DNA of 64,000 nucleotides from an uncultured Rhabdothermincola sp. (lineage in GTDB: Bacteria > Actinomycetota > Acidimicrobiia > Acidimicrobiales > Acidimicrobilacustridaceae), in assembly GCA_964525005.1 (NCBI GenBank), contig CAZGEF010000002.1, positions 183 to 64,182 on the forward strand. The letters run 5' to 3'. The notes beneath the pieces are model-generated. The model ran no database searches and was not told the origin of the DNA. It saw only the letters and a list, made by a program, of their open reading frames with translations. Positions 1-64,000 of this stretch are shown piece by piece (positions within the stretch are counted from its first letter, which is position 1; every line of letters begins with the position of its first letter). A program made the position numbers and the translations under genes.

Positions 1-413
1 ATCGCCTCCTGCTCGAGGTCCACGAGCGCCCGGGCGCGAGTGAGGAGCGCCTCGATCTCCGCCTCGTCCACAAGCGGCGGCGGCACGGTGTCGAACCCGT
101 CGAGCAACGAGCGCTTCACCGAGACGATCCCCGCGTCGACGACCGGGTCCTCGACACCGGTGGGGACCTCACCGCCACCGGCGAAGGCGGGCGAACCGGC
201 CGCGGCGTCCCAGCAACGTGCGTTCGCGGCCAGGACGAAGGCCTGGTGCTGCGCTTCCGCATCGCCACTGGTGGTCGCGGTCATGACCTGCTCGAGCGTG
301 GACGGGGTCGTCGACCCGCTCGGCACCTCGCTCGGTGCGGCGCGGCACCCGACGCCGAGGGTGCCGATGGCCCCCAGGACCGTGGCCAGGGTTCTGCGAG
401 ATCGCCGTTGCAC
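1..413 (-). CDS. Putative lipoprotein, N-terminal part only (gene runs off the left edge)
   Basis: Absent from the ORF track because it has no stop in the window. The reverse strand from GTG 413-411 reads VQRRSRRTLATVLGAIGTLGVGCRAAPSEVPSG... This shows a basic n-region, a hydrophobic core and a Cys in a lipobox-like context. GGAGA lies about 7 nt upstream and third codon positions are G/C-rich. No family recognised. Confidence 0.45.
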   Translation of the reverse strand, partial: MQRRSRRTLATVLGAIGTLGVGCRAAPSEVPSGSTTPSTLEQVMTATTSGDAEAQHQAFVLAANARCWDAAAGSPAFAGGGEVPTGVEDPVVDAGIVSVKRSLLDGFDTVPPPLVDEAEIEALLTRARALVDLEQEA

Positions 414-510
414 GAAGGGTCTCCGTTCGACGACCCGAGGTTACGACACGGCCTCGACCGGCGGTCCGGGCCCACCCTGTTGCCCGTGCCGCGTGCCGAT
501 CGAGCACTGA

Positions 511-1332
511 TCACCGCGGATCCGACCGGTGCACGAGCGCACGGTCGGTCGCGAGCAGGAGGAGGTCCTCGTAGCGCCCGTCGATGAACTCGTGCTCGGT
601 CAGACGTCCCTCGATGCGGAAGAGTCGGTCGACCCCGGAGCGGAACGCCGCCAGGTTCGACTCGAGCACCTCGGCGTAGACCTTGCGCAGGTCGTACTGG
701 TCGAACAGGTGCCGGACCAGGAGCAGCGTTCCCTCGGGAACCGCGCCCGTGGACCGGTGATCGGGGTCGCAGACCGCAGTCAGGTGCACGTGGCGATTGC
801 GGAAGTCGGGTTGGATCGCTGCGACCCATCCCGCCGCCATGCCGCCCCGCGTCTGCACGATGAACTGGGTGAGCACGCCGTCCCACATGAGGTGCCGCGC
901 TCGCTCGGGGCTGAGCGTCCCGCCCCGGAGGCGATACCCCACGAGGTTCTCGGGGGCGAGCAGCCACGACGCTAGGAGGTCCTCGTGGCGGGGTCCGACG
1001 GGTCTCAGCTCGACCGTCGGTCCGTGCAACGACGGTCGCGGTCGCGCCCCGGGGAGCGACGCGTCGGTGTCGCCTCGAGCGTCGACCACCCGCTGGCCGA
1101 CCCAGGACCACAGGTCCCCGATGGTGCGAACCGATGCCACGAGCTCGGGTTCGAGGTCGACGCCGCGATCGTCGGCCCACGCCACGACCTCCATGAGCGT
1201 CAGCGAATCCCACCCCAGCCCGGCGAGCTCGGTGCTGTCGGGACCGTCGACCGGGACCTCGAGGTCGGTGCTGATGGCCGCCAGGAACTCCTGGCGTGTC
1301 GAAGAGGACGGCCGGCCGGTGACCGTGGTCAT
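511..1332 (-). CDS. Carrier-protein (ACP/PCP-like) domain fused to a GNAT (RimJ/RimL-like) N-acyltransferase domain
   Basis: The N-terminal ~85 aa carry the phosphopantetheine-attachment motif LGWDSLTLMEVV. The C-terminal ~170 aa look GNAT-like (VELRPV..., HRSTGAV..., GRYEDLLLLA). The ATG overlaps the stop of the upstream gene by 4 nt (ATGA at 1329-1332). Confidence 0.75.
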   Translation of the reverse strand: MTTVTGRPSSSTRQEFLAAISTDLEVPVDGPDSTELAGLGWDSLTLMEVVAWADDRGVDLEPELVASVRTIGDLWSWVGQRVVDARGDTDASLPGARPRPSLHGPTVELRPVGPRHEDLLASWLLAPENLVGYRLRGGTLSPERARHLMWDGVLTQFIVQTRGGMAAGWVAAIQPDFRNRHVHLTAVCDPDHRSTGAVPEGTLLLVRHLFDQYDLRKVYAEVLESNLAAFRSGVDRLFRIEGRLTEHEFIDGRYEDLLLLATDRALVHRSDPR

Positions 1333-1859
1333 GGGTGGTAGGAGGTCGACGACGTCCTGTCGTTCATCGCCGCGGACAGGTTGTGCAGACCCGTGCCGGT
1401 CACGTGGTTGTCACCGTCCTGGCTGTATCCGTCGAAGTGCTTCACCGATCCGCACGCCACGGTCCTCGTGCTCGAGATCCGGTTGTCCCACCCCGACCCG
1501 CCGAGCGACAGGGTGGGCCCGGCGCAGGTGGACCCGGTGACGTGCAGGGCCAGGCCCAGGCCACCGCTGTGCTCGTAGTGGATGGCGAGGGTGAGGCTCT
1601 GCGCGGCGGCCAGCAGCTCGGCGGGTGACCCGTAGGGATCGACGCTCCGGCCGATCGACTCGATCGCGTCGAGCTCGGTGGTGAAGCACTCGATCTCCGA
1701 CGTCGCCCCGGCGGCGATCTCATCGGCGGTGAACGCGGCGGTGACGCAGTGGGTCAGCTCGACGGACGCGGCGAGGGCAGGCTGCCCCTCGGCCACCGGT
1801 GCGGCGATCGAGGTGAGCAACGCACCGGCGGCGAGGGCGATGGGCATGGATGGCGACAT
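1329..1859 (-). CDS. Secreted protein with beta/gamma-crystallin / inhibitor-I36-like 'NDRxSS' motifs
   Basis: The ATG at 1859 is preceded by GGAG 6 nt upstream (the track ORF starts earlier, at 1892). The signal peptide is MSPSMPIALAAGALLTSIAAPVAEG. The C-terminal half has GWDNRISSTR and MNDRTSSTSY plus conserved Cys, reminiscent of Greek-key beta/gamma-crystallin-type domains. Confidence 0.6.
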   Translation of the reverse strand: MSPSMPIALAAGALLTSIAAPVAEGQPALAASVELTHCVTAAFTADEIAAGATSEIECFTTELDAIESIGRSVDPYGSPAELLAAAQSLTLAIHYEHSGGLGLALHVTGSTCAGPTLSLGGSGWDNRISSTRTVACGSVKHFDGYSQDGDNHVTGTGLHNLSAAMNDRTSSTSYHP

Positions 1860-1933
1860 GTGCGACTCCTGAAGCGCAGGTTCTCTTTCCAATTAGAACT
1901 TGGCTCTGAGGACCCCTCGCGGTTGCAAATTTC

Positions 1934-2995
1934 TCAATTCCTGGAGTCGGTGGAGATGCGCTGGCTCCCGTAGCGGGTGATCTTGGCGGCTCGCTCGAGG
2001 CCGGACGGGTCCAAGCCGGCCGGGTCCAGGCCTGGCATCGGGTAGCCGATGTACAGCGCGACCGGCGCGCCCGAGGCTCGGTCGAGCGCGACCGTCCACC
2101 GGCCCATCGACGACTCGCCCTCGATGGTCAGCGCGTCGGGGTAGCCGGGGACCGTCGCCCCCCCAGCGGGCGCACCGGAGAACTGCTCGAGCACCTCCAG
2201 CGCCGCCGAACGGGTGCCGGGCCTGGCGACGATCGACGCCGCGAGGTCGACGTAGATCTCGACGCCGTCGTCGACACCGGACCCGAGGTGGGCGGCGACG
2301 GCACGCCGCAGGTCGCCCGGAGCCTCCGGCAGGCCGCGCAGGGCGTCGTAGGTGAAGCCCATGAACGTGAGCGAACCAGGATCGGTGGACTCCGTGCGGG
2401 TGACCGCCGGCGGCACCCCACTGGTGGGGTGATCGACCGGGACCTCGGTGGTCGCGAACTCCTGGGCGCCAGTTCCGTCGTTCGCGGTCCACTGCGCCTC
2501 GTAGATGACGACATCGGTTCCCGAGTCGGGCGCGCCCGCCGAGCGCAGGAACCTCTCCTGCTGCCAGTACTCGCCGTCGCCGAGGACCACGTCCGGGCTC
2601 GTGCCGAGACGTCCCGCCATCTCCTGGAGGGTCGGCGGCGCGACGGCGTCGCGGGTCGAGGCGGTGACGAACCAGGCGGTGATGACCACGAGGACGAACG
2701 CCGCAGCGACGGACAGCCAGACGAAGCTCCGCCGGCGCCCGTCGGCCTCGCGCGGGTAGGCGGCGTCCAGGTCGGGTCCGGCGCCCGTCGAGGCCAGGGG
2801 CCGCGTCGGGACGGGTACCCGCGAGGGTGGCCGGCCCCCCGTCCCGCCGGCGACCATCCCGGCGAGCGGGACATCGCCGTGCTCGTCGGGATCGCCGCTC
2901 ACGAGCTCGGCGAGCCTCGCCGCGACGCGGTGGTCGTCGGCCTCGGTGACCTCGAAGTCGGCCGGCGGCAGTCCGAGCTCTTCGGGTTCGATCAT
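1934..2995 (-). CDS. Single-pass membrane protein, putative anti-sigma factor partner (no ZAS motif)
   Basis: The start MIEPEELG at 2995 overlaps the sigma stop by 4 nt (ATGA). There is one TM helix (FVWLSVAAAFVLVVITAWFVTA) followed by a ~230-aa extracytoplasmic domain. The position is typical of an anti-sigma, but no HxxxCxxC is present. The upstream part of track ORF 1934..3331 is out-of-gene read-through. Confidence 0.6.
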   Translation of the reverse strand: MIEPEELGLPPADFEVTEADDHRVAARLAELVSGDPDEHGDVPLAGMVAGGTGGRPPSRVPVPTRPLASTGAGPDLDAAYPREADGRRRSFVWLSVAAAFVLVVITAWFVTASTRDAVAPPTLQEMAGRLGTSPDVVLGDGEYWQQERFLRSAGAPDSGTDVVIYEAQWTANDGTGAQEFATTEVPVDHPTSGVPPAVTRTESTDPGSLTFMGFTYDALRGLPEAPGDLRRAVAAHLGSGVDDGVEIYVDLAASIVARPGTRSAALEVLEQFSGAPAGGATVPGYPDALTIEGESSMGRWTVALDRASGAPVALYIGYPMPGLDPAGLDPSGLERAAKITRYGSQRISTDSRN

Positions 2996-3549
2996 CTGAC
3001 GACTCCTCCGGACCGCGGTCCGCGCAGGTGGTCCAGTCGCGCCCGGGCACGGCTCACCCGGGACTTCACCGTTCCCACGGGCATGTCGAGCACAGATCCG
3101 ATCTCCTCGAAGGTGAGACGGCCGTAGCCGAGCAGCATCACGATCTCCTGGTCGATCGGGTCGAGCGCGGCCAGCAGGTCCCTTGTCGCCGCCTGCGCAT
3201 CGACACGAGCCACCACCGCGTCCTCGTCCAGGTAGTCGACCGACGTCGTGACCCGCCCGTAGGGCTGGGAGCGAACGCCTTCCCTGCGGTGGAAGCCGCG
3301 CGACACGTTGCGGGCGATGCCGAACAGCCACGACCGTGGGGTGCCACGGGCGTGGTCGTAGCTGATCCGCTCCCGCCAGGCCTCGGCGAACACCTGAGCG
3401 GTCAGATCATCGGCCTGATGATGTCCGACCCGGGAGGTGACGTAGCGGAACACGAAGTGGCGGTTCTCGAGGAACAGCGCTTCGAACTCGGGCGCGGTCC
3501 AACCTCGCGCCCCGTCTCGGATCGAAGCGCTCACCTCGAAGGTCCGCAT
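2992..3549 (-). CDS. ECF (sigma-70 family group IV) RNA polymerase sigma factor
   Basis: Region 2 reads DDLTAQVFAEAWRE...WLFGIARNV. Region 4 HTH reads TFEEIGSVLDMPVGTVKSRVSRARARL. Confidence 0.9.
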   Translation of the reverse strand: MRTFEVSASIRDGARGWTAPEFEALFLENRHFVFRYVTSRVGHHQADDLTAQVFAEAWRERISYDHARGTPRSWLFGIARNVSRGFHRREGVRSQPYGRVTTSVDYLDEDAVVARVDAQAATRDLLAALDPIDQEIVMLLGYGRLTFEEIGSVLDMPVGTVKSRVSRARARLDHLRGPRSGGVVR

Positions 3550-3675
3550 GCCCCGACGCCGATGGTGGCACCGTTCGACGTCGATCTCGGCCCGCTCCGC
3601 ACACCTCAGAGCGTACCGTCGACCCCCAGCGAGAGACGCACGCGCCGGGTCGGCCGCGCCCGGCCGGACCAGCGC

Positions 3676-6234
3676 TCAGCGGTCGCCCGGCTCCACGGTG
3701 ATCGACACCACCGAGGTGACATCGGCCGAAGATCGGCCGATGTGGAGGTCGTAGGTGCCGGCGTCGACGATCCAACCCTGCGGGTCGAGCCCGGTCGGAG
3801 GTGGCATCCAGGCCGCATCGGTGGACTGGCGGGCCAGGAGCGCCGCGTAGGTGGGGTCGGCCACCGCCCATCGGGCGAAGCTGCGATCGGTGAGCTCGAC
3901 GTGCACCACGGTGGACTCCCCGGGTTCGAGCGCCACCTTGGCGAAGGCCTTGAGCTCCTTCGCTGGACGGAACACCTTCGGCGCGCCCGGTGCGACGTAG
4001 ACCTGGACGACCTCGGTGCCCGGGCGGGACCCCACGTTGGTGACCGGTACGGACACCGTCAGGGCCTCACCCCGGACGAACGTCGTCGCCGACAGGCCGG
4101 GCGGTCCGATCTCGAAGGTGCTGTACGAGAGGCCGTGCCCGAACGGGAACGCGACATCGAGGCCGCGCGACTCGTACCAGCGGTAGCCGACGAGCACCCG
4201 TTCGCCGTAGCGGATGGTGCCGCCCTCGCCCGGGAAGTTGCCCCAGGTCGGGTTGTGCTCGAGCCGGAGCGGGATGGTGGTCGGCAGCCGACCGCCGGGA
4301 TCTGCATCGCCGACCAGCACCTCGGCGAGCGCGTCGGCGAGCTCGATGCCCCCGAACCAGCACTGCACCAGGGCCCGGCAGCGGTCGGCCCACGGCACGG
4401 TCACCACCGAGCCCACGTTCAGCACGACCACGGCGTCGGGCGCCACGTCGAGGACGCGCTCGACGAGCTCGTCCTGACGTCCCGGCAGCCCCATGGCGTC
4501 GCGGTCGTGACCCTCGGTCTCCCAGTCGCCGTCGGTGCCGACCACGACGACGACCGCGTCGGCGTCGCGTGCCGCCGCGACCGCTCGTTCGATCCCGTCG
4601 GCGTCGACCGCAGGACGGAGACCCAGCTTGGCCCCCGCCACGAGACCGGTGCGGGTCACCGTCGACTCGAGGACGAGCCGCACCGGACGATCCGGCGTGA
4701 GGTCGAGGTCGATGGTCTGCTCGCGCCGGGCCATGCCGAAGAAGTCGGCGCCGGCGGGAAGGTCGCCTGTCGAGTCCTCCAGCACCACCTCGCCGTCGAC
4801 CAGGAGTCGGGCCGGTTCGGTCTCGACGAGCGACAGGGTCCAGCGCCCCGCCTCGCCGACGGTCAGGTCCGCCGTGGCCCGCCACGAGCACCCGGGGCCC
4901 CGGTCGAGATCGATGTCGGGTGGTCCCCCGAACCAGGTGACCGATCCCGCCGCCACGGTCTCGGACGCCAAGAGGCGGCCGCCGAGGTCGCCGGGCGCGA
5001 AGCACTCCACCCGCATGCCCGGTTCGCCGTCGATGCTGAGCCAGCCAGCCGGGATCTCGGGAGTCGTCAGCGAGATGTCGACCGCCGGTTCGTGCACGAC
5101 CTCCACCCCGTCGCCCATCCGGTCGCGCAACGCGTCCAGCGGCGACCGCGGGGTCGGCACCGACAAGCTCGCCGATCCGCCACCCATGATCACCGCTCGG
5201 CCCGCGTTGGGTCCGATCACCGCGACCCGCCGGATCGTCGTGGCGTCCAAGGGCAGCACGTCGTCGTTGCGCAGCAGCACGGTGGCAGCCACCGCGGCCT
5301 CCCGTGCCACCGCCCGGTGCTCGGGCAGGTCCAGAGACCGCGGCGCGGCCGGTGCGTCGTCGAGGGCCCCGATCCTGTCGAACACCCCGAGCAGGCGCGC
5401 GACCGCGGCATCGACGTCTGCCACGTCGACCTCGCCGCCGCGCACGGCATCGGCGAGTGCCGGTCCGTAGGCCCGTCCGGGACCGGGCATCTCCAGGTCG
5501 AGCCCCGCGTCGATCGCGGCCGCGGTGTCGGCGAAGCCGAACCAGTCGGAGATCACGAACCCTTCGAAGCCCCACTCGCTCCGGAGCACGTCGTCGAGCA
5601 ACCACCGACTGCCCGTGCAGTACTCGCCGTTGAGCCGGTTGTACGACGTCATCACCCCGAGCGCAGCTCCTTCGGTGACCGCGAGCTCGAAGGGCAACAG
5701 GTGCAGCTCGCGCAGGGTCCGCTCGTCGACGACCGTGTCGACCACCATCCGGCCGTCCTCTGACTCGTTGCCGGCGAAGTGCTTCACCGTGCACGCGACT
5801 CCCTCGGCCTGGGCCCCCCGCACGAACGCCGCTCCCAGGCGGCCGGCGAGCAGCGGATCCTCCGAGTACGACTCGAAGTTGCGACCCCCGAGGGGCGACC
5901 GGTGCAGGTTCACCGTCGGAGCGAGCAGCACCCGGCACGCCTTCAGGCGCGCCTCGGCACCGATCACGCCGCCGACGCGCGCCAGCAGCTCGACGTCCCA
6001 CGTCGCGCCGAGCGCGGCACCCGAAGGCACGCAGGTGGACGTGGACGCCGACTCGCCGCCCACGCTCGACGGGAGGTCGGGGCCCCGAGCGCCGTTCGGT
6101 CCGTCGGTCACGAAGACGGCGGGAAGGCCGAGGCGTTCGACGCCCACGGTCGACCACAGATCGGCACCGGCGAGCAGCGCCGCCTTCTCGTCGAGATCGA
6201 GCGCGGCGACCAGGGAAGCGATGTCACGAGCCAT
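3676..6234 (-). CDS. Glycoside hydrolase family 3 beta-glucosidase with PA14-like insertion
   Basis: 852 aa. Contains KHFAGNESE, the nucleophile context FVISDWFGF and a C-terminal fibronectin-like domain. A PA14-like segment is inserted (WRATADLTVGEAGRWTLSL...). Confidence 0.92.
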   Translation of the reverse strand: MARDIASLVAALDLDEKAALLAGADLWSTVGVERLGLPAVFVTDGPNGARGPDLPSSVGGESASTSTCVPSGAALGATWDVELLARVGGVIGAEARLKACRVLLAPTVNLHRSPLGGRNFESYSEDPLLAGRLGAAFVRGAQAEGVACTVKHFAGNESEDGRMVVDTVVDERTLRELHLLPFELAVTEGAALGVMTSYNRLNGEYCTGSRWLLDDVLRSEWGFEGFVISDWFGFADTAAAIDAGLDLEMPGPGRAYGPALADAVRGGEVDVADVDAAVARLLGVFDRIGALDDAPAAPRSLDLPEHRAVAREAAVAATVLLRNDDVLPLDATTIRRVAVIGPNAGRAVIMGGGSASLSVPTPRSPLDALRDRMGDGVEVVHEPAVDISLTTPEIPAGWLSIDGEPGMRVECFAPGDLGGRLLASETVAAGSVTWFGGPPDIDLDRGPGCSWRATADLTVGEAGRWTLSLVETEPARLLVDGEVVLEDSTGDLPAGADFFGMARREQTIDLDLTPDRPVRLVLESTVTRTGLVAGAKLGLRPAVDADGIERAVAAARDADAVVVVVGTDGDWETEGHDRDAMGLPGRQDELVERVLDVAPDAVVVLNVGSVVTVPWADRCRALVQCWFGGIELADALAEVLVGDADPGGRLPTTIPLRLEHNPTWGNFPGEGGTIRYGERVLVGYRWYESRGLDVAFPFGHGLSYSTFEIGPPGLSATTFVRGEALTVSVPVTNVGSRPGTEVVQVYVAPGAPKVFRPAKELKAFAKVALEPGESTVVHVELTDRSFARWAVADPTYAALLARQSTDAAWMPPPTGLDPQGWIVDAGTYDLHIGRSSADVTSVVSITVEPGDR

Positions 6235-6691
6235 GCCCCATCACTAGCCCACCCGCCCGCCGACCGCAGCCCGGTCTGCCAGGGTGAGGCGACAGCTGCC
6301 GGCGTTCGATCCGCTCGACCGCAGAGCGGTGACCGATCGTTCCGTCGGCGTACCCGGTGGCGACGTCCACATCGACCAACCACGAGATCTGCCCGCAGAA
6401 CGCGTGGGTGACGGGCACGTCGAGGAACGGTCCGTCCTCGCACGTCGGCAACGACCCGGTCACCACGCGCGACACGGTGCCCATCGGGCCGCCAACGGAC
6501 GGGCCGTCGCCCCCGTCGACGAATCCGGTCGTCGTGAACCACACGGTGCCCACCGGTGGAGCGACGTCGGCCGAGTACGCGGCGACGGCCGCGGTCGGGG
6601 TCGGAACCAGCAGGCCCGCCACGGCGGCCACGGTCCCCACGGTGGCGGCGAGCCGCCGCCATCGGGATGATCCGACGTCTTTCGTTCGCAT
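6224..6691 (-). CDS. Hypothetical secreted protein (Tat/Sec-like leader)
   Basis: Starts MRTKDVGSSRWRRLAATVGTVAAVAGLLVPTPTAAVAA. An internal FLDVPVTHAFCGQISWLVDVDVATGYADGT resembles the first half of an SLH repeat, but the second half is missing. It overlaps the GH3 start by 11 nt. Confidence 0.4.
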   Translation of the reverse strand: MRTKDVGSSRWRRLAATVGTVAAVAGLLVPTPTAAVAAYSADVAPPVGTVWFTTTGFVDGGDGPSVGGPMGTVSRVVTGSLPTCEDGPFLDVPVTHAFCGQISWLVDVDVATGYADGTIGHRSAVERIERRQLSPHPGRPGCGRRAGGLVMGHGS

Positions 6692-6871
6692 GACGCTCCG
6701 CTGGCTGACGGGTGCCCACCGTGTGGCACGGGTCACCACACTTGGCCCACCAGCAGCCCCAGACGGTGAGCCCCGCCCAACCGAAGGAACGAAGACGAGC
6801 TCGAGGAGGAACCCGCCGGACTGGGTCGCCCGCGATCCCCCCGAGAACGACTCAGGCGACGCGGGGAAATT

Positions 6872-6886
6872 TGAGACTTGGTGTCA
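6872..6886. promoter_or_regulatory. Imperfect palindrome TGAGAC-ttg-GTGTCA in the A/T-richer patch upstream of the TetR gene; candidate TetR operator
   Basis: Half sites match 5 of 6. It is embedded in gaaatttgagacttggtgtcattttgg, 32 nt upstream of the TetR start. TetR regulators commonly autoregulate through such palindromes. Confidence 0.35.
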
Positions 6887-6917
6887 TTTTGGACCCGGTC
6901 CCGATAGCTTCGGCCCG

Positions 6918-7592
6918 ATGTCCACGACGGCCACCGCCTCCACCCTGGGACTGCGCGAGCGCAAGAAGCTCCGGACACGCCAGGAGCTGCGCGCCGTCGC
7001 GCTCCGGCTCTTCGTCGAACATGGCTTCGACGCCGTGACGATCGACGAGATCGCGTCGGACGCCGACGTCTCCAAGTCCACCTTCTACCGCTACTTCGAG
7101 TCCAAGGAAGACGTCCTGCTCGGCGACAAGTCCGAGGCGCTCGGACTCCTGCGGGACGCGCTCGCCCGACGACCCGCCGACGAGCTGCCGGTCGAGGCGG
7201 CGCGGCAGGCCTACCTGGAGGTGGCTCCCCTCCTCGAGTACGACCGGGACCAGAAGCTCGCCGTGGCCCGGATCTCGCGCTCTACGCCATCGCTCGCCGC
7301 CCGCAACCTCGAGCACCAGGCGGCCTTCGAGCAGCTGCTGCGCGACGACTTCTCCCGGAGGGTCGCCGACCGATCATCCACGTTGCACACCTGGGTGCTC
7401 GCCGCCCAGGTGATCGCCGCGATGCACGCGGCGGTCGACTACTGGCTCGACCAGGGCGGCGAACAGGACCTGCCCGACGTCATGGACGAGGCCCTACGTG
7501 GCCTCGTCGGTGCCACCGCTGCCGCCACCGACCCGTGCACGACGACCTCACCCACGACCTCCCCCACCACCTCGCCCGAGGCAGCCCGATGA
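6918..7592 (+). CDS. TetR family transcriptional regulator
   Basis: The N-terminal HTH is RERKKLRTRQELRAVALRLFVEHGFDAVTIDEIASDADVSKSTFYRYF. The C-terminal tail is TTSPTTSPTTSP. The stop overlaps the MFS start (ATGA 7589-7592). The upstream part of track ORF 6357.. is not coding. Confidence 0.9.
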   Translation: MSTTATASTLGLRERKKLRTRQELRAVALRLFVEHGFDAVTIDEIASDADVSKSTFYRYFESKEDVLLGDKSEALGLLRDALARRPADELPVEAARQAYLEVAPLLEYDRDQKLAVARISRSTPSLAARNLEHQAAFEQLLRDDFSRRVADRSSTLHTWVLAAQVIAAMHAAVDYWLDQGGEQDLPDVMDEALRGLVGATAAATDPCTTTSPTTSPTTSPEAAR

Positions 7593-9295
7593 CCCCCACC
7601 CCCACGGACCACCCCATCGACCCCACCGTGCACCGACGCCGGTGGTGGATCCTCGTCGTGCTCTGCATGAGCCTGCTCATCGTGTTCGTGGGCAACTCGA
7701 GCCTCAACGTCACGATCCCGACCCTGTCCCGTGAGCTCGGTGCCACCGAGTCGCAGCTCCAGTGGGTCATCGCCATCTACTCGCTGGTGTTCGCCGGCCT
7801 GCTCTTCACCTCCGGCGCCATCGGCGACCGCTTCGGGCGCAAGGGGGCCCTCCAGTTCGGGCTCGTCCTGTTCCTCGTGGCCTGCGTGGGCGCCACGCTC
7901 TCCGACGAGATGTGGCAGCTCATCGCGGCGCGCGCCGTCATGGGCGTCGGTGCCGCGTTCATCATGCCGTCGACGTTGTCGATCCTCGTCAACGTCTTCG
8001 GCCCCGACGAACGGACCAAGGCCATCGCCATCTGGGCCGGGGTCACGGGGGCGGCCGGTGCGCTGGGACCGGTCGCCAGCGGGTTCCTCCTCGGTCACTT
8101 CTGGTTCGGCTCGGTCTTCCTCGTCAACGTGCCACTCGTGATCCTCGCGCTCGTGGCCGGGTGGTACCTGCTCCCCAAGTCGAAGGACCCCCAGCAGGGC
8201 AAGCTCGACCCCTTCGGGGCCGTGCTGTCGATCATCGGCATCGGGGCGCTCGTGTTCGGCCTCATCGAGGCCCCCGACAAGGGGTGGACCAGCGGTGTGA
8301 CCCTCGCCGCCTTCGCCGTCGGGCTCGTCGGCATCGCCGTGTTCGTCTGGTGGGAGCTGCGCTGCGACGAGCCGATGCTCGACATCCGCTTCTTCAAGAA
8401 CCCGGCGTTCAGCGTCGGTTCCAGCGGCATGATCCTCGTCTTCATGGCCATGTACGGCGTGATGTTCCTGCTCAGCCAGTACTTCCAGCTCATCCTCGAC
8501 TACAGCGCGCTGGGCACCGCCATGCGCCTGCTCCCGATGTCGCCGATCATGATCGTCGTCGCGCCGCTGACCCCGCGCCTCAGCGCCCGGTTCGGCGCCA
8601 ACCGGACCGTGGCGTTCGGCCTGGTCCTGGTGACGTTCGGCCTGCTCATGCTGCGCGAGCTGTCGACCGACACGTCGTACCTCTACATCCTGGTCTCGCT
8701 GTTCCCGCTCACCGCGGGGATCGCGCTCGCCATGTCACCGATGACCACGGCGATCATGACCGCGGTGCCCCCTCGTCGCGCCGGAGCCGGTTCCGCCATG
8801 AACGACGCGGCCCGGGAGCTGGGCGCCTCCCTCGGGGTGGCCGTCATGGGCAGCGTCGCCGCGACGCAGTACGGCGCGGCGGTCGCCAAGCTGACCACCT
8901 CCCTGCCCCACGACGCCCAGGCCAAGGCGAGCGCCTCGATCGCGGGCGCGTTGGACGTGGCGGCGCGGGTGCCGGGCTCGGCGGGCGAGCTCCTGCGTCG
9001 CGGCTCGGAGGCCGCGTTCGTCGACGGCGTGCACTTCGCCGTCACGGTGGGGGCCGCCCTGACCTTCGTCGCCGCGCTGCTGGTGTTGCGGTTCCTTCCC
9101 CGCCACCTGGCCCACACCGGCGCGATGCACGGCGCCGTCGAGGCCCTCGAGGACGCGGCCGAGCTCGGTCTGGGTGGCACGCCACCGGTGTTCCCCGACA
9201 CACCGGTGAGCGGCGAGCTCGTCGATGACGGCCCACACGACGGTCCGGCGAGCACGCCGACCGGCGGGCCGGTCGACCCGGCCGCCGTGGTGTGA
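7589..9295 (+). CDS. MFS transporter, DHA2 (EmrB/QacA-like, about 14 TMS) drug:H+ antiporter family
   Basis: Starts RRWWILVVLCMSLLIVFVGNSSLNVTIPTL, with GDRFGRKG (motif A) and many hydrophobic segments. It is coupled to the TetR gene. Confidence 0.9.
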   Translation: MTPTPTDHPIDPTVHRRRWWILVVLCMSLLIVFVGNSSLNVTIPTLSRELGATESQLQWVIAIYSLVFAGLLFTSGAIGDRFGRKGALQFGLVLFLVACVGATLSDEMWQLIAARAVMGVGAAFIMPSTLSILVNVFGPDERTKAIAIWAGVTGAAGALGPVASGFLLGHFWFGSVFLVNVPLVILALVAGWYLLPKSKDPQQGKLDPFGAVLSIIGIGALVFGLIEAPDKGWTSGVTLAAFAVGLVGIAVFVWWELRCDEPMLDIRFFKNPAFSVGSSGMILVFMAMYGVMFLLSQYFQLILDYSALGTAMRLLPMSPIMIVVAPLTPRLSARFGANRTVAFGLVLVTFGLLMLRELSTDTSYLYILVSLFPLTAGIALAMSPMTTAIMTAVPPRRAGAGSAMNDAARELGASLGVAVMGSVAATQYGAAVAKLTTSLPHDAQAKASASIAGALDVAARVPGSAGELLRRGSEAAFVDGVHFAVTVGAALTFVAALLVLRFLPRHLAHTGAMHGAVEALEDAAELGLGGTPPVFPDTPVSGELVDDGPHDGPASTPTGGPVDPAAVV

Positions 9296-9349
9296 GACCA
9301 GGCCGACCGCCACGACGAACGGCGCGCCGGCGCGCGACACTCTCGAACC

Positions 9350-9901
9350 GTGACCGGCACCGTGGCGCACGCATCGGGACCCGAGCACCCCTCGGCCGCC
9401 GAAGAGCCCCCTGACGATCCGGGTGGGGCCGACCGAACAGGCACCGCCCGGCGCCGCGGGCTGATCGGCCTCGCCACCGCGGTCGGCCTGGTGGTCGCCA
9501 CGCTGGCCGTCACCGGGTTCACCGGTCTGCCCGGACCGGGACCGGTCCAGCGGTATCCCTATCGAGACCTCGGCCGACTCGCCGGTCTCGTCAACGATCA
9601 GGCCGGCCCGATCCGGACCCCCGACGACTGCTGGCGCACGATCACCGGGGCTGACGGACCGCAGCGCGACATCGCCAAGGTCGACTACGTCCGCAGTCGC
9701 GTCGTGGTCCGGCTCTACTCGAGGCAGCTCGGCCGGATCGACAACAGCGTGCGCCACGTCGCCGAGCGGGAGATGAAGGCCGTGATCGAGGGCCACCCGG
9801 AGCTCAGCCGCGCCATGATCCTGGTCGAGGCGTCTCCCGACGGATGGTCTCCCAAGATCGCGTGTCGGACCGGAGCCGGCACCCGCATCTCCGGCTTCTG
9901 A
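9350..9901 (+). CDS. Hypothetical membrane-anchored protein
   Basis: GTG start, one TM helix (GLIGLATAVGLVVATLAVTGF) and good G/C third-position bias. No family recognised. Confidence 0.45.
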   Translation: MTGTVAHASGPEHPSAAEEPPDDPGGADRTGTARRRGLIGLATAVGLVVATLAVTGFTGLPGPGPVQRYPYRDLGRLAGLVNDQAGPIRTPDDCWRTITGADGPQRDIAKVDYVRSRVVVRLYSRQLGRIDNSVRHVAEREMKAVIEGHPELSRAMILVEASPDGWSPKIACRTGAGTRISGF

Positions 9902-9970
9902 CCCAGAGCTCGCGAGCATCCCCGCCCGGCGCGACCTCGGCCCCCCACCTGCCTGCCGGCAGCCTGCCTG

Positions 9971-12274
9971 TTGCCCCACGCGCCAGCCCGTGCAATAGCC
10001 TGCGGCATCAGCTCCGCCACGAGACCCGCGCTCCCACCCGATCCTTCACCCGGACCGTCCTCCGGTCCGGCCGCGCCGGCCGCGGGGCCCGGCAGGGATT
10101 CCCTGATCGACCTCGTCCGGGTGGTCGCGGTCATCCGCGTCGTGCTCTGGCACACCTGGTCGTGGGCCTGGTTGAGCTGGGTGCCAGCCATGCCGGCGAT
10201 GTTCTTCGCCACCGGGTCGCTCCTGCGGCGCTCGATCGAGGGACACGGCTGGTGGACCACACTGCACCGACGAGCGACCCGTCTCCTCATCCCGTACTGG
10301 TGCTACGCGGCGACCTGCATCGTGGCCATGGTCGCGTCCGGGTGGCGGCCCGGGGTCACCGACCTCCTGCCCTGGCTGGTCCCCCTCACCGACCCCGTGG
10401 GCAGCGCCACCATGCCCGGCCTGTGGATCCCGCTCTGGTACGTCCGGGCCTACATCTGGTTCGTCCTGGCAGGAGGCATCCTCACCTGGGTGGCGCGACG
10501 CCTGGGGGCCGGCTCCGTCGCCGTCGCCGCGGTCGTCGGCGTCGGGGTCTGGTACTGGGCCGAGAGGGGCAACGTCGTGTCGCTGGCGGTGGGCGACGCC
10601 GCGGCCTACGCGCCGTTCGTGCTCGCCGGCATGGTCTACCGACCCGGCGGTGGGAGCGTGCCCCGGCGCCTGACCGTCGCGGCTGCGCTCGCCGCCGGAG
10701 CGACGGCGCTGCTCGTGTGGCAGCGACTCGGGCCCGACGACGGCATCGTGAACCGCTCGTACCTGCTCACGATGCTCGTGGGCGCGGCCGGTCTCCTCCT
10801 GGTCGCGGCGTTCCGTGGTCCGCTCACCGGACAGGCGGACCGGTGGAAGGGCCCGATCGACCGGCTCAACCGTCGCGCGCTCACCATCTACCTCTGGCAG
10901 GGCTTCGGGCTCGTCGCCGCCCAGCACCTGGTCGACGATCGGGTCACATCGCTGCCGGTGCGGGCGGTCCTGTCCCTCGCCGTCGTCGTGACGATCGTGG
11001 TCGCGGCGGTCGTGGTCGTCGGACCGGTCGAGGACCTCGCGGCCCGGCGGCGGCGCGCTGCGCCGGGCCCTCGGCGACCCGCACGACGCGTGTCGCACGC
11101 CATCGTCCCCATCGGCTTGGCCCTCGCCGTCCTCGGCGTCGTCGCGGCCCCCGACACCAGCGCCGGCGTGCAGGCCCCCATGTCGGGGGTCGGCGTCGTC
11201 GCGCGCGCCGGGCTCATCGAGGACGCCCTCTCGTCGCAGGACGAGATGAGCGCCGCCGACCGCACCGCGCTGCGAGCAGCCCTCGGTGAGCAGTCGGTTC
11301 CCGAGGTGCTGCTCACCTGGGTCGACGGCAACCGCGACGCCCTCGACGCGATCGGCACCACCAGGGTGGACCTCGCGGTGACGGCACCGGACGGCTCCAC
11401 CGAGCGACTCCGTCTCGCCATCGACGGCGACGACGTGACCGTGACCCGCTACGGAGGCGACGACGCCCCCATCCCCTGGTGGTCGATGACGAAGGTCCTG
11501 ACCTCGGCCTGGCTGATGGAGCTCGTGCAGGACGGCACGGTGCGCCTCGACGACCCCGTGAGCCGCTGGATCCCCGACGTCCCGTCCGCCGCCGAGATGA
11601 CCCTCGAGCAACTGGCCCGTCACACGGCCGGCGTGCCGATCGACGAGGAGGTGGACCTCGTCGAGGCCGACCCGCGCGCCGACATCGACGCCTTCGTCGA
11701 GCGCGGCGAGCTGCGAAAGCCGCCGGGCGTGTCCTTCGCGTACTCGCGTACCGGGTACTTCGTGCTCGCGCTCGCCCTGGAACGGGCATCGGGAACCACC
11801 TGGAGCGAGGCCATGGAGTCCTTCGCGGCGAGGGCTGGCGTGCCGATCAGCTTCGACGAGGACGACTACCCCGCCGACCACGTGACCGACCCCGACGGGC
11901 ACGGCTACCGGGGTCGCCTCTGGTCCAGCGGCGGCGTGGCGCTCAAGCCGGCCGCCGGATCCCGGCTCGTGCACTGGATCTTCACCGAAGGGCTCGACCC
12001 GAGCTCCGTCGCGTCGATGTCGCGCTTCGCGCCGACGAGCGCCTACCGGTACTACGGCATCGGGCTGACGCCGCTGTGTCCCTGCGAGCGGGTCGACGAG
12101 TGGTTGCGGGCCGAGCGGTTCGGGCTGGACTCGGCGTCGGGCAGCTTCGCCGTCGACGGCTCGAGCGGTTCGGCCATCGTGGTCCATGCCGACCGGTGGT
12201 GGGACGACGAAGGTCCGGCCAAGCCGTTCTACGACCTGGAGTCCGTCGTGCTCGATCGGCTCGCCCTCTCCTGA
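9971..12274 (+). CDS. Acyltransferase-3 (membrane O-acyltransferase) domain fused to a beta-lactamase-fold serine hydrolase domain
   Basis: The N-terminal ~370 aa are polytopic with an AT3-type start, DSLIDLVRVVAVIRVVLWH. The C-terminal ~330 aa carry SxxK (WWSMTKVLTSAWLMELV), YSRTGY (YxN-like) and LARHTAGVP. The start is uncertain because the track start is TTG. Confidence 0.8.
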   Translation: MPHAPARAIACGISSATRPALPPDPSPGPSSGPAAPAAGPGRDSLIDLVRVVAVIRVVLWHTWSWAWLSWVPAMPAMFFATGSLLRRSIEGHGWWTTLHRRATRLLIPYWCYAATCIVAMVASGWRPGVTDLLPWLVPLTDPVGSATMPGLWIPLWYVRAYIWFVLAGGILTWVARRLGAGSVAVAAVVGVGVWYWAERGNVVSLAVGDAAAYAPFVLAGMVYRPGGGSVPRRLTVAAALAAGATALLVWQRLGPDDGIVNRSYLLTMLVGAAGLLLVAAFRGPLTGQADRWKGPIDRLNRRALTIYLWQGFGLVAAQHLVDDRVTSLPVRAVLSLAVVVTIVVAAVVVVGPVEDLAARRRRAAPGPRRPARRVSHAIVPIGLALAVLGVVAAPDTSAGVQAPMSGVGVVARAGLIEDALSSQDEMSAADRTALRAALGEQSVPEVLLTWVDGNRDALDAIGTTRVDLAVTAPDGSTERLRLAIDGDDVTVTRYGGDDAPIPWWSMTKVLTSAWLMELVQDGTVRLDDPVSRWIPDVPSAAEMTLEQLARHTAGVPIDEEVDLVEADPRADIDAFVERGELRKPPGVSFAYSRTGYFVLALALERASGTTWSEAMESFAARAGVPISFDEDDYPADHVTDPDGHGYRGRLWSSGGVALKPAAGSRLVHWIFTEGLDPSSVASMSRFAPTSAYRYYGIGLTPLCPCERVDEWLRAERFGLDSASGSFAVDGSSGSAIVVHADRWWDDEGPAKPFYDLESVVLDRLALS

Positions 12275-12320
12275 TCGCCCCGTATTCGCCGCCTGTCCGA
12301 CGACCGGGGCGACCGGTGGG

Positions 12321-13250
12321 TCAGGTCTCCGATCCGGCGGCGAGCCCGAGCGCGAGGTCGTAGACGCGACGCTTGGCCACGCCGAAGCGGCCGGCGACCT
12401 CGGCGACGGCATCTCGCGTCGACGCGCCGTTCCCGAGCCGCGTGCGGAGGGCGCCGACCAGCGCCTCGTCGTCGGCCGCGACCGGCGCGGGCGCACCCTC
12501 GACCACCAGGACGATCTCACCGCGCCGATCGGACGTCTCGGCCCAGTCCACCGCCTCGGCCAGCGTGCCGCGCCACACCTCCTCGTGGAGCTTCGTCAGC
12601 TCCCGGGCGACCGCGATCGGGCGGTTGGCCCCGCACACGTCGACCAGGTCGCGCAGCGTACGGGCGAGCCGGTGCGGGGCCTCGAAGACCACGACGGTGC
12701 GGCGCTCGCTCGCCACCTCGGCCAGTCGCTCCCGCCGGGTGCTGCCCTTGCGGGGGAGGAACCCCTCGAACACGAAGCGGCTCGTCGGCAGTCCGCTCAG
12801 CGCCAACGCGGCGACGGGGGCGGACGGGCCCGGCACGACCTCGACCGGCAGATCGGCCGCGAGGACCGCCGCCACCAGCCGCTCTCCCGGATCGGACACG
12901 GCGGGCATGCCCGCATCGGTGACGAGCACGACGCGCTCACCCCGCCCGATCCGCTCGATGACGGTGTGGGCCCGGTCCCGCTCGGTGTGGTCGTTCACCA
13001 CGATCAACGCGGGAGCGGCGATGCCGAGGTGGCTCAGCAAGCGCCCGGTGCGACGCGTGTCCTCGCACGCGATCGCATCGGCCCCTCCGAGCTCGTCGAC
13101 GGCACGGAAGGTCAGGTCGCCGAGGTTGCCGATCGGCGTCCCGACGAGCACGAGCGCGGCCCGACGCCCGGTCGCCGGGCGCTCGGGTACGGGACCAGGA
13201 CCAGCGGCAGGACCAGGAACGCTCCCGTCCTCGGGGCCCTCGGCCGTCAC
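12321..13250 (-). CDS. rsmI: 16S rRNA (cytidine1402-2'-O)-methyltransferase
   Basis: Tetrapyrrole-methylase fold with LVLVGTPIGNLGDLTFRAVDELGGADAIACEDTRRTGRLL. Confidence 0.9.
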   Translation of the reverse strand: MTAEGPEDGSVPGPAAGPGPVPERPATGRRAALVLVGTPIGNLGDLTFRAVDELGGADAIACEDTRRTGRLLSHLGIAAPALIVVNDHTERDRAHTVIERIGRGERVVLVTDAGMPAVSDPGERLVAAVLAADLPVEVVPGPSAPVAALALSGLPTSRFVFEGFLPRKGSTRRERLAEVASERRTVVVFEAPHRLARTLRDLVDVCGANRPIAVARELTKLHEEVWRGTLAEAVDWAETSDRRGEIVLVVEGAPAPVAADDEALVGALRTRLGNGASTRDAVAEVAGRFGVAKRRVYDLALGLAAGSET

Positions 13251-13588
13251 GACACCTCTCCCTCACGGATCTCGACGACATCGCCCACGGCGAGGCCCCA
13301 TCGCTCCAACGATCCGGCCTCGGCCTCGACGACCGACCGTGACCGCCACACGACCCGGCTGAACCGGTTCGGCCGCAGGGTGCTCACGTGGAGCACCCGC
13401 CGTTCGGCGTCGAGGAACGCCACGTCGATGGCGAACCGCATGCGCACCGTGTGGACCGAACGGGCCGGAGCGAGCAGGATCGCGCCCTCGATCCCGTCGC
13501 GTCCGAGCAGGCCTCGGGTGCGGGTGCCGACCGAATCGGCGACCTCGACCGTGGCGAGCACCCGACCGTCGCACACGAGCCACGCCAT
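13247..13588 (-). CDS. DUF192 domain protein
   Basis: 113 aa with TRTRGLLGR...ILLAPARSVHTVRMRFAIDVAFLD, typical of DUF192. 4-nt overlap with rsmI. Confidence 0.7.
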   Translation of the reverse strand: MAWLVCDGRVLATVEVADSVGTRTRGLLGRDGIEGAILLAPARSVHTVRMRFAIDVAFLDAERRVLHVSTLRPNRFSRVVWRSRSVVEAEAGSLERWGLAVGDVVEIREGEVS

Positions 13589-13591
13589 CGC

Positions 13592-14701
13592 CTACACGTT
13601 GAACCGGATGTCGAGGACGTCGCCGTCGACGACCTCGTAGTCCTTGCCCTCGACGCGCAGCGTGCCGGCGTCACGGGCCTTGGCCCAGGACCCCGCCTCG
13701 AGCAGCTCGTCCCAGTGGATGACCTCGGCCCGGATGAAGCCCCGCTCGAAGTCGGTGTGGATGACCCCCGCGGCCTGCGGCGCCTTCCAACCGGCCCGGA
13801 ACGTCCACGCCCGGGTCTCCTTCTCGCCCGTGGTGAAGAAGGTGCGCAGACCGAGCATGCGATACGCGGTGTGGAGGAAGGTCGGCAGCGCACCCTGGCC
13901 CAGCCCGAACGCCTCGAGCATCTCGGCCCGCTCGTCGGGCGCGACCTGGGCCGCTTCGGCCTCAAGCTGGACGCACATCGGCACGACGTTCTGCTCGGCG
14001 CCCAGGTCGCCACCGGATGCATCGCGGATGCCGGTGAGCTCGGCCCTGACGGGGGCGGCGAGCTCGTCGCCTCGTTCGAGGTCGTCCTCGCTCACGTTGA
14101 CGATGGCGAGCACCGGCTTGTTGGTGAGCAGGAAGTAGGGCTTGAGCAGGCCACGGGTCTCCGCGTCGAGATCGCTGCGGTACAGCGGGCTGCCTTCGGA
14201 GAGGACGGCGAGCGCCTGGTCGAGTGCTGCCACCTCCTCGACGAGGGTCTTGTCGCCCTTCGCCGCCTTTCGCTTCTTGTCGATCTGGTTCTCGACGGTC
14301 TCGAGGTCGGCGAGCGCGAGCTCGGTCTCGACGATGCGCAGGTGCTCGAGCGGGTCGGACGGGCCGGGGACGTCGTCGTCGACGAAGGCCCGCAGCACGA
14401 AGACGATGGCGTCGACCTCGCGGATGTTGGCCAGGAACTTGTTGCCCAGGCCCTCACCCGTGCTGGCCCCCTCGACCAGCCCCCCGATGTCGACGAACTG
14501 CACCGACGCCGGAACGATCTTCTTGGTGTTGCTCATGGCCGACAGGAGATCGAGCCGCTCGTCGACCACCTTGGCCATGCCGACGTTGGGCTCCTTGGTG
14601 GCGAACGCATAGGGCGCGGCGAGCGCGCTCGCCCCCGACAGCGCGTTGTACAGCGATGACTTCCCCGCGTTGGGGAGTCCGACGAACCCGAACTTTTCCA
14701 C
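13592..14701 (-). CDS. ychF: Ribosome-binding ATPase YchF
   Basis: P-loop GFVGLPNAGKSSLYNAL, NKFLANIREVDAIVFVLR, and a C-terminal TGS-like FIRAEVI...GKDYEVVDGDVLDIRFNV. Confidence 0.95.
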   Translation of the reverse strand: MEKFGFVGLPNAGKSSLYNALSGASALAAPYAFATKEPNVGMAKVVDERLDLLSAMSNTKKIVPASVQFVDIGGLVEGASTGEGLGNKFLANIREVDAIVFVLRAFVDDDVPGPSDPLEHLRIVETELALADLETVENQIDKKRKAAKGDKTLVEEVAALDQALAVLSEGSPLYRSDLDAETRGLLKPYFLLTNKPVLAIVNVSEDDLERGDELAAPVRAELTGIRDASGGDLGAEQNVVPMCVQLEAEAAQVAPDERAEMLEAFGLGQGALPTFLHTAYRMLGLRTFFTTGEKETRAWTFRAGWKAPQAAGVIHTDFERGFIRAEVIHWDELLEAGSWAKARDAGTLRVEGKDYEVVDGDVLDIRFNV

Positions 14702-14746
14702 GGCGGGTCACGTTACAGCTTGGCGACACCCCTCCCTCCTGGCGTA

Positions 14747-14790
14747 CTGGCTGGGAAGACGCGCCGCATTTGGCACGTCTTCCCAGCCAG
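14747..14790. promoter_or_regulatory. Perfect 15-bp inverted repeat (14-nt spacer) in the divergent ychF / PHP-gene control region
   Basis: ctggctgggaagacg (14747-14761) pairs with cgtcttcccagccag (14776-14790). Both flanking genes point away from it, so it is not a terminator position. Confidence 0.5.
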
Positions 14791-14821
14791 AAGCGTCGTC
14801 GTCGGGGGTCGGTAGGGTGGC

Positions 14822-15907
14822 GTGATGGCCTCACCTGCTCCGGTCCGCTCGCCGGCCGCCGACCTCCGTCGGGTCATGTACCTCCTCGACCGGGCGCTCG
14901 CGCCCTCCCAGAAGGTCCGGGCCTTCACCAAGGCCGCGGACCTGGTCGACGAGCTCGGCGACGACGAGGTCGCCGCCCGCGTCCAGGACGGGACGCTCGA
15001 GGACCTGCCCGGCATCGGCTCGTCGACCGGCCAGGTCATCACCGACGCCGTGCTCGGCGACGAGCCGCGGTACCTCACGCGCCTCGAGGACGGGACGGCG
15101 ATCGAGCTGTCCCCCGAGGCCCGCCCCTACCGCGACGCGCTGCGGGGCGACTGCCACTCGCATTCCACCTGGAGCGACGGCGGCGCCTCGGTCGAGGCCA
15201 TGGCCCGCACCGCCATCGACCTCGGCCACGACTACCTCGTGCTCACCGACCACTCACCCCGCCTCACCGTGGCGCACGGCCTCGACCGCGACCGGCTGCT
15301 CGCCCAACTCGACGAGGTCGACCACGTCAACGCGACGCTGGCGCCGTTCCGCATCCTCACCGGCATCGAGGTCGACATCTTCGAGGACGGCTCGCTCGAT
15401 CAGGACGTCGACCTCCTCGAGCGCCTCGACGTCGTCGTGGCCAGCGCCCACTCGAAGCTCAAGATGGACGGCAAGGACATGACCAAGCGCCTCGTCATGG
15501 CCGTCGCCAACCCCCATGTCGACATCCTCGGCCACTGCACGGGCCGCAAGCTCAAGCCCACCCGCACCAAGAGCGGCGTACCCACGCTCGGCACCTCCGA
15601 GGTCGTACGGGCCCAGTCGAACTTCGACGCCGAGGTCGTGTTCGCCGCCTGCGCCCAGTTCGACACGGCGGTCGAGATCAACTGCCGCCCCGAGCGACAG
15701 GACCCGCCCGACGAGCTGCTCGCCCTCGCCCTCGAGTGGGACTGCAAGGTCGCCATCGACACCGACGCGCATGCCCCCGGCCAGCTGGAGTGGCAGGCCT
15801 ACGGATGCGAGAAGGCGGCGGCCCACGAGGTCCCCATCGAGCGCATCGTCAACACCTGGGGAGCCGACGACCTGCTCGGTTGGGCCGCGGGCCACGCGAA
15901 CGCCTAG
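14822..15907 (+). CDS. PHP-domain phosphoesterase with N-terminal PolX-like helix-hairpin-helix region (no polymerase core)
   Basis: Contains LEDLPGIGSSTGQVITDAV (HhH), then GDCHSHSTWSDGGASVEAM...LVLTDHSP...DILGHCTGR...AIDTDAH (PHP metal ligands). Confidence 0.85.
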   Translation: MMASPAPVRSPAADLRRVMYLLDRALAPSQKVRAFTKAADLVDELGDDEVAARVQDGTLEDLPGIGSSTGQVITDAVLGDEPRYLTRLEDGTAIELSPEARPYRDALRGDCHSHSTWSDGGASVEAMARTAIDLGHDYLVLTDHSPRLTVAHGLDRDRLLAQLDEVDHVNATLAPFRILTGIEVDIFEDGSLDQDVDLLERLDVVVASAHSKLKMDGKDMTKRLVMAVANPHVDILGHCTGRKLKPTRTKSGVPTLGTSEVVRAQSNFDAEVVFAACAQFDTAVEINCRPERQDPPDELLALALEWDCKVAIDTDAHAPGQLEWQAYGCEKAAAHEVPIERIVNTWGADDLLGWAAGHANA

Positions 15908-15918
15908 CTTGGTCCGCC

Positions 15919-15999
15919 ATGTCGAAGCGCACCCAGAAGAAGAAGGCCAAGCAGCGTCGGACCAAGGCGAACCACGGCAAGAAGCCCAACGGCAGCTGA
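15919..15999 (+). CDS. Probable 50S ribosomal protein bL37 (26-aa basic peptide)
   Basis: Translates to MSKRTQKKKAKQRRTKANHGKKPNGS. Not listed on its own in the ORF track; it sits at the end of spurious ORF 14224..15999. The MSKR...KANHGK(R/K)PN pattern matches my recollection of actinobacterial bL37 peptides. Confidence 0.6.
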   Translation: MSKRTQKKKAKQRRTKANHGKKPNGS

Positions 16000-16061
16000 C
16001 GCGCCCGTCCGGAGCAGCCCGACCGGCGAACGCAACGCCTGCAGCGCCCGGCCCTGACGTC

Positions 16062-18146
16062 GTGGCTCCCGTTCGCGGCCGAACAGCCATCGGCGTCGCC
16101 GTCACTCCCGCCCCACCGGCGCGGATCGACGACCCCGCCGAGATGCTCCACGGCATCGCCGTGGCCGATCCCTACCGTTGGCTCGAAGCCGACGGGGCGG
16201 ACACGCGCGCCTGGACCGCCGCGCAGAACGCCCGCACCTCGGCGCTGCTCGAGCGCCTTCCCGGCCGCGCCGACCTGCACCGGTCCCTCACGCGGCTCCT
16301 TCGATCGGGTTCGTCGGTCGCGTGCCGCGTCGCCGGACAGCGGGTCTTCTCGCTCGAGCGGTGGGGTTCCTACGACCAGGCGGTCCTCGTCGTGCGCGCC
16401 GACCGCGTGCCCAGCGCCTTCGACGTCGTCGTGGACCCCGTCGAGCTCACCGGGGACGCGACCGCGGCCATCGACTGGTACCACCCGTCGCCGGACGGGC
16501 GGCTCGTGGCCTACGGCCTGTCGATCGGGGGCGACGAGCACAGCACCCTCTACGTCTTCGATGTCGACGCCGGTGTCCACGCGCGAGATCGGATCCCCCA
16601 CACCCGGGCGGCCTCGGTCGCGTGGGCACCGGAGGGCGATGCCTTCGCGTACACCCGCTACCCCGACCCGTCAGAGGTCGAGCCGGTCGATGCCCAGTAC
16701 TGGCGCAAGGTCTACTGGCACCGGCTCGGCGAGCCATGGGAGAAGGACGAGCTGATCTGGGGCGACCTCCCTGACAAGACCGCCTGGCCCAACGTCACGA
16801 TCTCGAAGGACGGCCGGTGGTTGCTCGTCCACCTGTCGTTGGGGTGGAGCCGGATCGACATCCACCTCCTCGATCTCAGCACCGGGTCGCGCACCGTGCT
16901 GATCGAGGGGATCGATGCGGTGTCCTCGCTCGAGATCGTCGGTCGGCACGTCATCGGGCTCACCACGCTGGGCGCCGATCGTGGACGTGTCGTGCGCGCG
17001 CCCCTCGCCCAGGCGTGGCACGCCAACTGGGAGACGATCGTCGCCGAGTCCGACCGCGTGATCGACGCGGTCGCCGCGACCTCGCAGTCGCTGTTGGTGC
17101 TCTCCTCGGAGTCGGCGGTCTCGCGACTCGACCGCTACGGCCACGACGGCGGTGGTCACGAGCCGGTCGCGCTGCCCGAGATGGGGTCGCTGGCCGGGCT
17201 CAGCGCGAGCCCGGACCACGATCTGGCGTTCTTCTCGTTCACGTCGTTCGCCACGCCGGCGGCCACCTGGCGGTGGACCCGCACCGAGATCGAGGAGTGG
17301 AGCCGCCTCGGCGTCGCCGACAGCTCGGATTCGGGTCCGCGCGGGAACTACGTCGTGCAGCAGGTCCGCTATCCCAGCACGGATGGCACCGAGGTCCCGA
17401 TGTTCCTGGTCTACGCCGCAGGGACCCAGCCGGGGCCGGACACGCCCTGCGTGCTCACCGGGTACGGCGGGTTCTCCATCAGCCTCGGTCCGACCTACAG
17501 CGCGGCCGTCGTCGCCGTGTGCGATGCGGGGGGCATCTACGCGGTGGCCAACATCCGTGGCGGAGCGGAGGAGGGCGAGGCGTGGCACCGCGCCGGCATG
17601 CGCGAGCACAAGCAGCAGAGCTTCGACGACTTCTCGGCCGCAGCCGACTGGTTGGTCGACGAAGGGTTCACGTCTCGTCATCGCCTCGCCATCCGGGGTG
17701 GCAGCAACGGCGGGCTGCTCGTGGGCGCGGCGATGACGCAACGACCCGACCTGTGCCGAGCGGTCCAGATCGCGGTTCCGCTGCTCGACATGGTCCGCTA
17801 CCACCGCTTCCTGATCGCGAGGTTGTGGATCCCCGAGTACGGCGATCCCGACCTGGCCGAGGAATTCGCCTGGCTCCACGCCTACTCGCCCTACCACCGG
17901 GTGGTCGACGGCACCTGCTATCCCGCGACGCTGCTCACCAGCGCCGAGGGCGACAGCCGGGTCGATCCCCTCCACGCCCGGAAGATGGCGGCGCGCCTCC
18001 AGGCGGCGACCTCGTGCCCGACCGAGCGACCCATCCTGCTGCGTCAGGAGTCCCGGGCGGGTCACGGTCAAGGCAAGCCCGTGTCCAAGCAGGCCGACGA
18101 GCTCGCCGACGCCCTGGGCTTCCTCCTCTGGCAGATCACCGCCTGA
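16062..18146 (+). CDS. Prolyl oligopeptidase (S9A family serine peptidase)
   Basis: Contains [14 protein letters not shown], a beta-propeller region and the catalytic GGSNGGLL. The start is set at GTG 16062 because the conserved [11 protein letters not shown] segment precedes the first ATG (16143). Confidence 0.88.
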
Positions 18147-18229
18147 TCTCTCCGCCTGCCACCCTCGATCTCGCCGCTCCGGGCAGGTACGCACGCGACG
18201 GCAGACCGCCGGGCCGGCAGCGGCCGTGG

Positions 18230-18619
18230 GTGGCGGTAGCGTTACCGGCCGTGTCGATCCAACCCCCTTCCAAGGCCCAGGCCTCCAAGGACCTGCTCGC
18301 GGTGCCCAACCCCCATCCCGGCCGTGACTACGAGGTGCTCTGCGAGACGCCCGAGCTGACGTGCCTGTGTCCCATGACGGGCCAGCCCGACTTCGCCACC
18401 ATCCGCCTCTCGTACGTGCCCGATCAGCACATCGTGGAGCTCAAGTCGCTCAAGCTCTACATCTGGAGCTTCCGCGACGAGGGTGCGTTCCACGAGGACG
18501 TCACCAACCGCATCCTCGACGACGTCGTCGCCGCGATCGCCCCGCGACGAGCCACGGTCCAGACGATCTGGAACGTCCGGGGCGGCATCGACACCACCGT
18601 CACCGCCAGCCACCCCTGA
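18230..18619 (+). CDS. queF: NADPH-dependent 7-cyano-7-deazaguanine (preQ0) reductase, unimodular type
   Basis: Contains [52 protein letters not shown], a near-textbook QueF motif. The start is GTG 18230 or GTG 18251. Confidence 0.85.
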
Positions 18620-18670
18620 GCTCGGGCCCCGGCCCCGGCAGCGCGGCAGCGGCAGAACCGGCTGACCGGA

Positions 18671-20110
18671 TCAGGCTCCGGTGTCGGCCTCCGGGGTCGG
18701 CAGGGTCTCACGTTCGAGGACCGAGTCGGGCGCCGACTCCGACGGGGGCGGCTCCTTCTGGGTGCTCGACAGGTCGATGAGCTCACCGAGGTGGCGCATC
18801 ACGCCCCACGCCAGTCGCTGCGCCCCGGTCGTGGCCAGGTGCAGGTTGTCCTTCTGGTACATGTTCCGGGTCACCCCGTCGGCGTTGGTCTGGTTGCCGA
18901 CGAAGGTGAAGCTGTCCCAGCCGAGGAACGCATAGGTGTCGACGTAGCTGACCCACGGCCGAGACCGCGCCTCGGACCAGTAGATGTAGTTGAGGACGTC
19001 CTGGTTCGAGATCTGCGACCCCGGCCCGTTGGGCGACGAGCCGACCCACACGATGAGACGGTCGTCGTCGGGGCTCTTGAGCAGATCCATCAGGCCACCG
19101 ACCCGTTTGCGGTACTCCGTGTACCACTCGGTCGTGTACTTGGTGAGCACCGTGCCGCCGTCGAGCTCCATGTTCTGGTCGTCGTTGGCTCCGAACATGA
19201 GCACCATGACGTCGGGATCCTCGCCGGGGATCACGTCCTTCACGAGGTGCTCGGGCCAGTTGTAGAACTGCGGACGGACGAGTCCGGTCCCCACCTTGTA
19301 GTCGAGGCTCGGCGTGAACAGGCCGGTGCTGGCCGCGATCGGCTGGAGCTGCACCCCCATCGATCCGAGGACCGAGTCGCCGCCGATGTACATCTTGAGC
19401 GGATCGTCCGGCGTCGGCGTGCGCAGCGCGGGCGGCTGCGGGACCGTCGTCCCTGTCGTCGCGGTGGTTCCGTCGACGACCGAGCCCTCCGGCGACGACT
19501 CGACCTCCTGCTCGGCGAGCAGCTCGTCGAGCCCGGGGGTTGCGCCCACCGACCGGCCCATCGCCTCGTCGAGGAGGTTCCGGGGCGCGGTGAGGTGGAG
19601 CGACCCGCTCACGTCGGCGACCGCCGCGGCCACCTCCTGGCGGAACCCGTCGCCTCGGGCCTGGCTCTTGCGCAGCGTCGCGTCCGCGTTCACCAGGGCG
19701 GCGACGACGAAGGCGAGGAGGACGATCACCAGGATCATGCCGGCGGGCATCGTGCCCGGTCGGTCGACATCGATCGGGCGCACCAGGGAGCGCCAGCCCC
19801 ACCGTGACCGGTGCCCGCCGCGATGCGGATCCGACCCATCGCGGGCTCCCCCGGTCGGTCCGGTCGGTCCGGTCGAGGAGACCGACCGCACGGTCCCACC
19901 GTCGGTGAGGTCCATCGAATCGCCGGGGTCCGGTTCGGGAGTCGGTTCGGGAGTCGGTTCGAGCTCGGCGGGCGGGACCTCGTAGGGGTCGTCGACCTCC
20001 ATGTGGGCGTGTCCCCGCTCGTCGAGGTGCTCGACCCCGTCGGGCGGACCCAGCAGCTCGCCTTCGGACATGCTCGGGAGGTCGTCGTCCGGTGGGAGGT
20101 CGTCGCTCAC
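18671..20110 (-). CDS. Membrane-anchored SGNH/GDSL-family (DUF459-like) hydrolase or acyltransferase
   Basis: Acidic disordered N-terminus and one TM helix (MPAGMILVIVLLAFVVAALV). SGNH blocks are YIGGDSVLGS (block I), MFGANDDQ (block III) and DNLHL (block V). GTG start. Confidence 0.8.
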   Translation of the reverse strand: MSDDLPPDDDLPSMSEGELLGPPDGVEHLDERGHAHMEVDDPYEVPPAELEPTPEPTPEPDPGDSMDLTDGGTVRSVSSTGPTGPTGGARDGSDPHRGGHRSRWGWRSLVRPIDVDRPGTMPAGMILVIVLLAFVVAALVNADATLRKSQARGDGFRQEVAAAVADVSGSLHLTAPRNLLDEAMGRSVGATPGLDELLAEQEVESSPEGSVVDGTTATTGTTVPQPPALRTPTPDDPLKMYIGGDSVLGSMGVQLQPIAASTGLFTPSLDYKVGTGLVRPQFYNWPEHLVKDVIPGEDPDVMVLMFGANDDQNMELDGGTVLTKYTTEWYTEYRKRVGGLMDLLKSPDDDRLIVWVGSSPNGPGSQISNQDVLNYIYWSEARSRPWVSYVDTYAFLGWDSFTFVGNQTNADGVTRNMYQKDNLHLATTGAQRLAWGVMRHLGELIDLSSTQKEPPPSESAPDSVLERETLPTPEADTGA

Positions 20111-20183
20111 GGGACCACAACGCTATCGGTCAGCTCGTCCGACGTTCGGTCACCGTCGAGGGAGGTGGTCATGGCTCGCCGGT

Positions 20184-21647
20184 TCAGAACTGGAAGTAGA
20201 TGAACGGGGCGATGCCCTCGGGACCGAGGGCGTTGACGAGCACCAGCCCGGCGGCAAGCGCGACCACCTGGACCGCGGGAGCGAGGCGACCGAACCGGCG
20301 CTCGGCGTCGACCGCGACCGACGGCGGGACGAACTGGGATGCAACCATGGCCACGATCGTACCGATGGTCACCAAGGTCACCAGCCCGGCCGCTCCGCCG
20401 ACCGGCGCACCGCTCGGCAGCAGGCGACCCAGGACATCGAAGGCGGCATCGATCGACGTGGCACGGAAGAACACCCAGGCCAGGGCGACGAGGTTGAACG
20501 TGTAGAACCACTGGAGTCCCGACACGAGCCGGGGCGGCAGGCCGAGCGGCCTCCAGCGGCCCTTGACGACCCGTTCGCCGATGAGCGCCGCGCCCTGGAT
20601 CGCGCCCCACACCACGAAGGTCCAGTTGGCGCCGTGCCACAAGCCGCCTATCACCATCGTCAAGAAGAGGTTCCGATACGTGAACAGGGTCGAGCCCCGG
20701 TTCCCTCCGAGCGGGATGTAGAGGTAGTCGCGCAACCAGCGCGACAGCGTCATGTGCCATCGCCGCCAGAACTCCTGGACCGACAGGGACCGGTACGGCG
20801 CATCGAAGTTCTGCGGGAAGCGGATGCCCAGAAGCAGGGCCACGCCGATCGCGATGTCCGTGTAGCCGCTGAAGTCTGCGTAGATCTGGATCGCGTAGGC
20901 GTAGATGGCCCACAGCACCTCCCAGCCCGAATGGGCGCCGGGGAACTGGAAGACCGGGTCGACGATCGTGGCCATGTAGCTCGAGATCACGACCTTCTTG
21001 AACATGCCCCGGAAGATGAGCATGAACGCCTCGGAGGACTCGACGTGGCGTGGGTCGGGCCGCTCGTCCAACTGCCAGGCGAACTCGCTCGCCCGGACGA
21101 TCGGACCGGCGACCAGGTGGGCGAAGAAGGACAGGTAGACAGCGAAGTCGAGCAGCGGCATGGGGTCACGCCACTCGCTGCGGCCGATGTCGATGACGTA
21201 GCTGATGGCCTGGAAGGTGAAGAAGGAGATGCCGACCGGCAGCACGATGTTGAGCAACGGCGAGTCGACGTCGAGCCCGAGCGCCTGCATCCGCTCGCTG
21301 GCGGTGACGACGAAGAACTCGGCGTACTTGAAGTAGCCGAGCGCCACCAGGTTGACCGCGACCGCTCCCCGGACGAGCCACTTGCTCCGGCTCGTGCGCG
21401 CGCCGTCGGGACCGAGCGCGTCGTGCACCCGTTGGCCGACCCACCAATTGAACCCGATCGAGCCGACCAGCAGGAAGACGTACCGCCAATCCCAGTAGCC
21501 GTAGAAGAACAGGCTCGTGGCGAGGATGAAGCAGCGCCACGGCTTCGGGTGGGGACGCAACAACCAGCTACCCGTGAACACCACGAGGAAGAAGACGGCG
21601 AAGTCGATGGTCGGGAACAGCAAGCCTCGGAACGTACCTGACACCAC
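20184..21647 (-). CDS. MBOAT family membrane O-acyltransferase (AlgI/DltB/PatA-like)
   Basis: Contains FWRRWHMTLSRWLRDYLYIPLGGNR and GGLWHGANW, with many TM segments. Confidence 0.92.
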   Translation of the reverse strand: MVSGTFRGLLFPTIDFAVFFLVVFTGSWLLRPHPKPWRCFILATSLFFYGYWDWRYVFLLVGSIGFNWWVGQRVHDALGPDGARTSRSKWLVRGAVAVNLVALGYFKYAEFFVVTASERMQALGLDVDSPLLNIVLPVGISFFTFQAISYVIDIGRSEWRDPMPLLDFAVYLSFFAHLVAGPIVRASEFAWQLDERPDPRHVESSEAFMLIFRGMFKKVVISSYMATIVDPVFQFPGAHSGWEVLWAIYAYAIQIYADFSGYTDIAIGVALLLGIRFPQNFDAPYRSLSVQEFWRRWHMTLSRWLRDYLYIPLGGNRGSTLFTYRNLFLTMVIGGLWHGANWTFVVWGAIQGAALIGERVVKGRWRPLGLPPRLVSGLQWFYTFNLVALAWVFFRATSIDAAFDVLGRLLPSGAPVGGAAGLVTLVTIGTIVAMVASQFVPPSVAVDAERRFGRLAPAVQVVALAAGLVLVNALGPEGIAPFIYFQF

Positions 21648-21720
21648 CAGGGTGCACGTAGATGGGGCGGCGATCGCCCGATGCCGGGGCCGATGGACCG
21701 ACGACTACCCTGCGGGCACC

Positions 21721-22323
21721 ATGCTCGACCACGTCTTCACCGACGCCATCGGCGCGCTCCGCGATGCCTTCGAGAACGCGCTGCTCGAACGACAGGCCGT
21801 CGAGGAGCAGTTCAAGGTCGACGTCCTGCTCGGCGACATGACCTGGGAGACCAGCTACGGACTCCCCGGTGAAGGTCTGCCGCCGCGGTTCCAGGTCGAC
21901 ATCAACCTGGACTGGCCGACGTGGTCCCAGACGGCCTATCGCCTCTGGTACATCGGCGAGGGCCTGCCCGAGGTCCCCCGCATCGAGATCAGCATCGTGC
22001 TGCGCGCGCAACGGCTCGCCAGCCACCCCGACCTCCCGGCCTTCTACGCCGCGCTCCCCGAATCGAGTCCCGAGATCGGCGCCGAGACCCTCGTCCGGCG
22101 AGCGCCGACCGTCGAGGTCAGCTACGCGCTCGACCTCACCGATCCGGCCTACGCGCTCGAGGTCTGCTACGAGGGTTCCTACGAGCTCGGCGAGGACGCG
22201 CTCGCCGACGGATCGATCCTCGACACGCACTTCAGCGCCCTGGGCGGCTGGATCTCGGCCACCCTCGTCAAGGTGAGCGACCAGCAGTGGGACTTCCTCC
22301 CCCGCACCGACGACGCGATCTGA
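21721..22323 (+). CDS. Hypothetical cytoplasmic acidic protein
   Basis: Starts MLDHVFTDAIGALRDAFENALL... Composition is protein-like, in contrast to the Arg/Pro-rich antisense ORFs. No family recognised. Confidence 0.55.
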   Translation: MLDHVFTDAIGALRDAFENALLERQAVEEQFKVDVLLGDMTWETSYGLPGEGLPPRFQVDINLDWPTWSQTAYRLWYIGEGLPEVPRIEISIVLRAQRLASHPDLPAFYAALPESSPEIGAETLVRRAPTVEVSYALDLTDPAYALEVCYEGSYELGEDALADGSILDTHFSALGGWISATLVKVSDQQWDFLPRTDDAI

Positions 22324-22404
22324 GCCCGCGCCGCCGCGCGGTCACCCCGCCGGTCACCCCGCCGGCGAACCAACCGGCCGGCCGACCGGCCGGACCAGCC
22401 CGGT

Positions 22405-23298
22405 TCAGAACCCGGTCGGTGGCGGTTCGAGATCGGGGAAGACCGGTCCACGCCCCTCGGCCTGGGCGGCCATGGTCTCGACCATGTCGCCGGGCTGGAA
22501 CATGCCCGACTGCCAGGAGGCCATGTAGTCGAGCGAGTCGCGCACGGTGTGGTCCCGCGCGTAGTTGAGCATCTGCTTGGTCCCCCACATGGCAAGCGGG
22601 CTCTTCGACGCGATCTCCCGGGCCACCTCACGCACCGACTCGAGCATCGCGTCCTGGGTCGGGAACACCTCGTTCACGAGACCCACCTCCCGGGCCCGGA
22701 TCGCCCGCATCCGGCGACCGGTGTACGCCAGCTCGCGAGCGACGCCCTCGGGGATGATCTTGGGGAGGCGCTGCAGGGTCCCGACGTCGGCCGTCATCGC
22801 GATGTTGATCTCCTGGACGACGAAGAAGGCGTCCTCGGTGGCGTACCGGCAGTCGGCGGCGGTGACGAGATCGACGGCACCGCCCACGCATCCACCCTGG
22901 ACGGCGGCGAGGACCGGGACCCGGACGTCATCGAGCGCGGTGAAGCTCGCCTGGAGCAGTTGGACCAGCTGGCGCAACCACGCCCGCTTCCGACCGATCT
23001 CGACCGGTGGACCGTCACCAGGTCCACCGCCGTCGAGCGGTCCGTTCGGGTCGGCGAACACCGCGAGGTCCATGCCGGCGCTGAAGTGACGGCCCGTCGA
23101 CGAGATCACGATGCATCGCGTGGCACCGTCGTCGAGGTCGTGCACGATGCGCGGCAGCTCGGTCCAAAACGCCGGGATCATCGAATTGAGGGCGTCGGGA
23201 CGGTTGCAGCGGATCTCGGCCACGCCGTCGGACCGCCCGACGTCGAAGCAGGTCGGCTCCCAGCCGAGCGGACTGGTGAGCGGTTCGGTGGCAGACAT
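22405..23298 (-). CDS. Enoyl-CoA hydratase/isomerase (crotonase) family protein
   Basis: Starts MSATEPL at 23298. Contains RPDALNSM...GRHFSAGMDL...GGCVGGAVDLVTAADCRYAT. The rest of track ORF 22405..24789 is antisense to the kinase gene. Confidence 0.9.
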   Translation of the reverse strand: MSATEPLTSPLGWEPTCFDVGRSDGVAEIRCNRPDALNSMIPAFWTELPRIVHDLDDGATRCIVISSTGRHFSAGMDLAVFADPNGPLDGGGPGDGPPVEIGRKRAWLRQLVQLLQASFTALDDVRVPVLAAVQGGCVGGAVDLVTAADCRYATEDAFFVVQEINIAMTADVGTLQRLPKIIPEGVARELAYTGRRMRAIRAREVGLVNEVFPTQDAMLESVREVAREIASKSPLAMWGTKQMLNYARDHTVRDSLDYMASWQSGMFQPGDMVETMAAQAEGRGPVFPDLEPPPTGF

Positions 23299-23349
23299 GG
23301 TCCTGATCAGAGCACGGATCGGGTCGCCCCGGCGCGTACGCTGCGCTCC

Positions 23350-25266
23350 GTGGACGCGGCGATCCAGCACGCAGTCGTGCAAGAGGCGCTCGACCCCGTC
23401 GTGGTCTGCGACCTCGACGGGCGCATCGTCGATGCGAACCCTGCCGCGGAGGCGACGTTCGGCTGGACCCGCGCCGAGATGCTCGGTCAGGAGTTCATCG
23501 GCATCTTCTACCCACCCGCTCTCCGCGCCGTCGGACGCCGGGCCTGGATCGCGCTCAGCGCGGTCGAGGCCGGGAGCTACCTCGATCGGCGCATCGACGG
23601 TGCCTACGTCCACAAGGACGGATCCGAGGTCCGGGTGAGCGTCGTGCTCCGCGTGGCCCGCGTCGACGGGCAGACCCTGGTCATCCGCTACGTGACGGCC
23701 TCCGATGTCGGTCCCGACGTCATCGACATCGCCCAGAGCGAACGGCGGTTCCGCAAGATCATGGAGTCGTCCGAAGAGCTCGTCAGCCTCGTGCGACCCG
23801 ATGGGCACTGGATGTTCTCCACGCTCGGCGGTCCGCTCGGCTATCCGAGCGGGCACATGCCCCCGGCCGGCATCTTGTCGCTCGTCCATCCCGACGACTA
23901 CGCGCAGGCCGAGGCCGCGCTCGACGCGCTCACCGACGCGGACCCCCACGGCGGGACCGCGGGCACCATCGTGGTGCGCGTGCGGTCCATCGACGGCCGG
24001 TACCTCTGGATGGAGAACACCGGCGTCAACCTCCTGGCTGACCCTGACGTGGGTGCGTTGGTGCTCCAGAGCAGGGACATCACGGCGCGACGAGAAGCCG
24101 AACAAGAGATCGCCGAAGCGAACGCCCGCCTCGAGGAGCTCACCCGTCAGCTCGGATCCGTCATCGACCGGTTCCCGGCGGGCGTGTGGCTCGAGGACGA
24201 GCACGAGCACCTCGTGATGACCAACCAGACCCACACCGAGCTCTTCAGCGTCCCGATGGACCCGTCGGAGCTCATCGGCGTCGACGCCGGACAGCTCGTC
24301 GCCACCGAGCGGTCGGTCTTCGCCGACGGCGAGGCCGCGCTCGAGCGGCGGCAAGCTCTGCTCGCGGCGGGCGTGCCCGATCTCGACGTCGAGATCCAGC
24401 TGTCGAACGGCCGGTTCCTCAGCCGCGACTACGTGCCCATCTACGAGAACGGCAACGAACAGGCCCGCAGCCACCTGTGGATCTACCGGGACATCACCGG
24501 CCGCAAGCAGCTCGAGTTCGACCAGCAACAGGCGCGCCGCCAGCTGGAGGAGCAGAACCGGTCGCTGCTCGAGCTCGACCGGTTGAAGACCCAGCTCGTG
24601 GCCACCGTGTCGCACGAGCTGCGCACCCCCCTGACCTCGATCATCAGCTTCGCCGAGCTCCTGCTCGACGATCCGTCGATGCCCGAGGACGACCGCGAGC
24701 AGTTCACCCGGATCATCTCGACGAACGCGAACCGGCTCCTCGTCGTCGTGGGCGATCTCCTCCTGCTCGGACAGGCCGGCGTGGGACACCTCCGGCTCGA
24801 CCCGCTACCCGTCGAGGTCGCGTCGATCGTCGACGACGCCGTCGCCGCGCTCGAACCCGCCGCCGACGCGGCGCGACTCACCATCGAGACCCACCACACA
24901 CCGGGACCCGAGCTCGAGGCGGACCCGGCACGGCTCGAACAGGTCGTGTCCAACCTCGTCGCGAACGCCATCAAGTTCACCCCGGCGAGCGGCGAGGTGC
25001 ACGTGACGAGCGCCTACGACGCCGGCACCTGGAGCATCACGGTCCAGGACACGGGCATCGGCATCCCGCGGGCCGAGCAGGCCACGATCTTCGACCGCTT
25101 CGTTCGGGCCAGCAACGCGACCTCGACGGCGGGAACGGGCCTCGGACTGGCCGTCGTGCAACTGCTCGTCGAACTGCACGACGGCACGATCGACCTCGAG
25201 AGCCATCCCGGTGTCGGCACCACCGTCACCGTCCAGATCCCGATCACCGACCGGACCGCGTCGTGA
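23350..25266 (+). CDS. Soluble multi-PAS sensor histidine kinase (PAS x3, HisKA, HATPase_c)
   Basis: PAS-like blocks include VVCDLDGRIVDANPAAEATFGW, VSLVRPDGHWMF and RFPAGVWLEDEHEHLVMTNQ. The H-box is VSHELRTPLTSI, the N-box VVSNLVANAIKF and the G-boxes DTGIGI / GTGLGLA. GTG start at 23350; no TM segments. Confidence 0.88.
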   Translation: MDAAIQHAVVQEALDPVVVCDLDGRIVDANPAAEATFGWTRAEMLGQEFIGIFYPPALRAVGRRAWIALSAVEAGSYLDRRIDGAYVHKDGSEVRVSVVLRVARVDGQTLVIRYVTASDVGPDVIDIAQSERRFRKIMESSEELVSLVRPDGHWMFSTLGGPLGYPSGHMPPAGILSLVHPDDYAQAEAALDALTDADPHGGTAGTIVVRVRSIDGRYLWMENTGVNLLADPDVGALVLQSRDITARREAEQEIAEANARLEELTRQLGSVIDRFPAGVWLEDEHEHLVMTNQTHTELFSVPMDPSELIGVDAGQLVATERSVFADGEAALERRQALLAAGVPDLDVEIQLSNGRFLSRDYVPIYENGNEQARSHLWIYRDITGRKQLEFDQQQARRQLEEQNRSLLELDRLKTQLVATVSHELRTPLTSIISFAELLLDDPSMPEDDREQFTRIISTNANRLLVVVGDLLLLGQAGVGHLRLDPLPVEVASIVDDAVAALEPAADAARLTIETHHTPGPELEADPARLEQVVSNLVANAIKFTPASGEVHVTSAYDAGTWSITVQDTGIGIPRAEQATIFDRFVRASNATSTAGTGLGLAVVQLLVELHDGTIDLESHPGVGTTVTVQIPITDRTAS

Positions 25267-25294
25267 GCGAAGACCGGACCGCGTCGTGAGCGAA
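25249..25294. repeat. Perfect 2 x 23-bp tandem duplication spanning the kinase stop and regulator start
   Basis: gaccggaccgcgtcgtgagcgaa occurs at 25249-25271 and again at 25272-25294 with no mismatch. Each copy contains GTGA, the stop/start overlap motif. Confidence 0.95.
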
Positions 25295-25999
25295 CCCACG
25301 GCGACCGTCCTCGTCATCGAGGACGAGGCCGACCTCCAGCTGCTGCTGGAGACGCTGCTCACCCGCGCCGGCCACGCGGTCGTGACGGCGGCGAGCGGTC
25401 GGGCCGGGCTGCGGCTCCTCTTCGAGCGTCACCCCGACGCCGTCGTGCTCGACCTCGGGCTCCCCGACCTCGACGGGTTCGAGGTGCTGGCCCGCGTGCG
25501 AGAGGTCAGCGACGTCCCGCTGCTCGTGCTGACCGCCCGCGGGCTCGAGGCCGACAAGGTTCGGGGGCTCCAGGCCGGTGCCGACGACTACCTCACGAAG
25601 CCGTTCGGCAACCAGGAGCTCATGGCGCGCGTCACGGCGCTGCTCCGCCGCAGCCCCGGGGGGTCCGGCGCCCGAGCGTCGACCGGTCCGGGACCGGACT
25701 CGACCGTCGCCGACGACGGAACGGTGCGCATCGACCACGCGACCCGGCTCGTGACGGTGGGCAGCAGGGAGATCCAGCTCACGCCGATCGAGTTCCGCCT
25801 CCTCAACACCTTCGTCCGGCATCCCGGCCAGGTGCTGACGGCCGATCAGCTGCTCGACCACGCCTGGGGGGACCCGACCGGCACCGGACCCGACCGCGTG
25901 AAGTTCGCCGTGCTGCGACTGCGACGCCAACTCGGCTGGACCGGCGACGGACCCATCGAGGCGGTCCGCGGCTTCGGGTACCGCTACCGGCCTCGCTGA
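25286..25999 (+). CDS. OmpR/PhoB-family response regulator (REC plus winged-helix)
   Basis: Starts VSEPTATVLVIEDEADLQ..., followed by DAVVLDLGLPDLDG, LTARG..., YLTKPF, a C-terminal LTPIEFRLLNTF and RGFGYRY. The start is the GTG in the second repeat copy. The track start at 25211 is an alternative. Confidence 0.9.
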   Translation: MSEPTATVLVIEDEADLQLLLETLLTRAGHAVVTAASGRAGLRLLFERHPDAVVLDLGLPDLDGFEVLARVREVSDVPLLVLTARGLEADKVRGLQAGADDYLTKPFGNQELMARVTALLRRSPGGSGARASTGPGPDSTVADDGTVRIDHATRLVTVGSREIQLTPIEFRLLNTFVRHPGQVLTADQLLDHAWGDPTGTGPDRVKFAVLRLRRQLGWTGDGPIEAVRGFGYRYRPR

Positions 26000-26181
26000 C
26001 ATCGACCCTCGGACCGCTCGTGTCCGATCGCTCGCGCCCGGAGCGAGGATCGGACGAAGCGCTCCTCGCGACCCCCGTCACCTCTCCGCGTGGCCCTGTA
26101 GCACCGTTCCGCTCGGGTGTGAACCGCTACAACCGACCTGCAACCGTTGCGCTCCCGTCCACGCGCTCCCCACGTCAGACG

Positions 26182-26649
26182 GTGGCTGCCGTGTCCGAGC
26201 AGCCCAGTCCCGACCAGCCCAGTCCCGACCACCGCCACCAGGCAGACGGACGGCGTTCGGAACGCGTGCTCGTCGTCGAGGACGACCCCGACAACGGCTG
26301 CCTCGTCGAGTACATCTTGGAACGCGCCGGCTACCGGGTGGAGCTCGTGTCCAGCGCCGAGCGCGCCCTCGACCTCTCCACCGCTGCCGCCACCGACCGC
26401 CCGTTCGATGCCGTGGTCACCGATCTCGTGCTGCCGGGGATCGACGGACTCGAGCTGGCTCGGGTGCTGCGGTCCATCGAGCCGGGCCTGCCCGTCGTCG
26501 TGATGACGGCGCACAGCTCGCCCGACAGCACCGAACGGGCCCGCATGCTCGGGCTCGGCGAGTACCTCCACAAACCGCTGATGGCTCCGGCGCTCGTCCG
26601 TTCGGTGGCGCGGTCACTGCGGAGCTCGGATCGGAGCGTCCTGACATGA
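26182..26649 (+). CDS. Single-domain (CheY-like) response regulator
   Basis: Contains VLVVEDDPDNG...DAVVTDLVLPGIDG...VVVMTAHSS...YLHKPL. The N-terminal QPSPDQPSPD comes from a 15-bp tandem repeat at 26200-26229. The start is GTG 26182 or 26191. The stop overlaps the next gene (ATGA). Confidence 0.8.
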   Translation: MAAVSEQPSPDQPSPDHRHQADGRRSERVLVVEDDPDNGCLVEYILERAGYRVELVSSAERALDLSTAAATDRPFDAVVTDLVLPGIDGLELARVLRSIEPGLPVVVMTAHSSPDSTERARMLGLGEYLHKPLMAPALVRSVARSLRSSDRSVLT

Positions 26650-27398
26650 ACCGACTCGGCCACGACCTCCACGTCCACTCGACCTGGTCCGACGGCAAGG
26701 CCCATCCGATCGAGAACCTCATCGCGGCGACCGACGCCGGGCTGACCTCGCTGGCCATGGTCGAGCACGTGGACCGGTCCACCACGTGGGCGCCCCTGTG
26801 GGCCGACGAGGTCGCCTGGTACCGCGAGACCGCTCAGATCGACCTGATCGCGGCGGTCGAGGCCGAACTGCTCGCCGTCGACGGCACCGTCGACCTGCCC
26901 GACGACATCTCCGGCATCGACATGATCCTGGTCTCCGACCGTCTCGTGCCCACCCGGCACGGATTGCGGGAACCGGCCGAGGTGAGGACCGACCTGCTCA
27001 CCGGTTCCCTCGACCGCCACGAGGTCATCGGCGACGTCGTCGACGCGCTCCTCGGCGCGGCGCGCACGCCTCGCATCCAGATCGCGCACCTGTTCTCGTG
27101 CCTGCCCAAGGTCGGAATCGCCGAGCAGGAGATCGCCGTGGACGAGATCAACCGCCTCGCGGAGGGCCTGGCCGCGGCCGGCGTCGCGGTGGAGATCAGC
27201 GAACGGTGGCGCTGCCCGTCGGCACGGGTCGCGCTGATCCTCGCCGACGCCGGTGTGCGGATCGTCGCCGGAACCGACAGCAACCGGGCCTCGACCGTCG
27301 GCGTCTACGACTACGTCACCGACGTGATGACCTCGATCGACGCCACGGCGTCCGACCTGGACGCCGACCTCGAGGCGTGGCGCTCGCTGTGGAGCTGA
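26646..27398 (+). CDS. PHP-domain metal-dependent phosphoesterase
   Basis: Starts MNRLGHDLHVHSTWSDGKAHPIENLIAATDAGLTSLAMVEHVD, with a C-terminal VAGTDSN. Translationally coupled to the CheY-like gene. Confidence 0.8.
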   Translation: MNRLGHDLHVHSTWSDGKAHPIENLIAATDAGLTSLAMVEHVDRSTTWAPLWADEVAWYRETAQIDLIAAVEAELLAVDGTVDLPDDISGIDMILVSDRLVPTRHGLREPAEVRTDLLTGSLDRHEVIGDVVDALLGAARTPRIQIAHLFSCLPKVGIAEQEIAVDEINRLAEGLAAAGVAVEISERWRCPSARVALILADAGVRIVAGTDSNRASTVGVYDYVTDVMTSIDATASDLDADLEAWRSLWS

Positions 27399-27402
27399 CC
27401 CG

Positions 27403-27474
27403 GTGATCGTCGGACTCGTCGTCCTGATCCTCGTGACCCTGGGCGTCGTGATCAGCCTGATCTCGAGCGTCTGA
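27403..27474 (+). CDS. Candidate 23-aa hydrophobic micro-peptide
   Basis: Reads GTG..TGA as VIVGLVVLILVTLGVVISLISSV. GGAG lies 8 nt upstream, 4 nt after the PHP stop. It is below the track size cut-off and there is no homology evidence. Confidence 0.25.
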   Translation: MIVGLVVLILVTLGVVISLISSV

Positions 27475-27516
27475 CCCCGGAGCCCGGGTCGGCCGCGCCG
27501 CCAGACAGGAAGGCGG

Positions 27517-27538
27517 GCAGGCAGGCAGGCAGGCAGGC
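27517..27538. repeat. (GCAG)5.5 tetranucleotide microsatellite
   Basis: gcaggcaggcaggcaggcaggc lies in the 103-bp spacer upstream of the gene starting at 27578. Confidence 0.9.
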
Positions 27539-27577
27539 CTCACCCTCGAGGACCCCTGCGGGTGGTAGACGAAGACG

Positions 27578-28696
27578 GTGCCCGACCGACTGTCGAACCG
27601 CGAGCTCAACCGCGCCACGCTCGCTCGGCAGGGGCTGCTCGAACGGGGCGACCAGCGGGTCGAAGCGGTCGTCCACCACCTCGTCGGCATGCAGGCGCAG
27701 GAGCCTCTCGATCCCTACACCGCGCTGTGGTCGCGCCTCGACGGGTTCGTGCCCACCGACCTCGGCGACCTGCTCACCGACCGGACGCTGGTGCGGATCG
27801 TGACCCTCCGGGGCACGATCCACCTGCACACCGCCGAGGACGCCGCGTGGATCCGGCCGCTGGCGCAACCGGTCCTCGACGACGAGATGCGTCGCCACCG
27901 CGAGCTCAAGCACCACCTCGTCGGCGTCGACCTCGCCCCGGTCGTGGCATTCGCCGAGCCGCTTCTCGCCGCCCGACCCCTCTCGGGTCGCCAGCTCCGC
28001 GCCGCGCTCGCCCAGCAGTTCCCCGACCTCGATCCCGCCGCACTGGCGCTGGGCTGCCGCAACCGGATCCCGCTCGTGCAGATCCCGCCGCGCGGGGTGT
28101 GGGGCCAGCGGCTCCAGGTCACGCTGACGCCCCTGGAAGCGTGGACCGGCGTCGAGGTGGGTGGCGAGCCCGATCCCGGTGACGTGCTGCGGCGCTACCT
28201 CGCGGCGTTCGGGCCCGCGTCGCCCACCGACATCGTCACGTGGTCCCGACTCCCCGCGCGGCGTGCCGTCTTCGACGACCTCCGCGGCGACCTGCGGGTG
28301 TTCGTGAACGAGGCCGGCAAGGAGGTCTTCGACCTGCCCGACGCGCCCCGGCCCGACCCTGACACCCCCGCACCGGTGCGGTACCTGCCCGAGTACGACA
28401 ACCTGCTGCTGTCCCATGCCGACCGCACCCGGTTCATCCCCGCCGACCAGCCCGGGTTCGTGCAGACGAACCGCCCGTTCAAGGGCACCGTGCTCGCCGA
28501 CGGCGAGGTGGCAGCCACGTGGTCGGTCGCCCTCGGCGCCGCGCCCGACGGCGGACCGGCCCTGGTCGTGGGCGCGCGCCGGGACCTCACCAAGCGGACG
28601 CTCGCCGCGATCGAGGCCGAGGGACGCCGCTACCTCCGCTTCCGCCAGGACGGCGCCCGCACCGGCGAGGTGCAGCTCCTCAGCGACCCGACCTGA
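27578..28696 (+). CDS. Winged-helix DNA glycosylase-like protein, HTH_42 / YcaQ-AlkZ family
   Basis: Starts MPDRLSNRELNRATLARQGLLER...VVHHLVGMQAQEPLDPY...LVRIVTLRGTIHL. This is the typical family N-terminus, with a Q-A-Q at the position of the catalytic QxQ/QxD motif. Confidence 0.75.
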   Translation: MPDRLSNRELNRATLARQGLLERGDQRVEAVVHHLVGMQAQEPLDPYTALWSRLDGFVPTDLGDLLTDRTLVRIVTLRGTIHLHTAEDAAWIRPLAQPVLDDEMRRHRELKHHLVGVDLAPVVAFAEPLLAARPLSGRQLRAALAQQFPDLDPAALALGCRNRIPLVQIPPRGVWGQRLQVTLTPLEAWTGVEVGGEPDPGDVLRRYLAAFGPASPTDIVTWSRLPARRAVFDDLRGDLRVFVNEAGKEVFDLPDAPRPDPDTPAPVRYLPEYDNLLLSHADRTRFIPADQPGFVQTNRPFKGTVLADGEVAATWSVALGAAPDGGPALVVGARRDLTKRTLAAIEAEGRRYLRFRQDGARTGEVQLLSDPT

Positions 28697-28877
28697 CCGA
28701 CCGCCGAGCGGACCTGACAGAGGCACCGGTTGAGAGGAGACGCCCGGTCCCGAGGTGCCGAGGTGCCGAGCAACCGGCACCGGTGCGGCCTCCGGGGGGC
28801 CCATCCATCTGAAGGAACGAGCGAAGCTCCACCAACTCGGAGTGCGCATTTCCTGTCCTCTGTGACTTCATTGGACG

Positions 28878-29366
28878 ATGACGGACGGCAGTGATGGCTT
28901 CGAGACGTGGTACGTGGCCGTGCATCCACGTCTCGGCGCGGCGTTGACGCTTGCGTTCGGCGACACCGATCTGGCCCAGGAGTCGGCTGATGAGGCGGTA
29001 GCTCGCGCCTATGAGGCTTGGCCCTCGGTCTCGGCGATGGCGTCGCCGACCGGTTGGCTTTTCGCCGTGGCCTTCAACGTGGCGAGGCGGCGGCTGCGGC
29101 GGCGATCTCTGGAACGCCAGCTCGTCCTGCGCAATGGCGCCGAGAGCGAGCATCTTTCCGACGTGGAGCTGTGGCTGGTGGTCGCGGGGCTTCCCGATCG
29201 GCAACGGCAAGCGGTCGTGCTTCGACATGTGGGCCACCTTCGAGAGCGGGAGATCGCCGAGGTGATGGGAATCTCCCGTGGAGGCCTCTCCTCGACGCTC
29301 CGCGCCGCCTACCGATCTCTTCGCATCGAGCTCTCCGAGTCGATCCCATCCCAGGAGGGACCATGA
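28878..29366 (+). CDS. ECF sigma factor (compositionally atypical)
   Basis: Region 2 reads DLAQESADEAVARAYEAW...WLFAVAFNVARRRLRR. Region 4 reads LPDRQRQAVVLRHVGHLREREIAEVMGISRGGLSSTLRAAYRSL. Third codon positions show noticeably more A/T than in neighbouring genes. Confidence 0.85.
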   Translation: MTDGSDGFETWYVAVHPRLGAALTLAFGDTDLAQESADEAVARAYEAWPSVSAMASPTGWLFAVAFNVARRRLRRRSLERQLVLRNGAESEHLSDVELWLVVAGLPDRQRQAVVLRHVGHLREREIAEVMGISRGGLSSTLRAAYRSLRIELSESIPSQEGP

Positions 29367-30193
29367 GCTTCGACCTCGATGACCTTGCGGAGAAGGCCAT
29401 CCGCGAGACGCCGACTCGAGTGCCCGCGATGAGCGAGGTCCTCGCGATCGCTCGACGGCGCGCCCGTCGCCGCGCTGCGGGTCGCGCCGCGACTGCTGTG
29501 GCGGCGCTGGCCGTGGTCGCCGGTGGGCTCTGGGCGTTCCTTCCCGGTGTCAGACCAGATGACCGAGCGAAGCCAGTCCAGGTCATCACCGACGACACCG
29601 ACCAACCCAGCGACGCAACGTCGGCTACCACCCCACCTGAAGCAGGCGTGGCCCGCGGCGTTCTCCCCAACGGCGATCCCTACCGAGTCGAGTCCGCGTC
29701 GCTCGACGACGTGGTAGCCGGCATCTCTGCAGCGATCGTCCTCGACGATGGTGGGTCAGGAGCCCGAGCGATCGGGATCGCGAACTTCCAGAGGGTCGAC
29801 GCTGGCGCGCAGCGTTTCGCCGACGACGAAGCGGGCGTGGTCGGCGTGATCTCAGGATCCTGGATGCTGCACCTGTCGATCTACGACGACGTGCGCGCCG
29901 CGCTGGGCGACGGCGCGGCCACCCTCGTGGCGTCTTGGATCGATCCATCCGATCCGGCCCATGCATCAGGACTGCCGTCCTTCGAGCTATCGACGCCACT
30001 CCGCTGGGCCACCGATGACGAAGTTCCGCTCCAGATGCAGGTGCTGTACCCGGAGTTCGTCGTTCGCCGAGGCTGCGGCACGACAGCTCAGGTCTGCAGC
30101 GACGACGGATCGCTGCAGGTGATCGCGACCAAGGACGTCTTCTACCCGGCCCCCTCATGGCCCGGCGGCACGCTGAAGATCACCGACGACTAG
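29363..30193 (+). CDS. Single-pass membrane protein, putative anti-sigma partner
   Basis: The ATG overlaps the sigma stop (ATGA 29363-29366). One TM helix (AATAVAALAVVAGGLWAFL) is followed by a ~200-aa external domain. No family recognised. Confidence 0.6.
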   Translation: MSFDLDDLAEKAIRETPTRVPAMSEVLAIARRRARRRAAGRAATAVAALAVVAGGLWAFLPGVRPDDRAKPVQVITDDTDQPSDATSATTPPEAGVARGVLPNGDPYRVESASLDDVVAGISAAIVLDDGGSGARAIGIANFQRVDAGAQRFADDEAGVVGVISGSWMLHLSIYDDVRAALGDGAATLVASWIDPSDPAHASGLPSFELSTPLRWATDDEVPLQMQVLYPEFVVRRGCGTTAQVCSDDGSLQVIATKDVFYPAPSWPGGTLKITDD

Positions 30194-30629
30194 CGCGAGG
30201 ACACGTGGCTCCTGGGTGCCGGTAGGCACCCCACGTCGCGAGGGTGTCGCCTTCCACCGTTGCCGGCACATGGTGTGACGAGATGGCCACGGGTGAGCAG
30301 CGTCGCCGCCGACGGACGGATCCCGACGTCCGCCCACCCAGAGATCGTCGTTCGATCCACGGCGACGATCGCGAAGAGTCCCCTCGATCGGACGTCTCCT
30401 GTGACGCCGATGTCCGAGCCAGTGGCCGGTCTCCGGACGTCGAGCAGAATTCCCTGCTGCGGGGTTGTTCCTGTCAGACCATGACGATACGCTCGAACAC
30501 ACGTTCGAGAGGCCGCTGGCCGTTCCCCACTCGAGCGGACCATCTTCACCGTCACCTCCCGGCCCGGCAACGGCTCCCTGGAGGGTTGACGATGACGGTG
30601 TCCGTGACCGATTCGAGGGGAGGCCAGGC

Positions 30630-32141
30630 ATGCAGCAGACCGTGGGCGGCGAAGCCGACCAGCTCCACTCCCTGTTCCTCGCGGTGTCCCAGTTCGCGCA
30701 GTCCTTCGACCCGAAGGTCCTGTCGGGATCCGACGCCAAGCGGATCCTGCACGACGCGGCGCGAGCCAAGTCGATCCTGGCCGTCGTCGAGTCCCTGGCG
30801 CTGGTGCGCATCGAGGAGACCGAGGCGCACAAGGCCGCCGGGTACCGCTCGGCCGCCGACTACGGCGCGGCGAAGACCGGCGCCAAGCGCGGCGAGGCGC
30901 AACGGGCGATGAGGACCGCCAAGCGGGCCCGGCGGTTGCCCCAGACCGACGAGGCGATGCGCCGCGGCGAGCTGTCGCCCCGACAGGCCGACGCCATCGC
31001 CGATGCCGCGACGGTCAACCCCGAAGCAGAAGACGACCTGCTCGCGGCGGCGAAGACCGACGACGTGGGGACCCTGGAACGCAAGGCGAAGCGGGCCAAG
31101 TCCTCCGCCGACCACGACGCCCAGGCGCGCACCCGCCGGATCCACGCCCGCCGGTCCTTGCGTCACTGGACCGACGAAGAGGGCGCCTTCCACACCCACC
31201 TGCGCACCACCGTCGAAGCCGGTGCCCGACTCCTCGAAGCCCTCAAGCCCTACGAACGCGCCGCCTTCGAGGCCGCCCGCAGAGAAGGCCGCCGCGAGGC
31301 TCCCGATGCCTACGCCGCGGATGCCCTCGACCTGCTCATCGGTGACCACACGAGCCCGAGCGACGACGCGGCGCCCCGCCCGAACCCGACGACCACCCCG
31401 GACGTGCCCTCGGCCCACGTCGGCCCCGACGAACGCCCCGGCCCAACCGTCGACGACCGCGCTCCCGACGGGCCGCGAGCCGACCGCGCCGACGGATCCG
31501 AAGACCCGGACCGGCCCAACGACCCGGACCGGCCCGACGACCCAGACCTCAGGGGTGCACGGACAACCCGCGGGCAGGACCCACCCGCCCGGTCGGCCGT
31601 CGCGCCGAACCGGGTGAGGAAACCGCAACCGAGAGCCACGAGCGCTCCCCGGGCGACGGTGTTCCTCAACATCGACCTCGCGCCGCTGCTGCGCGGCCAC
31701 CTGATCCCGGGCGAGACCTGCGAGATCCCCGGCGTCGGCCCCATCGACCTCGCCTCCGCACAGACCCTGCTCGGCGACGCCACCATCGAGCTCATCCTCA
31801 AGAAGGGCACCGACATCTGCTCGGTCGTGCACTACGGCCGCACGGTGACCGCCGCTCAACGACGTGCCCTCGAAGCCCGCGACCCCGTCTGCATCGTCCC
31901 CGGCTGCGGGCAGACGAAGGGGCTCCAGATCGACCATCGCCGAGGCTGGGCCATCACCCACACCACCAGCCTCGACGATCTCGCCCGTCTGTGCGCCTAC
32001 CACCACATGCTCAAGACGCTGCACGGCTGCACCTACACCGGCGGCCCCGGCACCTGGCGATGGCACCCGCCCGGCACCGACCCACCCGGCCAGGCGCCCG
32101 ACGGCACCGACCAGCCCGACCTGTTCAGCAAGCCGCCATGA
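30630..32141 (+). CDS. DUF222 domain / HNH endonuclease protein (REP13E12 family)
   Basis: The ATG at 30630 follows GAGGGGAGG. The N-terminal helical DUF222-type region reads SGSDAKRILHDAARAKSILAVVESLALVRIEE. A Pro/Asp-rich linker follows. The C-terminal HNH reads CIVPGCGQTKGLQIDHRRGW...LCAYHHMLKT. Confidence 0.88.
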   Translation: MQQTVGGEADQLHSLFLAVSQFAQSFDPKVLSGSDAKRILHDAARAKSILAVVESLALVRIEETEAHKAAGYRSAADYGAAKTGAKRGEAQRAMRTAKRARRLPQTDEAMRRGELSPRQADAIADAATVNPEAEDDLLAAAKTDDVGTLERKAKRAKSSADHDAQARTRRIHARRSLRHWTDEEGAFHTHLRTTVEAGARLLEALKPYERAAFEAARREGRREAPDAYAADALDLLIGDHTSPSDDAAPRPNPTTTPDVPSAHVGPDERPGPTVDDRAPDGPRADRADGSEDPDRPNDPDRPDDPDLRGARTTRGQDPPARSAVAPNRVRKPQPRATSAPRATVFLNIDLAPLLRGHLIPGETCEIPGVGPIDLASAQTLLGDATIELILKKGTDICSVVHYGRTVTAAQRRALEARDPVCIVPGCGQTKGLQIDHRRGWAITHTTSLDDLARLCAYHHMLKTLHGCTYTGGPGTWRWHPPGTDPPGQAPDGTDQPDLFSKPP

Positions 32142-32164
32142 GCAACGAAGCCCCGGCCGCGAAG

Positions 32165-32271
32165 CAGCGAAGGAGCGAGGCCCCGAACGCGGATCCGCCG
32201 GGCAGGACCCGCCGCCCCGACCTCACCCGGTCGGCGCGAGCCGCAGCTACGGCGCGCCGAGGAGCCCGGCG
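32165..32271. repeat. Terminal repeat R, copy A (~107 nt)
   Basis: Differs from 34760-34869 by 3 substitutions (all G/A) and one 3-nt indel. Contains the gcggatccgc palindrome and a ccgacc/ggtcgg hairpin. On the minus strand it ends with ..AGLLGAP-stop. Confidence 0.85.
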
Positions 32272-32342
32272 CCCTTTCCCGACCTCGCCGCTCCCTCCGC
32301 CTCCGCCCGGTCGGCACCCCCCACCGGCGAGGTCCAGGTCCT

Positions 32343-33533
32343 CTACCGCGCCCGCAGGCGGCTGACCTCCGAACGGGAAAGGGCGACGTCGTCGTTCTCG
32401 GCGCCCAGCGCGCGGGCGATCGCTTCGGCAAGGTCGTGGGCCGCGGCGAGGACGTGCTTGGCGGTCGTGCGGTCGTGGTGCCCGTGGATGCTCTTGATGT
32501 ACTTGCGCTGTCGGTGGCGCGAGCCTGCCAGTGCCGCGACCTCGTCCTCGGTCAACGTGCCATTGGCGACCTCGGGGGCGAGCAGGTCGTGCATCCAGGT
32601 CCGCTCGGTCGACGACGCGAGCCGAGCGACGTAGAGGACGATGCCGACCTCCACGACGAGGAACAGCGGCATGAGCAGACCGGAGCCGGCGCTGCTGCCG
32701 AAGAGCGTTCCGCCGATCGCGCCCATCGAGTCCCACGCACCGTGGCAGAGCATGGCGACGGCCATCAGGGCAAGCCCCCGGCCGACCCGCCGGCGTTCTG
32801 CGCCCCACCCGAGGAGCCAGAAGAGGCCAGCGCAGAAGATCGCCGAGAACAGCGCATGGGACGCGATGCCCACGATGCTGCGCAGGCCGATGACCTGCAA
32901 CGCGGCGGCGGTCTCGTTCGTCCCGAAGTCGACCTGAGCGCCCTGGTAGACGTACAGGACGTTCTCCCAGATCTGGAACCCGAGGCCGATGAAGGCACCG
33001 ACCACGAAGGCGTCGTAGGCGCTGCGGATCAGGCGAGGTGCCAGACCGACCAGGACCACGAGACCGATCGCCTTGGACGCCTCTTCGGTGAACGGTGCGG
33101 TGAGGCCGGCGCTCCAGTCGGCCGCCCACGCCTGGCCGAACACCTTGGCGTACAGGGACAGGACCGCGTCGTTGACGGTGAGCGCCAGCGTCGCGGTGGC
33201 GGCGAAGAAGCCCCAGCCGAATGCGGTCGCGAGCAGCTTGGGCGACTCGGGGGTGTACCGGTTGTTGGCACCGAGGAACACGAGCCAGATCGCGCCGTAG
33301 ACGGCGAACGCGATGCCTCCGCCGGCGAGCGCGCCCCCGAAGTTGCCGATGTCGTGCGCGTAGAAGCGCACGGTGTGGCCGACACCCACCGCCATCGCCC
33401 ACACGTAGACCCAGAACATGGCGTTGCGGGGCTGGAAGAGCCGGAACCGCTCACCCCAGCCCGAGTCGTCGATGGCGGCGAGCTGGCGGGCGCGCCGGTC
33501 GTCAGGTGCGTCGGTCCGGTCGGTGGCGGTCAC
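32343..33533 (-). CDS. PrsW-family intramembrane metalloprotease
   Basis: Polytopic, with FTEEASKAIG (EExxK) and HALFSAIF (HxxxD/N-type) motifs and a long cytoplasmic C-terminal tail. The GTG start overlaps the upstream stop (GTGA). Confidence 0.85.
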   Translation of the reverse strand: MTATDRTDAPDDRRARQLAAIDDSGWGERFRLFQPRNAMFWVYVWAMAVGVGHTVRFYAHDIGNFGGALAGGGIAFAVYGAIWLVFLGANNRYTPESPKLLATAFGWGFFAATATLALTVNDAVLSLYAKVFGQAWAADWSAGLTAPFTEEASKAIGLVVLVGLAPRLIRSAYDAFVVGAFIGLGFQIWENVLYVYQGAQVDFGTNETAAALQVIGLRSIVGIASHALFSAIFCAGLFWLLGWGAERRRVGRGLALMAVAMLCHGAWDSMGAIGGTLFGSSAGSGLLMPLFLVVEVGIVLYVARLASSTERTWMHDLLAPEVANGTLTEDEVAALAGSRHRQRKYIKSIHGHHDRTTAKHVLAAAHDLAEAIARALGAENDDVALSRSEVSRLRAR

Positions 33534-34204
33534 GAGGCGGGCTCCTCGACGGTGAGGCTGTCGATCAGGGCACCGATCGCGGCCGACTGGTTGGCGTACG
33601 CCGTGTCGGTGGCGTCGATCGTGATCGTGACGCCGGTCGGCGTCGTGCCGTCGGTTCCCGCGTCGAGGGTGAAGGCCAGGACGCGACCCTCGCCGCTCGC
33701 CGAGGTGTACGCCTCGGACACGCCGGTGAGCCCCGACGCGGTCGTGACGGTCGCCCGAGGGCCGGTCACCTTGAACGCCCGGTTCCCGTCCGCGTCCGAA
33801 GCGGTCCGCAGCCGGTTGACCTGGTCGAGCAACTCGTCCGGGGTCCCGTCGAAGTTGCCCCGCGTGACCGTGAGCTGCACGCCGCCGCTGCCGATCGAGG
33901 CCGCGCCGTCGCCGGTTATCCCCGAAGCCGGTTCGTCACCCACCCGGATGCCGCTGGTCAGCTCCCAACCCGTCGGCGGCACGACGGTCACCCCCCGGCC
34001 GAGATCGAGCACGTCTCCGGCGCGGGTCTCGTCATCCCAGCCGACCGCGTCGTCGATCGCCGGGATCGCCACCATGAAGACCAGCATCAGCCCCAGCACC
34101 ACCGCCGCGAGCGGGATGGTGCGCCGGTCCAGGCCGAGCCAGCGGTGCTCGACCGGGACATGCCCCGGGGGCGGGGGACCCGTCAAGGGTTCAGATGCCT
34201 CCAT
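33530..34204 (-). CDS. Single-pass membrane protein coupled to PrsW
   Basis: Starts MEASEPLTGPPPPGHV..., with a TM helix IPLAAVVLGLMLVFMVAIPAI and a ~170-aa external Thr/Gly/Asp-rich domain. No family recognised. The first 30 codons of the track ORF are probably not translated. Confidence 0.55.
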   Translation of the reverse strand: MEASEPLTGPPPPGHVPVEHRWLGLDRRTIPLAAVVLGLMLVFMVAIPAIDDAVGWDDETRAGDVLDLGRGVTVVPPTGWELTSGIRVGDEPASGITGDGAASIGSGGVQLTVTRGNFDGTPDELLDQVNRLRTASDADGNRAFKVTGPRATVTTASGLTGVSEAYTSASGEGRVLAFTLDAGTDGTTPTGVTITIDATDTAYANQSAAIGALIDSLTVEEPAS

Positions 34205-34384
34205 CGTCCTCTCCGATCCGGCGTGCCGAGGCGCACCTGCGCACGTGGCGGGCGACGTAGCAGCTCGATCGAAGCCCTCAGCTCGACCTCCCATCGGACG
34301 CGAGCGACCCGGCGCGACGTGGCGGCGGGGTCCGCGCCTGTCGACGCCGTCGCCTTCTTCACCCGGCCGGGCGTTCGGGTCCGA

Positions 34385-34869
34385 GTCCGGCCGTCCAGAA
34401 GAATTTCTCGCTGCGGGTCGTTCCTGTCAGGCCATGGCGACCAGCCCCACCGACGCGCCCCACCCGAGCCGACCAACCCCACCTGTTCAGCCAGCCGCCA
34501 TGAGCAACGAAGCCCCGGCCGCGGATCGGCGGGGGGGGACCCGCCGCCCCGACCCGGTCGCGTGCCGCAGCCACGACGCGCCGAGCGCGGCAGACCTCAG
34601 CAAGCTGCTCCAGCAACGAACCGGCAAGAGTGGCGAACAGACCGCGAAGACCCGGCCCACCACCGACCCCCGTCCACGACGAGAGCTCGTCGAGCAAACG
34701 GCGCACCCAACCGGCGACCTCGGGGCGGGGGGTGACCGGTGGACCGCAAGTGAGGCGCGCAGCGACGAAGGAGCGAAGCCCCGAACGCGGATCCGCCGGG
34801 CAGGACCCGCCGCCCCGACCTCACCCGGTCAGCGCGAGCCGCAGCTACGACGCGCCGAGGAGCCCGGCG
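34385..34869 (+). mobile_element. Internally deleted (non-autonomous-looking) copy of the DUF222-HNH element
   Basis: L' is 34385-34440 (roughly 85% identical to L, one indel). It is followed directly by the last ~60 nt of the HNH ORF and J' at 34483-34523 (40/41 identical). Next come a 5'-truncated diverged R at 34524-34590, ~170 nt of unique sequence, and a full R at 34760-34869. About 1.6 kb of coding sequence is missing. Confidence 0.6.
34760..34869. repeat. Terminal repeat R, copy B; overlaps the last 8 codons and stop of the PfkB kinase gene
   Basis: See copy A. The minus strand reads ..AGLLGAS-stop, which is the real C-terminus of the gene at 34845-35861. Confidence 0.85.
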
Positions 34870-35861
34870 TCGGTGGCCAGCTGCTCGAGGGAGACCTGGG
34901 GGCGGGCGCCGATGTGGGAGATCACCTCGGCCGCGGCGAGCGAACCGAGCTCGGCGGCGCGCCGCAGGCCCAGGCCGTGGGTGTAGCCGTAGAGGAAGCC
35001 GCCCGCGTAGAGGTCGCCGGCGCCGGTGGTGTCCACCACCTCGTCGACCGGCGAAGCCGGCACCTCGATGCGCTCATCACCCGACACGATGACCGAGCCG
35101 TGCTCGCTCCGGGTCAGGCAGGTGACCTCGACGACCTCGGCGATGCGGTCGGCGGCCACCCGCCAGTCGTCGACCTCGTAGAGCGAGAGGATCTCGGCCT
35201 CGTTGGCGAAGAGCACGTCGACGTGGTCGCGCACGAGGTCGACGAACTCGGCACGGTGGCGGTCGACGCAGAACGCGTCGGACAGCGTGAACGACACCTT
35301 GCCCCCGCTGGCGTGAGCGACCTCCATCGCCTTGACGATGGCCGCCTTGGTGAGCGGAAGGTCCCACAGGTAGCCCTCGCAGTAGACCACCTGCGCAGCG
35401 GCGACGAGCACCTCGTCCACGTCATCGGGCTCGATGAGCCCGGCCACGCCGAGGAAGGTGTTCATGGTGCGCTGGGCGTCGGGCGTGACGAGCACCAGGC
35501 AACGACCCGTGCCCAGCGGATCGTCGAGGGTGCGGACCGGATCGAAGTGCACACCAGCGGCGCGCACGTCGTGGGTGAACACCTGGCCCAGCTCGTCGGT
35601 GGCCACCTGACCGACGAAGCCGACCGAGCCGCCGAGCGACGCCATGCCGGCCACCGTGTTGGCGGCGCTGCCGCCCGAGACCTCCGTGGCCGGCGGCATG
35701 TCGTCGTAGATGGCGTGCGCCGCCCCGGAATCGATGAGTGCCATCGACCCCTTGACCATGCCGTGCCGGTCGATGAACCCGTCGTCGGTCCGAGCGATCA
35801 CGTCGACGATCGCGTTGCCGACGGCCACGACGTCGTAGGTCTTCTCGCTGTTCTGCGCCAT
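34845..35861 (-). CDS. PfkB-family carbohydrate/nucleoside kinase, adenosine-kinase-like
   Basis: Starts MAQNSEKTYDVVAVGNAIVDVI, with EVSGGSAANT and C-terminal DTTGAGDLYAGGFLYG (PfkB signature 2). Confidence 0.85.
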   Translation of the reverse strand: MAQNSEKTYDVVAVGNAIVDVIARTDDGFIDRHGMVKGSMALIDSGAAHAIYDDMPPATEVSGGSAANTVAGMASLGGSVGFVGQVATDELGQVFTHDVRAAGVHFDPVRTLDDPLGTGRCLVLVTPDAQRTMNTFLGVAGLIEPDDVDEVLVAAAQVVYCEGYLWDLPLTKAAIVKAMEVAHASGGKVSFTLSDAFCVDRHRAEFVDLVRDHVDVLFANEAEILSLYEVDDWRVAADRIAEVVEVTCLTRSEHGSVIVSGDERIEVPASPVDEVVDTTGAGDLYAGGFLYGYTHGLGLRRAAELGSLAAAEVISHIGARPQVSLEQLATDAGLLGAS

Positions 35862-36066
35862 GGATCGGTCCCACTCCTCAGTCGACAACCGGACGACCCT
35901 AGTCACCAGGGCCGACCGCGGTGATCATGACCGACGGTGGACCGATGGCGACTGGCGCACCGCCGACCCGTCACACGACGGTGATGCCTGCCTTCAGCGC
36001 ACCGGCCCGCTGCCGATCGTCGAAGGTCACCAATGCGCCGTCGAGCGCGCCGGTAAGGTCCCCGCC

Positions 36067-38781
36067 ATGACCGATGCCTCGAGTCTTCCCGCCGCTGACG
36101 CTGCCGATCCGTACCGCCTTCCCCGGACCGTGCTGCCGAGCCGGTACGACATCACGATCGAGCCCGATCTCGACGACGCCTCGTTCGTGGGCACGTCGGT
36201 CACGACGGTCGACGTGCTCGAGACCACGAACACCTTCGTGCTCAACGCCATCGAGCTCGACATCACCACGGCATGGCTCGAGGACGCCGACGGCAACCGC
36301 TACGAACGCGAGCTGGTCACCCTCGACGAGGACACCGAGCGGCTCACCATCGAGTTCGGCGTCGAGGCCACGCCTGGGCCATGGACGATCCACACCGCGT
36401 TCACCGGCATCCTCAACGACAAGCTGCACGGCTTCTACCGCAGCACGTTCACCGACACCGACGGGGTCGATCAGACCATCGCCACCACGCAGTTCGAGGC
36501 CACCGACGCCCGTCGCGCCTTCCCCTGCTGGGACGAGCCCGAGCTCAAAGCGGTGTTCGGCGTGACCCTGATCGTCCCGGCGGAGCTCACCGCGGTGTCC
36601 AACGCCGCCGAGATCGACCGCACCCTCCGCGACGACGGCAAGGCCGTCGTTCGGTTCGCCGACACCATGAAGATGTCCACCTACCTGGTGGCCTTCGTCG
36701 TCGGCCCGCTCGACGTCACCGACCCCGTCGACGTCGGCGGCATCCCCCTGCGCATCGTGCACCCGCGGGGCAAGGACCACCTCACGGCGTGGGCGCTCGA
36801 GGTCGGCGCGTTCACCCTGGACTTCTTCGCCGACTACTACGGCATCCCCTACCCGGGCGACAAGCTCGACCTCGTCGCCGTGCCCGACTTCGCGTTCGGT
36901 GCCATGGAGAACCTGGGCTGCGTCACCTTCCGCGAGGTGGCCCTGCTCGTCGACCCCGACAGCGCGACCCAAGACGAGCTCCAGCGGGTCACCGACGTCA
37001 TCACCCACGAGCTGGCCCACATGTGGTTCGGCGACCTCGTCACCATGAAGTGGTGGAACGGCATCTGGCTGAACGAGGCGTTCGCCACGTTCATGGAGAT
37101 GCTGGCCACCGACGCCTTCCGCCCCGAGTGGGACCGCTGGTCGACCTTCGGCCTGTCACGCACCGCGGCGTTCGACGTCGACTCGCTGGGCACCACCCGT
37201 CCCATCGAGTTCCCCGTGGTGTCGCCCGACGAGGCCGAGGGGATGTTCGACATCCTCACCTACGAGAAGGGCGCCGCGGTCGTCCGGATGCTCGAGCAGT
37301 ACCTGGGTGCCGAGGTGTTCCGTGACGGCATCCGCAGCTACCTGGCCGAGCACGCCTACGGGAACACCGAGACCACCGACCTGTGGGATGCGATCGAGGC
37401 CGCCAGCGGCGAGCCGGTCCGCCGGATCATGGACTCGTGGATCTTCCAGGGCGGCTATCCGCTCATCAGCGTCGAGGTCGTCGACGACGGCGACACGCTG
37501 CGGCTCAGCCAGGAGCGCTTCGCCTACGCCGACGACATCGACGGCGATGCCGACCCCACCACCGTCGAGGGCGAGCGATGGTCGGTGCCCGTCCTGCTCA
37601 CCGTCGCCTACCCCGGCGCCACCGCCGACGGTCAGCCGCTCGACCGCGGCGCCGATGCCGACGCTGACGGCGGCGACGCCGTCAGTGTCGAGCGCGTGCT
37701 CGTCGAGGACGAGACCCACGACATCGACCTGTTCGAGGCGATCGAGTGGACCTTCGTCAACACCCAGAGCACCGGCTTCTATCGGGTCCGCTACGCGTCC
37801 GGCCTCCTCGAGGCGATCACCAACCGGGCCCAGGAGGTCCTCTCGCCCATCGAGCGCTACAGCCTCGTCGACGACGCCTGGTCCGCCGTGCTCGCCGACG
37901 CCATGAGCGCCGAGGCCTTCCTCGAGCTCATCGAGACCTTCGGGGCCGAGACCGACCTGTCGGTGTGGCAGCGGATCATCGGTGCCATCGGGTCGCTCGA
38001 CCGCATCCTCGACGACGGCGAGTATCCCCGCGACGCCGCGACCGACGACAGCGACGCCCGCGTCGCGTTCCAGAGCCGGATACGGGCGCTGCTGCGCCAG
38101 CCCTTCGACCGGCTCGGCGTCACCCCTTCCGACGACGACACCGAGCGCGATCGCAGCCTGCGGGGTGCGCTGTTCCAGGCGCTCGGCACCACGGCGGTCG
38201 ACGAGGAGGTGCGGATCATGGCCCGCGACCTGCACGCACGGGCAACCGCTGACGGCGCGCCGACCGACGCCGTCGACCCCGCGCTGTTCGCCGCGTCCAT
38301 CGCGGTCATCGCGGCGAGTGGCGGCGAGGCCGACTTCGAGGCCTTCCTCGCCCGGGCCAAGGCGGCGACCAACCCCCAGGAGGAGCAGCGCTACCAGACC
38401 GCGCTCGCCGACTTCGACGAGGGAGAGCTCGTGGCGCGAGTGCTCCAGCTGTGCCTGACCGACGACATCCGCAGCCAGGACGCGCCGTACCTCATCCGCC
38501 GCGTGCTGTGGAACCGCGAGCATGCCGGCGAGGCCTGGGTCTTCGTCATGGAGAACTGGGACGCGCTCAACGCCCGGTTCCCGTCCAACAGCATCGTGCG
38601 CATGCTCGAAGGCATCCGAGCGCTCTCGATGCCGCAGGTGGCGCCGTCCGTCTTCACGTTCTTCGAGGACCACGACGTCCCCCAGGGCGATCGCCAGCTC
38701 GCCCAGCACCTCGAACGCCTCGAGGTCAACGTGGCGCTGCGCAACCGCGAGACCGCACGGTTCACCCACGCGCTCACATGA
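36067..38781 (+). CDS. pepN: Aminopeptidase N (M1 family)
   Basis: Contains the FGAMENLG exopeptidase motif and HELAHMWFGDLVTMKWWNGIWLNEAF (HExxH-18-E). Starts MTDASSLPAADAADPYRLP. Confidence 0.93.
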   Translation: MTDASSLPAADAADPYRLPRTVLPSRYDITIEPDLDDASFVGTSVTTVDVLETTNTFVLNAIELDITTAWLEDADGNRYERELVTLDEDTERLTIEFGVEATPGPWTIHTAFTGILNDKLHGFYRSTFTDTDGVDQTIATTQFEATDARRAFPCWDEPELKAVFGVTLIVPAELTAVSNAAEIDRTLRDDGKAVVRFADTMKMSTYLVAFVVGPLDVTDPVDVGGIPLRIVHPRGKDHLTAWALEVGAFTLDFFADYYGIPYPGDKLDLVAVPDFAFGAMENLGCVTFREVALLVDPDSATQDELQRVTDVITHELAHMWFGDLVTMKWWNGIWLNEAFATFMEMLATDAFRPEWDRWSTFGLSRTAAFDVDSLGTTRPIEFPVVSPDEAEGMFDILTYEKGAAVVRMLEQYLGAEVFRDGIRSYLAEHAYGNTETTDLWDAIEAASGEPVRRIMDSWIFQGGYPLISVEVVDDGDTLRLSQERFAYADDIDGDADPTTVEGERWSVPVLLTVAYPGATADGQPLDRGADADADGGDAVSVERVLVEDETHDIDLFEAIEWTFVNTQSTGFYRVRYASGLLEAITNRAQEVLSPIERYSLVDDAWSAVLADAMSAEAFLELIETFGAETDLSVWQRIIGAIGSLDRILDDGEYPRDAATDDSDARVAFQSRIRALLRQPFDRLGVTPSDDDTERDRSLRGALFQALGTTAVDEEVRIMARDLHARATADGAPTDAVDPALFAASIAVIAASGGEADFEAFLARAKAATNPQEEQRYQTALADFDEGELVARVLQLCLTDDIRSQDAPYLIRRVLWNREHAGEAWVFVMENWDALNARFPSNSIVRMLEGIRALSMPQVAPSVFTFFEDHDVPQGDRQLAQHLERLEVNVALRNRETARFTHALT

Positions 38782-38830
38782 TGTCGGCCCACAACCGGCA
38801 CCCGCCGATCAGACGGCCAGGACGCTCCCG

Positions 38831-40069
38831 CTAGGCCACGCCCACGAGGACGATGCCGACGATGAGCGAGATCGCGCCCACGAGGTCCATCGTCGACGTG
38901 AGCAGCGGGATCCCGTAGTTGTCGGGGTCGAGGCCGAGCCGATAGGTGACGATGCTGCCGTAGTAGGCGACGACGATGGCCACCGCCGTGGAGATCCCCC
39001 CGCCGATGAGCGCGATGCCCACCATCTGGAGCACGCCCGGGCTCTCGTAGCCGAACAGGAGGGCGGCCACCTCCGAGGACAACGCGACCAGCGTGAACAC
39101 GGGCACCGCGAGGATGGCGATCATGGCGAAGTCGTCGCGCGCGGCACGCTGCGGTCTCGCCCGGGGCTCGATGACCCCCAGGTGCAGCTTCGAGTTGAGC
39201 CGGCTCGACAGCACCCCGCCCAGCGCCCCCGTGTCCTCGAGGAAGGGCGGGACCATCACCAGCAGGGCGGGGAAGGCGAGGAAGGTCTCGAGCTGATGCT
39301 CGATGGTCAGGCCGGCAACGATGTCGACCGAGCCCGCCACGAGCAGGATGGGCAACGACTCGCGGGTGATCCGGCGAGCCAGCTGGTGCCGGGACCGCCA
39401 GCCCACCACGAGGGCCCCGATCGCCGCCAGGGCGCACACCACGGCGACGGCCACCGTCACCCCACCGAAGCCGACGAGGAACGTGGCCAGGAACAACGAG
39501 GGCAGCGTCACCATGTCACCCGCGGCCGTCACCAGCGGTGCGGCCACGTTGTCCATGTCCCACCCCCGTCGCACCGACAGTGCGGCAACGCCCAGCGTGA
39601 GCGCGAGCACGACGATCGACGAGAGGATGCCACCGACCACCGAGATCACCATGAAGTCGACCAACGAGATCGTCTCGGAGACGCCGAACAACGTGGCGAT
39701 CGACTTCGCCAGCACCGCCAGCGCAGCGCTGATCGACAGGGTCAGCACGACGGCCGACGCCAGGTTCTGCCCGACGACCGTGTCGCGACGGGTCGACAAG
39801 CGGAAGGTGCCCGTGTGGATCGACGTGCCGAGCCGGCTGCCGAGTGCCCCGAAGATGTTCCCCCGCATGCCGATGGCGGCAGGGACCAGCACGAGGAGTC
39901 CCGGCAGCGCCTCCAGGGTGCCGGTGATGGCGCCGAGGGTGAGGCCGGCGAGGAGGTCTCCGCTGGAGGAGACCAGGAGCGCGGCGAGGGCCTGGCGTAG
40001 ACCGGCTACGTCAGAGGCAGCAGCTGCGCGTAGGCGCGCGCCGAAGCGGGAGAGGGGTCGCACGGGCAT
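38831..40069 (-). CDS. Divalent-cation transporter with duplicated MgtE-type membrane domain (SLC41-like); lacks MgtE N/CBS domains
   Basis: Two homologous halves: LPGLLVLVPAAIGMRGNIFGALGSRLGTSIHTG and FPALLVMVPPFLEDTGALGGVLSSRLNSKLHLG. About 10 TM segments. Confidence 0.8.
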   Translation of the reverse strand: MPVRPLSRFGARLRAAAASDVAGLRQALAALLVSSSGDLLAGLTLGAITGTLEALPGLLVLVPAAIGMRGNIFGALGSRLGTSIHTGTFRLSTRRDTVVGQNLASAVVLTLSISAALAVLAKSIATLFGVSETISLVDFMVISVVGGILSSIVVLALTLGVAALSVRRGWDMDNVAAPLVTAAGDMVTLPSLFLATFLVGFGGVTVAVAVVCALAAIGALVVGWRSRHQLARRITRESLPILLVAGSVDIVAGLTIEHQLETFLAFPALLVMVPPFLEDTGALGGVLSSRLNSKLHLGVIEPRARPQRAARDDFAMIAILAVPVFTLVALSSEVAALLFGYESPGVLQMVGIALIGGGISTAVAIVVAYYGSIVTYRLGLDPDNYGIPLLTSTMDLVGAISLIVGIVLVGVA

Positions 40070-40162
40070 GGGCGACTAGGAGGCTCCGACTTGGCGACTG
40101 ACACGGCCGGCACCTTACACGGGAGGCCAAGGAGCCCAAATTGTGTCGATCTGGGGGTCCCG

Positions 40163-40201
40163 GCGCCGGGTAAGAGCGCCGGGTCAGGGCGCCGGGTCAG
40201 G
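40163..40201. repeat. 13-bp x3 tandem repeat (gcgccgggtNagN) covering the stop codon of the upstream minus-strand gene
   Basis: gcgccgggtaaga / gcgccgggtcagg / gcgccgggtcagg, followed by a partial fourth unit. It lies adjacent to the 12-bp palindrome cccggcgccggg (40159-40170). Confidence 0.8.
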
Positions 40202-41882
40202 GCGCCGGAGACGCCGATGCCGAGGGCAGAGGCGGGAGGCTGGCCAGCACCGTGGCATGGCGCGAGAGGCGACGGTCGTGGCGCCACGCGGCGAGCCGCT
40301 GGGCGCCGTAGGCCGAGCTGCCGATGAGGAAGACCACACCGAGGCCGAGCAGGTGCTGGTAGCGGTAGAGGTCGATCACCGGAGCGACGCTGGTGGGCCA
40401 CACCAGCAGGCACAGCGCGAACGTGACGACCAGGTACGACGGGCGGTAGCGGCCGAGCCCGCTCGCGGCGAGCAGCGCGAAGCCCGCCGGCATGTACCAG
40501 GGCCACAGCACCGGCCCGAGCAGGATCACGATGAACATCACGAGACCGACCGACCGCACCAGACCGATGCGGGGCGAGCGCAAGAGGATGAACAGCGACA
40601 GGAGCCCCGACAGCAGCACGCCGCTGAGCCGCGTGAGGCTGACGACGAACGACTCGTCCACCGGGATGCCCGCGCTGCGCAGCACATCGGCGGACACGAA
40701 GCCCAGCTTCGTGGTGAGCGAGAACGTCGACAGGATCTTCCCGGTCCCCGACAGCGCGGTGATCCACCCGACACCGACCCCGACGACGCGACAGAGCACG
40801 ACGACGATGACGCCACCGGCGAGGCAGACCATCGCGGTGTCGCGCATCCGTCGCCACAACGACACCCCGCTGGTCCCCGACCAGACCCAGCCCACGAAGA
40901 GCAGACCCGCGCCGGCGGGAAGCTTGATGGCCATCGCCATGGCGAGCAGCACGACCCCGAGCCACCGCCAGCCTCGGCGCACCGCGGCCAGGCCCACCGC
41001 CAAGAACCCGAGCATGAGCGCATCGTTGTGGCTTCCGCCGACCAGGTGGAGCAGCACGAGCGGGTTGGCGACACCGATGGCGACCGCCGTCGCCATCGAC
41101 AGCCGGTAGCTGCGCGCGATCACGGCGACGCCCACCGCCGTCATCGCCACGCCCAGCACCGCGAGGCCCCGGAACACCCAGATGGCGTTCGAGGGGTCGT
41201 GACCGGTGAGGTCGACGGCCCACTCCGACAGCTGGATCCACACCGGTCCGTAGGGCGCCGGCGAGTTGCGCCACACCGGATCGGCCGGCGAGAGGAAGTC
41301 GCCGCGACCGAGGTAGACGGGACCGTGAGCGGTCGGATCGATGCCGCGGCTCGCCAACTCCCCCTGGGCGGCGTAGCTGTAGGCGTCGTTGCTCAGCAGC
41401 GGAGGGGCGAGCGCGAGCGGGACCGCCCAGATCACGAGCACGGCGGCGACCATCACGAGGCGGCGCCGCTCGGTCCACCGCTGACGCTCGGAGCGGCCGA
41501 TGAGCCCGATCCAGCCCAGCGCGAGGAGGACCACGCCGATCAGGAACGTCCAGATGCTGAAGGTCGAGTCACCGGGATGGTCGATCCCCGGGAGGGTGAG
41601 GCGCCAGCCCGGTGCGGCGAGTCGCCAGACCGGTGCCGACGCCGAGATCACCAGCGAACCGACCAGCCCGCTCATCGTCGACAGGGCGAGGACGTAGTGC
41701 CGCGGCAACCATCCGGCGCTGGTGTGGGGATCGGGCAGCGGCGGCGGCGCCTGAGGCTGGATCTCTTCGTCGTCGGGCCCGAAGATCAGCGTGGGGACCT
41801 GCTCGGTGGCGAAGCGCCGCAGCCGACCGGGCCCCGATGCGGGCGTCTCGGACGGAGTGGGATCGGGGGCGAGGGTGGTCAC
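40197..41882 (-). CDS. GT-C family membrane glycosyltransferase, polyprenol-phosphomannose-dependent alpha-(1,6)-mannosyltransferase (MptB/DUF2029)-like
   Basis: Polytopic, with PPLLSNDAYSYAAQGELASRGIDP...NSPAPYGPVW, characteristic of the MptB-type loop. The start is set at GTG 41882. The upstream part of track ORF 40197..42434 is antisense to the next gene. Confidence 0.78.
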   Translation of the reverse strand: MTTLAPDPTPSETPASGPGRLRRFATEQVPTLIFGPDDEEIQPQAPPPLPDPHTSAGWLPRHYVLALSTMSGLVGSLVISASAPVWRLAAPGWRLTLPGIDHPGDSTFSIWTFLIGVVLLALGWIGLIGRSERQRWTERRRLVMVAAVLVIWAVPLALAPPLLSNDAYSYAAQGELASRGIDPTAHGPVYLGRGDFLSPADPVWRNSPAPYGPVWIQLSEWAVDLTGHDPSNAIWVFRGLAVLGVAMTAVGVAVIARSYRLSMATAVAIGVANPLVLLHLVGGSHNDALMLGFLAVGLAAVRRGWRWLGVVLLAMAMAIKLPAGAGLLFVGWVWSGTSGVSLWRRMRDTAMVCLAGGVIVVVLCRVVGVGVGWITALSGTGKILSTFSLTTKLGFVSADVLRSAGIPVDESFVVSLTRLSGVLLSGLLSLFILLRSPRIGLVRSVGLVMFIVILLGPVLWPWYMPAGFALLAASGLGRYRPSYLVVTFALCLLVWPTSVAPVIDLYRYQHLLGLGVVFLIGSSAYGAQRLAAWRHDRRLSRHATVLASLPPLPSASASPAP

Positions 41883-42036
41883 AGCGTGGGTGCAGGTGGT
41901 GGTGTCGGGACCGCGGGTGGGGCCCACCGCGGACCGCCGCCAGGCCGACAGCTGATGGCGACCATCGGTCGGAGCCTGCCACGGTACCGCAGAGCCCGGA
42001 CCCGTCTCCCGCGCCGCAGCCCGGTACGTTGTGCCC

Positions 42037-43242
42037 ATGCGGACCACCCTGCGCCCCTCGACCACCTCACCTGCCGCGGGATCTGCCGAGCGACGTGCGT
42101 CGGGCACCGTCGGGTTCGCGGTCGTGGCCCTGGTGGTGCTGGTGGTGCTGGGAGCAGCGCTCGTCCCGTCCGCCCCCACACCGCTCAGCGCGACCGAAGC
42201 CGGTGCGGCAGCGCCCGAGGTCACGCGCATCACCGAGGGGATCCCCGAGGGCGGCTCCCCCACCGGCATCGCCGTCGGCCCCGACGACCGGCTGTGGTTC
42301 ACGCTGCACGGCACCGACGAGATCGCATCCCTGTCCCCGACGGGGGTCGTCACCACCTTCCCGGTCGGGGACCTCGCCGACTCGCTCCCCACCGACATCA
42401 CCGCGGGACCCGACGGCAACCTCTGGTTCACCACCTACACGACCGCGCTGGGCCGCATCACGACCTCGGGCACCGTCACCCTGTTCACGACGGGTTTCCC
42501 CGACGGCGCCAAGACCGAGAGCATCACCGCCGGTCCCGACGGCCGCCTCTGGTTCACCATGGTGGCGCTGGCGGGCGATGCGGCCCTCGGAGCGATCACC
42601 ACCGACGGCGTCGTCACCACCTACTCCGACGGGATGACCGTCGGGGCCCGTCCCGTCGACATCACCTCGGGTCCCGACGGGAACCTGTGGTTCACCGAGT
42701 ACTTCAACGGGGCCATCGGCCGGATCACGCCCGACGGCGCCATCACCGAGCTCACCGACGGCATCTCGCCCGACTCGCACCTGTTCGGCATCACCAGCGG
42801 ACCCGACGGCAACCTGTGGTTCACCGCCTCGGTCGACGACCGGGTCGGCCGCATCACCCCCGACGGTGTCGTCACCGAGCTCTCCGCCGGCATACCGGCC
42901 GGCTCCTCCCCCACCGCCATCGCCGTCGGACCGGACGGCGCGCTGTGGGCGACGCTGCGTGACGGCACGGGGGTCATCCGGATAGCGACCGACGGCACCA
43001 TCACCCCCTTCACGGGACTCGTCGCCCCCGACGCCGTGCTCGCCGACATCGTCGGCGGTCCCGACGGCAACGTCTGGTTCACCGAGGCCAACGGCAACAG
43101 CGTCGACCGCCTGGTGCTGGTCCCCGACCCGGATCCCACCTCCACCTCCACCTCGACCTCGACCTCCACCTCCACGTCGTCGAGCCCCTCGGCGACCGCG
43201 CCGAGCGGTGCCCGAACCACCACGCCGCGCTACACCGGCTGA
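42037..43242 (+). CDS. Membrane-anchored or secreted 7-bladed beta-propeller protein, virginiamycin B lyase (Vgb)-like repeats
   Basis: Seven repeats of the GPDGNLWFT(E)...IGRITPDG type after an N-terminal TM/signal anchor (VGFAVVALVVLVVLGAALV). The C-terminal tail is PDPDP-(TS)n. Confidence 0.78.
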   Translation: MRTTLRPSTTSPAAGSAERRASGTVGFAVVALVVLVVLGAALVPSAPTPLSATEAGAAAPEVTRITEGIPEGGSPTGIAVGPDDRLWFTLHGTDEIASLSPTGVVTTFPVGDLADSLPTDITAGPDGNLWFTTYTTALGRITTSGTVTLFTTGFPDGAKTESITAGPDGRLWFTMVALAGDAALGAITTDGVVTTYSDGMTVGARPVDITSGPDGNLWFTEYFNGAIGRITPDGAITELTDGISPDSHLFGITSGPDGNLWFTASVDDRVGRITPDGVVTELSAGIPAGSSPTAIAVGPDGALWATLRDGTGVIRIATDGTITPFTGLVAPDAVLADIVGGPDGNVWFTEANGNSVDRLVLVPDPDPTSTSTSTSTSTSTSSSPSATAPSGARTTTPRYTG

Positions 43243-43421
43243 CATCCGACGCGGATCGTGAACCTCGCCGACAAGACCTCGCCCGGAGCCACCGTCGCAA
43301 GGTCGGCGAGCTCCAACGGTCGGTGCACGGTCCTCGATGTCGGCACCCGAGCGGGATCGGACCTCCGGGCCCGAGGCACCGACCATGCCCAGCCCGGACG
43401 ACCCGACCTCGGCGCCCGCGG

Positions 43422-44456
43422 TCACTGCGACGCGGTGGGTCCGGACTTCTCGTCGTGGCCGCCGAACTCCTTGCGCATGGCCGACAGGATCTTGTCGGCG
43501 AAGTCGGCCTCGCCCCGCGATGTGAAGCGGGCGAACAGCGCGCTGCTGAGCACCTCGGCCGGCACACCCTCGTCGACCGCGGCGAGCACGGTCCACCGTC
43601 CCTCACCCGAGTCGCTCACCCGACCACCGAAGGCGTCGAGCTGCGGATCGGCGTTGAGCGCCGAGGCGGTGAGGTCGAGCAGCCACGAGGCGATGACCGA
43701 ACCGCGCCGCCACACCTCGGCCACCTCGGCGATGTCGATGTCGTAGCGGTAGTGCTCGGGATGGCGCAGCGGTGTCGTCTCGGCGTCCTGCTCGTGGTCG
43801 AGCTTGCCCACGTTGGCGTGCTTGATGACGTTGAGCCCCTCGGCGTAGGCGGCCATGAGGCCGTACTCGATGCCGTTGTGGACCATCTTCACGAAGTGGC
43901 CCGCGCCGTTGGGGCCGGTGTGGAGATAGCCGAGCTCGGCGGGCGACGGGTCGCCCGTGCGCCCCGGCGTGCGGTCGATGTCGCCGAGGCCCGGGGCCAG
44001 GGAGCGGAAGATCGGGTCGAGGCGGGCGACGGCCTCGTCCTCGCCCCCGATCATGAGGCAGTAGCCGCGCTCGAGCCCGAACACCCCACCGCTCGTGCCG
44101 ACGTCGAGGTAGTGGATGCCCTTCGGAGCCAGCGCCTGCGCCCGGGCGATGTCGTCGTGGTAGTAGCTGTTGCCGCCGTCGACGATCACGTCGTCGGGCG
44201 AGAACAGGTCGCCGAGCTCGTCGACCGTGTCGCCCGTGAAGGCGGCGGGCACCATGACCCACGCGGCGCGGGGCGCCTCCAGCTTGGCGGTGAGGTCCTC
44301 CAGGCTGGACGCGCCGGTGATGGCGTCGTTCGTCGCCGCCAGCGACGTGACGGCCTCCGCGTTCACGTCGTAGACCACGCAGGTGTGTCCGTCGGCGACC
44401 AGGCGCTGCACCATGTTGGCGCCCATACGCCCGAGTCCGACCATGCCGAGCTGCAT
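43422..44456 (-). CDS. gnd: 6-phosphogluconate dehydrogenase (decarboxylating), short Gnd/GntZ-like form
   Basis: Contains [54 protein letters not shown] and [10 protein letters not shown]. Confidence 0.92.
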
Positions 44457-44610
44457 CGCATCGCTCCTTGTGTGCCTGGCGCGGGTCCGCGCCCGGGTCA
44501 TCCTGTCGCACCACGACGACACGTGCGTCCACCGGCGAGTATTTTTCTCGCCGACCGATCTCACCGCCGAACGAACTCGAGAGCCCACGAGCGATGGCGA
44601 ACGCCCCCAC

Positions 44611-44682
44611 CACACGAACCCGTACGAGCACACGAACCCGTACGAGCACACGAACCCGTACGAGCACATGAACCCGTACGAG
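44611..44682 (+). repeat. 4 x 18-bp tandem repeat across the start codon of the J-domain gene
   Basis: cacacgaacccgtacgag x3, then cacatgaacccgtacgag. Only the last unit carries ATG (44668); the other three have ACG. Confidence 0.95.
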
Positions 44683-45393
44683 GTCCTGGGCATCGACCCC
44701 CAGGCGACCCCCGACGAGATCGAGGCCGCGTACCATCGCCGTCTTCGGGCCTGCCATCCCGACCTGCACTGGGCCGACGGCCCCGAAGCCGTGACCCGGG
44801 CCGAGGAGCAGACGCGCGCCGTCACCGCGGCGATGGCCCAGCTGCGCCGCCAGTGGGACCAGGGTCCGAGGTTCTCCTCGCCGCCCGGGTCGAGCCGCGG
44901 CGGACCGGGGCCCGGGTCGGCGTCGGGAGCGTGGACCGACGGCACCAGCGCCGACGATGCGTGGGACCGGGGCACCAGAGACCAGCACGAGTCCTGGAGC
45001 AACTTCGGCTACACCCCCGATGCGGACCACGACTGGTTCGGCAACCCCGTCGACCGCCGGGTCCGGGCCGACCACGTCGACTGCCCGCTGTGCGGTGAGC
45101 GCTACGACGACCCCAACGCGTACCGGTACCACCTGGCATCGGTCCACGAGGTCGGCGATCCCGAACGGAGCTTCATCCCCGAGACCGGGGTGTCGTTCCT
45201 CGCCGGCAAGGGCGCTTGGCTCGGCTGGGTCCCGTGGCCGGCCTTCTGGTTCGGCATCGCGCTGATCTTCTACTGGACCGTGGCGATCGCCCTCCTCCCG
45301 ACGTTGCTCCTCCGCGCCACCGCCATCTGGCTCGGGGTGTTCGGCTACCTCGTGCTGCTCCGCCTCGCCTTCAAGCATCGACGAGCCCGCTGA
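44668..45393 (+). CDS. J-domain protein with a C2H2-type zinc-finger motif and two C-terminal TM helices
   Basis: Starts [34 protein letters not shown] (HPD). Contains [22 protein letters not shown] (C-x2-C-x12-H-x4-H). The hydrophobic tail is [44 protein letters not shown]. Confidence 0.72.
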
Positions 45394-45421
45394 ACCCGGG
45401 GCCGATGGGTAGGGTGCGCCG

Positions 45422-46336
45422 ATGGAGACCTACGACGAGTTCGCCCTCCTGCCCGACAACGCCCGCGAGGTCGGGCTCCCCCCGGAGACCGCCGAGCGGG
45501 CCGAGGTGCGCCGGGTCTCGGTCGAGGGGCCCTCGGGCCACGACGTCAGCGCCATCGTCTGGGGGGCTGAGCCGGCCCAGGTGGTCTTCCTCCACGGCGG
45601 CGCCCAGAACGCCCACACCTGGGACACGACCGTCCTGGCGCTGGGGATCCCCGCCCTGGCCATCGACCTGCCCGGCCACGGCCACTCGGCCTGGCGACCG
45701 GACAAGGCCTACCTACCGCACGAGATGGCCGGCGACGTCGCGTTCGCCGTCGAACAGCTCGCTCCGCAGGCCACCACCATCGTCGGGATGTCGCTCGGCG
45801 GACTCACCGCGGTGTCGGTGCTCGCGTCGAGGCCCGACCTGGCCGACCGACTCGTGCTCGTCGACATCACGCCGGGGGTCGACCAGGAGAAGGCGGAACC
45901 GATCATCTCGTTCGTCGCCGGTCCCGAGGTGTTCGAGAGCTTCGACGCGCTGCTCGAACGGACCGTCGCGTTCAACCCCACGCGCTCCGAGTCGTCGCTG
46001 CGCCGCGGCCTGCTCCACAACGCCCGGCCCCGCGACGACGGCACGTGGGTGTGGCGCTACGACCGGTTCTCCCACGGCCGGGCCGGCATCGAGGAGCAGG
46101 CCGGTGCGCTCGACACCCGGTTCACCGACCTGTGGGAGGCGCTCGGTTCGCTGACCCAGCCCATCGTCCTGCTCCGTGGCAGCCGGTCGGGCGTGGTCGA
46201 CGACGACGACGTCGCCGAGCTCCGGCGCCGCCAACCGACGGTGGAGGTCCACGTGGTCGACGACGCCGGCCACAGCATCCAGGGCGACCGACCCGTCGAG
46301 CTCGCGGCGAGGATCAGGGCCGTCCACCACCGCTGA
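45422..46336 (+). CDS. Alpha/beta-fold hydrolase
   Basis: Contains VVFLHGGAQNAHTW, the nucleophile elbow VGMSLGG and a C-terminal DDAGHSIQGD. Confidence 0.85.
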   Translation: METYDEFALLPDNAREVGLPPETAERAEVRRVSVEGPSGHDVSAIVWGAEPAQVVFLHGGAQNAHTWDTTVLALGIPALAIDLPGHGHSAWRPDKAYLPHEMAGDVAFAVEQLAPQATTIVGMSLGGLTAVSVLASRPDLADRLVLVDITPGVDQEKAEPIISFVAGPEVFESFDALLERTVAFNPTRSESSLRRGLLHNARPRDDGTWVWRYDRFSHGRAGIEEQAGALDTRFTDLWEALGSLTQPIVLLRGSRSGVVDDDDVAELRRRQPTVEVHVVDDAGHSIQGDRPVELAARIRAVHHR

Positions 46337-46361
46337 GGAACCCGGCCCCGTCAGAACAGGG

Positions 46362-46943
46362 TCAGCCCTCCTGGGTCTGACCCTGGTCCCCGAAGCCCCC
46401 TCCGGCCGAACCCCCGCCGGACGGATCCACCGAGGACGGCGTGTCGGAGGTGGGGTCGGTGCTCGCCTGCGGCGTGCACGACGGCACCCCGAGCTCGGTG
46501 GCGGCGGCGGTGACCTTGTCGGTCTCGACGTTGAGCGCGGCGCCGGCCGTTCCCGACGTGGCGGTCGGGTCGGCCAGCAGGGCGTCGGCCAGCTCGTTGA
46601 GCGCTTCGGCTTGGCGTGCCAGCGCGTCGAGGAGGTCGTCGACGGTGTCGGATCCCTCATCGGGGCTGCCCAGGTCGCCGATGCGCGCGACCTGGATGCC
46701 GATCGACACGGCCCGGGCCCGGATCGGCACCGCGGGGTTGCCCGCGCCCGTCACCGGTTGGTCGGCCTCGGCCTCCTGACGGACCGCGATGCAGACCGCG
46801 TCGGCCTGACGCTGCCAGTCGGCGAGGGGAAGGTCCGACGACGACGCTCCGCCCCCTCCGCACCCGACGAGGGCGACCCCGAAGGTGGCACCGATCAGCA
46901 CGGCGGCGAGCCGGCACCGTGAGGTGGAGCGGTGGCGAAGCAC
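46362..46943 (-). CDS. Hypothetical lipoprotein
   Basis: Leader RCRLAAVLIGATFGVALVGCGGGG (lipobox LVGC). GTG start assumed at 46943. No family recognised. Confidence 0.55.
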   Translation of the reverse strand: MLRHRSTSRCRLAAVLIGATFGVALVGCGGGGASSSDLPLADWQRQADAVCIAVRQEAEADQPVTGAGNPAVPIRARAVSIGIQVARIGDLGSPDEGSDTVDDLLDALARQAEALNELADALLADPTATSGTAGAALNVETDKVTAAATELGVPSCTPQASTDPTSDTPSSVDPSGGGSAGGGFGDQGQTQEG

Positions 46944-46997
46944 CCGAGGAGGGTAGTGCCTCGTCGCCGGAGGCCCTCGCACCAGGTCGACGAGCGG

Positions 46998-49514
46998 TCA
47001 GGGGGACGCGGCGGCGAACGGCTCGTCGAACCACTTCTCGACCAGCTCGGCCGGACCGGGACGAGCGTGGAAGAAGCCTTGGGCCAGCCCGCAGCCCAAG
47101 GTGGCGAGCAGATCGAGCTGTCGACGCGTCTCCACGCCCTCGGCCACGACGTCGAGGCCGAGGGTCTGGGCCATGCCCACGATCATCGTGACGATCGACG
47201 CGTCGCGTCCGGTCGTCCCCAACTGCGAGACGAAGCTCTGGTCGATCTTGACGACGTCGATGGGGAACCGGCAGAGGTAGGTGAGCGACGAGTAGCCCGT
47301 GCCGAAGTCGTCGAGGCTCAGACCGGCTCCGATGAGCTTGAGGCGCTCGAGCACCGAGGTGGCCGAATCGACGTCGCGCAGCAGGATCGACTCGGTGATC
47401 TCGAGGTGGAGCCCGGCGGGATCCGCCCCCGCATCGGAGAGGTGGTGCTCCACCCGCTCGACGAGGTCGACCTCGCTGAGCTGGTACCCCGAGAGGTTCA
47501 CCGACACGACGATGTCGGGGTCGACCTGCTGCCATCGGGCGAGTTGCGCGCACGCGTCGCTCAGCAGCCGGTTGCCGAGGCTCCCGACGAGCCCGCTCTC
47601 CTCGGCCAGCGGGATGAAGTTGCTCGGTGGGAGCAGTCCGAGCGCCGGGTGGTTCCAACGGGCAAGCGCCTCGAAGCCGCGGAGCCGCCCGTCGGCGACA
47701 CCCACCACCGGCTGGTAGTGGAGCTCGAACTCGCCCCGGTCGATGCCGTAGCGCAACGCCACCTCGAGCTTGTGGCGGGACTCGACGAGGCTCCGCATCT
47801 CGGAGTCGAAGATCTCGATGCGGTCGTCCGAGCGTTCCTTCGCCCGGCGCATCGCCACATCGCCGTTGCTGATCAGCGTCTCGCCGTCGACCACGTCGGA
47901 CGCGGCGAACGCGATGCCGACCGGCGACGAGAGGAAGACCTCCTCGGTGCGGACGTGGAAGGGCTCTGACATCGCCGCGGCTGCTCGCTCCGCGACGGAC
48001 ACGACCTCGTTGATCGTCGCCCGGTCGTCGACCAGCGCGACGAACTGGCCGCCGACGAGCCGGGCGAGGGTCGTGCCCCGCCCGAGGACGTCCTGCAGTC
48101 GGATGACGCCTTCACGCAGGACCTCGTCAGCCGCGGTGTGCCCGAGGCTCCCGATGACCATCTCGATCCGTTCGAGCTCGAAGAAGAGCACGGCGACCGA
48201 GTGCTCGCGCCGATCGGTCCGGGAGAGGGCGCGTTCGACCTGGGCGAGGAACAGCGCCCGGTTCGGGAGCCCCGTGAGCTGGTCGTGGGTCGCCTGGTGC
48301 TCGAGCGCCCGCTCGAAGGCCCGGCGCTCGGAGATGTCCCGCATCATCCCGGTGACCAGCGGGCCCGCGCTGGTGGCCACGCGGGTGAACCGGACCTCCA
48401 CCGGAACCTCCTCGCCTTCGGGCCGCACGACGGCCACCTCGATGACCGGGTCCGAGGTCGCCCGCAGGACCGGTCCCGATGCCTCCACCGCCGACGCGAC
48501 GCGCGCCACGTCGTGATCGGCCACGAAGTCCGTGAGATGACGACCGATGGCGAGGTCCGAGTCGACGCCGAAGATGCGTTCCGCCGCCGCGTTGAACTCG
48601 ACGATCGTCCCGTTCCCGTCGCAGGTGACGATGCCTTCCGCCGCCGACTCGAGGATGGCCCGGGTCCGCTCGTCGCTCTCGCGCAGACGCTCGGCGGCCA
48701 CGAGCGACTCCGTGATGTCGGCCACCGTCGCCATGATGCGCTCTCCCTGGCCGGAGTCGGCGAGGACGACGGGCCGGCTGCGCACCCAGCGCACGGTGCC
48801 GTCCGGTCGGGTCACCCGATGCGAGATGTGGCCACCGCGGTGTCCCGCCAGGATCTGCTGCGCCGAGACGGCGACGAAGTCCCGCTCCGACTCCGGGATG
48901 TACTCGTCCCACTCGTGCCCGACCAGATCGTCGCGCGGGATGCCCTGCAGCTCCGCCACGACCGGGTTGGCGTACTCGACGCGGCCTTCCTCGTCGATCA
49001 CGATGATCCCTATGGGCGACGACTCGGCCAGGAGCCGAAACCTCCGCTCGGTGCGCTCGACCTCCCGGCGGCCTTGTTCCGCCCTCGTCTCGTCGGTGGT
49101 GTCGATCGCGATGGCGACGGCGCCCTCACCGGGCCGATGGACCGAGTACACGAGGAACGAGAACGGCTCGCCGTCGGTGTGGCCCTCGACCACGTGTGAA
49201 GCCGGCGAACCGTCCTCGGTCTCGACGAAGTAGGCCGCGCCGGAGTCACCGAAGTCCTTGACGTCGAGTCCGACGCCCTCGTCGTCGTCGAGGTCGAACC
49301 GGGCCAGGCCTCGACCGTACGAATGGGTGAAGCGCCCGTCCTCGTCGATGGCCCACACCACGATCGGGAGCTCGCGGCAGAGCCGGCGCAGCGACGCGAT
49401 CGACTCGTCGTCGCTGCCCAGCACCAACTGCACGAGCGCGGCAGCGAAGCCCGTGGGGTCGTCCTCGAGCGGCGCGCCCGGGCCGACGTGCAAGATCTCG
49501 GAGACCTTCGCCAT
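46998..49514 (-). CDS. PAS(x3)-GGDEF-EAL cyclic-di-GMP signalling protein; degenerate GGDEF, intact EAL
   Basis: The GGDEF position reads RLVGGQFVAL. The EAL domain has GFEALARW, DDFGTGYSSL and KIDQSFV. Confidence 0.9.
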   Translation of the reverse strand: MAKVSEILHVGPGAPLEDDPTGFAAALVQLVLGSDDESIASLRRLCRELPIVVWAIDEDGRFTHSYGRGLARFDLDDDEGVGLDVKDFGDSGAAYFVETEDGSPASHVVEGHTDGEPFSFLVYSVHRPGEGAVAIAIDTTDETRAEQGRREVERTERRFRLLAESSPIGIIVIDEEGRVEYANPVVAELQGIPRDDLVGHEWDEYIPESERDFVAVSAQQILAGHRGGHISHRVTRPDGTVRWVRSRPVVLADSGQGERIMATVADITESLVAAERLRESDERTRAILESAAEGIVTCDGNGTIVEFNAAAERIFGVDSDLAIGRHLTDFVADHDVARVASAVEASGPVLRATSDPVIEVAVVRPEGEEVPVEVRFTRVATSAGPLVTGMMRDISERRAFERALEHQATHDQLTGLPNRALFLAQVERALSRTDRREHSVAVLFFELERIEMVIGSLGHTAADEVLREGVIRLQDVLGRGTTLARLVGGQFVALVDDRATINEVVSVAERAAAAMSEPFHVRTEEVFLSSPVGIAFAASDVVDGETLISNGDVAMRRAKERSDDRIEIFDSEMRSLVESRHKLEVALRYGIDRGEFELHYQPVVGVADGRLRGFEALARWNHPALGLLPPSNFIPLAEESGLVGSLGNRLLSDACAQLARWQQVDPDIVVSVNLSGYQLSEVDLVERVEHHLSDAGADPAGLHLEITESILLRDVDSATSVLERLKLIGAGLSLDDFGTGYSSLTYLCRFPIDVVKIDQSFVSQLGTTGRDASIVTMIVGMAQTLGLDVVAEGVETRRQLDLLATLGCGLAQGFFHARPGPAELVEKWFDEPFAAASP

Positions 49515-49611
49515 CGCCCACCTCCTCGCTCGAGCGACTCTCCCCCCATGCAGCGCCGCACCCGGAAAGCTAGTGCGCGACGCGCGACGACGCGTTCCGG
49601 ACCGGCGCGCC

Positions 49612-51285
49612 CTACGACGCGATCCAGGTCTCGGTCAGGTAGGGCTGGGTGCTGCGCCGGGCCAACTGGCCTGTCGGCAGGGTCGTCCGCAACCCGAACA
49701 CGTCGTCGGCGTAGATGACCGCCGATCGGTTCCGCAGCACGAAGGTGACGTTCAGGTTCTCGTTGAGCCGGTTCTGGATGATGCCCCACTGCTCGAGCTG
49801 CGCCCCGTGGTCCGTGGTCGTGCGGATCGTGTCGAGCGCCTGCTGGATCTCGGGATCGGCGTACCGCGAGAAGTTGAGCGCGATCTCACCGACGGGGCCC
49901 ACCGTCGTGCTCGCGATGAACACCGAATCGATCCACGGCTCGCCGAAGGTGACGAGGCCGGACGCCTCGTAGGTGCCGAGCAGCGCGTTGGCGATGAGCT
50001 CGGCCTCCTTCATCAGGTTGATCTCCATCTCGATGCCGAACGCGCGCACCTGCTCCTGGGCCAGCTCGCCCACGGCGCGGAACTCCGTCGTGGACGGCAG
50101 GTTGAGGCTGAACCGCAGGGGATGGCCGTACGTCGCCTCGTACTCGGCGGCGAGCTGCGTGGCGAGCTCGGGGTCGTAGCCCGGAGCGGGGTCGCCCGCG
50201 TGGTAGCCCGAGCGCTCGCCGAACAGACCGCTGGCCGGGGGGAACAGGCCCAGGTAGACCGACTCCGAGGTCTGCGCCTTGTCCCACGCGGCCACGACGA
50301 GCCGTCGGGCCAACAGGTCGTCGAAGGGCGCGGTGGTCGTGTTGAAGCCGACGAACTGCACCGAGGCCTCGTCGAGCTCGTTCGAGTACATCTGCACCTC
50401 GCCCCGCTCGGCCGCCGCGACGAAGTGCCCGATCATGGCGGGGTCGAAGGACTCGACGACGTCCACACCGCCCTGGTCCATGGTGGCGGTGCGCGAGCTC
50501 GGGTCGGCCAGGACGGAGAACTCGACGCGGTCGAGGTAGGGCAGCTGCACGCCACGGGCATCGGTGCGCCAGTAGGTCGGGTTGCGGTTCACCCGCAGCC
50601 CACGGTCGCGCTCCCATGCCTCGAACACGAACGGGCCCGTGCCGATCGGGTGCTCCGAGGGCGTCGCCGACCGGATCTGCTCGGGAGCCACGATCGCCCC
50701 CGACTGCGACGAGAGCGAGTAGGGCAGGGTGGACCAGGGCCGGTCGAGGTGCACTCGCACCGTGAGGTGATCGAGGACCTCGACGTTCGTGATCGCCTGG
50801 TAGTCCGACAGCAGGACCGACTGCGGCAATCGGTCGAGGTTCATCTTGAGCACGGCGGCGTCGAGCTCCTCGCCGTTGTGGAAGCTGATGCCCGACCGCA
50901 CCTCGATGTCCCACACGGTGAAGTCGGCGTTGGGCCTCAGCGACGAGGCGAGGAACGGTTGCGCCTCCTGGTCCTCGTCGATGACGGTGAGCCGGTCGAA
51001 GATCGCACGGCTGACGATCGACCCCGACGAAGCCCACTGGCTCGACACCGGGTCCCAGCCCGAGTTGGTCTCGGCACCCAGACCGAAGCGCAGCGTTCCC
51101 CCCGGCACCGGATCCGACGGCGGTTCCCGCACGAGCGCGACGTCGGTGGTGACCGTCGAGCCCTCGGGGTCCCCGTCACCGGCTCCGCCGCGGCAGGCGA
51201 CGAGGCCGACGACCAAGCCGCTGACCAACATGACGACCGGGACGAAGCGAGCACGAGGACCGCGGGTCGGGTGGCGGGTGGTCAT
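49612..51285 (-). CDS. ABC transporter substrate-binding lipoprotein, family 5 (peptide/nickel/opine type)
   Basis: Starts MTTRHPTRGPRARFVPVVMLVSGLVVGLVACRGG (lipobox). Contains GTLRFGLGAE and typical SBP_bac_5 segments. The upstream part of the track ORF is not coding. Confidence 0.85.
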   Translation of the reverse strand: MTTRHPTRGPRARFVPVVMLVSGLVVGLVACRGGAGDGDPEGSTVTTDVALVREPPSDPVPGGTLRFGLGAETNSGWDPVSSQWASSGSIVSRAIFDRLTVIDEDQEAQPFLASSLRPNADFTVWDIEVRSGISFHNGEELDAAVLKMNLDRLPQSVLLSDYQAITNVEVLDHLTVRVHLDRPWSTLPYSLSSQSGAIVAPEQIRSATPSEHPIGTGPFVFEAWERDRGLRVNRNPTYWRTDARGVQLPYLDRVEFSVLADPSSRTATMDQGGVDVVESFDPAMIGHFVAAAERGEVQMYSNELDEASVQFVGFNTTTAPFDDLLARRLVVAAWDKAQTSESVYLGLFPPASGLFGERSGYHAGDPAPGYDPELATQLAAEYEATYGHPLRFSLNLPSTTEFRAVGELAQEQVRAFGIEMEINLMKEAELIANALLGTYEASGLVTFGEPWIDSVFIASTTVGPVGEIALNFSRYADPEIQQALDTIRTTTDHGAQLEQWGIIQNRLNENLNVTFVLRNRSAVIYADDVFGLRTTLPTGQLARRSTQPYLTETWIAS

Positions 51286-51298
51286 CGGGTGCCCGAGA

Positions 51299-52630
51299 TC
51301 AGCCGACGCGTTCTCCCGACGCGTCGATCGTCGTGTCACCCTCGACGTCGTCTTCGGACTCCACGTGGACCGCGGCACCGGGCAGCGCCGAGTCGGGGGG
51401 TTCGACGTCGGCGACGTCGACGCCCGCGAGGTACTGGTTGTGAACGGCGGACAGGTAGCGGTGGATCGCGACGACCAGCCGCCGGGTCCGCTGCGACGAG
51501 AAGACGTCGAAGGCGTGCTGGGCGCCGCGCAGCTCGAGGTAGTGCACCGAGGACTCGGAGGTCTCACCGAGCATCTTGGCCAGCAGGCGGGCGTCTTGGA
51601 CCGGGGCGAGCGTGTCGTTGTCGCCGTGGATGATGAAGAACGGCGGGGCGTCGGCCCGGACGTGGTCGAGCGGCGACGCCGCGGCGAACGCTTCGGGGTG
51701 ATCGACGAAGAACTCCTTGACGACCAGAGGTTCGAGGACCCACGGGAGGAACTCCGGGGGCATCACGCCCTGCCGGTCGGTGAAGTCGTACACGCCGTAG
51801 AGCGGCACCGCGACCTGGACCGACGTGTCGGCGTCCTCGATGCCCGGCTGGAGCTCGGGGTCGTTCGCGGTGAGCGCCATCATCGCGGTGAGGTGGCCCC
51901 CGGCCGATCCACCGGTGACGACGACGAAGTTCGGATCGACGTCGTAGTCGTCGGCGTGCTCACGGATCCACGCCAGGGCGTACTTGATGTCGACCAGGTG
52001 GTCGGGCCACGTGGCACCGGGGCTCAGTCGGTAGTTGGCGTTGAAGCCGACCCATCCCCGCATGGACAGGTACTTGAGCAGCGGCAGGCCCTGCTCGCGC
52101 TTGTCGCCGATGATCCAGGCCCCGCCGTGGATCTGGAGGACGGCAGGACGTCGGACGCCGTCGGGCGCCGGGTCGGAGGGCAGGGTGACGTCGAGCTTCA
52201 TCTCACGCCCCGCGACACGGCGGTAGGTGAGGTCGCGGACCTTGTGGACCCGGGCCTTGTCGACCTGGACGGGGCTGTCGTCGACCTCGCCCAGCGCCGC
52301 GAGGGCGAGCGCGGTGGTCGCCCGGCTCCGGAAGACCAGGACGACCAGCCCGATGAGGTTGACGGCGCAGACCACGAGGCCGATCCAGCCCGTCGGGTGA
52401 TCGAGGACACCGAGCTGGACGAAGACCGCCACACCGATGATCTCGGTGATGACGTGCACCCACGCGAGCTCGATGGTGAGCCAGGACGCGAAGAAGCTCG
52501 GGACGAACAGGACCTTGCTGCGTCGGCTGGGACGGAAGGCGTTGAGGATGAAGATCCCGGCGACGACGCTGAGCGCCAGGAAGAGCCATGCGGCGATCAT
52601 CGACCCATTGTGCCCGATCCGGCACCCCAT
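51299..52630 (-). CDS. Membrane-anchored alpha/beta hydrolase, HSL-type esterase/lipase
   Basis: N-terminal TM helices, the HGGAW oxyanion motif, GGSAGGH at the nucleophile and a C-terminal HGDND. An alternative start is at 52600 (MIAAWLF..). Confidence 0.85.
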   Translation of the reverse strand: MGCRIGHNGSMIAAWLFLALSVVAGIFILNAFRPSRRSKVLFVPSFFASWLTIELAWVHVITEIIGVAVFVQLGVLDHPTGWIGLVVCAVNLIGLVVLVFRSRATTALALAALGEVDDSPVQVDKARVHKVRDLTYRRVAGREMKLDVTLPSDPAPDGVRRPAVLQIHGGAWIIGDKREQGLPLLKYLSMRGWVGFNANYRLSPGATWPDHLVDIKYALAWIREHADDYDVDPNFVVVTGGSAGGHLTAMMALTANDPELQPGIEDADTSVQVAVPLYGVYDFTDRQGVMPPEFLPWVLEPLVVKEFFVDHPEAFAAASPLDHVRADAPPFFIIHGDNDTLAPVQDARLLAKMLGETSESSVHYLELRGAQHAFDVFSSQRTRRLVVAIHRYLSAVHNQYLAGVDVADVEPPDSALPGAAVHVESEDDVEGDTTIDASGERVG

Positions 52631-52679
52631 GCACCCGGCGGCACTGGTCCCGCGTCGCGCGCCGCGTCAGACTCTGAGC

Positions 52680-54161
52680 GTGCAGCGGCTCTCCGGTCTG
52701 GACGCGTTCTTCATCTACGTCGAATCCCCCAGCGTGCACGCCCACGTGGCGCTCACCGCGGTGCTCGACCCGTCGACCATGCCCACGGGCTACTCGTTCG
52801 AGCGCATCCGCGATGCCATCGGTTCCCGGGTCCACCTGGTGCCCGCGTTCCGCAAGCTCGTCGTCGACGTCCCCCTCCACGTCAGCCATCCCGTGTGGAT
52901 CGACGACCCGAACTTCGACATCGACGCCCACGTCCACCGCGCCGCCGTGCCCGCGCCGGGCGGCGAGCGCGAGCTGGCGGAGTTCGCCGGTCACATCGCG
53001 TCCATCCCGCTCCCCCGCACACGGCCCCTGTGGGAGATGTGGGTCGTCGAAGGCCTGGCGGAGGGGCGCATCGGCATCTGCGCCAAGATCCACCACTCGG
53101 CCATGGACGGTGCCGCCGCCGCCGAGTTGATGCCGGTCTTCTTCGACCTCGAGGCGGACCCCCCACCCCGGGAGCCGCCTCCCCCGTGGGAGCCCGAACC
53201 CGCCCCCGACCAGTGGCAGATGCTCGGCGAGGCCGGTGTCGACCGGCTTCGATCGCTCACCAACGTGCCGGGTCTGCTGCGGCGCACGGGCGAGGCGGTC
53301 GGTGCCATCCGGCGGTTTCGCCGGGTGGCGACCGGACCGGCCGGAGGCACGCCGTTCCAGCCGCCGCGGACGGCGTTCAACGGCCCGCTCACCGGCGACC
53401 GCAGCGTCGCGTTCGCCCGTCTGCCCCTCGACGACGTGAAGCGGGTCAAGGACGTCCACGGCGCGACGGTCAACGACGTCCTGCTCGCCACGACGGCGCT
53501 CACCGCACGCCACTACCTCGCCGCCCACGAGGATGCACCCGACCGACCCCTGCTCGCGGCCTGCCCCGTGTCGATCCGATCGGCCGACGACGCGGCCGGT
53601 GCCAACAGGGTCTCGATCATGTTCAGCCCGGTCCATGCCGACCTCGACGACCCCGCCGAGGTCATCGACATGACCAAGGCGACGGCATCGGCGACCAAGT
53701 GGGAGCACGAGGTGCTCGGACCGAGCACGCTCGGCGACTGGGCCGAGGTGGCCGACCCCTTCGCGAGCTCGGCGGTGAGCACCTTCGTCAGCAACCGGGG
53801 GCTGATGGGCCGCCTGCCCCGACCGGTGATCAGCATGATCCTCTCGAACATCCCCGGGCCGCCCTTCCCCGTCTACCTCGGCGGCGCGGTCATGGAGCGG
53901 GCGTTCCCGATGGGCCCGGTGATGGAAGGAGCCGGCCTCAACCTCACCGTGCTCAGCTACCGCGACCACGTCGACTTCGGGTTCCTGGCGGCCACCTCTG
54001 TGGTGCCCGACATCTGGGAGCTGGCCGAGTCGGTGCCGACCGCGTTCGCCCAGCTCTACGCGGATGCCGTCACCACCGAGGCCGGCCCCGCTCACCGCGC
54101 TCGGGACGGGGAGCCACCGGGCGACGAACCACGAGGAGCCTCCGGCCCGGGAGCTGGCTGA
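52680..54161 (+). CDS. Wax ester synthase / acyl-CoA:diacylglycerol acyltransferase (WS/DGAT)
   Basis: Catalytic HHSAMDGAAA (HHxxxDG) and a C-terminal NIPGPPFPVYLGGA. GTG start at 52680 chosen; the in-frame ATG at 52629 would overlap the divergent esterase start. Confidence 0.85.
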   Translation: MQRLSGLDAFFIYVESPSVHAHVALTAVLDPSTMPTGYSFERIRDAIGSRVHLVPAFRKLVVDVPLHVSHPVWIDDPNFDIDAHVHRAAVPAPGGERELAEFAGHIASIPLPRTRPLWEMWVVEGLAEGRIGICAKIHHSAMDGAAAAELMPVFFDLEADPPPREPPPPWEPEPAPDQWQMLGEAGVDRLRSLTNVPGLLRRTGEAVGAIRRFRRVATGPAGGTPFQPPRTAFNGPLTGDRSVAFARLPLDDVKRVKDVHGATVNDVLLATTALTARHYLAAHEDAPDRPLLAACPVSIRSADDAAGANRVSIMFSPVHADLDDPAEVIDMTKATASATKWEHEVLGPSTLGDWAEVADPFASSAVSTFVSNRGLMGRLPRPVISMILSNIPGPPFPVYLGGAVMERAFPMGPVMEGAGLNLTVLSYRDHVDFGFLAATSVVPDIWELAESVPTAFAQLYADAVTTEAGPAHRARDGEPPGDEPRGASGPGAG

Positions 54162-54248
54162 CGCCCCCATCACCCGCCGACGAAGGGTCGTCGACCAAAC
54201 ACTCGTTCAACATGCGGGAAGCGGATCGCTGCCGTTTGATGCCCGCGA

Positions 54249-54262
54249 TGGAACGTGTTCTA
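54249..54262. promoter_or_regulatory. KstR-type (TetR family) operator match TGGAACGTGTTCTA
   Basis: Fits TnnAACnnGTTnnA exactly, 10 nt upstream of the acyl-CoA synthetase ATG (54272). Confidence 0.45.
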
Positions 54263-54271
54263 CTGTGACCT

Positions 54272-55912
54272 ATGGCCTACAACGCTGCGGACATGTTCGA
54301 GTACGCCGTCGACGTCGTCGCCGACAAGACCGCCATCATCTGCGGCGATGTGCACCGCTCCTACCGTGAGCTCGACGAGCGATCGAACCGCCTCGCCCAC
54401 CACCTCATCGCCGAAGGCGTCGAGCCCGGCGACCACATCGGGATCTACGGCCTCAACTCCATCGAGTGGATGGAAGGCCTCCTCGCCGTCCTCAAGGTGC
54501 GGGCGGTGCCGGTCAACATCAACTTCCGCTACGTCGAGGCCGAGCTCTCCTACCTCTTCGACAACGCGGACCTCAAGGGCCTCATCTACTCCGAGGAGTT
54601 CGGCCCGCGCGTCGCCGCGGTCAAGGGCGACCTGCCGCTGCTCAAGACCCTGGTGATGATCGAGGACGGCTCGGGTGCCGACCAGAGCGGCCTCGACGCC
54701 ACACCCTTCTCCAAGGCGCTCGAGAACGGCTCGCCCGAACGCGACTTCGCCGAGCGCTCCCCCGACGACCAGATCATCATCTACACCGGCGGGACCACCG
54801 GCATGCCCAAGGGCGTCATGTGGCGTTCCGAGGACATCTTCTTCGCCCTCGCCGGTGGCATCGACCCCTTCACCAAGGAGCGGGTCCCCGACGACCACCA
54901 CCACGCCCGCAACGCCGCGGCCGCCGGTGGCCAGATCATCATGATGAACACACCGCCGCTCATGCACGGCGCGGCGTTCATCGGCACGCTCATGCAGCTC
55001 TTCCAGGGCAACCTCAACGTGCTCGTCCCCAAGTTCGACGCCGCCGAGGTGTGGCGCATCATCGACCGGGAGCGGGTCAACGCCATCCTCATCGTGGGCG
55101 ACGCCATGGGTCGTCCGATGATCGAGGCGCTCCACGAGCTGGACGCCGCCGGCGAGGAGCTCGACCTGTCGTGCGTCCTGTCGGTCAGCTCCACGGCCGC
55201 CGTGTTCTCGCCATCGGTCAAGGACCAGTTCCTCGAACGGTTCCCCAACCTGGTGCTGACCGACTCGGTGGGCTCCACCGAATCGGGCATGAACGGCATC
55301 ATCGCCGTGGGGAAGGGCAACACCGCCATGAACGCCGGTGGCCCGACGGTCAACCCGAGCCGCGACACGGTCGTGCTCGACGAAGACCTCAACATCGTCG
55401 AAGCCGGCTCGGACACCATCGGCATGGTCGGCCGGGGCGGCAACATCCCGCTCGGCTACTACAAGGACGAGGCCAAGACGGCCCTCACCTTCGTCATCGC
55501 CAAGGACGGCAAGCGCTACGCCATGCCCGGCGACTTCGCCACCATCGGCGCCGACGGCAACATCACACTCCTCGGCCGCGGCTCGGTGTGCATCAACACC
55601 GGCGGCGAGAAGGTGTACCCCGAAGAGGTCGAACAAGCCCTCAAGGCCCACGAAAGCGTGTTCGACTGCGTGGTGGTCGGCATCGCCGATGAACGCTGGG
55701 GGCAGAAAGTCACCGCCGTCGTGCAACCCCGCGAGGGCCACACGCCCACGCTCGCCGAGCTCGACCCGCACACACGGAACTTCGTGGCCGCCTATAAGGT
55801 GCCCAAAGAGCTCCACCTCGTCGACGAGATCGTCCGATCACCCAGCGGCAAGCCCGACTACCCGTGGGCCAAGGAGCTGGCCGAAGCCGGCACCCATCGG
55901 GCCGACGGCTAG
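54272..55912 (+). CDS. Acyl-CoA synthetase / AMP-dependent ligase (FadD-like)
   Basis: Contains IIYTGGTTGMPKGV (AMP-binding core), GDFATIGADGNITLLGR and a C-terminal SPSGKPDY. Confidence 0.92.
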   Translation: MAYNAADMFEYAVDVVADKTAIICGDVHRSYRELDERSNRLAHHLIAEGVEPGDHIGIYGLNSIEWMEGLLAVLKVRAVPVNINFRYVEAELSYLFDNADLKGLIYSEEFGPRVAAVKGDLPLLKTLVMIEDGSGADQSGLDATPFSKALENGSPERDFAERSPDDQIIIYTGGTTGMPKGVMWRSEDIFFALAGGIDPFTKERVPDDHHHARNAAAAGGQIIMMNTPPLMHGAAFIGTLMQLFQGNLNVLVPKFDAAEVWRIIDRERVNAILIVGDAMGRPMIEALHELDAAGEELDLSCVLSVSSTAAVFSPSVKDQFLERFPNLVLTDSVGSTESGMNGIIAVGKGNTAMNAGGPTVNPSRDTVVLDEDLNIVEAGSDTIGMVGRGGNIPLGYYKDEAKTALTFVIAKDGKRYAMPGDFATIGADGNITLLGRGSVCINTGGEKVYPEEVEQALKAHESVFDCVVVGIADERWGQKVTAVVQPREGHTPTLAELDPHTRNFVAAYKVPKELHLVDEIVRSPSGKPDYPWAKELAEAGTHRADG

Positions 55913-56062
55913 CTCTCAACCAATCGCCAGCTCACCCCGATCTCGTCGGGTTCGGGGAGTTCCGGTCCGAGCGGCTCACCCGGGCCGCGACCACCACCTC
56001 ACCGCAGGCAACCAACCACCGCAGCAGCATCGCTGCACCACGGATCTCAGGGGGTCCACAGC

Positions 56063-57511
56063 ATGAGCAACTTCGACAAGTTCTACATCGGTGGCAAGTG
56101 GGTCGAGCCGTCGGGCACCGAGACGCTCGATGTCTTCTCCCCCGCCACCGAGGAGCTGGTCGGCCAGGTCCCTGTCTCGACGACCGCCGACATGGATGCC
56201 GCGGTACAGGCCGCCAAGGACGCCTTCGAGCTGGGCCCGTGGCGCAACACCACGCCCGACGAGCGCGCCGACATCATCTCCAAGGTCTCGGCGGGCATCA
56301 CCGCCCGCATGGACGAGTTCGCCACGCTGATCACCCAGCAGAACGGCGCCCCGTTCGTCTTCTCGCAGATGGGCCAGGTGTACGCCGCCACCGCCATCCT
56401 CGACCAGTTCGCCACGGTCGTGCGCGAGTACCCCTTCGAACAGACCCGCACCGGCCTGCTGGGCAACGCCATCGTGCGCCGTGAGCCCGTCGGCGTGTGC
56501 GCCGGCATCATCCCGTGGAACGTGCCGCTGTTCATCACCGCGCTCAAGCTCGGACCGGCCCTGGCCTCGGGTTCGACCATCGTCATCAAGCCCGCCCCCG
56601 AGACCCCGCTCGACAGCTACCTGCTGGCCGAGGTCCTCGAGGAGGCCGGCGTTCCCGCCGGTGTGGTCAACATCGTCACGGCGGACCGCGAGGTCGGTGA
56701 GCACCTGGTGCGCCACCCCGACATCGACAAGATCAGCTTCACCGGCAGCACCGCGGCGGGCCGCAAGATCGGTGCCATCGCCGGCGAGCAGCTCAAGCGC
56801 CTCACGCTCGAGCTGGGCGGCAAGTCGGCCGCCATCATCCTCGACGACGCCAACCTCGACGAGACGCTCCCCACCCTCATGCAGTTCGCGCTCATGAACA
56901 ACGGCCAGGCGTGCGTGGCCCAGACCCGCATCCTCGCGTCACGCAACCGCTACGACGAGGTCAAGGACGCCCTGGCCGAACAGGTGGCCACCTTCCAGGC
57001 CGGCGACCCGCTCGACCCTGCCACCCAGCTCGGCCCGCTCGTCGCCAAACGCCAGCAGGACCGCGTGCTCGGCTACATCGAGAAGGGCAAGGCCGAGGGT
57101 GCCAACGTCGTGGTCGGTGGCGGTGTCCCCGCCGGCTTCGACAAGGGCTGGTTCGTCGAGGCCACGCTGTTCTCCGACGTCGACAACGCAATGACCATCG
57201 CCCAGGAGGAGATCTTCGGCCCGGTCCTCTCGCTCATCCCCTACGACAGCGAAGAGGACGCCATCGCCATCGCCAACGACTCCGACTACGGCCTGTCGGG
57301 TTCGGTGTACACCGAGGACGTCGAGAAGGGCATCGACATCGCCCGTCGGGTCCGCACCGGCACCTACGCCGTCAACAACATGGGCATGGACTTCGGTTCG
57401 CCCTTCGGCGGCATGAAGAGCTCGGGCGTCGGCCGCGAGCTGGGCCCCGAGGGCCTCGAGGCGTTCCTCGAGGACAAGTCGATCCTCCTCCCCGGTGGCT
57501 ACGAGGCCTGA
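56063..57511 (+). CDS. NAD(P)-dependent aldehyde dehydrogenase
   Basis: Contains FTGSTAAGRKI, ELGGKSA, the catalytic NNGQACVAQTR and EEIFGPV. Confidence 0.95.
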   Translation: MSNFDKFYIGGKWVEPSGTETLDVFSPATEELVGQVPVSTTADMDAAVQAAKDAFELGPWRNTTPDERADIISKVSAGITARMDEFATLITQQNGAPFVFSQMGQVYAATAILDQFATVVREYPFEQTRTGLLGNAIVRREPVGVCAGIIPWNVPLFITALKLGPALASGSTIVIKPAPETPLDSYLLAEVLEEAGVPAGVVNIVTADREVGEHLVRHPDIDKISFTGSTAAGRKIGAIAGEQLKRLTLELGGKSAAIILDDANLDETLPTLMQFALMNNGQACVAQTRILASRNRYDEVKDALAEQVATFQAGDPLDPATQLGPLVAKRQQDRVLGYIEKGKAEGANVVVGGGVPAGFDKGWFVEATLFSDVDNAMTIAQEEIFGPVLSLIPYDSEEDAIAIANDSDYGLSGSVYTEDVEKGIDIARRVRTGTYAVNNMGMDFGSPFGGMKSSGVGRELGPEGLEAFLEDKSILLPGGYEA

Positions 57512-57553
57512 ACGGCGAGGTGACCGTCACGTCGCCGACGTGACCGAGCAGTC

Positions 57554-57585
57554 GAAGGAGGGAGCGTTCCGACGCTCCCTCCTTC
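57554..57585. terminator. Perfect 14-bp stem / 4-nt loop hairpin after the aldehyde dehydrogenase gene
   Basis: gaaggagggagcgt-tccg-acgctccctccttc. A 19-bp perfect palindrome gtcacgtcgccgacgtgac lies just upstream at 57526-57544. No U-tract. It sits between convergent genes, so it could act in both directions. Confidence 0.55.
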
Positions 57586-57677
57586 CGCGTCCGCACTCCT
57601 GCACCGTCGCATGCGCACCTGGGCACGTTCAGCGTCGCTCAGCACGCACACGACCGATCGTCATCGCGTGGTCGGCG

Positions 57678-57851
57678 TCAGCGGAAGTGTCGACCCTGGT
57701 ACGGGTGGGTCAGGCGCAGCACGGAAATCGTGGCACCGCCACCGACGACGAGCACGAGCAGCGCGACGGGCAGCGACCACTGCCACAGGTAGAGCAGCGT
57801 GACGGCGATGACCGAACCGAACGCAGCGATCGCCTTCTCCGTGCGGGACAT
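57678..57851 (-). CDS. Candidate 57-aa two-TM small membrane protein
   Basis: Translates to MSRTEKAIAAFGSVIAVTLLYLWQWSLPVALLVLVVGGGATISVLRLTHPYQGRHFR. It is below the track cut-off, has G/C-rich third positions and only a weak GGTAGG upstream. Confidence 0.35.
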   Translation of the reverse strand: MSRTEKAIAAFGSVIAVTLLYLWQWSLPVALLVLVVGGGATISVLRLTHPYQGRHFR

Positions 57852-57864
57852 CGCCACAACCTAC

Positions 57865-57954
57865 CGGCTGACCTTCGACCGGCCGACCTCGGACGGGCTG
57901 ACCTTCGACGGGCTGACCTTCGACGGGCTGACCTTGGACGGGCTGACCTTCACC
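57865..57954. repeat. 6 x 15-bp tandem repeat (consensus gggctgaccttcgac), intergenic
   Basis: The units are cggctgaccttcgac, cggccgacctcggac, gggctgaccttcgac, gggctgaccttcgac, gggctgaccttggac and gggctgaccttcacc. They lie between the stop of gene 57994-58395 and the start of the small ORF at 57851. Confidence 0.9.
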
Positions 57955-57993
57955 GGCCGAACCACGCGACCGGTGTGGGCCACGACCCGCGGC

Positions 57994-58395
57994 CTACTTG
58001 TCGCGAGACTTCGTCGCGGTGCGCAGCAGGTCCTCCACCCGGCCGAGCGCCTCGACCGTGCGATCGGTCTGGGCCCGGTCCTCGTAGATGCTGCGCAGCA
58101 GCCAGAACCGCAGGTAGCGGGTGAGCGAGTACCGCACGAACAGCGCAGCACCACCGATCGCCACCGCGACGCCGATCAGACCCGACATCAGGTAGGCCCG
58201 CTGGTCCGCCGGGCTGGCCGTGCCCGACCCCCCGACGTAGGCCGCGATCGTGATGACGATGCCCGTCAGGATCAGCAGGAACCCGATGATGAGCCAGACC
58301 CGCTCACGGGAATCCTCGGGCGGCCGGAGATCCATGTTGCGGATCTCCTCCTTGAACTCGTCGATGCGCTGAGGGTTGTTTTCCATGTGGTTCAT
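57994..58395 (-). CDS. Hypothetical two-TM membrane protein
   Basis: Starts MNHMENNPQRIDEFKEEIRNM... TM helices are VWLIIGFLLILTGIVITIAAYV and LMSGLIGVAVAIGGAALFV. No family recognised. Last gene of the liv-type operon direction. Confidence 0.6.
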   Translation of the reverse strand: MNHMENNPQRIDEFKEEIRNMDLRPPEDSRERVWLIIGFLLILTGIVITIAAYVGGSGTASPADQRAYLMSGLIGVAVAIGGAALFVRYSLTRYLRFWLLRSIYEDRAQTDRTVEALGRVEDLLRTATKSRDK

Positions 58396-58434
58396 GTACT
58401 CCCGTGGGGTGGAAGGTCTCCCGGTGGTGGAAGG

Positions 58435-59151
58435 TCAGCCCCCGAGGTAGGCCGCCGAGAGCTCGTCCTCGAGCTCTTCCGGCGATCCGACTCGGGTGAT
58501 TCGTCCGTGCAACATGATGGCCGCCAGGTCGGCGACACCGAGGACGGTCCGCGCGAACTGCTCGACGACGAGGATCGAGACCCCCGTCTGCGCGATCTGC
58601 CGCACGATCTCGTAGAGCTCCTCGACGATGAGCGGGGCGAGCCCCATCGAGAGCTCGTCGAGCAGCAGGACCGCGGGCTTGGTCGCGAGCCCACGGGCGA
58701 GGGCGAGCATCTGCTGCTCGCCACCCGACATCGTGCCCGCCATCTGGCCGCGACGCTCGGAGAGCCGCGGGAACCGGGCGAAGGCCTCCTCCTTGATGTC
58801 GGACACCGATGTGCCGGTGAACGACATCATCTCGAGGTTGTCCGACACGGTGAGGTTGGGGAAGATCCCCCGTCCCTCGGGGATCGTGCACAACCCCGCA
58901 CGGGCGAGCCGGTCGGGGCTCACCCCGTTGACCCGTCGACCGGCCACGGCGACGGTGCCCTCGGTCGGCTCGATGAGCCCCGAGCACACGCCGATGGTCG
59001 TCGTCTTGCCGGCACCGTTGGGGCCGAGCAGCGCCACGACAGCGCCCTCTGGGATGGCGAGGTCGACCCCGTGCAGGACCTCGATGCGGCCGTAGGCGGC
59101 GCGCACGCCGGACAGCTCGACGATCGGTGGGGCGGTCAGGTCCACGGTCAT
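58435..59151 (-). CDS. livF: Branched-chain amino acid ABC transporter ATP-binding protein (LivF type)
   Basis: Walker A GPNGAGKTT, signature MSGGEQQMLA and Walker B LLLDELSMGL. Confidence 0.9.
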   Translation of the reverse strand: MTVDLTAPPIVELSGVRAAYGRIEVLHGVDLAIPEGAVVALLGPNGAGKTTTIGVCSGLIEPTEGTVAVAGRRVNGVSPDRLARAGLCTIPEGRGIFPNLTVSDNLEMMSFTGTSVSDIKEEAFARFPRLSERRGQMAGTMSGGEQQMLALARGLATKPAVLLLDELSMGLAPLIVEELYEIVRQIAQTGVSILVVEQFARTVLGVADLAAIMLHGRITRVGSPEELEDELSAAYLGG

Positions 59152-59882
59152 GCCGTCACGTCCTCAGGTCCCAGGTAGGCCTCGATGACCGCAGGGTTCG
59201 ACCGGATCTCCTCCGGCGTCCCGTCCGCGATGATCTTGCCGTAGTCGAGCACGAAGATCCGCTGGCAGACCTTCATGACGAGCTCCATGTCGTGCTCCAC
59301 GAGCAGCAGCGCCGTTCCCCCCCGGGCCAGCGACGTGAGCAGGGTGGAGAAGGCCTCGGTCTCGTCCGCATCGAGTCCCGATGCGGGCTCGTCGAGCAGG
59401 AGGATCTTCGGGTTGGTCACGAGCGCACGACCCAGCTCGACGATGCGGGCCTGGCCCGTGGAGAGCTGGTCCGAGCGCTTGTCGGCGAAGCTCGACATGC
59501 CGGTGAGGCCGATGACCTCCTCGACGCGCTCGTCGGCCGGTGTGCGGTCCTTGCCGCCCGGTCGCCGGATCTCCGCCGCGACCTGCAGGTTCTCGCGGCC
59601 GGTCAGGGAGCTGAACAGCTCGAGGCGCTGGAAGGTGCGGGCCACCCCGCGCTGCGAGCGCTGGTGCGGCGCGAACTTGGTGATGTCGATGCTGTTGAGG
59701 CGGATCCGCCCCGCGGTCGGCGGCTGGAGCCCGGTGATGACGTTGAACAGGGTCGTCTTGCCCGCGCCGTTCGGTCCGATCAACCCGGTGATCTTCGAGG
59801 CCTCGGCCTGGAGGGACACGTCGTTCAGCGCCGTGTTGCCACCGAACTGGACGGTCACGTTCTCAATTTCGAGCTGCGCCAC
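59148..59882 (-). CDS. livG: Branched-chain amino acid ABC transporter ATP-binding protein (LivG type)
   Basis: Starts VAQLEIENVTVQFGGNTALNDV, with GPNGAGKTTLFN, LSTGQARIVELGRAL and LLLDEPASGL. GTG start at 59882. The rest of track ORF 59148..60329 lies out of frame over the permease gene. Confidence 0.88.
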   Translation of the reverse strand: MAQLEIENVTVQFGGNTALNDVSLQAEASKITGLIGPNGAGKTTLFNVITGLQPPTAGRIRLNSIDITKFAPHQRSQRGVARTFQRLELFSSLTGRENLQVAAEIRRPGGKDRTPADERVEEVIGLTGMSSFADKRSDQLSTGQARIVELGRALVTNPKILLLDEPASGLDADETEAFSTLLTSLARGGTALLLVEHDMELVMKVCQRIFVLDYGKIIADGTPEEIRSNPAVIEAYLGPEDVTA

Positions 59883-61923
59883 CGATGGCCACCTCCTCCT
59901 CGGTGATGCCCAGCACGCGGTCGATGTGCACGATGTCGTCCGCGGTGAACGAGCGGCCGATGCCGACGTCCTCGGCGTCGTAGACCGGACCGCTGAGGGG
60001 GAGCACCGGCTGCTTCTCCCGCTTCTGGTCGGGGTCGGCGGCGCCCTTGAGCTGGCGCCGGTGGCGGGCTTCGGCGATGCGCGTGCCGATGTCGTTGACC
60101 ATGCCGTTCGGGTTGCGACCGAGGCTGATGCCGATGAGGCCGGGCGCGACCAGCAGGAGGTTCGCCAGGCTCGGAACCGCCTTCGAGACGATCGGGAAGG
60201 CGGCGTAGAGCAACCCGCCGGCGAGGGATCCGCTAACCAGGGCGATGCCCCCGGCCACGGCCATGAGCACGATCGGCAGACCCTGGATGGCGTCGAACTG
60301 GGCCACCGAGACGTTGCGTTGGAGACCACCGAACATCGCCCCGCCGATGCCCGCGATACCCGCCGAGAGCGCGAACACCTGCAGCTTGGTGACGGTGAGG
60401 TTGAGCCCCAGGGTGGCGCAGGCCGCCGGGCTGTCCTTCATGGCCATGAGCCGCCGGCCGAACCGACCGAGGCGCAACCACGCCACACCGATGCCCATGA
60501 GCGCGAACACCACGGCCATGAGCACCATGTAGGACTTCTCGGACTCGAACGTCATCCCGAAGATCTGGAGGCGGGGCACCCGACGTGACCCGCTGGGGAA
60601 CACGGCGTCCTGGGAGAAGATCGCTCGCTCCATGAACACGGCGAAGGCGAACGTGGCGAGCGCGAGGTAGATGCCGCGGAGGCGCAGCGCGGGAAGCGCG
60701 ACGAGCGCACCGACCGCCGCGGGCAGCAGGAACGCCGCCACCAGGCCCACCGGTGAGCCACCGCCTCCCCACTGGCTCATGGCGACCACACCGAGCCCGG
60801 CGAACGCCATCGGCGCGAGCGAGATCTGGCCGCCGTAGCCCGTGAGCGGGACCATCGACAACATGATCATGGCGAAGCCCAGCCCTCGGCTCCACGAGAT
60901 GACGTCGCTCGTCCCCAACATGTTGCTCACGATCACCGTGGCGACGACCAGGGCCGCACCGCCGATCAGCGACCACTTCATGGTGGGCTTGCCCACGCTC
61001 TCGCGGATGCGTACGAGCCCCTGGGCTCGCAGCGGCGCCTGCGGGGTGATCAGCAGCACGACGAACAGCATGATGACCGGGATCGACAGCCGCATGGGAG
61101 CGACGAGGTCCCACTTGTCGGGCAACCAGTCGGGGTTCTGGGGGAGGTAGCCGATGGCCCACGACTGGAGGAGGCCGAGGATCACCGCTCCGAGGAAGGT
61201 GAGGGGGAGGCTCACGAGCCGGCCCACGATCGCGGCCGAGTAGGCGTTGAGCACCAGCAACGTGAGGGTGAGCACGTTGAGGCCGAGGCGGTCGGCGATG
61301 AGGATGCCGGCGAGCGCGGCGAGCGAGGAACCGAGCGCCCAGCTCGTGGCCGATGCTCGGCCGGGACGCCCGCCGTTGAGCTGGACGAGCTCGCGGTTGG
61401 ACACGACCGCCCGCATCGACACGCCGGTGCGGCTCTGGAACAGGAACAGCCGCAGACCGATGGCCACGGCGATCGCCACGCCGATGATCACCACCTGGTG
61501 GTACGACACGTAGGCGTTGAACACCTGGAACTTCGAGCCGTTGAAGAACTCCTTCACCGTGCGCTGCGTGGTGGAGGGCCAGATGATCGGGGCGAGCGCG
61601 ATGAGGCCGAAGAGCAGACCGACCGTGACGACGGTCTTGGTGACCTCGGATACCCCTTCGAGACCCCGCATGATGGTGCGGTCGACCACCCAGCCGAACG
61701 CGGGTGCGAACACCAGCAGCACGAGCAGGATGGCCGGCACCGTGGGGATGCCCCAGCCCACCGAGAGCTGCCAGTACATGAACGCGCCGAGCATGCTCAC
61801 CGCGCCGTGGGCGAAGTTGAAGATGCCCGACGTCGTGTAGGTGACGACGAGTCCGCTCGCCGCGACGGCGTAGATGGCCGCCGTGACGAGGCCGAGGATC
61901 GTGAAGGAGAGGAACTGGTCCAT
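59863..61923 (-). CDS. Fused LivH-LivM type branched-chain amino acid ABC permease
   Basis: 686 aa. The N-terminal half is LivH-like (MDQFLSFTILGLVTAAIYAVAASGLVVTYTTSGIFNFAHG). The C-terminal half is LivM-like (GYGGQISLAPMAFAGLG...). A ~80-aa hydrophilic tail follows. Confidence 0.88.
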   Translation of the reverse strand: MDQFLSFTILGLVTAAIYAVAASGLVVTYTTSGIFNFAHGAVSMLGAFMYWQLSVGWGIPTVPAILLVLLVFAPAFGWVVDRTIMRGLEGVSEVTKTVVTVGLLFGLIALAPIIWPSTTQRTVKEFFNGSKFQVFNAYVSYHQVVIIGVAIAVAIGLRLFLFQSRTGVSMRAVVSNRELVQLNGGRPGRASATSWALGSSLAALAGILIADRLGLNVLTLTLLVLNAYSAAIVGRLVSLPLTFLGAVILGLLQSWAIGYLPQNPDWLPDKWDLVAPMRLSIPVIMLFVVLLITPQAPLRAQGLVRIRESVGKPTMKWSLIGGAALVVATVIVSNMLGTSDVISWSRGLGFAMIMLSMVPLTGYGGQISLAPMAFAGLGVVAMSQWGGGGSPVGLVAAFLLPAAVGALVALPALRLRGIYLALATFAFAVFMERAIFSQDAVFPSGSRRVPRLQIFGMTFESEKSYMVLMAVVFALMGIGVAWLRLGRFGRRLMAMKDSPAACATLGLNLTVTKLQVFALSAGIAGIGGAMFGGLQRNVSVAQFDAIQGLPIVLMAVAGGIALVSGSLAGGLLYAAFPIVSKAVPSLANLLLVAPGLIGISLGRNPNGMVNDIGTRIAEARHRRQLKGAADPDQKREKQPVLPLSGPVYDAEDVGIGRSFTADDIVHIDRVLGITEEEVAIGGAARN

Positions 61924-61944
61924 GGTTCGGGGGCGACTCCGCGA

Positions 61945-63381
61945 CTAGTTGGCGGCCCGGGCTCCGTTGTCGAAGTCGGTCGTGAGGTCGACGATGTAGT
62001 CCGGGTTGCAGGAGAAGCCCTTGCCCTGCTCGAAGGTGGCCGCGTCGGCATCCTTGGTGGGGAAGACCCGGGCGAAGCCGTCGCCCTGGACCTGCATGAG
62101 GATGAAGCAGGGCGATCCCTTGTTGGCCCCCGGATCCGAGGTGCCCTGGATGCCGCCGCCGTCCCACGCGTGGATGTCGGCGAGCGCGTCGGCGATGTTG
62201 GCGCGGGTGACGTCGGAGCCGAGGCTCTTGACCGCGGTGGACCACAGCAGCATGGCGGACCAACCCTGGAGACCGAGCTGTTCGGGCACCGCGCCCGGCA
62301 CGGCGGCTTCGAGCGCCTGGAGGTAGGTGGCCATGCCCGGGTTGTCGTCGGCCTCGCCGAACGGCCAGGTGGTGAGCTGCACGTAGGTGCCCTCGGCGTT
62401 GCCGTCGGCCTTGGCCGGGTACTGGAGCTGGTAGAAGTTCGTCTCCTGCTGGGTCACCTCAGGACGGAAGTCCTGCTGGGCCATGGCGGCTTGGAGGTTG
62501 ACGATCTCCTCCCAGGAGGACTCGAGGGTCATGAACTCGACGCCCTTTGCCTTCATGTCGATGACGAAGGTGGACCAATTCGCCTCACCGATGGCGGCGA
62601 CGCCGTCGTAGATGAAGTTGAAGCCGAGGGAGGTGTAGGCCTCCTTGACCCGCTTGGCGATGTAGTCGATCGAGGCCACGTCCTGGCGCACCATGCCGGC
62701 CGAGGTGATGACGTGGGGGTAGTGCTCCCTGACCCACTGCGCCGCCCCGGTGAAGAGCTGGTTGGGGGGACCGGGCAGCGGCAGGTAGGTGAGGTCGGCG
62801 CCGGCCTGGATGGAGCTCACCGCGGCAGCCGGGACGTTGGGAAGACCGCAGTCGACCTGGAGCTGGGCGCCCGAGTCGTCGAAGACGGCGATGCCGCCGA
62901 CCATCGACACGGAGTCGCTGCACGCCTGGGTGACCACGCTGCCGTAGTTGAAGAGCTCGGCGTTGCGCATCTCGAGCTTGATCTGGCGGCCGTTGATGCC
63001 GCCCTGGTCGTTGCACCACTTGACGAAGGCCTTGGCCGAGTCGTCGACGCCCTTGTTCAGACCGCCGACCTGGCCGCCGGAGTCGGACACCGACGTGATC
63101 GTGATCGCGTCGTCGGTCACCCCGACATCGGTCGCACCCGACGCATCGCCGTCACCGCACGGCGACTCGATCGTGCCGAACATCCCCTCGGCCGAGCCCT
63201 GAGCGGCCACGGTGGTGCTCGACTGCTCCTCGGCGCCCTCGTCGGGGCTGGAGGAGTTGTCGGTCCGGGAACCGCACGCGACCGCGACGAGCGCGACCAG
63301 CACAGCGATACCGACGACACGAACCTTGACCACGGGTGCTCCTTGCCCGACCGGTTCTGACCGGTCCATCGACTTCGTCAT
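61945..63381 (-). CDS. ABC substrate-binding lipoprotein, Leu/Ile/Val-binding (LivJ/Peripla_BP_6) type
   Basis: Leader VVGIAVLVALVAVACGS (lipobox). The start is ATG 63381 or 63369. Confidence 0.85.
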   Translation of the reverse strand: MTKSMDRSEPVGQGAPVVKVRVVGIAVLVALVAVACGSRTDNSSSPDEGAEEQSSTTVAAQGSAEGMFGTIESPCGDGDASGATDVGVTDDAITITSVSDSGGQVGGLNKGVDDSAKAFVKWCNDQGGINGRQIKLEMRNAELFNYGSVVTQACSDSVSMVGGIAVFDDSGAQLQVDCGLPNVPAAAVSSIQAGADLTYLPLPGPPNQLFTGAAQWVREHYPHVITSAGMVRQDVASIDYIAKRVKEAYTSLGFNFIYDGVAAIGEANWSTFVIDMKAKGVEFMTLESSWEEIVNLQAAMAQQDFRPEVTQQETNFYQLQYPAKADGNAEGTYVQLTTWPFGEADDNPGMATYLQALEAAVPGAVPEQLGLQGWSAMLLWSTAVKSLGSDVTRANIADALADIHAWDGGGIQGTSDPGANKGSPCFILMQVQGDGFARVFPTKDADAATFEQGKGFSCNPDYIVDLTTDFDNGARAAN

Positions 63382-63526
63382 CGACCTTCGACGACCTCGG
63401 ACCTGCGGTGCCGTGACCTCCGACACGCAGAATCTGACGGTGCGTCACCGTAGCAGCTCGGCCCTTCCGTCCTCACCGGCCGAACGCCGATCGGGGTGGG
63501 CCGAGCTGCCCGGATTCCACGAGAGA

Positions 63527-64000
63527 TCAGCCCGACGCCCTGGCCCCGTTGTCGTAGTCCGTGACGAGGTCGACGACGTAGTCGTCGTTGCACGAGAAGC
63601 CCTTGCCGGCCTCGAAGACCGCGGCGTCATCGGCCTCGGTCGGGAACACCCGGACGAACCCGTCGCCCTGGACCTGCATGAGGATGAAGCACGGGGCCGC
63701 CTCGTTCGCAGCGGGGTTCGACGTGCCGTGCAGACCGCCGCCATCCCAGCTGGTGATCTGGTCGAGGGCATCGGCCAGACCGGCACGGGTGAGGTCGGAG
63801 CCGAGAGACTTGGCGGCCGTCGCCCACATCAGCCACGCCGACCAGCCCTGGACACCGAGCATCTCGGGTTCGACATCCCCGTTCGCCTTCTCGAGCGCGT
63901 CGAGGTAGTCAGCCATGGCGGGGTTGTCGGCGACCTCGTCGAACGGCCAGGTCGTGAGCTGCACGTAGGTGCCCTCGGCGTTGCCGTCCGCCTTCGGCGG
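63527..64000 (-). CDS. Second LivJ-type substrate-binding protein, C-terminal part only (continues past the right edge)
   Basis: The C-terminal ~145 aa are roughly 70% identical to the paralogue at 61945-63381 (for example PCFILMQVQGDGF(A/V)RVFPT and GKGFSCN). DNA similarity continues to position 64000. Confidence 0.8.
   Translation of the reverse strand, partial: PPKADGNAEGTYVQLTTWPFDEVADNPAMADYLDALEKANGDVEPEMLGVQGWSAWLMWATAAKSLGSDLTRAGLADALDQITSWDGGGLHGTSNPAANEAAPCFILMQVQGDGFVRVFPTEADDAAVFEAGKGFSCNDDYVVDLVTDYDNGARASG

Follow-up and report, generated by a model that had tools for sequence, protein, structure and literature searches.

Gene content and repeats of the locus

In the window (the whole 64-kb stretch of DNA analyzed here) the locus starts with an AlkZ-like DNA glycosylase gene (27578..28696, + strand). 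It matched Pfam PF06224 at full length (E 7e-74), and its frame was backed by codon-position GC. An ECF sigma factor gene (28878..29366, +; Pfam Sigma70_r2/r4; NCBIfam SigE family, E 6e-27) and a putative anti-sigma factor gene (29363..30193, +) follow, the start of the latter overlapping the sigma stop codon (ATGA); its assignment is tentative, with weak anti-sigma and DUF6215 matches. Next to them lies an intact DUF222-HNH (13E12-type) nuclease gene of 503 aa (30630..32141, +; Pfam PF02720 DUF222, E 7e-9). On the opposite strand we found a PrsW-family intramembrane protease gene (32343..33533, −; Pfam PF13367, E 1e-34) and, co-transcribed with it, a conserved hypothetical gene of 224 aa (33530..34204, −; gene call on a Logan unitig). 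This pair is kept in five relatives, and the PrsW orthologues (81-84% aa, 82-83% nt) are located in other genomic contexts. The right boundary is a PfkB-family adenosine kinase-like gene, here pfkB (34845..35861, −; Pfam PF00294, E 2e-44), whose exact protein is in the records (P0121) and whose orthologue in a sister MAG is 88% identical.

All family-invariant HNH/zinc residues were kept in the 503-aa ORF according to the family alignment (C421, C426, D435-H436, C455 and H459), giving the pattern C-x4-C, D-H, C-x3-H. The original prediction that the family is of the mycobacterial 13E12/REP13E12 kind was supported. The AF2 model had a pLDDT >90 in its helical N-terminal domain and, in the HNH core, for most blocks of 10 residues. 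A protein identical to the product was already present in the records.

A second copy is represented by a relic of about 200 bp. It is composed of a promoter relic, L' (34385..34440, +), in which TGTCAG and the 8-nt spacer are kept, and of a relic of the ORF 3' end (..DQPHLFSQPP*) together with J' (34446..34523, +), both defined by alignment. Of the ORF about 97% is gone, as are the leader, the LexA box and the -10 hexamer. The breakpoint in L' is located exactly at the -10 hexamer, and the deletion ends fall within short stretches that resemble each other, CCATG(A/G)CGA and GGCGATGGCA. One deletion that began with the -10 hexamer and ended some 100 nt short of the stop codon would account for the sequence lost from the second copy. 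The relic is the dead remnant of a second copy, diverged from the full copy by about 20% except in J. An intact gene and an internally deleted copy are both present, as had been proposed.

The full and the short copy share terminal repeats, as originally described. L (30431-30488) matched L' at 46/58 positions (E 1e-8). J (32107..32161, +) consists of the final 11 codons with the stop codon, followed by 20 nt of 3' sequence, and its 3' half is a variant form of the initial 16 nt of the repeat R. Positions 32121-32161 of J were identical to J' (34483-34523) at 40/41 positions, and the wider block (32107-32169 vs 34469-34531) at 90% (E 5e-19). The two full copies of R, R(A) (32158-32271) and R(B) (34756-34869), agreed at 108/114 ungapped positions (94.7%, BLAST E 1e-47). 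A further copy, R', was 78-79% identical to either full R over 34524-34585 (E 1e-8 to 1e-18). The longest exact runs were 53 nt in R(A)/R(B) and 31 nt in J/J'. These repeats are real and far above chance level. Within the 64-kb window no extra copies of L, J or R were found, and neither terminal inverted repeats nor a target-site duplication were detected at the locus.

The earlier repeat list of L, J and R turned out to be incomplete. A fourth repeat, T2 (32286..32343, +), is located 14 nt past R(A) and matched coding sequence at the 3' end of the AlkZ-like gene (T1, 28625..28681, +) at 49/58 positions (84%, E 1e-9). T1 covers AlkZ codons -24 to -5 and T2 is a pseudo-copy of them in the same orientation, abutting the PrsW stop codon. 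The intervening 14 nt (32272..32285, no strand assigned) together with the end of R(A) form an inverted match to the PrsW 3' coding sequence at 32374-32404 (p ~0.006).

Promoter of the HNH gene and related cassettes

Read from the sequence, L and the adjoining operator (30431..30508, +) form a putative composite DNA-damage promoter. It contains a RecA-NDp/PafBC motif, cTGTCAgac (30471-30479; consensus taken from PMC5656591), an 8-nt spacer and the -10 hexamer TACGCT (30488-30493). A perfect LexA box, TCGAACACACGTTCGA (30493-30508), overlaps the RecA-NDp motif and is the sole perfect match in the 64 kb. The same architecture was found upstream of two related cassettes, P0002 and P0003, and at 37 metagenome loci, where it precedes DUF222 genes. 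As far as its motifs tell, L thus forms the upstream part, about half, of a conserved DNA-damage promoter, and its proposed role as an element terminus was not supported. Because of this composite RecA-NDp/LexA promoter the HNH gene is presumably silent until DNA damage occurs.

J and R likewise failed as intrinsic ends of the cassette. The two closest cassettes were 77-78% (P0002) and 74-75% (P0003) identical at the nucleotide level in the matched segments, and their homology ended within the ORF, at 32073 and 32082. R was missing from these closest cassettes (74-78% nt identity), and the R core had no match among JGI metagenome contigs. The MAG MFD10064.bin.2.28 carried four cassette copies, 94-99% identical, all of which share the stretch from the RecA-NDp -35-like element through the stop codon. 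Here the homology of all copies ended at the stop codon, and two of the four shared about 60 nt more. P0002 is placed tail-to-tail with a convergent gene at a gap of 10 nt, and about 60% of some 18 cassette loci were convergent with their neighbour by crude gene calling. Tail-to-tail placement beside a convergent gene thus seems to be common for these cassettes.

The pfkB gene end and the two modules

R(B) (34756..34869, +) consists of pfkB 3' flank and, as predicted, the genuine last 8 codons and stop codon of pfkB (..DAGLLGAS*). R(A) (32158..32271, +) is the displaced counterpart, and the pseudo-copy of the kinase tail that had been noted there (..GAGLLGAP*), 71 nt from the PrsW stop codon, was found as well. 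R' was correctly recognized as a diverged R, but its extent is longer than assumed. It covers 34524..34610 (+) and contains older, diverged pfkB 3' flank with about 15 pfkB pseudo-codons (..LEQLAEV..); its alignment scored 121 against a shuffle maximum of 73.

Between R' and R(B) a spacer (34611..34755, no strand assigned) had no significant match among all sequences tested. Positions 34702-34733, in its right part, form an inverted repeat (I5/I1) with the R(B) core. RNA folding predicted a long imperfect hairpin directly after the pfkB stop codon (34690..34850, −), with one arm in the spacer and R(B) as its pfkB-proximal arm (-96 kcal/mol, z = -3.4; none of 200 shuffles was equally stable).

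The sister MAG GCA_964485515.1 is collinear over >25 kb with 75-88% identity. Just 244 nt are present there in place of window positions 27400-34849, the whole 7.4 kb being missing. The last 30 nt or so of R(B) aligned with the pfkB end of this genome, which has TGA in place of GGC, the homology starting at gacgc..gag(g/c)agcccggcg. The last 30 nt or so of the R(A) pseudo-tail are homologous to the same native gene end, in support of the suggested copying of the kinase terminus. Judged from these alignments and from the hairpin after the pfkB stop codon, R is pfkB's own 3' flank with its last 8 codons, outside any mobile element.

The marker order T-L-J-R occurs twice. Module 1 comprises T1, the sigma and anti-sigma genes, the promoter, the HNH gene, J and, at its right end, R(A) with the 8-codon pfkB tail. 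Module 2 comprises T2 at its left end, PrsW, the hypothetical gene, the relic with R', the spacer and R(B), which continues into pfkB. Full copy and relic are located in different modules, joined by the 14-nt junction. The 3' half of J, CGAAGCCCCGGCCGCG, was homologous to the start of R, CGAAGCCCCGAACGCG, in a three-way alignment, so that J'-R' is collinear with R(B) and the full copy contains both versions in tandem. Two J-to-R registers, about 30 nt apart, are present.

Possible origin of the locus and known systems

Since the AlkZ pseudo-tail is located 14 nt past R(A), the duplicated unit is a multi-gene module from AlkZ tail to pfkB tail and not the HNH element. With roughly even confidence we read the locus as two such modules in head-to-tail order, formed by segmental duplication or merger plus gene conversion. 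The segmental event would have had one end within the AlkZ-like gene and the other within pfkB. It may have been a tandem duplication with subsequent differential loss; equally possible, a circularised, homeologous form of the interval may have inserted by a single crossover (Campbell-type). R' with its 15 pfkB pseudo-codons could be left from an earlier, similar event. The ends common to both copies would be leftovers of the deletion, namely the promoter's upstream half (L), the final codons with 20 nt (J) and the spacer to the convergent pfkB (R). The high identities of J/J' (98%) and R(A)/R(B) (95%) compared to about 80% elsewhere are best read as later short gene-conversion tracts. We infer both this sequence of events and any part that the SOS-induced nuclease may have had in causing the breaks.

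Several points count against the segmental reading. Between T and L the modules have nothing in common (sigma/anti-sigma vs PrsW/hypothetical gene), so that a plain tandem duplication needs extra deletions and the homeologous insert needs a donor with AlkZ beside PrsW. Such an arrangement was not found in five relatives. The T1/T2 evidence is one 58-nt match. The identity is very uneven (70-98%), which requires gene conversion ad hoc, and the spacer at 34611-34755 is left without explanation.

An assembly artefact, in which two strain variants of the AlkZ to pfkB interval were stitched in tandem via their common repeats, is extremely unlikely. The contig is indeed a MAG contig, the stretches shared exactly are short, at 53 nt for R and 31 nt for J, and an order [T-X-R][T-Y-R] is the expected look of two alleles in series. 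Logan unitigs of run SRR16798008 end exactly at J and within R; they matched window positions 30050-32160 and 32203-34522 at 100%, and consequently the junctions R(A)-AlkZ pseudo-tail-PrsW and hypothetical gene-L'-J' are present in the reads. The junction from R(A) over 14 nt and T2 into PrsW is impossible in either assumed allele, yet it occurs in an independent unitig at 100%. De Bruijn assemblers are not known to invent junctions. Moreover, the copies are distinct sequences, with 6 mismatches between R(A) and R(B) and 1 between J and J'.

The original prediction, in which L and R are the termini of an autonomous transposable element that inserted site-specifically at the pfkB stop codon and has a MITE-like, non-autonomous deletion derivative, has become very improbable. 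The short copy does retain sequence from either side of the ORF, and the two J-to-R registers are readable as independent insertions near one target; more copies of L, J or R outside the 64-kb window would favour a mobile element. However, L is a regulatory motif found family-wide, R is pfkB flank, the closest cassettes lack J and R, and the R core is without a JGI contig match. Terminal inverted repeats and target-site duplications are absent, there is one derivative only, and the loss of its -10 hexamer and operator is as in ordinary decay. Neither T2 nor a native pfkB-like target downstream of PrsW, at the site of R(A), is accounted for.

Somewhat less unlikely, though still doubtful, is a homing-like spread, in which the SOS-induced HNH nuclease cuts a new site and recombinational repair copies the cassette with its flank ("3' transduction"). 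The original cassette would have been placed tail-to-tail with pfkB, the spacer would have been carried along together with the first 8 (on the earlier occasion 15) pfkB codons, and R(A) and R' would be records of two copying events. In other Acidimicrobiia MAGs cassettes are discrete multi-copy units from promoter to stop codon (94-99% identity), and the additional 60 nt or so of 3' homology in two of the four MFD10064.bin.2.28 copies indicates that variable flank carry-over happens. Here, the 3' end of an HNH cassette directly precedes each displaced pfkB tail, and the gene is predicted to be damage-inducible from its LexA box and promoter. REP13E12 loci in M. tuberculosis are gene-conversion hotspots (PMC13061034). 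On the other hand, homing explains neither T2 exactly at the end of R(A) nor why R(B), without a preceding J, is the copy closest to R(A). No empty target site and no nuclease recognition site is known, and the relic is about 20% diverged outside J.

Compared to known systems, the locus resembles the tandem-duplication or Campbell-type junctions at att sites of integrative elements: the target gene's 3' end lies within direct repeats, the proximal repeat supplies the intact gene end, the pseudo-tail is displaced distally, and consecutive units meet end to start at a novel joint. It differs in that the HNH protein is the sole candidate integrase or recombinase, the 114-nt repeat exceeds typical att cores, and pseudo-tails come from both boundary genes. 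With MITEs or internally deleted IS copies it shares a short copy retaining sequence that flanks the coding region of the longer one. However, this copy is single, lacks terminal inverted repeats and a target-site duplication, and what it keeps as "ends" is host flank plus a fragment of a promoter. Like free-standing phage homing endonuclease genes (intronless homing, T-even seg/mob), the cassette is a self-contained promoter-plus-nuclease unit between host genes, and spread by break repair would co-convert flanking markers, a possibility that the displaced pfkB tails may hint at. Unlike these, it has no known recognition site, empty allele or cleavage activity, appears to be under host SOS/PafBC-type control, and had no phage or plasmid homologues by tblastn at E<=1e-5.

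The REP13E12 repeats of M. tuberculosis share the N-terminal DUF222 domain with a C-terminal HNH/zinc motif, multi-copy promoter-plus-ORF units, and a LexA box with RecA-NDp promoter, the 13E12 genes there being LexA-bound (PMC3381160). In contrast to that system, the window holds one intact copy and one relic only, the protein is just distantly related (35.9 bits to Pfam DUF222), and the host is no mycobacterium. Gene conversion and homologous recombination have hotspots at the 13E12 repeats of M. tuberculosis, which take part in local recombination (PMC13061034, PMC13157036), and the ORF described here is a member of this known 13E12/DUF222-HNH family in a Rhabdothermincola-like MAG of the Acidimicrobiia.

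The DUF222-HNH gene and its predicted promoter

The window gene is a member, from Acidimicrobiia, of the damage-regulated and recombination-prone 13E12/REP13E12 (DUF222-HNH) family. Its ORF (30630-32141, plus strand) encodes a protein of 503 aa. In a Pfam scan of the extended ORF of 558 aa (30465-32141) the DUF222 model PF02720 matched with E 6.9e-9 and 35.9 bits versus a cutoff of 24.4. The match spans residues 95-267 of the extended ORF, which correspond to approximately 40-212 of the 503-aa protein, and is accompanied by a weak C-terminal piece. Most of the 166 homologues carried PF02720 as well. The HNH/zinc residues C421, C426, D435-H436, C455 and H459 were all present and invariant in an alignment of 15 sequences. 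The Pfam HNH model gave no match at E<=1 on the window protein and does match homologues.

Structural analysis of the AF2 model revealed block-mean pLDDT values of 88-93 for most of the HNH core with dips to ~60 and 80; the HNH matches from Foldseek (McrA, TagI and Cas5-HNH) were all weak (E about 1). No relatives were found in the PDB by sequence, and the ParB/Noc-like and HNH matches of a fold search against the PDB were non-significant. For the DUF222 helical domain (model m7c407236384f, residues ~10-240) ParB/Noc DNA-binding domains were the only high-probability matches of Foldseek (0.91-0.99) at non-significant E values of 0.16-0.7; the model hints at DUF222 as a putative DNA-binding module. 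At the C-terminus (residues 494-503; 32109-32141) several family members end with D-Q-P-x-L-F or similar (DQPDLF, DQPGLF, DDPPLF). The relic of the cassette still codes DQPHLF, and a MAG with four cassette copies (MFD10064.bin.2.28) has QDKLL. As far as the motif can tell, ends of the D-Q-P-x-L-F type resemble the beta sliding-clamp binding motif QLxLF.

Upstream of the gene, the sequence at the repeat L contains cTGTCAgac (30471-30479), a spacer of 8 nt and TACGCT (30488-30493), overlapped by TCGAACACACGTTCGA (30493-30508). The first three elements fit the mycobacterial consensus tTGTCRgtg-8 nt-TAnnnT (PMC5656591) of RecA-NDp, a RecA-independent DNA-damage promoter of mycobacteria to which PafBC binds as activator (PMC5656591, PMC6789036). 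The overlapping element is a perfect LexA box of the actinobacterial type (TCGAAC-N4-GTTCGA) and the sole perfect match in the 64-kb window, for which 0.2 matches at <=1 mismatch are expected by chance. Regulation of the window gene by DNA damage via both LexA box and RecA-NDp is predicted from these motifs. A second SOS-like box (7015-7030) is located inside a TetR-type coding region and was rejected as a chance match.

The same architecture was present upstream of P0002 and P0003, the closest related DUF222-HNH cassettes (77-78% and 74-75% nucleotide identity to the window gene over matched segments, respectively), on every contig carrying them. A scan with the pattern GTTCYTGTC-N17-LexA box identified 37 metagenome loci, and nine out of ten downstream ORFs tested encoded DUF222 proteins. 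In the four-copy MAG the repeat unit starts at TTGTCAcac-8 nt-TAGCTT. Given this recurrence, L, which the original prediction had regarded as an element end, is judged from its motifs to be a promoter and to form the upstream half of a regulatory module common to the family. The 13E12 genes of M. tuberculosis are LexA-bound and have a RecA_NDp as well (PMC3381160).

In most of the metagenomic DUF222 genes with this promoter (loci L039-L075) the ATG is located inside the LexA box (TCGAACnnATGTTCGA), resulting in leaderless mRNAs with products that begin MFD or MFE. This ATG is retained in P0003. The window (30501-30503) and P0002 carry ACG instead, in frame with a later ATG, which in the window (30630) has its own GGAGG. 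The pattern suggests that the start may have switched from leaderless to leadered.

Repeats between the cassette and pfkB

All repeats of the original prediction were recovered in the window by BLAST and ungapped repeat finding. R(A) (32158-32271) and R(B) (34756-34869) were identical at 108/114 positions (E 1e-47), the ORF-end repeats J and J' at 40/41 and the promoter-region repeats L and L' at 46/58. With 78-79% identity, R' (34524-34585) represents a diverged R that is shortened at its 5' end. The gene content was as described too: besides the DUF222-HNH ORF, Pfam identified PrsW (32343-33533, minus strand) and a PfkB-family kinase gene, here named pfkB (34845-35861, minus strand). The latter ends in DAGLLGAS-stop, and R(A) has the pseudo-tail GAGLLGAP-stop. 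The window contained one full DUF222-HNH copy and one relic (34385-34610), and no further L-, J- or R-like sequence was found in the 64 kb. In the relic, L' retains TGTCAG and the spacer, and the deletion begins exactly at the -10 hexamer; the relic hence lacks promoter, operator, leader and ORF body.

Two independent Logan unitigs (run SRR16798008) reproduced 30050-32160 and 32203-34522 with 100% identity, and their breaks lie exactly at J and inside R, as expected of de Bruijn unitigs at repeats. An assembly chimera is very unlikely, since the novel junction sits in an independent unitig.

Sequence comparison indicates that J and R, the latter proposed as a cassette end, do not belong to the cassette proper. 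Both were missing from P0002 and P0003. The homology of the window gene to these cassettes stops within the ORF (at 32073 and 32082), and the sequences that follow them are unrelated. The homology of all four copies in the four-copy MAG ends at the stop codon, with ~60 nt more common to just two of them. A generic repeat was rejected for R, the core of which had 0 matches in JGI metagenome contigs and none in 38 collected loci.

In a three-way alignment the last 16 nt of J were a variant of the first 16 nt of R, which makes J'-R' collinear with R(B); both versions, the J end and the R start, stand in tandem in the full copy. R' runs on into ~15 pfkB pseudo-codons. R(B) appears to be native to pfkB: its final ~30 nt can be aligned to the end of pfkB in a sister MAG (GCA_964485515.1, uncultured Rhabdothermincola sp.), where ..AGLL is followed by the codon TGA instead of GGC; homology of the distal ~80 nt of R to the pfkB-PHP spacer of this MAG was not above shuffles. 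The simplest reading is that J-R represents the spacer between an HNH cassette and a convergent pfkB, and that copies of this spacer together with the pfkB tail have twice been displaced. DUF222-HNH cassettes commonly appear to lie tail-to-tail with a convergent gene: the gap is 10 nt in P0002, and ~60% of ~18 loci were convergent according to crude gene calling.

A second sign that R(B) is native is the 160-nt imperfect hairpin (34690-34850, minus strand; -96 kcal/mol, z = -3.4, 0/200 shuffles as stable) that it constitutes with the right part of the adjacent sequence 'uniq' (34611-34755) right behind the pfkB stop. It is possibly a U-less terminator, and possibly also the fragile site of the repeated rearrangements. 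R itself was rejected as a structured RNA or terminator: folded separately, R(A), R' and R(B) gave z of -0.8 to +0.6, and R yielded no Rfam match at E<=1 and no tRNA or tmRNA. For 'uniq', local alignments as a third tail of the AlkZ-like gene or as an HNH 3' coding remnant were not above shuffles (p 0.06-0.3), and tblastn returned low-complexity matches only. A pfkB-tail-like 21-mer (CCGCAGCCAGGACGCGCCGTA, 38469-38489) is located inside the M1 aminopeptidase gene and differs from the R tail motif at 3 positions; a chance match is probable.

A further gene tail and the variable neighbourhood

A repeat absent from the original prediction, here named T2 (32286-32343), is located between R(A) and the PrsW stop. 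As a pseudo-copy it matches codons -24 to -5 of the AlkZ-like glycosylase gene (28625-28681) with 84% identity (E 1e-9), begins 14 nt past R(A) and has the same orientation as the genuine 3' coding end (T1). Thus, the locus consists of two modules in head-to-tail order, each with an AlkZ tail at one end and a pfkB tail at the other. Module 1 is spanning from T1 over sigma, anti-sigma, L, HNH and J to R(A) with its tail of 8 codons. After a junction of 14 nt (j, 32272-32285), module 2 comprises T2, PrsW, a 224-aa hypothetical gene, L', J', R' with a tail of 15 codons, 'uniq' and R(B), leading into pfkB. Identities between counterparts were 79% for L, 84% for T, 70% for the ORF end and 78% for R(A)/R', a divergence comparable to the 75-88% of the sister MAG. 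J at 98% and R(A)/R(B) at 95% fell outside this range. Between T and L the modules have nothing in common.

The R(A) end together with j (32254-32281) is an inverted near-copy of PrsW 3' coding sequence at 32374-32404 (GCGCCGAG...GCCCTTTCCCG; p about 0.006 by shuffling). The junction looks like templated filler from fold-back or template-switch repair.

Window and sister MAG are collinear on either flank. From the PHP-domain gene to pfkB the sister MAG has just 244 nt (L026 11013-11257) and the window 7.4 kb (27400-34849); the whole block of AlkZ-like, ECF sigma, anti-sigma, HNH, PrsW and hypothetical gene is missing from the sister MAG. Its 244-nt spacer contains five tandem 20-nt repeats (tgaccggacctgc(c/g)gacgcc). 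The pair of PrsW and hypothetical gene was found in five relatives in five different neighbourhoods. In two of them (L032, L033) the pair (32343-34230) had 82-83% nucleotide identity, and the neighbours on both sides differed entirely in every genome examined; PrsW of L034/L035 and L038 had 74-75% amino acid identity to that of the window. The region is evolutionarily fluid. No compositional anomaly of an island was detected, and neither integrase nor tRNA was found in the locus. An exact-sequence look-up of pfkB matched no record.

The ECF sigma and putative anti-sigma genes (28878-30193) and PrsW (32343-33533) are part of the same block with the HNH cassette between them. PrsW is the site-1 protease of the anti-sigma factor RsiW in Bacillus. 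The three genes could form one functional module that the cassette interrupts, or their proximity could be coincidence.

Repetition in the genome in units of ~1.4-1.6 kb is a trait of the 13E12/REP13E12 family, and related Acidimicrobiia MAGs carried 2-4 cassette copies with 92-99.9% identity. In MAG MFD09286.bin.2.1 three DUF222-HNH loci (L018 9369-9918, L019 and L020 9401-9949) share ~550 nt upstream with 98% identity, and between the ORF of L018 and the ORFs of the other two loci identity is just ~65%. Such a mosaic suggests that upstream modules may be exchanged between paralogues. An identical P0002 cassette was present in two assemblies (L002 1-8771, L003 1-4878) that are wholly different upstream of a Macro-domain gene, one with a cas3-cas4/cas1-cas2 (GSU0053-type) CRISPR-Cas locus and the other with small hypothetical genes. 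It is the second case of a variable junction close to such a cassette.

Origin and meaning of the locus

The original prediction interpreted the locus as a mobile element with ends L and R and a non-autonomous derivative. The assignment to a 13E12-type family and the displaced copies of the pfkB tail are in agreement with our results, but the transposon or MITE is not. No terminal inverted repeat was found between the L and the J/R regions, and an inverted R-like copy left of L' (34301-34338) was insufficient as such (alignment p = 0.03; fold of 34290-34600 z = +0.4). There was no target-site duplication, as the flanks of full copy and relic share nothing beyond the internal repeats; flanking duplications were absent from the four-copy MAG as well. 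The 64 kb contained one short copy. With no positive support, the transposon or MITE is very improbable. A cassette-sized transposition would also not yield the joint of pfkB tail and AlkZ tail. This joint is the product expected if a tandem duplication had occurred; the same joint would arise if a circularised, homeologous copy of the interval that reaches from within AlkZ to within pfkB had been inserted by a single crossover. The near-identity of J and of R(A)/R(B) would be attributed to later short conversion tracts. In M. tuberculosis, REP13E12 loci belong to those with the most frequent gene conversion (PMC13061034) and mediate large inversions (PMC13157036). As the modules share nothing from T to L, one has to assume either additional deletions or a donor arrangement that was not observed, and an ancestral AlkZ-PrsW adjacency was not found in five relatives.

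An element integrated site-specifically at the 3' end of a gene would carry an integrase or recombinase; the segment 32272-34755 has neither, and PrsW and a conserved hypothetical protein are its only products. Regarding a phiRv1-type attachment site, we know of no cognate phage or integrase for the window lineage. The window protein had no phage matches, and tblastn found no carriage by phages or plasmids. A homing-like process with co-conversion of the 3' flank is possible but unlikely; no cassette-less allele was found, the sister MAG being without the entire 7.4 kb and not the cassette alone. Somewhat more doubtful still is that the displaced tails behind the HNH cassette ends (15 codons in R', 8 in R(A)) are successive footprints of cassette spread via SOS-induced breaks, with the cassette and variable downstream host DNA copied in repair. 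If true, mobility would be homing-like and end-less, and the locus would preserve its junctions and a preferred tail-to-tail target by a convergent gene.

We would rather regard the decayed second copy and the duplicated tails of neighbouring genes as the record of a segmental rearrangement. The present case describes one locus and does not settle the mechanism. To our knowledge, how REP13E12/DUF222-HNH repeats spread has been an unsettled question since 1999. REP13E12 repeats shape the genome structure of M. tuberculosis via inversions and gene conversion. The DUF222-HNH family and its predicted dual DNA-damage control by RecA-NDp and LexA box extend to Acidimicrobiia; given this family-wide control, the conserved 5' 'end' of the repeats would be regulatory and not a transposition signal. 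The locus documents sites prone to rearrangement for DUF222-HNH genes, at which the tails of neighbouring genes are duplicated.
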